32,000 nt of DNA from contig NZ_WUUQ01000002.1 in the NCBI RefSeq assembly GCF_009831105.1, forward strand, positions 706,857 through 738,856, in the 5' to 3' direction. The translations under genes and the position numbers were made by a program. Shown here one piece after another: positions 1 through 32,000 of the stretch. Below the pieces are notes generated by a model. It ran no database searches. It was not told the origin of the DNA and saw only the letters and a list, made by a program, of their open reading frames with translations. Origin of the DNA: Copranaerobaculum intestinale (lineage in GTDB: Bacteria; Bacillota_I; Bacilli_A; Erysipelotrichales; Erysipelotrichaceae). Each line of letters begins with the position of its first letter. The stretch's first letter is position 1.

Positions 1-647
1 TCCTTACGGTTCTGCTCCGCTTTTTTCAGCGAAAAATCAGCGACGATCTGTTTCTTATCATATTCAATAGACTGCATGATCTTCATCATTGCAGTTACTG
101 CCGGCTTTATTTCTGCTGCGGGAATCAGCGCGTAGAAATCCACGATTGTTCCATTTAAATGAAGCAGATACTGCTTTCCATCTAAGGTCTGAATAAAAAG
201 CTCATAGGGAAAATATTGATTATTACCATTTTTATAAATTCCCTGATACTGCATATTTCCGCTTTTATCCTTTTTCATCGTAATGCTTTGTTTTTGCTGC
301 TTGCTCACCGACGTAAGCGATAAGCTTTTTGATTTACTAGACTGTTCTTTTTTATCTAATTCTCCATTTAAATAAAAACGGTCAATGATGATTGCCGAAG
401 CATTGAAATTCATGATAATTTCAAACCCATCCTTACGGAAAACCTCACTAAGCGGGGTACTTTCTTTTTTTCCTACCTCGCCGGGAAGATAGTAATTATA
501 ATATTTTTTTGTCATGGTTGCGGTAGGTCTGGCATGATTCTGCGTGCTCTTTTTCAGTAAACTGCGTATTGCATCGCTGTCAATATCCACGCGGGCACAG
601 CCGCTTAGAAGCAATAGTACAGCACTGAGAAGCAAGGCTTTTTTCAT
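1..647 (-). CDS. putative lipoprotein; 3' end runs off the window (absent from ORF track)
   Basis: ATG at 647-645 lies behind AAGGAGGG (651-659, minus). It reads MKKALLLSAVLLLLSGCARVDID..., a signal peptide with lipobox LSGC. I checked that no in-frame stop occurs down to position 3. Confidence 0.7.
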   Translation of the reverse strand, partial: MKKALLLSAVLLLLSGCARVDIDSDAIRSLLKKSTQNHARPTATMTKKYYNYYLPGEVGKKESTPLSEVFRKDGFEIIMNFNASAIIIDRFYLNGELDKKEQSSKSKSLSLTSVSKQQKQSITMKKDKSGNMQYQGIYKNGNNQYFPYELFIQTLDGKQYLLHLNGTIVDFYALIPAAEIKPAVTAMMKIMQSIEYDKKQIVADFSLKKAEQNRK

Positions 648-710
648 GTCATCCCTCCTTTAAAAAACTTCATATATCTTGTTTTATTATATCATTATTT
701 TTTATGAAAT

Positions 711-747
711 AATCAATAAAATAACAAATCTGCCTATTCAGGCAGAT
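711..747 (-). terminator. putative intrinsic terminator after trmB
   Basis: Hairpin ATCTGCC/GGCAGAT (728-734 / 741-747) overlaps the trmB stop. On the minus strand it is followed by TTGTTATTTTATTGATT. Confidence 0.45.
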
Positions 748-1393
748 CATGATTGTGACTTGGCACATTCCATATTGCACGATAGATTGGCTGGCCTTTT
801 TCCATAAAGCGACGTTCGTATTCTGTAATGACATCTTCATCATGTGGTTCACGGCGAAAATCAACGCTGACATCGTAAAGCTCCCAGCCCTCTGCCGCAA
901 ATTCCAGCAGACTGTATTCAAACAGCGCGCTGTTATCTGTTTTCATAATAATTTGCCCCTTATCGCTTAAAATCCGCTCATATTTTTTCAGAAAACGGCT
1001 GTTGGACAAACGGCGCTTGGTCGTTCGTTTCTTGGGCCAGGGATCCGAGAAATTCAGATGAATGGCATCTACTTCGCCCGTTTCAAACCAGGCGTCGATC
1101 TGCTCTGCATCACCCCATATAAAGCTCATAGCTTCACTGTGCATCGATTCTTCAAACTTGCGGACGCTCAAGCCAGCCGCACTTTCATTTTTTTCGATAC
1201 CGATCCAGCCGATCTGAGGATACAGAACTCCCATACCGACCCAGTAATCACCTTTGCCGCAGCCAATCTCAACATGAAGTGTTTCACAATTCAGCTGCTG
1301 TTTCCATCGTCCCGCAAGCTGAGCAGGTTCATGTGCAACCACCTCTGCCTGCATCAGCAGATTGTGAGCCCATTTCAGTTTACGCATTCTCAT
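734..1393 (-). CDS. trmB: tRNA (guanine-N7)-methyltransferase
   Basis: Close by-eye match to B. subtilis TrmB: MRMRKLKW start, EIGCGKGDY SAM motif, LNFSDPWPKKR, KTDN..LFEYSL, GQPIYRA. The ATG lies 3 nt after the pepV stop. Confidence 0.92.
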   Translation of the reverse strand: MRMRKLKWAHNLLMQAEVVAHEPAQLAGRWKQQLNCETLHVEIGCGKGDYWVGMGVLYPQIGWIGIEKNESAAGLSVRKFEESMHSEAMSFIWGDAEQIDAWFETGEVDAIHLNFSDPWPKKRTTKRRLSNSRFLKKYERILSDKGQIIMKTDNSALFEYSLLEFAAEGWELYDVSVDFRREPHDEDVITEYERRFMEKGQPIYRAIWNVPSHNHDLPE

Positions 1394-1396
1394 CGA

Positions 1397-2794
1397 TTAT
1401 GCACCTGCCAGTTTTTCCAAGGCTGCCGCATAAATACCAATAGAAAGCATCAATTCATCTAAATGAACGCCTTCGTCTTCCTGATGCGGTCCGCCAACAA
1501 AAATATCTGACGGCTTTGGATTTGGAAACTCCGGACCATACGCAACAAAATTATCGAAATTACGGGCATATGTACCGCCGCCGATAGTCATGATCGGCGT
1601 GAATTGATCTTGACTGTAAGCACGATATGTATCCTCCAGTGTTTTCACCAGCTTTGAATTCGGATCGACATACAAAGGCGCCTTGTCATTGCCAAGAGTT
1701 AAATCAAATGTCAAATTCTCTGCATCCAGCTTATCACGAATACCTTTTAAGATCGTATCCTTATCCGTATCGTTTGGATAACGGATATCAATTACGACAT
1801 GTATGCCATTCTCATCCAGCTCCACGACACCTGTATTCATGGTTAAAAAGCCCATAACGGCTCCTTCTTTATAAATATCGCATGGTTTCCCCTGCCAGTC
1901 GCAAAGGGTTTCATACAGACTATTGCATGTCTTATCATGAAAAGCCGTACCGACAAAATTCAGGATATGCAACGCCGCATTGACGCCTAGATACGGCATT
2001 GCCGCATGAGCTGCCTTTCCTTCCACAAAGATATGCGCACGCTCCTGATCAAGCTGTTCTACATGACCTTTAAGCTGATTCGTATCCAAATAGAATTGAA
2101 ATACACTGTTCATATGAGCATTCCAGCCGCGGATGATCGCATCTGCTTTGCCAATGACAATATTGGGACGCTCACCGGCATGTATCGATTCAATTACCGT
2201 TTTTTGTTTGCCCTTCAAATCGACCACCAAAATACCTTTTTCTCCATAGATCAATGGAAAATTCGCATCGGGTACAAATCCCATGGTCGGAATCTCTGCA
2301 TGTTCTTTATAGTAATGCATACAAGCCATTCCGCTTTCTTCATCACAGCCGTAGATCAGCATAATCTTACGCTTCAAAGGAATCTTGCTGTCTTTGATCA
2401 GCTTCAACGCATAAAAGCCAGCCAGTCCCGGACCCTTGTCATCCAATACGCCGCGGCCAAACATAATGCCATTTTCAATTTCACCGCCCAGCGGATCTTT
2501 ACTCCAGCCCTCACCAATCGGAACAATATCCAGATGTCCTAAGACTCCGACGCTTTCTTCCCCTTCTCCAAATTCGATCACGCCGGCATAGCCATCGATA
2601 TCCTTTACCGTAAAGCCTTCCCGGCGGCCCATTTCCAGCATCGTATCCAGTGCATCCCGACAGCCTTTGCCAAACGGCATGCCTTTCGCTGCCTCTGCTT
2701 CATTCTTCAAAGAAGGAATACGGATCAGGGAACGCAGATCCTCTATAAAAGATGTTTCATATTGTTTTGCTTCATCTAACCATTTCACAGTCAT
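1397..2794 (-). CDS. pepV: M20-family dipeptidase PepV-like
   Basis: GHLDIVP, GRGVLDDKGP and YGCDEESG motifs, with length and overall similarity to lactobacillal PepV. The track start at 2797 is GTG. ATG at 2794 and GTG at 2788 are alternatives, and the SD AGAGGTG sits directly upstream. Confidence 0.85.
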   Translation of the reverse strand: MTVKWLDEAKQYETSFIEDLRSLIRIPSLKNEAEAAKGMPFGKGCRDALDTMLEMGRREGFTVKDIDGYAGVIEFGEGEESVGVLGHLDIVPIGEGWSKDPLGGEIENGIMFGRGVLDDKGPGLAGFYALKLIKDSKIPLKRKIMLIYGCDEESGMACMHYYKEHAEIPTMGFVPDANFPLIYGEKGILVVDLKGKQKTVIESIHAGERPNIVIGKADAIIRGWNAHMNSVFQFYLDTNQLKGHVEQLDQERAHIFVEGKAAHAAMPYLGVNAALHILNFVGTAFHDKTCNSLYETLCDWQGKPCDIYKEGAVMGFLTMNTGVVELDENGIHVVIDIRYPNDTDKDTILKGIRDKLDAENLTFDLTLGNDKAPLYVDPNSKLVKTLEDTYRAYSQDQFTPIMTIGGGTYARNFDNFVAYGPEFPNPKPSDIFVGGPHQEDEGVHLDELMLSIGIYAAALEKLAGA

Positions 2795-2808
2795 CACCTC
2801 TGGTGATT

Positions 2809-2819
2809 ATTCTACCACA
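2809..2819 (-). promoter_or_regulatory. sigmaA-type extended -10 promoter for pepV-trmB
   Basis: Minus strand reads TGTGGTAGAAT, a TRTG -16 element plus a -10. The -35 is weak. Confidence 0.45.
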
Positions 2820-3112
2820 AGTTATGCTTATACTCCAACGTGATTACGATATTCTTGCATGCTTTTTTCAGCCTGTACCCTTCATACCGTAAAGCATCAA
2901 ATTCCTGTGCCCGCCGATATATCTCATAAGCATTCAAATTTTGCCCGTAATATATACCCACAACAATATTGATTATTATACTTATGTCACCTTCCAAATA
3001 CTAAATGATTAATACTGTATGATGTGCGCTGCCAATAAAGTTATCTTCATCTTCATTCCTGTTGTATTTCTTTAGACTCATACATAATACAAGTAGATGC
3101 GGTTGAGATGTA

Positions 3113-3148
3113 AGCAGAGAAAAACGGATGCCGCTTGACATCCGTTTT
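3113..3148 (-). terminator. intrinsic terminator after pnp (hairpin is bidirectional)
   Basis: 10-bp stem AAAACGGATG/CATCCGTTTT (3121-3130 / 3139-3148) followed by a T-run on the minus strand. It starts 3 nt after the pnp stop. Confidence 0.8.
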
Positions 3149-3150
3149 GA

Positions 3151-5358
3151 CTATTCTGCTGTTGGCTCACTGTCAGCAGGCTTTGTTTCTGCCTTTCCTT
3201 CGCTGCCATCTGCTTTCGTTTCTTTATGTTCACGCTTTGGTCTTTCTAAAAGCGCCTTGCGGGAAACATTGACTCTTCCCTTCTCATCAATTTCTGTAAC
3301 TTTTACTTTTACAATATCACCGAGCTTCAGTACATCTTCTACTTTTTCAACTCGTTCATGAGCGATCTTAGACACATGAAGCAGTCCATCCGTTCCCGGG
3401 AACAGGTTGACAAACGCACCAAATTTTTCAATACGGACAACTTTTCCTTCGTATACTTCACCAACTTTTGCTTCTTTTGTCAAATCATCGATCATCTGAG
3501 CAGCTTTCTTAACTGCGTTCATATCCTGATGATAGATAACCACCTGACCGTCATCCTCAATATCGATCTTCACATCGTCACAGGCTGCAATAATCTGATT
3601 GATCATCTTACCATTAGGCCCGATAACATCGCGAATCTTATCTACTGGAATCATCATCTTGAAGATCTTAGGTGCAAATTCGCCTACTTCTGGACGCGGT
3701 TCGCTAATTGCATTCAGCATATTTTCCAGAATCTGCGCGCGGGCAGTCTTTGCCTGAGCCAGTGCTTCTTCAAAGATATCCTTTGTAATGCCGTTGACCT
3801 TGATATCCATCTGCAGCGCAGTAATGCCTGCCGTCGTTCCGGCTACTTTAAAGTCCATGTCGCCAAAGTGATCCTCCATGCCTTGAATATCCGTCAATAC
3901 TGTGTAGCGATTGGAAGCCTCATCCATGATCAATCCCATCGCAATTCCGGCAACCGGAGCCTTGATTGGAACACCGGCTGCCATCAAAGACATCGTTCCG
4001 GCACAGATCGAAGCCTGTGAAGAAGAACCGTTGGATTCCAGCACCTCTGCAACAACACGGATCGTGTAAGGAAATTCCTCCAGCGTTGGCAATACCTGAG
4101 AAAGCGCCCGCTCGCCCAGTGCACCATGACCGATTTCTCTGCGTCCCGGTGACCCCATGCGACCGGTTTCCCCTACTGAATACGGCGGGAAGTTATAGTG
4201 ATGCATGAAACGCTTTGTTTCAACCTCTGTCAGATCATCAATGATCTGATTGTCATTGATAGCACCCAAGGTCGTAACGCTCAGCACCTGCGTTTCACCA
4301 CGGGTGAACAGAGCACTACCATGTGCTCTCGGCAAAATATCCACCTGTGAGTTCAATGGACGGATTTCGTCAATTTTGCGTCCGTCCGGACGAATCTTAT
4401 CTTCAATGATCAGACGGCGTACTTCATCCGCTTCTATACCATGACAGATTTCTTTTACCTGTTTCAGCACTTTTGCTTTCGTGCTGTCATCTTCATATGT
4501 TTTAGCTTCGAAAACCGCAATCGCTTCTTCCGTCAGCTCGTCGATCTTATTGTAGCGTTCCAGCTTACCCTCGATCGATACCGCGGCGCGGATTTTCGCC
4601 TCAAAGCTCGTTCGAACTTCCTTATCAATTTCTTCATCAACGCTGTACAGCTTGATTTCACGTTTTTCTTTGCCGGCAGCGGCCACGATTTCCTCCTGGA
4701 ACGCAACCAGTTTTTTGATATGCTCATGTCCAAACATAATCGCACCGAGCATTGCTTCTTCGCTGACTTCTTTTGCGCCGGCCTCCACCATGTTAACCGC
4801 GTATTTAGTACCGGCAACCGTTAAATGAATATCACTTCGCTCCTGCTGCTCATTGGTCGGATTGATAACATATTCTCCGTCAACGCGTCCAACGATCACG
4901 CCGGCAATCGGTCCATTAAATGGAATATCCGATACACACAGTGCCAAAGAAGCACCAAACATCGCCGTCATTTCCGGAGTACGATCCTGATCAACGGATA
5001 ATACCGTATTCACGACCTGAACTTCGTTTCGGAATCCGTCAGCGAACAGCGGACGAATCGGCCGATCGATCATGCGTGCCGTTAAGGTCGCATGCTCACT
5101 CGGTCTTCCTTCACGACGCAAAAAACCGCCGGGAATCTTACCTACTGAATACAATTTTTCTTCAAACGTAACAGTCAGCGGAAAGAAATCAAGTCCTTCC
5201 TTGGCTGTTTTACTGGCAGTCGCCGCTGATAATACGACGGTATCATCATAACGTACAAGCACGGACCCTCCGGCTTGCTTTGCGATTTCTCCAGTTTCTA
5301 CTGTGAGCTTCCTCCCACAGAAATCTAAACGAAATACTTGTTTAGCCAATGTCTTCAC
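3151..5358 (-). CDS. pnp: polyribonucleotide nucleotidyltransferase (PNPase)
   Basis: Full-length PNPase: two RNase PH domains, KH and S1, plus a Lys/Glu-rich tail. The track start at 5358 is GTG. TTG at 5349 lies behind GAGGTGA and fits the B. subtilis N-terminus better (MAKQVF..). Confidence 0.95.
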
Positions 5359-5449
5359 CTCATTTTACAATTTTATCTATACAATCATAGCATAATTCCC
5401 ACGATAAAGAAATGATTTTCGAATCCTTTCCTAATCACTGTGATAGCCA

Positions 5450-5472
5450 TAAAAAAACTCCCGAGCGGGAGT
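5450..5472 (-). terminator. terminator/attenuator between rpsO and pnp
   Basis: ACTCCC-GCTC-GGGAGT hairpin (5457-5472) followed by a run of six T on the minus strand. It begins 5 nt after the rpsO stop. Confidence 0.8.
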
Positions 5473-5476
5473 TCTC

Positions 5477-5743
5477 TTATTTACGCAGACCTAAGCGAGC
5501 GATCAGGTTCTTGTAACGTTCCAGATCATTCTCTTTTAAGTAAGCCAGCAGATTGCGGCGGCGTCCTACCATTTTCATCAGACCGCGCTGTGAATGATAG
5601 TCGTGCTTGTGTTCTTTCATGTGTTCAGTCAGACGATTGATCTGTGCAGTCAGCACTGCAACCTGTACTTCAACAGAACCAGTGTCGCCTTCCGTACGGG
5701 CATACTCTTTCATGATAGCCTGTTTTTCTTTTTTCAATAACAT
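5477..5743 (-). CDS. rpsO: 30S ribosomal protein S15
   Basis: 88 aa with typical S15 sequence ([20 protein letters not shown]). SD AGGAGGA lies 7 nt upstream of the ATG. Confidence 0.97.
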
Positions 5744-5824
5744 GTCTATTTCCTCCTATTAATTAGACCTTCCGTACCGAGTGATCGGTTGAGGATTCCT
5801 GATTCCCAGTACAAAAGCGTAATC

Positions 5825-5853
5825 AGTATAGCATGATACGGCATTGAAAACAA
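5825..5853 (-). promoter_or_regulatory. sigmaA promoter for rpsO
   Basis: Minus strand: TTGTTT (5853-5848), a 17-nt spacer, then TGcTATACT (-10 at 5830-5825). This leaves a leader of about 70 nt containing an ACCGA-TCAC-TCGGT hairpin. Confidence 0.55.
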
Positions 5854-5926
5854 GGGATAATTTACTTGAAAGATGCTTTCTTGATCGAAGCTTTGCGGTA
5901 TAATAAAAAATGAAAGAGGTGATTGT

Positions 5927-6793
5927 ATGAAAATCGCATGGATTGGAACCGGCGTTATGGGAAAAGCGATGCTTCAGCATCTATTTGCAGCGGGACATGA
6001 GGTGTATGCCTATAACCGCACCTTGGAAAAAGCAGCTGATCTGAAAGCAAAGGGGATATCTGTATGTTCAACGATTGAAACTTGTGTAGCCCAAAAGGAT
6101 GTCGTATTTACGATGGTCGGCTACCCTGAGGATGTCGAGGAAATCTATTTCGGTAAAGACGGCATTCTCACACATGCAAAACCGGGCGCTCTGCTGATCG
6201 ATATGACCACATCCTCGCCGAAGCTTGCAATAAAGATTGCGGCTTCAGCCAAGGATTTTCAAGTTTTAGATGCCCCGGTATCCGGCGGAGATAGTGGAGC
6301 CCGCAACGCTGCTTTATCCATTATGGTAGGCGGTGAGAAGGAAGCCTTTTTGGCGGCCAAGCCGCTCTTTGAAACAATGGGTACCAATATTTGTTATATG
6401 GGGCCATCCGGCAGCGGACAGCACACCAAAGCAGCTAACCAGATCGCCGTAGCCGGAGCAACTGCCGCCATGAGCGAAGCTCTTTACTATACCGAGCAGG
6501 CAGGCTTAAATCCTGAGCAGGTTCTGGCTGCTATTACCAAGGGCGCAGCCGGAAGCTGGCAGTTAACCAACATGGCACCTCGGGTGTTAAAGGAAGACTT
6601 CGCGCCGGGATTCTATATCAAGCATTTCATAAAGGATATGCATATTGTGCAGGATGTTATGAATGAACATCATATTCATCTGGAAATGCTGGATACTGTC
6701 TGCTCCATGTATGAGGATATGATGGTAAACGGAATGGGCAATGAAGGTACACAATCTCTCATCAAGTATTATCAAAAAGCAAAAGAAAAGTGA
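5927..6793 (+). CDS. NAD(P)-dependent beta-hydroxyacid dehydrogenase family oxidoreductase (3-hydroxyisobutyrate / tartronate-semialdehyde reductase-like)
   Basis: N-terminal Rossmann motif WIGTGVMGKAM, DAPVSGG, and a Lys-containing catalytic block typical of the family. SD AGAGGTGA is upstream. Confidence 0.8.
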   Translation: MKIAWIGTGVMGKAMLQHLFAAGHEVYAYNRTLEKAADLKAKGISVCSTIETCVAQKDVVFTMVGYPEDVEEIYFGKDGILTHAKPGALLIDMTTSSPKLAIKIAASAKDFQVLDAPVSGGDSGARNAALSIMVGGEKEAFLAAKPLFETMGTNICYMGPSGSGQHTKAANQIAVAGATAAMSEALYYTEQAGLNPEQVLAAITKGAAGSWQLTNMAPRVLKEDFAPGFYIKHFIKDMHIVQDVMNEHHIHLEMLDTVCSMYEDMMVNGMGNEGTQSLIKYYQKAKEK

Positions 6794-6817
6794 TCATGCC
6801 GGTATGATCATTTTTTT
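6791..6817 (+). terminator. intrinsic terminator of the oxidoreductase gene
   Basis: TGATCAT-GCCGGT-ATGATCA followed by TTTTTTT. The stem begins at the stop codon. Confidence 0.75.
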
Positions 6818-6914
6818 ATGAGCCGCTTTTCCTAATTCTCTCTTTTTAATGTTAATCCAAAATATCGCTGGCGGATCCTTTATACTCATAAAAACATATG
6901 CATCTAACGTCAAT

Positions 6915-6935
6915 AAAAAAAGCACAAAATGTGCT
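6915..6935 (-). terminator. intrinsic terminator after hemW (bidirectional hairpin)
   Basis: AGCACA-AAA-TGTGCT (6921-6935) flanked by an A-run on one side and a T-run on the other. Confidence 0.7.
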
Positions 6936-6937
6936 TT

Positions 6938-8029
6938 TTACAGGAATTCTAACAGTACGTCATTCAAAAAATGTAAACCGTGATCGGTTGCGCGAAGATG
7001 ACGATGACATTCGTAAAGCTCCCCTTTTTTTATATTTATTTCTTTGGCCTGCTTGAACACATCATCAAACGATACGTGAAAAGCATCTTCAAAAGCCTGA
7101 TATGAGAGTCCTTCCTTCAGACGAAGCCCCATCATGACCATTTCAAACATTTCATCCTTTTGGGACAGCGTGATCCAGGAAGGCTCCTGTTCTCCTTTTA
7201 TATACGCATGCAAATTCTTCGGCATGTCATAGCGCTGATGATCCAGCTTTCCGCTGGCGCCGCATCCAATTCCATAGAAATCATGGTAATACCAATACTG
7301 CTTATTATGCATGCTTTCATATCCCGAACGGGCAAAACTGCTGATTTCATATTGATGAAATCCTTTATTCTCCAGTATCTGAATCGCTTTATCATACATT
7401 TCGCCTTCCAATGTCGGATCGATATTGGTAACACCCATTCGCCCGAATGCACTATGCTCTTCTATCGTCAGGGCATACAGCGAAATATGTGTGATCGGCA
7501 GGGCTGCAGCCTGTAATAAATCCGCTTCCCACATTGCCATAGTCTGGGTTGGAAGACCATAGATCAAATCGATCGAAATATTGTGTATTCCTACCTTTTT
7601 TAAATCCTGAATTGCATTTACAACATCATTTGTTCGATGACAGCGATTCATCATATGCAGTAAATCCGGATGAAAACTCTGTACGCCCATTGATATACGG
7701 TTCACGCCCGCTGTATGCATGCAGCTGATTTTATTGGCATGCAGCGATTCTACATTGACTTCAACCGTATATTCTTCCACACTTTGCCGGTAAGGCTTAA
7801 GCAGTTGAAACAGAGCTTCCAGCTGATCTGACTGTAAGCTTGTGGGAGTTCCGCCACCGATGTAAAGGGTTTTTAAATCAGTACTGGGCTGCTGTTTGGC
7901 AAGATCGAGCTTCAGCGCTTCCAGATACTGATCACTCAAGCCGCGATGATAGCCACAGCGGAAAAAATCACAATACGCACATATGGCATCACAAAATGGA
8001 ATATGCACATACATTGACTGCGCCATCAT
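6938..8029 (-). CDS. hemW: radical SAM heme chaperone HemW (HemN-like, oxygen-independent coproporphyrinogen oxidase family)
   Basis: CDAICAYCDF is a CxxxCxxC radical-SAM motif near the N-terminus. Length is 363 aa. It occupies the position after lepA as in B. subtilis. SD AAGGAGG overlaps the stop of the upstream gene. Confidence 0.88.
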   Translation of the reverse strand: MMAQSMYVHIPFCDAICAYCDFFRCGYHRGLSDQYLEALKLDLAKQQPSTDLKTLYIGGGTPTSLQSDQLEALFQLLKPYRQSVEEYTVEVNVESLHANKISCMHTAGVNRISMGVQSFHPDLLHMMNRCHRTNDVVNAIQDLKKVGIHNISIDLIYGLPTQTMAMWEADLLQAAALPITHISLYALTIEEHSAFGRMGVTNIDPTLEGEMYDKAIQILENKGFHQYEISSFARSGYESMHNKQYWYYHDFYGIGCGASGKLDHQRYDMPKNLHAYIKGEQEPSWITLSQKDEMFEMVMMGLRLKEGLSYQAFEDAFHVSFDDVFKQAKEINIKKGELYECHRHLRATDHGLHFLNDVLLEFL

Positions 8030-8039
8030 CTAACCTCCT

Positions 8040-8786
8040 TTACAAATTTCCTATATCATCTTTCTCTTTTTCCTTTAAACGCATTCGATTATGGATGAAA
8101 TAGACAAGTGCCTTGCAGGTTGGCTTCTCCAATACTCCGGTATGCAGCGATATCAGAGCAGGCTGTTCCTTATAAGCCCTTGTGATTGCCGTACGGATTG
8201 ACTTTTCCACGCGGGTATACGTCGTACCGTGTTCCTTGGCTGTTTCTACCAGTATTTCTTTCATCGTTAAGCTGCAAAAAACCGGTTCACTCTTCAAATA
8301 AATCGCCGTTGTCAAATACTTGTGACCATTTAAATGAATAGGTATTCCTTTTTGTTCCAGCAGACGTCCTACAAACGTCTTGATGTTATCCTTGATCGAT
8401 TCTTCATACTGCTGAGTATCACTCTCTAAAGAAACAACATTAAATATATCTTTGCACGTGTACGGTTTGATTAAAAAATTATCGATTTTATGCTTGATTG
8501 AGAAATGAACTGTCTTCCCATCTAATTCACTGTACAAAGCGATGATATGTAAATCTTTCAGCTGATCATGATTACAAAGCTCCTCCATCAGAATTTCAGC
8601 TTTTTCCAAATTGATTTCAGGATTGATAATCAAAATATCCAAATGAAGTGCCAACAGCTGATTAACGTCTTCCACAATCGTTGTAGAGGTACCTACCAGA
8701 TTGCCGTTCTGGGTTTTGTTGATATTGATTAAAAATTCCTTAATCAGATCCAGATCGTCTACACATAAGAAAATATTGTTAAGCAT
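8040..8786 (-). CDS. Spo0A-family transcription regulator with degenerate receiver domain (Asn at phospho-acceptor position)
   Basis: The C-terminal half aligns by eye with the Spo0A effector domain (GIPIHLNGHKYLTTAI; YTRVEKSIRTAITRAY; KPTCKALVYFIHNRMRL). The N-terminal half is receiver-like (CVDDLD, LIKPY), but it has LDILIIN55PE where Spo0A has PDVLVLD56IIMP. Confidence 0.75.
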   Translation of the reverse strand: MLNNIFLCVDDLDLIKEFLININKTQNGNLVGTSTTIVEDVNQLLALHLDILIINPEINLEKAEILMEELCNHDQLKDLHIIALYSELDGKTVHFSIKHKIDNFLIKPYTCKDIFNVVSLESDTQQYEESIKDNIKTFVGRLLEQKGIPIHLNGHKYLTTAIYLKSEPVFCSLTMKEILVETAKEHGTTYTRVEKSIRTAITRAYKEQPALISLHTGVLEKPTCKALVYFIHNRMRLKEKEKDDIGNL

Positions 8787-8839
8787 TACCTGCGGTAAAA
8801 CGATCTACTGCCTATGTACATTTTACCATTCTCCCTTCC

Positions 8840-9763
8840 CTATACTACATAATACATAAATTTCTTCCCAATTCGCTGCTTTCGATACCAGTTCTGTTTA
8901 ACGATACCCTCAAGCGAGTAACGAGCAGTTTCATAGCATACCTCTGCAAAAGTCATATAATCCCTGATCGTATAGTAATGGTCAACCTGATTATGGGTGA
9001 CATAAAAACCTGCTTGATGCTCACTTAACATCGGATACTGCTGCAGCAGTTCCTGTTTCGATAATATTCGCACGTCATCTCGCGCATTCCTACCTAATGA
9101 TAACACTTGTTTTGATAAATTCAACCGTAACTTGTCAAGAAACAATAAAAGCTTATACGTAAGATCAAACTCAGCCGGACTTGAGATATTGATATCAAAA
9201 AGCTCTGAAATCGACAAAAATGATAACGGATATAGCATTTTATGGCTTCCTAACAAGAAAAGGACGAATGCATAACTGGTGACTTTATCAAAAAATTCCA
9301 ATGCCACAAAAATTCGCAGAATGATGGAAATCTGATCATCAAGAAAGAAAGCAAAGTGTTTTCTTTGGATTGAATGGTCAATGCCCCATTGATCAAGGAA
9401 ACGAAACAGCATCATTTCCTTATCGCCTGACAAAGCTATCTGCATCTGATTTATGAATTGATGGGCCGTGGACTGCTGACGTTCATTTAGAATACGAGTA
9501 TCACATTCCCATACAACATGCTCATTACGGTGATCAAAACTGATCCCATAGAGCTGATCGGTCAGCTCATTGATACGATCGTTCACACAACTGTTTCTGG
9601 TAATATAGTACTCTTTTGCGAATGGGACAGACCAGCGAAACAACCGCCGATAATTCTCAATTTCTATCCATATCGGATCGATCATCAGCATTTGAAAATC
9701 TTGCGCGACCTCTTCTTTTCGGCAATATTTCATATCGGTGTACTTCTGAGCAGTTTCAAACAT
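8840..9763 (-). CDS. hypothetical protein; possible catalytically dead Fic-like scaffold with C-terminal winged-helix tail
   Basis: Good SD: GGAG, 8 nt, ATG. The C-terminus (YPMLSEHQAGFYVTH..YYTIRDY..CYETARYSLEGIV..IGKKFMYY) resembles the wHTH tail of Firmicute Fic-family proteins as I remember them. No HxFx(D/E)GNGR motif, HPF or GNG occurs anywhere in the protein. Confidence 0.6.
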   Translation of the reverse strand: MFETAQKYTDMKYCRKEEVAQDFQMLMIDPIWIEIENYRRLFRWSVPFAKEYYITRNSCVNDRINELTDQLYGISFDHRNEHVVWECDTRILNERQQSTAHQFINQMQIALSGDKEMMLFRFLDQWGIDHSIQRKHFAFFLDDQISIILRIFVALEFFDKVTSYAFVLFLLGSHKMLYPLSFLSISELFDINISSPAEFDLTYKLLLFLDKLRLNLSKQVLSLGRNARDDVRILSKQELLQQYPMLSEHQAGFYVTHNQVDHYYTIRDYMTFAEVCYETARYSLEGIVKQNWYRKQRIGKKFMYYVV

Positions 9764-9814
9764 TTTCTCATCTCCTAGATCATTTTAGCAAAGTAATAGG
9801 AGAAAATGGTGATT

Positions 9815-9833
9815 CTCGACAAACGTTGTCAAA
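9815..9833. promoter_or_regulatory. 17-bp near-perfect palindrome with two 0A-box-like half-sites (candidate operator)
   Basis: Minus strand reads TTGACAA-CGT-TTGTCGA (9832-9816). It contains TGTCGAG (minus, 9821-9815) and TGTCAAA (plus, 9827-9833), each 6/7 to the 0A box TGTCGAA. It sits about 55-70 nt upstream of the 307-aa ORF. Confidence 0.35.
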
Positions 9834-9837
9834 AGAC

Positions 9838-9863
9838 CACAAAAAAAGCCGCTGAACGGCTTT
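9838..9863 (-). terminator. intrinsic terminator after the ABC remnant
   Basis: AAAGCCG-TTCAG-CGGCTTT followed by a T-run on the minus strand. Confidence 0.7.
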
Positions 9864-9880
9864 ACAAACGAATGATTTCA

Positions 9881-10085
9881 TCACAATGCTAGATATTCAA
9901 CATGGGTTACAACGATCACAGTTTTTTGTTGTAAGGTAAATGCTTTTAGAATGGCGATTACTTCATTACGATTTTCTTGATCCAGATTACCGGTTGGCTC
10001 ATCGGCGAGGATAATATGAGAAGGCTTCAAAATCAAACGCGATGAAGTCGAAACATAACAAAACAACAAATAATAGTTTTTTCAT
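9881..10085 (-). pseudogene. remnant of an ABC-transporter ATPase gene (Walker B to H-loop only) fused out of frame to an orphan signal-peptide-like start
   Basis: The 62-codon frame carries only SRLILKPSHIILADEPTGNLD...VVTH (Walker B, D-loop, H-loop). There is no Walker A, Q-loop or LSGGQ. Upstream, an intact GGAG-N8-ATG (ATG at 10085) opens a different frame, MKKLLFVVLLCFDF..., which stops after 28 codons. Confidence 0.7.
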
Positions 10086-10140
10086 ATCCTTTTCTCCAAG
10101 ATGAAAAGTTTAAACCAATAAAGCATCTCATTGCTTATAC

Positions 10141-10185
10141 AACAAAAAATCCCCCATATATATTATTATATCACCAGGGGATTTT
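10141..10185 (-). terminator. putative terminator after lepA
   Basis: 9-bp stem AAAATCCCC/GGGGATTTT (10146-10154 / 10177-10185) with a large AT-rich loop, followed by T-rich sequence. Confidence 0.45.
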
Positions 10186-10198
10186 TAAGCAATTTTAT

Positions 10199-12001
10199 TT
10201 ATTCATCATCCATTGACAAAACAGCCATAAATGCTTCCTGCGGAACTTCCACAGAGCCTACGGATTTCATACGTTTTTTGCCCTCTTTTTGCTTCTCCAG
10301 CAGCTTTTTCTTACGCGAGATATCACCGCCATAACACTTAGCTAAGACATTCTTACGCAGTGCTTTGATATCCGAGCGTGCAATAATCTTACCGTTGATC
10401 GCAGCCTGAACAGGAATTTCAAACTGCTGACGAGGAATCAGTTTTTTCAGTTTTTCACAGATTGCCTTCCCGCGATGATAAGCGAAATCCCGATGGACGA
10501 TTGTAGATAATGCATCCACAATATCACTGTTTAATAAAATATCCATTTTTACAAGTTTATTCGGCTGATAACCGATTAATTCATAATCAAGTGAAGCATA
10601 TCCGCGGGTACAGGATTTCAGCTTATCAAAGAAATCATAAACTATTTCACCCAGTGGCAATTCATAGATGATATTCACGCGGGTATCATCCAGATATACC
10701 ATATCTTTATAGAATCCGCGCTTATTTTGACAAAGCTCCATGATCGGTCCGATATATTCGGTTGGTGACATGATAGACGCTTTTACAAACGGTTCTTCGA
10801 TATGATCAATCTTGGAAACATCGGGAAGCATGCTTGGATTATCAACAAGCGTCATAGACCCATCAGTCAAATAGGCATGATATACAACACTGGGCGCAGT
10901 GGCAATCAAATCAATATTATATTCCCGCTCGATCCGCTCCTGGATGACATCCATGTGCAAAAGCCCTAAAAAGCCGCAGCGAAAACCAAAGCCCAATGCC
11001 TGTGATGTTTCCGCTTCAAAATGCAGTGAAGCATCATTCAGCTGTAATTTTTCCAACGCATCACGAAGATCATTGTATTTTGCGGAATCAATCGGATACA
11101 GACCGCAGTAAACCATTGGATTTAATTGACGGTAACCGGAAAGCGGTTCAGCTGCCGGACGTTCTGCAAAAGTAATGGTATCACCGACACGAACATCTTT
11201 CACTGACTTGATGCTGGCGGCGATCCACCCTACTTCTCCGCAATGCAAAATATTCTTTTTCACTTCTTTAGGTGTATGAACCCCCAGTTCAAGCACTTCA
11301 TATTCAGCTCCGGTAGCCATAAAGCGGATTTTATCTCCAATCTTCACTTCTCCTTCTTTGATGCGAACATAGGCAATGACTCCGCGGTATGCATCATACA
11401 GCGAGTCAAAAACCAGCGCCTGAAGCGGCGCTGATGCATCCCCATGCGGTGCCGGTACTTGTTTTATGATCTGTTCCAGGACATCTTCAACATGTAAACC
11501 GCTTTTCGCTGATATCAGCGGTGCCTCATCAGCCGGCAATCCGATGACATTCTCGATTTCCTGTTTTACCAGATCCGGCTGAGCACTGGGCAGATCAATT
11601 TTATTGATCACCGGCAGGATTTCCAAGTCGTTGTCTAAGGCCAAATATACATTCGCCAGGGTCTGCGCCTCAATCCCCTGTGCCGCATCTACTACTAAAA
11701 CCGCTCCCTCACACGCCGCAAGAGAACGCGATACCTCATACGTGAAATCGACATGGCCCGGCGTATCGATCAGATGAAGCAAGTATGTTTCGCCATCTTT
11801 GGCTCGATAGTTCAGTTGTACCGCATTTAATTTGATGGTAATTCCCCGCTCCCGTTCAAGCTCCATAGAATCCAACAGCTGTTCCTTCATTTCACGGTTC
11901 TGCACGGTATCCGTGATTTCCAGAATCCGATCAGCCAGCGTTGATTTTCCATGGTCGATATGAGCAATGATGGAAAAATTGCGGATATGTTTCTGATCCA
12001 C
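10199..12001 (-). CDS. lepA: translation elongation factor 4 (LepA)
   Basis: [17 protein letters not shown]1 motif and full-length EF4 similarity. I place the start at GTG 12001, behind AAAGGAG with 8-nt spacing. The track ATG at 12028 abuts the -10 box. Confidence 0.95.
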
Positions 12002-12029
12002 ACGCACCACTCCTTTCACAAGTAGCATT

Positions 12030-12038
12030 ATTATATCA
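12030..12038 (-). promoter_or_regulatory. extended -10 promoter for lepA
   Basis: Minus strand reads TGaTATAAT immediately downstream of the fmt terminator. The -35 is weak. Confidence 0.45.
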
Positions 12039-12043
12039 AAATC

Positions 12044-12074
12044 AAGAAAAGAAGAAAAGCACTTTTATGTGCTT
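12044..12074 (-). terminator. putative terminator after fmt
   Basis: AAGCAC-ATAAAA-GTGCTT hairpin followed by TTCTTCTTTTCTT on the minus strand. Confidence 0.5.
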
Positions 12075-12087
12075 CTCCCGTTGTCCA

Positions 12088-13026
12088 TTACTGCATGATT
12101 TTACCGATGTCATTCCGTCCGGAGCCATTAAAATACGCTTTGGCATCTACCTTATTCTTTCCTTCCAGCTGTAATTCATCCACCAGAATAAAACCATTCG
12201 ATGCGGCAATGGCATATCCGCCATCCATCATACCGATCATTTCTCCAGGCTGATATGCATGCGGCTGACGTTTCATCCGTACACGATGAAATTTCATTTT
12301 TTTCTGATTCAATATCGCGTAGCCGATCGGTGCCGGGATCAAACCGCGAATATGGTTGTATACTTCTTGCACATCTTCGGTAAACGTAATCTTTTCTTCT
12401 TCCTTGGATATATTATAAGCAAAGGTTGCGGCTGCTTCATCCTGCTCGCGAAAGACGGCAGTACCATTCAGGATCAAAGGGATACATTCCATTAATAAAT
12501 CAGCTCCAGCTAACGATAGCTTATCCGACAAAGAGCCGGTCGTATCCTGCGGCTCAATGATAACCTTACGTTGTGCCATAACTGCCCCAGCATCCATTTT
12601 CTTTACCATTCTCATAATGGAAATACCGCTTTCTTTATCGCCGTTTATGATCGCTTTATGAATTGGCGCCCCGCCTCGAAGCTTCGGCAATAAGGATGCA
12701 TGAACATTGATACTGCCATAGACAGGGGTATTTAATACAATATCAGGAATGATCTGACCGTAGGCACAGGTTATAATCAAATCCGGATTCCAAGCCAGGA
12801 TATCCGTATACTCTGTTTTAATAGAAACCGGCTGTAAAACCGGCAGCTGGTTTGCCAGTGCCAATTCCTTTACCGGTGTCATCTGCAGAAGCTGCTTGCG
12901 TCCTACTTTTTTATCTGGCTGGGATACGACCCCTACCACCTGACAATTTTCATTAAGCAACCGCTGCAGGATCGTGCAGGCAAATGCGGGCGTACCCATA
13001 AATACAATCCGTGTGGATTTTAACAT
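12088..13026 (-). CDS. fmt: methionyl-tRNA formyltransferase
   Basis: RIVFMGTPAFA N-terminus, SLLPKLRGGAPI motif, 312 aa. SD AGAGGTGA lies 7 nt before the ATG. Confidence 0.93.
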   Translation of the reverse strand: MLKSTRIVFMGTPAFACTILQRLLNENCQVVGVVSQPDKKVGRKQLLQMTPVKELALANQLPVLQPVSIKTEYTDILAWNPDLIITCAYGQIIPDIVLNTPVYGSINVHASLLPKLRGGAPIHKAIINGDKESGISIMRMVKKMDAGAVMAQRKVIIEPQDTTGSLSDKLSLAGADLLMECIPLILNGTAVFREQDEAAATFAYNISKEEEKITFTEDVQEVYNHIRGLIPAPIGYAILNQKKMKFHRVRMKRQPHAYQPGEMIGMMDGGYAIAASNGFILVDELQLEGKNKVDAKAYFNGSGRNDIGKIMQ

Positions 13027-13048
13027 AATCGCATCACCTCTGGGTGAT

Positions 13049-13059
13049 ATTATACCACA
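13049..13059 (-). promoter_or_regulatory. extended -10 promoter for fmt
   Basis: Minus strand reads TGTGGTATAAT. The possible -35 TTGGAT has only about 15 nt of spacing. Confidence 0.45.
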
Positions 13060-13141
13060 TCCTCATCCGATCCAATAAAAAAAGAACCCGTTTTAAAATG
13101 CATCCGCATAAAATTAGAGATGATGCATTTTTGTTTGGATT

Positions 13142-13435
13142 CTATTCTGCTAAGCCGTGAAAAATATCCGATACGATAACTGTACTGGTATCTACCAGAT
13201 CCACAATGAACTGAGAGGTACGCTTTGCCATACTGGAAGCGAGGTTCTCATCAATTTCATTTAAAGAACTCTTATCCACCTGTGGTTTCACCGGCTTATT
13301 TTGAGCAACACTTGATTCAAACTCCGCTATTTTATCATGAAGCTCCTCACGATCTTTTTCGTGATCATCAGATACATACGATCCAATTGCCACCAGCAGC
13401 AATATCAGACAGGCATCAGCGATAAATCTTCTCAT
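13142..13435 (-). CDS. small membrane-anchored hypothetical protein (occupies the position of B. subtilis yqxA after spoIIP)
   Basis: ATG lies 6 nt after the spoIIP stop, behind GGGGTGA. It has an N-terminal hydrophobic segment (ACLILLLVAIGSYV) and an acidic remainder. I recognise no motif. Confidence 0.6.
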   Translation of the reverse strand: MRRFIADACLILLLVAIGSYVSDDHEKDREELHDKIAEFESSVAQNKPVKPQVDKSSLNEIDENLASSMAKRTSQFIVDLVDTSTVIVSDIFHGLAE

Positions 13436-13441
13436 CTGTAA

Positions 13442-14314
13442 TCACCCCATCATTTTCTCAATCGCCTTGGCCAATACATCCAGGGAGTTGGTCACTTCTT
13501 CAAAGGTGTTCTGATCAGCCCCAACTTCAATCAAGATCATGTTCGGGCTCATCTGCTGATTATAATAAGCCTCTCTGGTCATCGGCGCTTTCATGATACC
13601 ATTTACATCTTGGTTGATAATGTCAGTTAGTGTCGTTGCAATTTTCGTTGACGCAGATACATTTTTACTCAAGCCACCGATCACCGTCATCACGCGGGCA
13701 TAGGATTTCCCATTGATTTCCGTAAAGCAGGCCTCTCTTGGTACACTGTCACGATGAAGATCGATAACCAGATCGAATCCGCCATAGTTGGCAAATGCGT
13801 CATTGATAAATTTATTGGATACTGCATAGCTGCTGTTATAGTCCCAGCCCTGAGAACGTCCGTAGGCAACAAAATCATTGGTTTCCACAACGACATCAAT
13901 ACCTGCCTTCTGCAGTTTTTCAGCCAATACCTGGGCTCCGTCCATAACCGTTTTGCCCCCCTGATATCCTTCCTGTTGATGAGTGTTATAAATATAAATC
14001 CGTTTCTTTTCCTTTTTATCTGATGCTGATATTTTTGGTGCTTCCGGAACAACTGGAGCGTCCTGATCCTGGGTAGTCTTATATTCTTTCTCCTGATCGG
14101 TTTCATTAGGAATGTTAACCGTTGAATTTTTCGTAATTACATTAAGCTGATCTTTGATAGACTGCGGCTCACTCAGTGTCCGCTGATGATAAACGAGGGA
14201 GGTCAATACTTCATTTTTACTGAGTTTATCTTTTATGGAGCCAAAAAATGGTGTCGCAAGCAAAAAGGCACTCAACGCTATCAATTTGAAAATAATCTTA
14301 AGATTTGTCCTCAT
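13442..14314 (-). CDS. spoIIP: stage II sporulation protein P
   Basis: N-terminal membrane anchor, then the SpoIIP amidase-like core (IYIYNTHQQEGY, DLHRD, MILIEVG). It sits downstream of gpr as in Bacillus. SD is GAGGGGG. Confidence 0.85.
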   Translation of the reverse strand: MRTNLKIIFKLIALSAFLLATPFFGSIKDKLSKNEVLTSLVYHQRTLSEPQSIKDQLNVITKNSTVNIPNETDQEKEYKTTQDQDAPVVPEAPKISASDKKEKKRIYIYNTHQQEGYQGGKTVMDGAQVLAEKLQKAGIDVVVETNDFVAYGRSQGWDYNSSYAVSNKFINDAFANYGGFDLVIDLHRDSVPREACFTEINGKSYARVMTVIGGLSKNVSASTKIATTLTDIINQDVNGIMKAPMTREAYYNQQMSPNMILIEVGADQNTFEEVTNSLDVLAKAIEKMMG

Positions 14315-14362
14315 AAGAAAACCCCCTCTTTCAACGATATGAAAAAAGCCGGGGGTTTATAC

Positions 14363-15241
14363 CTAAAGTGTATCGAAGGCTGGATGGAAAAATTTATTGA
14401 GGGCAGTAGAAACAATATAGATCAAATGCTTTAATTCATCATCCATTGATTTCGGAGTAACAATCAAATCAAGGTGATTTTTCTGAGCGAGCTGTTCCAG
14501 CATCTTTTCTTTTTCATCATCCAAAGGATCCAGCGCTTCACTGAGAATAGCACCGATGCTGGTTACCGTGGCAACACCAATCGCAATTACTGGTACATGT
14601 AACGCTTCTTCATTCAGGGCATGGCGATGATTTCCTACCCCGCTGCCGGGACGGATACCGGTGTTGTTGATCTGGATAACCCGATTGATTCTGCCGGTAT
14701 TACGGGTTGCCAGCGCATCAATTACAAACACGACATCAGGTTGATACTCCTCACACACACTTTTCACGATTGCTGAGGATTCCAGACCGGTTTGCCCCAT
14801 GACACCGGGCTGGATTACCGCCACATTGCCGGTACCCTTCAGCATCGAATGATCTTCATTGGCATACAGATGTGCTGTTACCATGATTTCATTGGCAACC
14901 CCCGGACCCAAGGCATCTGATGTAATAAAACGATTTCCCAGACCCACAACCAATATTTTTTGAGGATTCAGTTTCATATTTTTCATCATGATCTCTAAAT
15001 TCTGCTTAACCGTTTCTACCACCATGTCCCGATGATCACGGTCTAAAATATTCTGAAATTCAATTGAGACATAGTCACCCTTATCTTTTCCCAAAACATT
15101 TTCATCTTCCAATATCTTTATATAGTTTGTTTTGATATCCTGCCATACCTTTTCTATATGCTGGTATGTTTTCTCGTCTACCTGACGGGAGATCATTTCA
15201 TCCGCAAAATCGCTGCGAATGTTGTAATTTCGTTTACTCAT
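14363..15241 (-). CDS. gpr: germination protease GPR (spore endopeptidase)
   Basis: VGLGNRFITSDALGP and PGVMGQTG motifs typical of GPR. It is divergent from rpsT as in B. subtilis. SD is GAGGTGA. Confidence 0.88.
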   Translation of the reverse strand: MSKRNYNIRSDFADEMISRQVDEKTYQHIEKVWQDIKTNYIKILEDENVLGKDKGDYVSIEFQNILDRDHRDMVVETVKQNLEIMMKNMKLNPQKILVVGLGNRFITSDALGPGVANEIMVTAHLYANEDHSMLKGTGNVAVIQPGVMGQTGLESSAIVKSVCEEYQPDVVFVIDALATRNTGRINRVIQINNTGIRPGSGVGNHRHALNEEALHVPVIAIGVATVTSIGAILSEALDPLDDEKEKMLEQLAQKNHLDLIVTPKSMDDELKHLIYIVSTALNKFFHPAFDTL

Positions 15242-15258
15242 AGATTCACCTCAATGCA

Positions 15259-15289
15259 TAGTATGGATTTTTTTCTTCATGTTATTGCA
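15259..15289 (-). promoter_or_regulatory. candidate forespore (sigmaF/sigmaG-type) promoter for gpr
   Basis: Minus strand: TGCAATA (15289-15283), 17 nt, then CATACTA (15265-15259). CATACTA matches the sigmaG -10 consensus as I recall it. The -35 differs from GCATA by one inserted base. Confidence 0.45.
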
Positions 15290-15313
15290 TTTTAAGGTGA
15301 CTTTTGATATAAT
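15285..15313 (+). promoter_or_regulatory. sigmaA promoter for rpsT
   Basis: TTGCAT (15285-15290), a 17-nt spacer, then TGaTATAAT (-10 at 15308-15313). Confidence 0.65.
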
Positions 15314-15351
15314 TTACAAGCATATTGTGTAAACCATGAGGAGGTGTAAAA

Positions 15352-15615
15352 ATGCCACAGATTCAGTCTCAGAAAAAGCGTGTAAAAACTAATAACAAAA
15401 GAAACTTAGCAGTTGCTGCACAGAAATCAGCTTTGAAAACTTCAATCAAAAAAGTATTAGCAGCTGTTGAAGCTAAAGATAAAGACGCTGCCGTTGCCGC
15501 TTACAACGAAGCAAGTTCGAAACTGGACAAGGCTGCCGCAAAAGGCATCCACCATAAGAACTACGCAACTCGTCAGAAATCTCGTTTAAGCAGAGCTATC
15601 AATGCATTAGGATAA
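15352..15615 (+). CDS. rpsT: 30S ribosomal protein S20
   Basis: 87 aa, basic and Ala/Lys-rich, with an MPQIQSQKKRVKTNNKRN start typical of S20. SD is GAGGAGG. Confidence 0.96.
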   Translation: MPQIQSQKKRVKTNNKRNLAVAAQKSALKTSIKKVLAAVEAKDKDAAVAAYNEASSKLDKAAAKGIHHKNYATRQKSRLSRAINALG

Positions 15616-15640
15616 TCAGTTCGTAAGGACTGATTTTTTT
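15615..15640 (+). terminator. intrinsic terminator after rpsT
   Basis: ATCAGT-TCGTAAGG-ACTGAT followed by TTTTTT. It begins at the stop codon. Confidence 0.75.
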
Positions 15641-15684
15641 GTATTCAATAAGATTCTTTTACGATTTGTACGGAGTATCTATAA

Positions 15685-15709
15685 CAAAAAAAGCGAAACC
15701 ATTTTCGCT
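15685..15709 (-). terminator. intrinsic terminator after sdaA (bidirectional)
   Basis: AGCGAAA-CCA-TTTCGCT with an A-run upstream and a T-run downstream, giving a U-tract on either strand. Confidence 0.75.
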
Positions 15710-15712
15710 TTT

Positions 15713-16927
15713 TTATTCATCTTCTTCCAATGGTACTTCTAAGGCTAATCCACCCAATGAGGTTTCTCTCAGCTCGATTGCTAGCTTCTTGCCGGTATAC
15801 TGCATGGTATTCACAACCATATCAAACGATATAACATTATCACGCACATCCAGCAGGTTAGTAGATAAGAAGGCTGCATCCATGGAACGCAGTACCGCAA
15901 CCGCATTGCGTTCAATACAAGGTATCATTACATAACCGCCTACCGGATCACAGGTTAATCCTAAATGATGTTCTATTCCCATCTCTGCCGCATATTCAAT
16001 TTTATGAATTGGCAGCTGGCGGAAGTAAGCAGCCATTGCCGCGCCCATGGCACATGCAGCTCCTATTTCTGCCTGGCAGCCTCCCTGCGCGCCGGAAATT
16101 GTTGCATTCTGTTTGATCAGATTGCCGAAAATTCCTGCTATCTTTAATCCGCGAATCATCATCTCTAAGGGCATATGCAGGTCATAATGATGATAATAAA
16201 GGATAGCTGGAAGGATACCGCTGCTGCCTAATGTCGGTGCGGTCACGGTCATCCCGCCGCCGGCATTTTCTTCGCTCGCCGCATAAGCATAAGCACTCAG
16301 CAGCAGCTTCTCTTTCTCGGAAGGAATCAGCGCCGCCTTCGCCTTGCGATGCAAGGATCCGGCGGTACGCTGCAGCTTCAGCTTGCCTGGCAGAATACCT
16401 TCACTTGCAAGCCCTTGTTTTACAGTTTCCATCATCTGATGAAAAATTGCTTCCAAATAATCATCTATTTTTTCATAATGATCCACATATTCAGCTAAAT
16501 CTAAATCATGACAGCTACAAAATGCCTTGATTTCAGAAAAGCTCTTCTGTGGATAAATTTCTTTTCCGTCTTCATCTTCAACCCCAATAATACGAATGGC
16601 ACCGCCGCCGATTGAACAGATTGTCCACTCTCCCAGAACATTTTTCTGCAAATCAAACGCAGTAAGCTTCATTGTATTGGGATGCGGCAGTTTAACATCC
16701 TCATGATGAAATAACACTTCACAAGCAATAGGCTCCATCGTCTTCTTGATAATGGTGTCTGTTCCATGACCTTTTCCGGTTAATGCCAGCGAACCGAAAA
16801 GATCTGCCTGCATGCTTGCTGCTGCGGCAAATGCTGCCTTGAATTTTAAACATGCCCGCTGCGGACCCAATGTATGAGAAGAAGAAGGCCCTGGTCCAAT
16901 TCGATATAGTTCTTTTAACGACTTCAT
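15713..16927 (-). CDS. sdaA: L-serine dehydratase, iron-sulfur type, single-chain (fused beta-alpha) form
   Basis: The N-terminus MKSLKELYRIGPGPSSSHTLGP matches the SdaA signature GxGPSSSHTxGP. The alpha-domain blocks GSSGILPA and GGCQAEIG are present. ATG at 16927 lies behind AGGGAGA. The track start at 16933 is TTG. Confidence 0.88.
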   Translation of the reverse strand: MKSLKELYRIGPGPSSSHTLGPQRACLKFKAAFAAAASMQADLFGSLALTGKGHGTDTIIKKTMEPIACEVLFHHEDVKLPHPNTMKLTAFDLQKNVLGEWTICSIGGGAIRIIGVEDEDGKEIYPQKSFSEIKAFCSCHDLDLAEYVDHYEKIDDYLEAIFHQMMETVKQGLASEGILPGKLKLQRTAGSLHRKAKAALIPSEKEKLLLSAYAYAASEENAGGGMTVTAPTLGSSGILPAILYYHHYDLHMPLEMMIRGLKIAGIFGNLIKQNATISGAQGGCQAEIGAACAMGAAMAAYFRQLPIHKIEYAAEMGIEHHLGLTCDPVGGYVMIPCIERNAVAVLRSMDAAFLSTNLLDVRDNVISFDMVVNTMQYTGKKLAIELRETSLGGLALEVPLEEDE

Positions 16928-16929
16928 AA

Positions 16930-17886
16930 TCAATCTCCCTGCGTACGTAATAAAAATAATTCAAATCCCATATCTTTGTCAATTCTGCCGCCCTTGATCT
17001 GCTGATCCAGATCTGCCAAGGAGGCCAGTGTAGCCATGATTTCCTCAGCGCGCAAATTCTGTACGCTTTCCAGCGATTTTTTCACCCGGAAAGGATGTGC
17101 TCCCAGCTGTTGGGTAATCTCTCGCTCACTGCATCCCTGCATCTGCAAAGATTTCACTTGATACAGAAACCGAAATTGACTTGCCAGCATCGCTATCAAA
17201 TAGATGGCATCCTTATTTAAAGCGGATAAATCCTGCCATAGATGGAACGATTGCCGAATATCCTTTTTAACGACCGCATTTACCAAATCAAATACATTAT
17301 CATCTAATGGCCGCGTCACAAGTGCTGCAACATCTGCTTTTTGGATATCTTTAGATAATAGTTCAAGCTTATCCATAGCTTGCATAATTTCCCCAACATC
17401 CGCCGGCAGCCGCTTCAGAAGCTCTTGAAATGCCGCTTTGTCCATATGGATGTTTCGTTTGGCCAGCTGCTCTTTTATATAGTTTGCTTTTCCTAAATCA
17501 TCCAGCTTGGAAAAGGTAAGAACCTTACAGGTTTTTTGAACAAGCTTAACGATCTTTTTCCGGCTGTCAAGCTTCGGAAATTCGCCGGTAAAAATTAATA
17601 CGGTTGATTCCATAGGTGATTTTAGATACTGTTCCAATGCTTCAATCCCATCCGGCAGTTCCCCACCGCCGCTTAAAAAATCAGCATGGGCGGCAATCAC
17701 CACTTTTCGCTCACCGAAAAAAGGAATGGTCTGTGCATCATCCAATACCATACCTAAGGACTGATTCATCAAATCATAGGTTGCGGTATTCATCATATCA
17801 TTCCCGCTGTTTTCTTTGATCAGTAACGAAAGCGTTTTTTGAAGCAATGCACGCTCTTCTCCATATAACACATAATTCAATGTCAT
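16930..17886 (-). CDS. holA: DNA polymerase III subunit delta
   Basis: About 318 aa with HolA-like sequence, positioned after comEC as in B. subtilis. ATG at 17886 overlaps the comEC TGA (TGATG). The track start at 17889 is GTG. Confidence 0.85.
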   Translation of the reverse strand: MTLNYVLYGEERALLQKTLSLLIKENSGNDMMNTATYDLMNQSLGMVLDDAQTIPFFGERKVVIAAHADFLSGGGELPDGIEALEQYLKSPMESTVLIFTGEFPKLDSRKKIVKLVQKTCKVLTFSKLDDLGKANYIKEQLAKRNIHMDKAAFQELLKRLPADVGEIMQAMDKLELLSKDIQKADVAALVTRPLDDNVFDLVNAVVKKDIRQSFHLWQDLSALNKDAIYLIAMLASQFRFLYQVKSLQMQGCSEREITQQLGAHPFRVKKSLESVQNLRAEEIMATLASLADLDQQIKGGRIDKDMGFELFLLRTQGD

Positions 17887-19838
17887 CACCTAGTTGTTAT
17901 TATATCAAATTCATGACTTGCTGTCCTGAAAAGGTTCAAGTTTTTGAAAAAGAGTATTGATACAGCGCCACTTTCGGCAGTGTTGCGATAACTGATCTGC
18001 TGACGATTCAAGGTTTCCAGTGTCTTTGGATGGGGATGACCATAGCGGTTGTGATAGCCGCTTGATAAAACGGCCAGCATAGGATGAAGCTGGTGCAAAA
18101 AAGCCGGATCAGAACTGGTTTGACTGCCATGGTGTCCTGCCTTCAAGATATCAGCGGTCAGTTTGGGATACTGCCGCATAATTTCCTGCTCTGCAGTTCT
18201 TCCCGCATCACCAGTAAACAAATAGTAAAGTCCGCCAAGTTCAAAATAAAAAATCAAAGAATTCTCATTTTTATCCAAATACTTCTGATCATACAACAGA
18301 TTCTGCATTTCAACATTGCCAATTCGCACAGTTTCATGCTTTTCTCGAATGATACGATGTATTGATATAAATTCCTTCAGCTGCTTCAATCCACCGCTGT
18401 GATCAAAATCATCATGTGATAAAATTACAGCGTCCAAATGCTGAATCCCCTTCGCCTTTAAAACCGGAAGCACAATCTGCTTTGGCAAATTACGCGTATG
18501 ATGTCCGGCGATGTCAATAAGAAATGTACCCTGCCCAAACGGCAAGGTAATCAACGCTGTATCACCCTGACCGATATCAAGAAACATCACCTCCCCAAAA
18601 GGATTTAAAAATAGTTGATATTGCTGGATTACCAAGAGACCCATCAGCTTTATAGCATCCTTCCTTCTTGGCAGCTGAAGCAATTTCAGAGTATGGGATA
18701 CCCAAAGAAACAGCCATAAAAGGGAAGGATAGCCCAGCACCGCAATCAACGGAAGCTGTTGCAGCCCCTGCACAAGATCATAAGTGATAGTCAGACCGAT
18801 ATTCTGTCCCGATAACATACTAACCCACGCCGCCAGATAATGCAGGGCAAACAGAATTCGCTGAAACTGAAAACCAATCAGTTGAATGAGATCACACTCA
18901 TAAAAGTAAAGCAGCTGAACCGGCAGTAAAAGTAAGATAGATGAGAGCCATTTGGATATTTGATGATAAAAAATCCCTGATAAATGAAACAGCACCGGGA
19001 GAACCAAGCAAAGCTCCTGATAATGACTAGGATATAAGAAAAGGAAGATAAGGATACTGACCCCCAACCGATCATGAACAGATTGTTTTTTCATCAGATA
19101 ATATATGATCCGAAAGATCAATATTCGTTTCAAGGCCAAAGAAAATACCGTTATTTCACCAAGCAAGGTCATTCCTGAAAGTGATAAAATGAATACCCAG
19201 AACGGATTCAGCCAATATTGAAGCAGCTTTTCCAAAATGCGGCATAAAAAACTGATATGCATACCACTGGAAGAAACCATATACGGTAGGTCTGTTTCCT
19301 CCTCCTGAATTCCATATAGTGCCTGCATCACCTTGTTTCGTATTGATTGGGGCAGCGCAGCTGCACGCCGATACAAGGAAGCACGCAGCGATGAGGATGC
19401 ATCTATTACCTGATACTGCTTTACATACATACTGTAATAGATTCCCTGCCGGCGGGCCCAGCGATCAAACTGAAAACCATAAAAATTATGATTGGAGTGG
19501 ATTCGCTCCCAACTTCCCTGTACTTGTATCACATCATCCATGGATACGGATTCCACATGATACAGGATCACCTTCGCTTGTCCGTGCTGGGCAATGACAT
19601 AGCTTTTGCGAATATCCTTCACCTTCCAAATATCGGATACAGGTTCTTGTATATTCTGAATACCCCGCACCTGAAATGCAAGCATCATCAGAATCAAGAT
19701 CCATAACGGACCCTTTTGAATGTGAACAAACCAGATAACACATAGACACGCATACAGAATTTTCAGCCATGGCTGGCTGATCATCATGCCGACCCAAATA
19801 CAAAATGCCAGCTGCAGCCAATTGTCCTTTAAAGACAA
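17886..19838 (-). CDS. comEC: DNA internalization competence protein ComEC/Rec2
   Basis: Polytopic membrane core plus a C-terminal metallo-beta-lactamase domain (DIGQGDTALI, SHDDFDHSGG, GHHGS). The start is uncertain: 19838 is TTG, has no SD, and overlaps the comEA end. Confidence 0.88.
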   Translation of the reverse strand: MSLKDNWLQLAFCIWVGMMISQPWLKILYACLCVIWFVHIQKGPLWILILMMLAFQVRGIQNIQEPVSDIWKVKDIRKSYVIAQHGQAKVILYHVESVSMDDVIQVQGSWERIHSNHNFYGFQFDRWARRQGIYYSMYVKQYQVIDASSSLRASLYRRAAALPQSIRNKVMQALYGIQEEETDLPYMVSSSGMHISFLCRILEKLLQYWLNPFWVFILSLSGMTLLGEITVFSLALKRILIFRIIYYLMKKQSVHDRLGVSILIFLFLYPSHYQELCLVLPVLFHLSGIFYHQISKWLSSILLLLPVQLLYFYECDLIQLIGFQFQRILFALHYLAAWVSMLSGQNIGLTITYDLVQGLQQLPLIAVLGYPSLLWLFLWVSHTLKLLQLPRRKDAIKLMGLLVIQQYQLFLNPFGEVMFLDIGQGDTALITLPFGQGTFLIDIAGHHTRNLPKQIVLPVLKAKGIQHLDAVILSHDDFDHSGGLKQLKEFISIHRIIREKHETVRIGNVEMQNLLYDQKYLDKNENSLIFYFELGGLYYLFTGDAGRTAEQEIMRQYPKLTADILKAGHHGSQTSSDPAFLHQLHPMLAVLSSGYHNRYGHPHPKTLETLNRQQISYRNTAESGAVSILFFKNLNLFRTASHEFDIITTR

Positions 19839-20290
19839 ATAAACGCTTTTAGCTTTTGAAATAGCTTATCACCAATCCCTTTGACCTCCATCAGCTGCTC
19901 GAGTGCTGAAAATGATTTCACCTTCCGATATTCCAAAATGCGCTTGGCAATAGCCGGACCAATACCCGGCAGCCCATCAAGAGCATCGACTCCTGCACTG
20001 TTGATTGAAATACATACTCTGTTCTGCTTTTTCGCTATGACCAAAACACTGCCGTTTTCCAGCTTTTGCGCCAGATTGATGGATGTCAGATCAGCCTCAG
20101 CAGTAGGTTTTACCTGCTTTAAAGCCTCCTCAACATTTGCATTGCGATCTAATTGTATAACTCCCGGATTTTGGACTTCCCCCTTGATTTCAATTTGAAT
20201 ATGATCACTTCGATATTGATTCAAGTTGACAAAGTGATATTCCTGATAGTACAACAAACCGATAATCAGCAGCATAAACAGTTTTTTCAT
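19829..20290 (-). CDS. comEA: competence protein ComEA (helix-hairpin-helix DNA receptor)
   Basis: N-terminal anchor MKKLFMLLIIGLL and a C-terminal HhH motif (LDGLPGIGPAIAKRILEYR). ATG at 20290 lies behind AGGTGA. The track start at 20299 is GTG. Confidence 0.88.
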   Translation of the reverse strand: MKKLFMLLIIGLLYYQEYHFVNLNQYRSDHIQIEIKGEVQNPGVIQLDRNANVEEALKQVKPTAEADLTSINLAQKLENGSVLVIAKKQNRVCISINSAGVDALDGLPGIGPAIAKRILEYRKVKSFSALEQLMEVKGIGDKLFQKLKAFICL

Positions 20291-20334
20291 GATGGTCACC
20301 TGTCTGTTTCTACGTGACCGGTTACAAAAATCCT

Positions 20335-20365
20335 AATAAAAAAGATGTATTCCTTTGAATACATC
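20335..20365 (-). terminator. strong intrinsic terminator after greA
   Basis: 9-bp stem GATGTATTC/GAATACATC (20344-20352 / 20357-20365) with a 4-nt loop, then TTTTTTATT on the minus strand. Confidence 0.85.
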
Positions 20366-20368
20366 TCA

Positions 20369-20848
20369 TTAACGAATCTCTAAAATTTTTACTTCGTACG
20401 GCTCTTCCACATTTTCAATTTCGACGGTGCTGCCCACCTTATGATCCAGCAGCGCTACCGCCAAAGGAGCAACATTGGATAACTTACCATTCAGTGGATC
20501 GGCCTCAACCGAACCAACAATCGTATATTCTTCCTCTTCATTGCTTGAAAGATCCAGGATTCTTACAGTTGATCCAAGACTCACTGTCTTAGTCGATTTT
20601 GTCAATTTTGTTTCATCGATCAGCTCTACGTTAGAAAGCATGATTTCCAGTTCACGGATACGTGCTTCAACCCGTGCCTGATGATCACGAGCAGCATCGT
20701 AGTCAGCGTTCTCACTCAAGTCACCCTGAGCACGAGCCTCCTGCAGTTCTTTAATTACTTCATTGCGTACGACATGGATCAAATGATCCTGCTCTTTAAG
20801 AAGTTCATCATAACCCTGCTGGGTTACTAATATTTTTTTCTGAGTCAT
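20369..20848 (-). CDS. greA: transcription elongation factor GreA
   Basis: 159 aa with a coiled-coil N-terminal half and a GreA C-terminal domain (SPLAVALL-type block PLAVALLDHKVG). SD is AGGAGTG. Confidence 0.95.
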   Translation of the reverse strand: MTQKKILVTQQGYDELLKEQDHLIHVVRNEVIKELQEARAQGDLSENADYDAARDHQARVEARIRELEIMLSNVELIDETKLTKSTKTVSLGSTVRILDLSSNEEEEYTIVGSVEADPLNGKLSNVAPLAVALLDHKVGSTVEIENVEEPYEVKILEIR

Positions 20849-20870
20849 TTTTTCACTCCTATCGGTCGAT

Positions 20871-20880
20871 ATTATACCAC
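20871..20880 (-). promoter_or_regulatory. extended -10 promoter for greA, overlapping the udk stop codon
   Basis: Minus strand reads GTGGTATAAT (-10 at 20876-20871). The udk TAA is at 20874-20872. Confidence 0.45.
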
Positions 20881-21504
20881 GTTTCGGTGGATTATACTAC
20901 TAATTTTTGTCAGCAGCAGATCGATCGCAACCGAATTCTGACCGCCTTCCGGTATAATTACATCAGCATAGCGCTTGCTTGGTTCAACGAACTGATTGTG
21001 CATATCACGGACCCTAGTCGTATATTGTGTTACCACCGAATCAAGCGTTCTGCCGCGATCATTAACATCCCGTAATAATCGACGGATAAAGCGGATATCC
21101 GCATCTGTGTCCACAAAAACTTTAATATCACATAGATCGCGCAATTCTTCATTCTCCAGCACAAACAGTCCTTCGATTACGATAACATCACTGGAATCAA
21201 TATGCTCCACATGATCGCTGCGCGTATGATGTACAAAATCATAGGTAGGCTTCTCAACACTTCCACCACTGGTCAGTGTTTTCAAATGTTCCACCAATAA
21301 TTCATTATCAAAAGCAAATGGATGATCATAATTGGTTTTGATTCGTTCTTCCATCGTTTTCTGATGCTGATCCTTATAATAGTCGTCCTGTCGAATGATT
21401 ACAACCGATTGTGTATTTTCAAATGCTTCCTTGAGTTGTCTGGATATAGAGGTCTTACCGGAAGCACTGCCTCCGGCAATCCCAATAATAATTGAACTGT
21501 TCAT
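20872..21504 (-). CDS. udk: uridine kinase
   Basis: P-loop GIAGGSASGKTS, 210 aa, typical Udk sequence. Confidence 0.95.
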   Translation of the reverse strand: MNSSIIIGIAGGSASGKTSISRQLKEAFENTQSVVIIRQDDYYKDQHQKTMEERIKTNYDHPFAFDNELLVEHLKTLTSGGSVEKPTYDFVHHTRSDHVEHIDSSDVIVIEGLFVLENEELRDLCDIKVFVDTDADIRFIRRLLRDVNDRGRTLDSVVTQYTTRVRDMHNQFVEPSKRYADVIIPEGGQNSVAIDLLLTKISSIIHRNVV

Positions 21505-21507
21505 GAT

Positions 21508-22599
21508 TTACATCCCCAAATTATATTTTTCAATATTCGCCTGATGCTCTTCATATGTTTTCGCAAAATGCATGTCGCCATTTCCATAAACGTCCGCTAC
21601 AAAATACAGATAATCCGATGCTGTTGGATTCAAAGTTGCCTGAATAGCATTCTCACCGGGGTTGAGAATGGGACCGATCGGAAGTCCCTTATGGATATTG
21701 GTATTGTATGGTGAATCCAGATCATAATTGATTTCACAAGACTTCCAGTCTGTCAGCTGATCATACAGCGCATAACAAACAGTCACACTAGACCCCAGCG
21801 TCATATCCTTTTTTAAACGATTGTAGAATACACCAGCTACCAGCTTCATATCCGCTTTGGTTCTTGCCTCATATTGTACGATACTAGCCATGGTAATCAA
21901 ATCATGCATGCTCTTTCCGCTGGCTTTGATTTCTTTCTTATATTTCTGATATATGACATCAAAATGATCTAAGAAAGTCTTTGTGATTTCTTCTGGGGTA
22001 GCAGATTTGTTAAAAGCATATGTTTCCGGAAAAAGATAGCCTTCCAGTTTTATCTTTGTCTGCGGATTCAAAATGCTGTCATCCAGAAATTCATATTTTT
22101 GAATCATCTTTTTTAAGTATGTATCATCATTCCAAAGCGCCGTCAGAGCATTCGCATCAATCCCCATCTTCGTATGAATTTGCGCCGCAATATCTTTTGC
22201 CCAAATACCCTCTTTGAAGGTAATCACAACCTGATCCTGTTTAGCTTTTTTGGAATCATTCAGCGTTTTTAAAATCTTTTCCGTATCCCAAGATCGGTTC
22301 AAATCAAAAAAACCTGCTTTCATATCTCCCAAACCGTGCATTTTCATATACAATTTTGTGACCGTTGTGTTCTTGATGAGCTTTTGTTCTTTTAAATTTG
22401 CAATGATCTGATCAGAGGTCTGTCCTTCACTGATTTCAAACAGAACTGTTTTATCACTTGAAGAAACCGCCTGCAAATTAACATTGTAAAAGCCGGCACA
22501 GCCGATCAGGATAAGGATTACAGCCAGTAGTGCCGCCAGCGCGATTTGATACGCTTTTTTCAATTCCTTGAACTTATTCAGCAGCTTCTTCATCTTCAC
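21508..22599 (-). CDS. mltG: endolytic murein transglycosylase MltG (YceG family)
   Basis: N-terminal TM segment, a LysM-like segment, and the YceG core (EGYLFPETY, IVQYEA). The start is probably GTG 22599 (GGAG, 6 nt) or ATG 22593. The track start at 22611 is TTG. Either start overlaps the upstream gene end. Confidence 0.88.
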   Translation of the reverse strand: MKMKKLLNKFKELKKAYQIALAALLAVILILIGCAGFYNVNLQAVSSSDKTVLFEISEGQTSDQIIANLKEQKLIKNTTVTKLYMKMHGLGDMKAGFFDLNRSWDTEKILKTLNDSKKAKQDQVVITFKEGIWAKDIAAQIHTKMGIDANALTALWNDDTYLKKMIQKYEFLDDSILNPQTKIKLEGYLFPETYAFNKSATPEEITKTFLDHFDVIYQKYKKEIKASGKSMHDLITMASIVQYEARTKADMKLVAGVFYNRLKKDMTLGSSVTVCYALYDQLTDWKSCEINYDLDSPYNTNIHKGLPIGPILNPGENAIQATLNPTASDYLYFVADVYGNGDMHFAKTYEEHQANIEKYNLGM

Positions 22600-22831
22600 T
22601 GAACGCTCCAATTACTTCTTCAATCATGGTCCACTCTTCGTCGGTCTCAACCGGCAGCAGACTGCCTTCATCGTCGTAGCGGGACGCATATACTTCCTCA
22701 TCATCCAGCTTAGGGTCCGTAAATACTACATACTTACGATTATTCGCTTCATCCTCAAAGGTAAATAAAATCTGCATTTCAATTTCGTTTCCATCTTCGT
22801 CTTTTACAAATAATGTGTTTGTTTCCAACAT
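22574..22831 (-). CDS. DUF1292 / UPF0473 family protein (YrzB-like)
   Basis: Acidic 85-aa protein with the DEDGNE...F...YVVF pattern of DUF1292, positioned between ruvX and mltG as yrzB is in B. subtilis. ATG at 22831 lies behind GGAGGAAAG. The track start is TTG. Confidence 0.8.
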   Translation of the reverse strand: MLETNTLFVKDEDGNEIEMQILFTFEDEANNRKYVVFTDPKLDDEEVYASRYDDEGSLLPVETDEEWTMIEEVIGAFSEDEEAAE

Positions 22832-22853
22832 ATTTCTTTCCTCCATATAAAAC

Positions 22854-22872
22854 AAAGGGCTGTGCGCCCTTT
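22854..22872 (-). terminator. hairpin between ruvX and the DUF1292 gene (weak terminator/attenuator)
   Basis: AAAGGGC-GCACA-GCCCTTT overlaps the ruvX stop. It is followed only by GTTTTAT. Confidence 0.3.
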
Positions 22873-23284
22873 AGTTTCTACTGTCCAGATAACTCTGCAA
22901 GATCTGTACTGCAGCCATTTGATCAATAACCTGTTTGCGCTTCTTTCGCGATACATCGGCCTGAAGCAGGATCCGATTAGCTGCTACTGTGGTCAGACGC
23001 TCATCCCACAATACAACATCCAACCCCAATGTTTCCAGCTTCGCCTTAAATGCTATGGATATTTCACCGCGAATGCCGACATCACCGTTCATATGCTTTG
23101 GCAAGCCAAGCACCACCGTTTTAATTGCAAATTCATCAATTAATGGCTTTACTTTTTCAAATGCAGCATCATAGTCATCACTGGGAAAGCGCAGTGTTTC
23201 CACCGGACGGGCAATCAGCCCCATCACATCGCTCACGCTCACGCCAAGCGTTACGCTTCCCAAATCCAGGCCTAGAATACGCAT
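22871..23284 (-). CDS. ruvX: Holliday junction resolvase-like / pre-16S rRNA nuclease RuvX (YqgF)
   Basis: MRILGLDLGSVTLGVSVSD N-terminus and the DERLTT motif. 137 aa. Confidence 0.93.
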   Translation of the reverse strand: MRILGLDLGSVTLGVSVSDVMGLIARPVETLRFPSDDYDAAFEKVKPLIDEFAIKTVVLGLPKHMNGDVGIRGEISIAFKAKLETLGLDVVLWDERLTTVAANRILLQADVSRKKRKQVIDQMAAVQILQSYLDSRN

Positions 23285-23539
23285 CTATTTCTCTTCGAGG
23301 TATGCTCTCACAAGCTCCTCGATTATTTCGTAACGTTCTACGCTCTGAATGATTGAGCGAGCATTATTATGACTGGAAATGTAAGCAGGATCATTTGAAA
23401 TTAAATAACCTGCCAGCTGATTTACAGAATTATAACCGCGCTCATCTAATGCTTCCTTGACAATGCGAAGAACGTGCTTGATGTTATCACGGCGCAGCTC
23501 ATCAGACTTAAATGACATCGTTTCAGTAATATCTTTCAT
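23285..23539 (-). CDS. UPF0297 family protein (IreB / YrzL-like)
   Basis: 84 aa with the [27 protein letters not shown] block typical of UPF0297. It lies directly between alaS and ruvX. Confidence 0.88.
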
Positions 23540-23595
23540 GCTATTACCTCCTTTTCGTCTTATTACTTCTTATTTTAACGTAAAAGATACGAAAT

Positions 23596-26226
23596 TTAAA
23601 GTACTAAGCCTAGTTTATTTTTCACAATTTCCATCGCTTCATCAAGTTTTGAAGCATCTTTACCGCCGGCCTGTGCCAAATCCGGACGACCGCCGCCGTT
23701 TCCTTTGCACACCATTGCGGCTTCCTTTACCAAGTTACCGCAGTGAATACCGTTCTTAATTGCTCGCTCACCAGCACTGGCCGCAAATACAACCTTATTT
23801 TGATCGGCCATAGCCAGAAATACAACTGCATTATCCGCCTTCTGCTTCAAGGAGGCAGCCATATCTTTTAAATTCACACCCTCTTCTTTCGGCATGACTT
23901 TAACGAGCATACGGCAGCCGTTTACTTCCACCATTTCCGCGGCGATTGCTTTTGCTTCTGCTTCCATGATTTTATTACGCAACTGAGCGTTATCTTTCTT
24001 TAACTGTGTTGTTTCTGCCAGCAGCTGAGCTACCTTCTCATCTGCTTTCGCAAAACCATTCATTTTTAACATACCGGCTATTTTCTTTAACAGCTCTTCA
24101 TCCTGATGAAAATCTTCATAAGCGCTGAAGCCGGTCTTTGCGGTAATGCGGCGAATGCCGGAACCGATGCTTTCTTCCGCGATGATTTTGCATAAGCCGA
24201 TTTCCTGTGTATTGTTTACATGACAACCGCCGCAAAATTCTTTGGATACATCACCCATGGTTACCACACGGACAACCTCGCCGTATTTCTCATCAAAGAG
24301 TGCTGTCGCTCCACTCTTTTTCGCTTCCTCAATCGCCATCATTTCCTTGACAACCGGATAATGAGCCTCAATATACGTATTAACAATTTTCTCAATCTGC
24401 ACCAATTGAGCATCATTTACCTTTTCAAAATGCGTGAAATCGAAACGCAGATATTCATCGGAAACAAAGGAACCAGCCTGCTGTATATGACTACCGACAA
24501 CCTGTTTCAGGGCGCTTTGCAGCAAATGAGTACAAGAATGGTTTGCCGTAATCCGTTCACGCCGCTGCTTATCTACCTGCATGCTCAAAGTATCGTGCTC
24601 TTTCAAACTGCCGCTGCTCAGTACTACATGATGCAAATGCTGTTTATGCGGTGCTTTTTTCACGTCTTTCACATGGAGTAAGGTCTGCTTATTTTCCATC
24701 GTGCCGCTGTCCGCAATCTGTCCGCCGCTTTCTGCATAGAATACTGTCTGATTCAGGATGATGTCGCCTTCATCGTGAAGTTCCGCAACTCTGGCGCCAT
24801 CCTTGAACAGGGCAATGACCTCAGCAGTTCCTTGAAGATTATCATATCCGACAAAAACGCTTTCTTCAGTAAAATCCATCAAATCTTTGGATTGAGACGC
24901 CATGGATTGAACTTCTTCACGGGCTGCTTTCGCCAGCTGGCGCTGTTTCTCCATCTCATGATCGAATCCTTCTTTATCTACGGTATAACCGGCCTCTTCA
25001 GCAATTTCAATCGTCAGCTCAAATGGAAAGCCATATGTATCATACAATTTAAAAGCTGTTTTGCCATCAATCTCAGTTCCCGGCAGCTGCTCCATAACCT
25101 CATTCAAAAGCTTTTCACCATCCGCAAGCGTGGCGTGGAAACGTTCTTCCTCTGCTTTTACCAGTTTCTGAATATAATCAATTTTCGCTTTGATATATGG
25201 ATAATAGTCTTTCATAATATCATAAACTACCGGTACCAGCTGATACATGAAAGAACCGCTGATTTCCAGCTTGCGGCCAAATCGAACCGCGCGGCGAAGC
25301 ACTCGGCGAAGGACGTATCCGCGGCCCTCATTGGCAAACAGTGCACCATCTGCCAAAGCAAATGTAACGGTACGAATGTGATCGGCAATAACTCGATAAG
25401 CCATTTTATATTCATCGGCATACGGATGAACTGATAATTTTTCAGTTGCCCGAATAATCGGAAGGAACAAGTCCGTATCAAAGTTGGTTTCTCCTTCCTG
25501 AACGATTGCGGTCAAACGCTCCAGCCCCATACCGGTATCGATGTTCTTCTGCGGCAATTCTTTATACAGCTTGCGATCAACACCTTCTTTACCATCATAT
25601 TGTGAAAAAACAACATTCCATACTTCAATATAACGATCATTTTCCAGTTCTTCAAAAAACAATTTTTCCCCCAGACCTTCGGGATCGTATGCTTCACCGC
25701 GGTCAAAGAAAATTTCTGTATCGGGACCGCATGGTCCCTCTCCAATCTGCCAGAAATTGTCAGCCGTGCGCAAAATATGTGTTGGATCAACATGCATTTC
25801 TTCCGTCCAAATGCGATATGCTTCCGTATCATCTATATATACGGTCACATACAGCTTATCCTTAGGAAAACCGATATATTCTTCACTGGTTAAAAACTCC
25901 CAGGCGAAACGAATTGCTTCGGGCTTGAAGTAATCACCGATGGAGAAGTTGCCGAGCATTTCAAAAAATGTGTGATGCCGAGCCGTTTTACCGACGTTCT
26001 CAATATCATTGGTGCGGATTGATTTCTGCGCATTGGCGATTCTTGGAGAAGCGGGTTTCATAGAGCCATCAAAATACTTTTTCAAAGCTGCTACTCCCGC
26101 ATTGATCCACAGCAAAGTGGGATCGTTATGCGGAATCAAAGATGCGCCTGGTTCAATCATGTGTCCCTGTTTTTTGAAATAATCCAAAAATAACTGTCGA
26201 ATTTCGTTACCGGTCAAGTTTTTCAT
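23596..26226 (-). CDS. alaS: alanine--tRNA ligase
   Basis: 876 aa with class II AlaRS motifs, the editing-domain HxxxH/CGG block (HSCTHLL, CGGCHV), and a C-Ala domain. SD is AGGAGGA. Confidence 0.97.
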   Translation of the reverse strand: MKNLTGNEIRQLFLDYFKKQGHMIEPGASLIPHNDPTLLWINAGVAALKKYFDGSMKPASPRIANAQKSIRTNDIENVGKTARHHTFFEMLGNFSIGDYFKPEAIRFAWEFLTSEEYIGFPKDKLYVTVYIDDTEAYRIWTEEMHVDPTHILRTADNFWQIGEGPCGPDTEIFFDRGEAYDPEGLGEKLFFEELENDRYIEVWNVVFSQYDGKEGVDRKLYKELPQKNIDTGMGLERLTAIVQEGETNFDTDLFLPIIRATEKLSVHPYADEYKMAYRVIADHIRTVTFALADGALFANEGRGYVLRRVLRRAVRFGRKLEISGSFMYQLVPVVYDIMKDYYPYIKAKIDYIQKLVKAEEERFHATLADGEKLLNEVMEQLPGTEIDGKTAFKLYDTYGFPFELTIEIAEEAGYTVDKEGFDHEMEKQRQLAKAAREEVQSMASQSKDLMDFTEESVFVGYDNLQGTAEVIALFKDGARVAELHDEGDIILNQTVFYAESGGQIADSGTMENKQTLLHVKDVKKAPHKQHLHHVVLSSGSLKEHDTLSMQVDKQRRERITANHSCTHLLQSALKQVVGSHIQQAGSFVSDEYLRFDFTHFEKVNDAQLVQIEKIVNTYIEAHYPVVKEMMAIEEAKKSGATALFDEKYGEVVRVVTMGDVSKEFCGGCHVNNTQEIGLCKIIAEESIGSGIRRITAKTGFSAYEDFHQDEELLKKIAGMLKMNGFAKADEKVAQLLAETTQLKKDNAQLRNKIMEAEAKAIAAEMVEVNGCRMLVKVMPKEEGVNLKDMAASLKQKADNAVVFLAMADQNKVVFAASAGERAIKNGIHCGNLVKEAAMVCKGNGGGRPDLAQAGGKDASKLDEAMEIVKNKLGLVL

Positions 26227-26244
26227 ATAAATTTCCTCCTGAAA

Positions 26245-26450
26245 TAAAAAAACGTCCCTGCATCCAGGAACGTAAAAATACGCGGTACCATCCTAGTTCA
26301 TGAATTTCTCATGCCCTCATAAGCCTATATTTCGCAGGCCCTGCGCGCAGCTCCAAACCAGCCTCCCTGATAACCTCTGTAAGCTTTCACCAACCGCTTT
26401 TTCTCTTGGCAGAGTACTCTCAGATATTATGTTCTTCATCGCTACATATC
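26245..26450 (-). promoter_or_regulatory. T-box riboswitch leader of alaS (tRNA-Ala responsive)
   Basis: The minus strand has the T-box sequence AACTAGGATGGTACCGCG (26298-26281) and a terminator ACGTTCCTG-GATG-CAGGGACGT plus T7 (26273-26245). Stem I elements are present: GCGATGAAGAA K-turn half, AGAGAG bulge, GGTGAAAGC distal loop. By hand fold, the Ala codon GCT (26362-26360) falls in the specifier loop and is followed by G. Confidence 0.88.
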
Positions 26451-26456
26451 GTGGCA

Positions 26457-26486
26457 ATTATAGCATAACCATCCTTCTTAAAGCAA
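26457..26486 (-). promoter_or_regulatory. sigmaA promoter for the alaS T-box leader
   Basis: Minus strand: TTGCTT (26486-26481), 18 nt, then TATGcTATAAT (-10 at 26462-26457). The -35 abuts the stop codon of the upstream permease gene. Confidence 0.55.
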
Positions 26487-26488
26487 TG

Positions 26489-27592
26489 TTATTGTTCAAT
26501 TTTTTTCATTACCTCATCAAAATCATACCAGATATCCTCCCACTCTCCGATTTCATCTGATGTCTGGGCATGCAAATAGGAGCGAAAGATAATCTGGGCG
26601 ATTGCCGCAAAGATCGGAGAAAGAATTACCCCGATGATGCCCAGCAGTGCTTCACTGACAAACAAAGAAATAAACGTGAGGATCGGGCGAACATCCATTG
26701 TCTTATTGAAAATCAACGGCTGAATGATGTTAGATTCCAGCTGTTGTATTAACCACACGATGAACAGCGGAAGAATCGGTATTGTGGAAAAACTCAGCGC
26801 AGAAACAATCCCGATGATGATCAGACCGATCGTTGCACCAATATATGGCCATAAATTGAATAATGCCAGAATGACGGCATACAACAAAGCATTGGGAAAA
26901 TCTGCAATATACAAGACGATCCCTACGGTAACTACGATAAATAGAAGATCAATCACAGTACCAATCAGATACTGATAGATAATGGTGCTCATGGTTTTAT
27001 AAAAATTGGTAAAACGATGATAATTGGGAATAAGCTTATGACATGTATAAATCCAAAATTCCAAATCCAACGAAATAAAAAAACCTGTCATATAACCGAT
27101 CGCCAGCCGTGTCATGGTTCCCATACCGGAAACCAGTGAATTCCAGATAACATCGATTCCTTCGTTCATAACTGTCTCTTTCATTGCCGTGAAGCGATCC
27201 AAGGGTATATGAAGCTTTAATAACAGAGCCTCAATTTGATTCAGCCAGTCAGGCACCATTTTGGAAAGATCGGCAATCTGTTTGTATAGAATCGGAACAA
27301 TAAAGACTAGCAGCAGCACGATCACAATTAAAACGATTCCATATACGATCGTTACTGACAGCTTACGCGAGAAACGCTTCTGAAAGCGATCGATGACCGG
27401 CTGAAAAAAGAATGCGATCAATATGCCGAGCAGGATCGGTATTAACGCCTCATACAAGGTGATAATACGTTCATATACACCAATTTGCTTAAGCAGCAGG
27501 ACTAGAAAAAAGAGCGATAGAATCGGAAATAATGCCTGACGGGCAAACTTTGCCCATTTTACAAAATGGTCCTTCATATAGAAAAACCCCAT
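26489..27592 (-). CDS. AI-2E family transporter (PerM/YrrI-like permease, UPF0118)
   Basis: Polytopic membrane protein with the AI-2E family layout. It holds the same position relative to alaS as B. subtilis yrrI. The start is ambiguous (ATG 27592 or ATG 27577) and neither has a good SD. Confidence 0.8.
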   Translation of the reverse strand: MGFFYMKDHFVKWAKFARQALFPILSLFFLVLLLKQIGVYERIITLYEALIPILLGILIAFFFQPVIDRFQKRFSRKLSVTIVYGIVLIVIVLLLVFIVPILYKQIADLSKMVPDWLNQIEALLLKLHIPLDRFTAMKETVMNEGIDVIWNSLVSGMGTMTRLAIGYMTGFFISLDLEFWIYTCHKLIPNYHRFTNFYKTMSTIIYQYLIGTVIDLLFIVVTVGIVLYIADFPNALLYAVILALFNLWPYIGATIGLIIIGIVSALSFSTIPILPLFIVWLIQQLESNIIQPLIFNKTMDVRPILTFISLFVSEALLGIIGVILSPIFAAIAQIIFRSYLHAQTSDEIGEWEDIWYDFDEVMKKIEQ

Positions 27593-27600
27593 ATGGGGTT
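27585..27600 (-). terminator. perfect 16-bp palindrome / short GC hairpin followed by T-run (attenuator-like)
   Basis: AACCCCATATGGGGTT is followed by TTTCTAT on the minus strand. It overlaps both the stop of the 58-codon ORF and the first ATG of the permease gene. Confidence 0.4.
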
Positions 27601-27775
27601 AATGGATGTCCAAATAATCACAAAGACCGTCTTCCATCGAATGCATTTTCTTCATCATTTTCCGACGGCATTTTTTCGTTTTGCGGCAGACATCATCCAG
27701 TTCATCTTCGCGGGTGTAGCCGATATACATGCCGGCTGCCAGTCCAGCGGTTAGAATTAACAGTTCTTTCTTCAT
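27599..27775 (-). CDS. small (58 aa) membrane-anchored hypothetical protein
   Basis: Strong SD: AAGGAG, 8 nt, ATG (27775). It reads MKKELLILTAGLAAGMYIGY followed by a basic Cys-containing tail. The track start at 27784 is GTG. Confidence 0.55.
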   Translation of the reverse strand: MKKELLILTAGLAAGMYIGYTREDELDDVCRKTKKCRRKMMKKMHSMEDGLCDYLDIH

Positions 27776-27820
27776 ATTGCTCACTCCTTATCGCTTTTAG
27801 TATGTGAGCAGCCTGAATAA

Positions 27821-29992
27821 TTATTCGCAGAGTTCCCATAAACGCTTAACCAGTGTCGTCTGCCTTCCACTGCGGTCTTCACGGCTGATGGCCTGTTGGA
27901 AAACCGCTTTGGAACCGAGCATCACCAGTGATCGTTTTGCACGCGTAATGCCCGTATAAAGCAATCGCTTCTGTAACATAAAACCATAATCCTTCAGTAC
28001 CGGCATAATGACGATCGGATATTCACTTCCCTGTGATTTATGAATGGAAATACAGTAAGCGTGTGTGATATTAGATATTTGATCAGGTCCGTAGCTCACT
28101 AATACACCGTCAAAATCAACTGTAATCATGACCTGATGATTCATTGTTTCATGGGGACTGGCAATTTCAATAATCTTGCCGATATCACCGTTATAAACAT
28201 CATCATCCGGTTGGTTCTTCAACTGCAGCACCTTATCACCTTCGCGAAGAATGCGAAAGCCGCTTTTATATTCCCGCTTATCGGGATCATAGGGATTGCA
28301 CATTTTCTGCAAGGCGTGATTTAAGGCATCAATACCTGCAATCCCGCCATACATAGGCGCCAGAACCTGCACATCCGTGTCAGCGTATCCTTTCATAAAT
28401 GCATTTTGCACAACCTTTAATATCTGATCCTTCATATCATAATGATCGCAATGAAAAAAGGCAATATCAGATGCATGATCCAATACCTCACAGCACCCCT
28501 CGCGAACCTCATGTGCCAGCGTTACAACATCACTGCCCTCACTCTGCCGAAAGATTTTATCCAATCGTACTAAAGAAAACAGATTAGAACCGATTAAATC
28601 CTTTAATACACAGCCGGGGCCAACACTTGGAAGTTGATCCTCATCTCCGATCAGTACAATCTGTGAAATCTGCTTGGAGGCTTTCAGAAGATGATAGAAG
28701 AGCCATTGATCAACCATTGAAAACTCATCAATGATGAGTAAATCAGCAGTCAGTGGATTTTGGTCATTGACTTCAAAAGTATTGGATTCCAAATTCCATT
28801 TTAAAAGACGATGAATCGTTGTTGCATCTGCCTCTCCCAGCTCACTAAGCCGTTTAGCAGCCCGACCGGTAGGTGCACATACAGCGATTTCCGATCCTGG
28901 ATAAAACTTTTTATATAATGACAGGATGCCCCGTACAATCGTTGTCTTACCAGTACCCGGTCCACCGGTCAAAATCATGAATGGAGAAGTGAAAAAGGTG
29001 CGCATTGCTTCTTTCTGCTTTGCTTCATAAGCAATGGCAAAATCCTGTTCCATGACCTTGACTTCATCATCAAAATATGATGGCAGCTCCAGCTTTTCTT
29101 CCCGATATGGAAACCCGCTTAAAAATGTCGCAATTCCTTTCTCCGCATCGTATTGATCATGATGATAAATGCGTTCGTCCTCCACCATGACCTGACGGCT
29201 GGAGATAAGGGCTTGCAGCACAGCTTCCAGATCGAACACACTCCCCAATTTTCGCTGTAAACTCTTTGATAACGCAGGATATGTCGTATAACTGTTACCA
29301 GTTGACATGGTAAGCTCCTGTATTGCAGATAAGACCATCGCACGAAGACGAAACGGATGGTCATAATCAAAATCCAGCGCTCTTCCCAGCTTGTCTGCCG
29401 TGACAAAGCCGATTCCGTCGATATCCTCGACCAATTGATAGGGATTTTCTTTAACGATCATGATGGCCTCTTCCCCATAAGCCGCCTCAATTTTCATGAT
29501 ATTGCGTATGGATATTCCACGCTGAGAAAAAAACGTGATTGAATCATCCAGCTGCTCATTTTCCATGACTCCCTGCACAATACTTTTCTTCTTCCGCTCG
29601 TTCATACCGATGACAGTATTCAAAATATCAGGATCCTTTTTGATGTTTTCTATACAATCACTGCCCAATGCTAATACGATCATCTCCGCGCTTTTTTTAC
29701 CAATGCCCGGAAACTGCGCGCTTGAGAAGTACCGAATTAACGACTCTTCATCATTTGGCTTTGACATTTCAATATGTGCAATCTGAAATTGCATGCCATA
29801 GCGGGGATGCTCTTCATAAACACCGCTGATCTCGTACATTACATCATCCTGCAGCTTCGGCAGAACACCAGTACCGATTATTTCCTTTTCATCTACATTG
29901 TACAGGCGAAATTTGGCAACTGTATAACCGTTGGTATCATTGCGGAAAATCGTCACTATGTGTTTTGCTTTCAGCATTGTTGATTCCGCCAT
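27821..29992 (-). CDS. recD2: ATP-dependent RecD2-type (RecD/TraA family) SF1B DNA helicase
   Basis: 723 aa with Walker A GGPGTGKTT, DEFSMVD (motif II), and C-terminal SIHKSQGSE and TRAK motifs. SD AGGAGAG overlaps the upstream stop. Confidence 0.92.
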   Translation of the reverse strand: MAESTMLKAKHIVTIFRNDTNGYTVAKFRLYNVDEKEIIGTGVLPKLQDDVMYEISGVYEEHPRYGMQFQIAHIEMSKPNDEESLIRYFSSAQFPGIGKKSAEMIVLALGSDCIENIKKDPDILNTVIGMNERKKKSIVQGVMENEQLDDSITFFSQRGISIRNIMKIEAAYGEEAIMIVKENPYQLVEDIDGIGFVTADKLGRALDFDYDHPFRLRAMVLSAIQELTMSTGNSYTTYPALSKSLQRKLGSVFDLEAVLQALISSRQVMVEDERIYHHDQYDAEKGIATFLSGFPYREEKLELPSYFDDEVKVMEQDFAIAYEAKQKEAMRTFFTSPFMILTGGPGTGKTTIVRGILSLYKKFYPGSEIAVCAPTGRAAKRLSELGEADATTIHRLLKWNLESNTFEVNDQNPLTADLLIIDEFSMVDQWLFYHLLKASKQISQIVLIGDEDQLPSVGPGCVLKDLIGSNLFSLVRLDKIFRQSEGSDVVTLAHEVREGCCEVLDHASDIAFFHCDHYDMKDQILKVVQNAFMKGYADTDVQVLAPMYGGIAGIDALNHALQKMCNPYDPDKREYKSGFRILREGDKVLQLKNQPDDDVYNGDIGKIIEIASPHETMNHQVMITVDFDGVLVSYGPDQISNITHAYCISIHKSQGSEYPIVIMPVLKDYGFMLQKRLLYTGITRAKRSLVMLGSKAVFQQAISREDRSGRQTTLVKRLWELCE

Positions 29993-30004
29993 GAACTCAC
30001 TCTC

Positions 30005-30760
30005 CTATAAGACAAACAGCATAGCTATGCTGTTATATACGAAATGAAGCAGGATTGCCCCATAAATACTTTCCGATTGTTCATATGCACGGCACATGAA
30101 GAAGCCAACCAGACCATAGATCAAAATGAACCACAGATCATTAAAGTCACCGGTAAAGATCGATGTATAACAATGAAGGAGCCCAAACACCAATCCCGAT
30201 ATAAGTGCGCACGGTAAGAACCCCCATCGTGAACGAAGTGTACGAAATACCACGCCGCGGCAGATGCATTCTTCAACAATTGGAGCGAACAACAGTGCAA
30301 CTCCTACGGTAAGCAAACGCTGTTCATCCATTGACTGCGTAATCGACGTTTGATTATTGCTTGTACTCTGCTGAGTAACTAATGTAAGCAAAATACTCAT
30401 ACCAATGTAGATCACATAGAGCAGGATCATATTACGCGTGACAATTCGAAAAATCTGCATTGGATTTTTCGGCATATTTGCCCAAGACTCTTTCAAGAGC
30501 GGCCAAATTAAAATAATGGTTACTATAAGAACATATGCATACGTAATCAATTGAATCGGTGTGCCGACAGTGACCGCATGGGGATCCAGCATCAATGTAA
30601 TTCTTGCCATAATATAAGGATAAATTAACGTATACCCTATAAAATAATGCAGCAGCAATAAACTGATACGGGTTTTTGACAACGGTGTTTTACTCCATTT
30701 TGTTATCTGCCCGTTCGCTGATACGTTTGGATAAAGAAACCTCGTGAATAAAGACATCAT
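30005..30760 (-). CDS. CPBP family intramembrane glutamic endopeptidase (CAAX protease-like)
   Basis: Multi-TM protein with the motifs EECICR (EExxxR), FGLLH (FxxxH) and HFVYN (HxxxN). ATG at 30760 lies behind GGGAGGGGG with 8-nt spacing. The track start at 30763 is TTG. Confidence 0.85.
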   Translation of the reverse strand: MMSLFTRFLYPNVSANGQITKWSKTPLSKTRISLLLLHYFIGYTLIYPYIMARITLMLDPHAVTVGTPIQLITYAYVLIVTIILIWPLLKESWANMPKNPMQIFRIVTRNMILLYVIYIGMSILLTLVTQQSTSNNQTSITQSMDEQRLLTVGVALLFAPIVEECICRGVVFRTLRSRWGFLPCALISGLVFGLLHCYTSIFTGDFNDLWFILIYGLVGFFMCRAYEQSESIYGAILLHFVYNSIAMLFVL

Positions 30761-31850
30761 CAATCACGCCCCCTCCCATACAAATCTCATTCTCGTAAAA
30801 AACCGCTTCCTGACCGCAGGTAATGGATGATATCGGATCATCAAAAACAACCATGGCTGTATCATCACTCATCATCGTAACCGTGACAAAATGATCCTTT
30901 TGGCGGTACCGAAATTTAGCTGAACAATGCATAGTAGGGTTAGGATAAAGCGATCCAATCCAATTTATATGTGAGACTAAACAGCTGTCTGAATACAGCC
31001 AGTCATTTTCATCACCATTGCATACATACAGAATATTTTTTTCAACATCTTTACCTGCCACAAACCAAGGCCCAAGATTTCCGCCGATTCCAAGTCCTTT
31101 TCGCTGACCGATAGTATAATACATCACACCAATATGCTCACCAACTGTTTTTAAGGTGCAGATATCAACGATTGGACCATTCTTGGAGGGAAGATAATTC
31201 TGGAGAAATTCCCGAAAATTACGTTCGCCAATAAAACAGATACCGGTCGAATCCTTTTTTTCCGCAACCGGCAGCTTTTGTTCTTTTGCAATACTGCGAA
31301 CCGCCTGTTTTTCTAAATTGCCAATGGGAAACAATGTCCGGCGCAGAGCAGTTTGAGACAACTGACATAAAAAATAGGTTTGATCTTTATTATCATCCGC
31401 ACCCCTCAGCATAATGCTCTCGGTTTCATTGTGCTGTACTTGTGCATAATGACCGGTCGCAATACGATCAAAACCCAACTCATCTGCAAATTTTAAAAAT
31501 GCATCAAATTTAATGTATTTATTACATAGAATGTCCGGGTTGGGTGTTCTTCCCTTTTTGTATTCTTCAAGAAACTCGGAGAAAACATAATCCCAGTATT
31601 CTTTGATAAAATCAATGCGCAGCAGCTTTAAACCAAGCGCATCAGCAACAGCCTTCGCATCCTGATAGTCCTTCTCCTGCGGACACACATCATTTTGAAT
31701 GGTTGGATTTCCTTTGATGTCATTATTGGCCAAAGCATCCCAATTTCGCATAAAAGCGCAGGTTACATGATAACCCTGCTCTTTCAGTATATAAGCCGCA
31801 ACGGCGGAGTCTACACCTCCGGATAAACCAAGCAAAACACGTTCTTTCAT
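30690..31850 (-). CDS. mnmA: tRNA 2-thiouridine(34) synthase MnmA
   Basis: PP-loop GLSGGVDSAVAAY and full-length MnmA similarity. ATG at 31850 lies behind AAGGTGA. The track's 36-codon N-terminal extension runs through a promoter, a terminator and the 5S rRNA, so I rejected it. Confidence 0.93.
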   Translation of the reverse strand: MKERVLLGLSGGVDSAVAAYILKEQGYHVTCAFMRNWDALANNDIKGNPTIQNDVCPQEKDYQDAKAVADALGLKLLRIDFIKEYWDYVFSEFLEEYKKGRTPNPDILCNKYIKFDAFLKFADELGFDRIATGHYAQVQHNETESIMLRGADDNKDQTYFLCQLSQTALRRTLFPIGNLEKQAVRSIAKEQKLPVAEKKDSTGICFIGERNFREFLQNYLPSKNGPIVDICTLKTVGEHIGVMYYTIGQRKGLGIGGNLGPWFVAGKDVEKNILYVCNGDENDWLYSDSCLVSHINWIGSLYPNPTMHCSAKFRYRQKDHFVTVTMMSDDTAMVVFDDPISSITCGQEAVFYENEICMGGGVIDDVFIHEVSLSKRISERADNKME

Positions 31851-31869
31851 ATATATCACCTTATCATTC

Positions 31870-31898
31870 ATTATACAAGAACCGAAGCAGGAAAGGAA
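31870..31898 (-). promoter_or_regulatory. possible sigmaA promoter for mnmA
   Basis: Minus strand has TATAAT (31875-31870) with a weak -35 TTCCTT at 17 nt. It lies just downstream of the rrn terminator. Confidence 0.35.
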
Positions 31899-31931
31899 TA
31901 AAAAAAGACTCTCAACAAAGAGAAGAGAGTC
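31899..31931 (-). terminator. intrinsic terminator following the 5S rRNA (rrn operon terminator)
   Basis: GACTCTC-TTCTCTTTGTT-GAGAGTC (31931-31907) followed by TTTTTTT on the minus strand. Confidence 0.8.
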
Positions 31932-31935
31932 GATC

Positions 31936-32000
31936 ACCTGGCAATGAGCTATCTTCACACGGGGCAGGCCCGGTTATTGTCGCCGCTGGAGTGCTTAACT
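31936..32000 (-). rRNA. rrf: 5S ribosomal RNA, 3' ~65 nt (5' part outside window)
   Basis: The minus strand reads AGTTAAGCACTCCAGCGGCGACAATAACCGGGCCTGCCCCGTGTGAAGATAGCTCATTGCCAGGT. It aligns by eye block for block with the B. subtilis and E. coli 5S 3' halves (AGUUAAGC..CAGCGCCGA..CCCC.UG.GAGAGUAG...GCCAGG). Confidence 0.8.

What the first reader, a model, noticed from the sequence alone, without database searches (positions are those of the whole stretch)
8040..8786. Spo0A-family regulator with a naturally non-phosphorylatable (Asp-to-Asn) receiver domain
The C-terminal half matches the Spo0A DNA-binding domain, including the recognition-helix block (B. subtilis TASRVERAIRHAIEVAW versus YTRVEKSIRTAITRAY here). 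The N-terminal half keeps receiver landmarks: the acidic pair in CVDDLD and the Lys in LIKPY. The phospho-acceptor block is different. Spo0A has PDVLVLD56IIMP, whereas this protein has LDILIIN55PEIN, with the AAT codon at 8624-8622. To my recollection, engineered D56N Spo0A cannot be phosphorylated. This protein should therefore work independently of the phosphorelay, or act as a decoy or competitor at 0A boxes. It is also out of context: it is fused transcriptionally to hemW (10-nt gap, hemW SD overlapping its stop) and sits beside the forespore genes gpr and spoIIP.
Basis: partly seen in the sequence, partly recalled or inferred. Interest (0 to 1): 0.7.

Follow-up and report, generated by a model that had tools for sequence, protein, structure and literature searches.

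The report
Second Spo0A with a dead receiver
This gut bacterium carries, besides its normal sporulation master regulator Spo0A, a conserved second copy whose phosphorylation switch is degenerate, encoded with an unknown partner protein behind a promoter that carries a Spo0A binding site.

Summary
ORF 8040-8786(-) encodes a 248-aa protein with a bona fide Spo0A_C DNA-binding domain and a receiver-fold N-terminus. Asn55 (AAT 8624-8622) sits on the phospho-acceptor column.

It is neither an error nor a lesion of the only spo0A. The window is from Copranaerobaculum intestinale (Erysipelotrichaceae). A canonical Spo0A (DD/D/T/K intact, beside spoIVB) lies on the same contig. N55 is identical in 7 other assemblies.

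The Asn is a symptom of something larger. The protein belongs to an undescribed, vertically inherited paralogue family in Erysipelotrichaceae.
- Across 21 loci the acceptor is D/Q/E/N/T, the acidic pair is absent in all but this protein, Thr is never kept, and Lys is mostly A/E.
- The DNA-reading residues are fixed: E, K (Spo0A has R), R.
- dN/dS is 0.06-0.14.

The gene always lies in lepA | ~300-aa partner – paralogue – hemW. The partner has a SoFic-like architecture with a winged helix and no Fic motif.

Upstream there is a conserved 0A box (TGNCGAA), 27 nt before an extended -10 (TGnTAAAAT).

Best reading: a phosphorylation-independent Spo0A-type factor wired into the Spo0A circuit. Whether it activates or competes is untested.

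The parts
8040..8786 (-). CDS of the Spo0A paralogue (248 aa; MXQ73946.1/WP_160625344.1, annotated 'hypothetical' or 'Spo0A C-terminal domain-containing protein')
8427..8786 (-). Pseudo-receiver domain (aa 1-~120): (beta-alpha)5 fold with D10-D11 and K107 kept, N55 at the acceptor and Y85 at the Thr position
   Evidence: Pfam Response_reg below threshold; AF2 secondary structure; Foldseek 5wq0 TM 0.77; alignment columns
8622..8624 (-). Codon 55, AAT = Asn, on the phospho-acceptor column
   Evidence: identical in 7 other assemblies of the species
8088..8366 (-). Spo0A_C DNA-binding domain (aa 141-233)
   Evidence: Pfam 49.2 bits vs GA 25; 1lq1/1fc3 by sequence and by fold
8172..8225 (-). Recognition helix TTYTRVEKSIRTAITRAY; E194/K195/R198 correspond to Spo0A E213/R214/R217
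   Evidence: across the family E is invariant, R214 is K in 20/21, and R217 is invariant
8840..9763 (-). Partner gene (307 aa; MXQ73947.1, hypothetical). N-terminal and middle helical domains with a beta-hairpin, and a highly conserved C-terminal winged helix (VCYETARYSLE...GKKFVYY). SoFic-like architecture without the Fic motif
   Evidence: always directly upstream of the paralogue
9815..9821 (-). 0A-type box TGTCGAG (family consensus TGTCGAA/TGNCGAA) at about -46 to -40
9782..9790 (-). Extended -10 element TGcTAAAAT, 27 nt downstream of the box; no -35 element
9845..9863 (-). Intrinsic terminator-like hairpin plus T-run that isolates the operon from upstream transcription
6938..8029 (-). hemW (radical-SAM heme chaperone), third gene of the operon; 10-nt gap, Shine-Dalgarno sequence at the paralogue's stop codon
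   Evidence: the same junction (overlap to 16 nt) in all related loci

Best explanation
The gene encodes a member of a previously undescribed, vertically inherited paralogue family of Spo0A, restricted to a clade of Erysipelotrichaceae.

The N-terminal domain keeps the receiver fold but has lost the phosphotransfer and switch chemistry as a family, so activity cannot be set by Asp phosphorylation. The C-terminal domain keeps the Spo0A helix-turn-helix and its base-reading residues. It therefore most likely binds 0A-type boxes (TGNCGAA).

The gene is expressed as the middle gene of a three-gene operon (pseudo-Fic/winged-helix partner, paralogue, hemW). The promoter has no -35 element. It has one consensus 0A box at about -43 and an extended -10, which is an activator-dependent design.

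The most likely circuit runs as follows. Canonical Spo0A~P (and/or the paralogue itself) turns the operon on. The paralogue then occupies 0A-type sites independently of phosphorylation, with its activity set by its abundance and probably by the co-encoded partner. Its sigma-A-activating helix region is truncated, so I lean towards it modulating or competing with Spo0A rather than duplicating Spo0A's activation.

Shown: domain identities, the degenerate phospho-site, paralogy with an intact Spo0A in the same genome, purifying selection, and the conserved operon and promoter motif.

Inferred: DNA binding to 0A boxes, which protein occupies the promoter box, the role of the partner, and the sign of regulation.
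For: Domains and acceptor column.

Not the orthologue: the TIGR02875 equivalog scores 41.7 against a cut-off of 200. The family HMM separates members (>=184 bits) from canonical Spo0As (<=139 bits).

Canonical Spo0A in the same genome and contig, in the recN-spoIVB-spo0A context. Both copies also occur in bacterium c-19, in Longicatena sp. (same 84,885-bp contig) and in a MAG (same 310,851-bp contig).

Family-wide degeneracy of D10/D11/D56/T86/K108, with E213 and R217 invariant and R214K in 20/21.

Purifying selection on both halves: dN/dS 0.06-0.14 overall, receiver 0.08-0.20, DNA-binding domain 0.03-0.11.

N55 fixed in 7 other assemblies.

Conserved synteny lepA | partner-paralogue-hemW, although the proteins are only 21-40% identical.

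Promoter:
- The composite motif TGNCGA[AG]-N-TGnTAAAAT occurs 26 times in 390 kb of window plus loci.
- Every occurrence lies directly upstream of the partner gene; shuffled sequence gives 0-1.
- The spacing is 27 nt (26 in one lineage).
- The invariant box positions G2, C4 and G5 are exactly the bases Spo0A contacts specifically (PMC3485338).
- TGTCGAA occurs only twice in the 32-kb window.

Canonical spo0A of this species carries its own reverse 0A box upstream.

The region aligned to Spo0A's sigma-A-activating helix is about 12 residues shorter (the location of that region is from my own knowledge).
Against: - There is no experimental or expression data.
- R214K could change or weaken DNA specificity.
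- In this species the box is TGTCGAG, one mismatch at a non-contacted position, and the flanks differ from the family consensus.
- One strain lineage carries E194G in the base-contacting position. This hints at relaxed constraint on DNA reading, at least there.
- The only sister-species fragment has an in-frame stop.
- The interdomain arrangement in the model is uncertain (pTM 0.52), so I cannot tell whether the receiver occludes the helix-turn-helix.
- The box could be bound only by canonical Spo0A, or by the partner's winged helix.
- A scan for other promoters of this design was uninformative.
Confidence: 0.55

Rival explanations
1. Positive lock-in factor. The paralogue activates its own operon and Spo0A targets through 0A boxes without phosphorylation. 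A transient Spo0A~P signal is thereby converted into an irreversible commitment.
For: The box sits at about -43 of a promoter without a -35 element, which is an activation geometry. The HTH contact residues are conserved. Isolated Spo0A DNA-binding domains bind their targets without phosphorylation (PMC3485338).
Against: The region aligned to the sigma-A-activating helix of Spo0A is truncated and replaced by a different conserved motif (QPxxI[CS][IL]). No evidence of self-activation.
Confidence: 0.2
2. Protein-protein modulator. The pseudo-receiver heterodimerises with the Spo0A receiver, or titrates Spo0A's kinases or phosphatases. DNA binding by the paralogue would be secondary.
For: The receiver half is under purifying selection although it is catalytically dead. 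It is still detectably Spo0A-like: about 40 bits to Erysipelotrichaceae Spo0A receivers and TM 0.77 to 5wq0. From my own knowledge there is a precedent in atypical/orthodox regulator heterodimers (WhiI-BldM in Streptomyces).
Against: The DNA-binding half is the most conserved part, and its base-reading residues are invariant. That is hard to explain if DNA binding were dispensable.
Confidence: 0.1
3. Insulated local regulator. The box is the paralogue's own operator (R214K giving a private specificity). The module only controls partner-paralogue-hemW, with no cross-talk to sporulation.
For: The box, the operon and the protein are conserved together. In Amedibacillus dolichus and VE202-08, both the box (TAGCGAA, TGTCGCT) and the paralogue's helix (SSSVEK, SKVEK) are degenerate together. 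Lys is nearly invariant where Spo0A has Arg.
Against: The box is identical to the canonical Spo0A consensus at every contacted base, and canonical Spo0A coexists in these genomes. Insulation from Spo0A~P would therefore be difficult.
Confidence: 0.12
4. Strain-specific lesion, sequencing error or decaying pseudogene of spo0A.
For: Pfam Response_reg is below threshold. The sister-species fragment has Asp at position 55 and an in-frame stop.
Against: AAT is identical in 7 independent assemblies. The ORF is intact in more than 20 lineages and dN/dS is 0.06-0.14. A separate intact spo0A lies on the same contig.
Confidence: 0.02

Closest known systems
Canonical Spo0A (TIGR02875; B. subtilis, C. difficile; here MXQ73745.1)
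   Same: Collinear receiver plus Spo0A_C architecture. Same HTH fold (1lq1/1fc3). E213 and R217 equivalents, the PxH(I/L)xG(Y/F) motif and the KPTNS motif are conserved. A consensus 0A box is associated with the gene.
   Different: The phospho-acceptor pocket is degenerate (N55 here; the family lacks the acidic pair, Thr and Lys). R214 is K. The linker is about 17 residues shorter. The sigma-A-activating helix region is about 12 residues shorter. It is not next to spoIVB. It scores 41.7 against the 200-bit equivalog cut-off. It coexists with a true Spo0A.
Aspartate-less / atypical response regulators (from my own knowledge: RitR with Asn at the acceptor, HP1043, ChxR, GlnR, WhiI)
   Same: Receiver fold retained without a usable phospho-site, fused to a DNA-binding domain. 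Activity is presumably set by abundance, partners or ligands.
   Different: None of these has a Spo0A_C output domain. This family is a paralogue of a master regulator that is itself retained, and it sits behind that regulator's binding site.
Extra spo0A paralogues in Clostridiales (10 genomes with two copies, Anaerostipes hadrus with three; Galperin et al. preprint)
   Same: More than one Spo0A_C-bearing regulator in one genome.
   Different: That survey counted a single spo0A in Erysipelotrichia. I did not examine whether the clostridial paralogues keep the Asp, and they are not reported with this operon or partner.
SoFic-class Fic proteins (3eqx/3zcn, 8cil), for the partner protein
   Same: Best and only consistent fold matches over the full length (N-domain, helical core with a beta-hairpin, C-terminal winged helix). 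One family member has a weak SoFic-like_C hit.
   Different: No HxFx(D/E)GNGRxxR motif in any of the 11 distinct partner sequences checked. TM is only 0.2-0.29 and E >= 2e-3. No sequence-level match to Pfam or PDB.

Membership tests
Spo0A (orthologous sporulation master regulator, TIGR02875) | Spo0A_C DNA-binding domain | tested here: met
   Pfam PF08769 scores 49.2 bits vs GA 25; fold match to 1lq1/1fc3
Spo0A (orthologous sporulation master regulator, TIGR02875) | Receiver domain with phospho-acceptor Asp (D56), acidic pair, Thr and Lys | tested here: not met
   N55 is on the acceptor column and Tyr is at the Thr position. Response_reg scores 17.9 bits vs GA 30.2.
Spo0A (orthologous sporulation master regulator, TIGR02875) | Score above the curated equivalog cut-off | tested here: not met
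   41.7 bits vs 200
Spo0A (orthologous sporulation master regulator, TIGR02875) | Conserved spoIVB-spo0A (recN) neighbourhood; single master copy | tested here: not met
   The gene lies between lepA and hemW. The copy next to spoIVB/recN is another gene, P0303.
Spo0A (orthologous sporulation master regulator, TIGR02875) | Base-contacting residues E213, R214, R217 | tested here: inconclusive
   E and R217 are kept; R214 is K here and in 20/21 family members. The effect on specificity is unknown.
Spo0A (orthologous sporulation master regulator, TIGR02875) | Binds 0A boxes and controls entry into sporulation | not testable with these tools
   Indirect evidence only: a conserved 0A box in its own promoter
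Aspartate-less (pseudo-)receiver response regulators | CheY-like (beta-alpha)5 fold | tested here: met
   AF2 strands and helices alternate five times, pLDDT 87; Foldseek hits to receivers, including Spo0A-N 5wq0
Aspartate-less (pseudo-)receiver response regulators | No Asp at the phospho-acceptor position | tested here: met
   N55. Within the family 11/21 lack Asp, and those that have Asp lack Thr, the acidic pair and mostly Lys.
Aspartate-less (pseudo-)receiver response regulators | Function independent of phosphorylation | not testable with these tools
   Needs Phos-tag or acetyl-phosphate assays and genetics
Fic/Doc (partner protein 8840-9763) | Catalytic motif HxFx(D/E)GNGRxxR | tested here: not met
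   Absent in all 11 distinct partner sequences checked
Fic/Doc (partner protein 8840-9763) | Fic fold with SoFic-type N-domain and C-terminal winged helix | tested here: inconclusive

The most novel reading that the evidence does not exclude
Spore-forming Erysipelotrichaceae run a two-tier Spo0A system. Phosphorylated Spo0A switches on, through a single consensus 0A box, an operon that encodes a phosphorylation-blind second Spo0A and a pseudo-Fic/winged-helix co-factor. Together these reprogramme occupancy of 0A boxes, acting as a timer, brake or commitment device. This layer would replace regulatory layers that other Firmicutes build from phosphorelay components, and it would also place the heme chaperone HemW under developmental control.
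Probability: 0.3. Interest if true: 0.8.

Novelty: new variant of a known kind. Interest (0 to 1): 0.62.

Why it matters
The Spo0A_C domain is used as the unique signature of the sporulation master regulator (PMC6136694). Surveys count one spo0A in Erysipelotrichia.

This finding shows a second, conserved Spo0A-type DNA-binding protein that cannot be controlled by the canonical phospho-switch. It occurs in common gut Erysipelotrichaceae, with its own partner protein and a promoter that carries the Spo0A site.

If it acts on 0A boxes, models of sporulation initiation in this poorly studied class need an extra node. Genome-based 'Spo0A present' calls could also be confounded by it.

It also gives a natural example of how a master response regulator can spawn a phosphorylation-independent paralogue.

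The prediction can be tested directly by EMSA or DAP-seq, Phos-tag, and deletion or overexpression.

Tried and rejected
- The word-indexed homology search with the protein found only its own 99% cluster. The exhaustive HMMER search was needed to find the family.
- The first genome-contig scan with the protein found nothing, presumably because the source is masked and the patterns were too specific.
- The family alignment A4 had no stretch conserved enough for a scan. The partner alignment worked instead.
- An exact look-up of the window protein on contigs failed, although the sequence is in the collection.
- A PDB profile search with the partner found nothing. Pfam and NCBIfam gave nothing significant for it.
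- Rfam and tRNA scans of the window were empty.
- The simple promoter scan did not pick up the real promoter because it has no -35 element.
It was dominated by unrelated chance hits: 1 of 120 was the module. It gives no information about a regulon.
- Literature searches found no description of this family.
- Rejected: sequencing error or lesion; D50 as an alternative acceptor; the box acting as a -35 element (the 27-nt spacing is too long); a functional link to gpr/spoIIP (ordinary synteny, with terminators in between).

Full report
**1. What is in the sequence**

ORF 8040-8786 on the minus strand encodes 248 aa. Pfam finds a Spo0A_C domain well above threshold: 49.2 bits against a gathering score of 25, over aa 141-233. 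It also finds a sub-threshold but end-to-end Response_reg match: 17.9 bits against 30.2, with aa 7-118 aligned to profile positions 2-110. NCBI's Spo0A equivalog model scores 41.7 against a cut-off of 200, so this is not the orthologue.

An AlphaFold2 model built on 21 family sequences has pLDDT 87.4. It shows a five-fold beta-alpha receiver followed by a helical domain. Foldseek matches the C-terminal half to the Spo0A DNA-binding domain structures 1lq1/1fc3 (TM 0.75-0.83, rmsd 2.4-2.9 Å). It matches the N-terminal half to receiver domains, including the Spo0A receiver 5wq0 (TM 0.77).

Three independent alignments place N55 (AAT, 8624-8622) on the phospho-acceptor column, and D50 on the Asp that opens strand beta3. 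The acidic pair (D10, D11) and the Lys (K107) are present, and the Thr position is Tyr. The 10-nt gap to hemW, with AGGAGG starting at the stop codon, is as described.

**2. Organism, and whether this is the only spo0A**

Exact-sequence look-ups identify the window as Copranaerobaculum intestinale DONG20-135 (Erysipelotrichaceae). LepA is MXQ73948 and the 307-aa neighbour is MXQ73947. The protein itself is MXQ73946/WP_160625344, annotated 'hypothetical protein' or 'Spo0A C-terminal domain-containing protein'.

A search with the Clostridium innocuum Spo0A found a canonical 277-aa Spo0A, P0303 = MXQ73745/WP_160625156, named 'sporulation transcription factor Spo0A [Copranaerobaculum intestinale]'. 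It is on the same 738,856-bp contig. It has VDD, VLVLD, CTT and MKPF, so all five signature residues are intact. It sits in the classical recN-spoIVB-spo0A neighbourhood. One metagenome sample contains both genes.

The AAT codon is identical in seven other assemblies of the species. The finding is therefore a genuine paralogue, not an error or a lesion of the master regulator.

**3. A family, not a point change**

The exhaustive HMMER search found about 25 cluster representatives of 228-248 aa that align over their full length at 21-40% identity. A genome scan seeded with the neighbouring gene brought in 20 more loci. These come from Erysipelotrichaceae MAGs, bacterium c-19, Longicatena, Amedibacillus dolichus, VE202-08, Merdibacter, Holdemania and Breznakia.

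Across 21 members from independent loci, the Spo0A signature positions read as follows:

| Spo0A position | Residues in the family |
|---|---|
| D56 (acceptor) | D 10, Q 5, E 4, N 1 (this protein), T 1 |
| D10/D11 (acidic pair) | absent in all but this protein |
| T86 | never Thr |
| K108 | A 11, E 8, K 2 |

Further representatives have H or R at the acceptor.

In contrast, the base-reading positions of the recognition helix are fixed. The E213 and R217 equivalents are invariant, and R214 is Lys in 20 of 21. The linker is about 17 residues shorter than in Spo0A. The stretch aligned to Spo0A's helix after the recognition helix is about 12 residues shorter and carries a different conserved motif, QPxxI[CS][IL]. 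From my own knowledge, that stretch is the sigma-A-activating region, residues ~227-240.

A family HMM scores members at 184 bits or more and canonical Spo0As at 139 bits or less. It still matches both domains of Erysipelotrichaceae Spo0As collinearly. This is consistent with an old duplication of a full-length spo0A.

Between closely related pairs, dN/dS is 0.06-0.14 (receiver half 0.08-0.20, DNA-binding half 0.03-0.11). Both halves are therefore maintained by selection. Both copies coexist in at least four genomes.

The C. intestinale protein is unusual in keeping DD and K. The only sister-species fragment (85% identical) keeps DD, K and also Asp at position 55, but it carries an in-frame stop on a 636-bp metagenome contig. 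The Asp-to-Asn change is thus recent and is one of many ways the family has lost the site.

**4. The operon**

In every locus examined the order is ...gpr-spoIIP-(~97 aa)-fmt-lepA | ~300-aa gene – paralogue – hemW – (rpsO, pnp). fmt is missing in one lineage (L019/L020). The paralogue-hemW junction ranges from a 4-nt overlap to 16 nt.

The ~300-aa partner has no Pfam, NCBIfam or PDB sequence match. Its AlphaFold model has pLDDT 81.9. The top seven PDB matches are all SoFic-class Fic proteins (8cil, 3zcn, 3eqx), followed by many winged-helix regulators for the C-terminal 70 residues. These matches are weak: E is 2e-3 to 8e-2 and TM is 0.2-0.29. One family member has a weak SoFic-like_C hit.

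No sequence carries the Fic motif. The C-terminal winged helix (VCYETARYSLE...GKKFVYY) is the most conserved part. I therefore call it a pseudo-Fic/winged-helix protein, tentatively.

gpr and spoIIP are 4.6-6.5 kb away, behind terminators. Their presence reflects ordinary Firmicutes synteny rather than a functional link.

**5. The promoter**

Upstream of the partner gene there is a terminator (9863-9845). Then comes TGTCGAG (9821-9815), and 27 nt later TGcTAAAAT (9790-9782).

Proteins at the related loci have diverged to 21-40% identity, yet the same design recurs. TGTCGAA is present in most loci, with TGACGAA or TGGCGAA in two lineages. The spacing to TGnTAAAAT is 27 nt, or 26 nt in one lineage. 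There is no -35 element.

The composite pattern occurs 26 times in 389,597 bp of window plus loci. Every occurrence is at this position, and shuffled sequences give 0-1. TGTCGAA itself occurs only twice in the 32-kb window.

TGTCGAA is the Spo0A box. Spo0A contacts G2, C4 and G5 specifically (PMC3485338), and exactly those positions never vary here. A second, degenerate box (TGTC[T/A]nn) lies 20 nt further upstream in most lineages. Canonical spo0A of this species has its own reverse box (TTCGACA) about 70 nt before its start codon.

In A. dolichus and VE202-08, the box and the paralogue's recognition helix are degenerate together.

**6. Interpretation**

A box at about -43 of a promoter that lacks a -35 element is an activator-dependent geometry. 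The operon is therefore most likely switched on by a Spo0A-type protein. That protein would be canonical Spo0A~P, the paralogue itself, or both.

The paralogue cannot use the Asp switch. D56, D10, D11 and K108 are each required in C. difficile Spo0A (10.1101/2022.02.07.479450). It keeps the DNA-reading surface, so it should bind 0A-type sites in a way set by its concentration and, plausibly, by its invariably co-encoded partner. Because the sigma-A-activating segment is truncated, I lean towards a modulating or competing role. A lock-in activator, a protein-protein titrator and an insulated local regulator remain open.

None of this is tested. R214K, the E194G variant in one strain lineage and the uncertain domain packing (pTM 0.52) are caveats.

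**7. Novelty**

Full-text searches found no description of this family. The main comparative survey counts one spo0A per Erysipelotrichia genome and reports paralogues only in Clostridiales. Another survey treats Spo0A_C as unique to Spo0A.

The components are of known kinds: an atypical response regulator, a Spo0A_C domain and a 0A box. The combination is new: a conserved pseudo-receiver Spo0A paralogue with a pseudo-Fic partner, behind a 0A box and upstream of hemW.

Noticed in passing
window 9881-10069 (-); L009 1982-5901; L001 1882-2511: The space between lepA and the partner gene varies between strains. This strain has only a 62-aa remnant of an ABC ATPase. Other strains carry an intact 209-aa ABC ATPase, or a whole LytTR regulator + 125-aa + 679-aa + ABC ATPase insert.
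   Followed up: partly
P0013, P0017, P0023, P0025, P0031, P0059; L042 5001-7922: Proteins made of 2-4 tandem Spo0A_C domains without any receiver. In L042 two such genes sit side by side in a chromosomal context (uvrC, glmS). Their function is unknown.
   Followed up: partly
window 8205-8207 (codon 194); L001-L003: A strain lineage (runs SRR21910172/174/176) carries E194G at the otherwise invariant, base-contacting Glu of the recognition helix. It also carries Y229C.
   Followed up: no
window 8574-8576 (codon 71): The window strain has Cys71, where all seven other assemblies of the species have Arg.
   Followed up: no
L043 1-636: A sister-species fragment (85% identical) keeps DD, Asp at the acceptor and Lys. 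It has an in-frame TAA after codon 73, with the reading frame continuing afterwards. This is either a pseudogene or an assembly error on a low-coverage contig.
   Followed up: partly
window 9828-9835 (-): In C. intestinale only, an inverted near-box TTTGACA (reverse complement TGTCAAA) lies 6 nt upstream of TGTCGAG, giving an imperfect palindrome. Other lineages instead have TTTtTtCTAtcTT before the box, and a degenerate direct-repeat box 20 nt upstream.
   Followed up: partly
L035 (Amedibacillus dolichus DSM 3991), L036 (VE202-08): The promoter box (TAGCGAA, TGTCGCT) and the paralogue's recognition helix (SSSVEK, SKVEK) are degenerate together. This suggests joint decay of the module in some lineages.
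   Followed up: no
L008 2329-2622; L014 1796-2092; L019 2614-2901: A conserved 95-98-aa ORF without a Pfam hit follows spoIIP in all related loci. In all lineages examined except L019/L020, fmt is inserted between it and lepA.
   Followed up: no
window 10144-10183 (-): A probable lepA terminator (AATCCCC...GGGGATT followed by a T-run). The automatic scan missed it because its loop is long.
   Followed up: no
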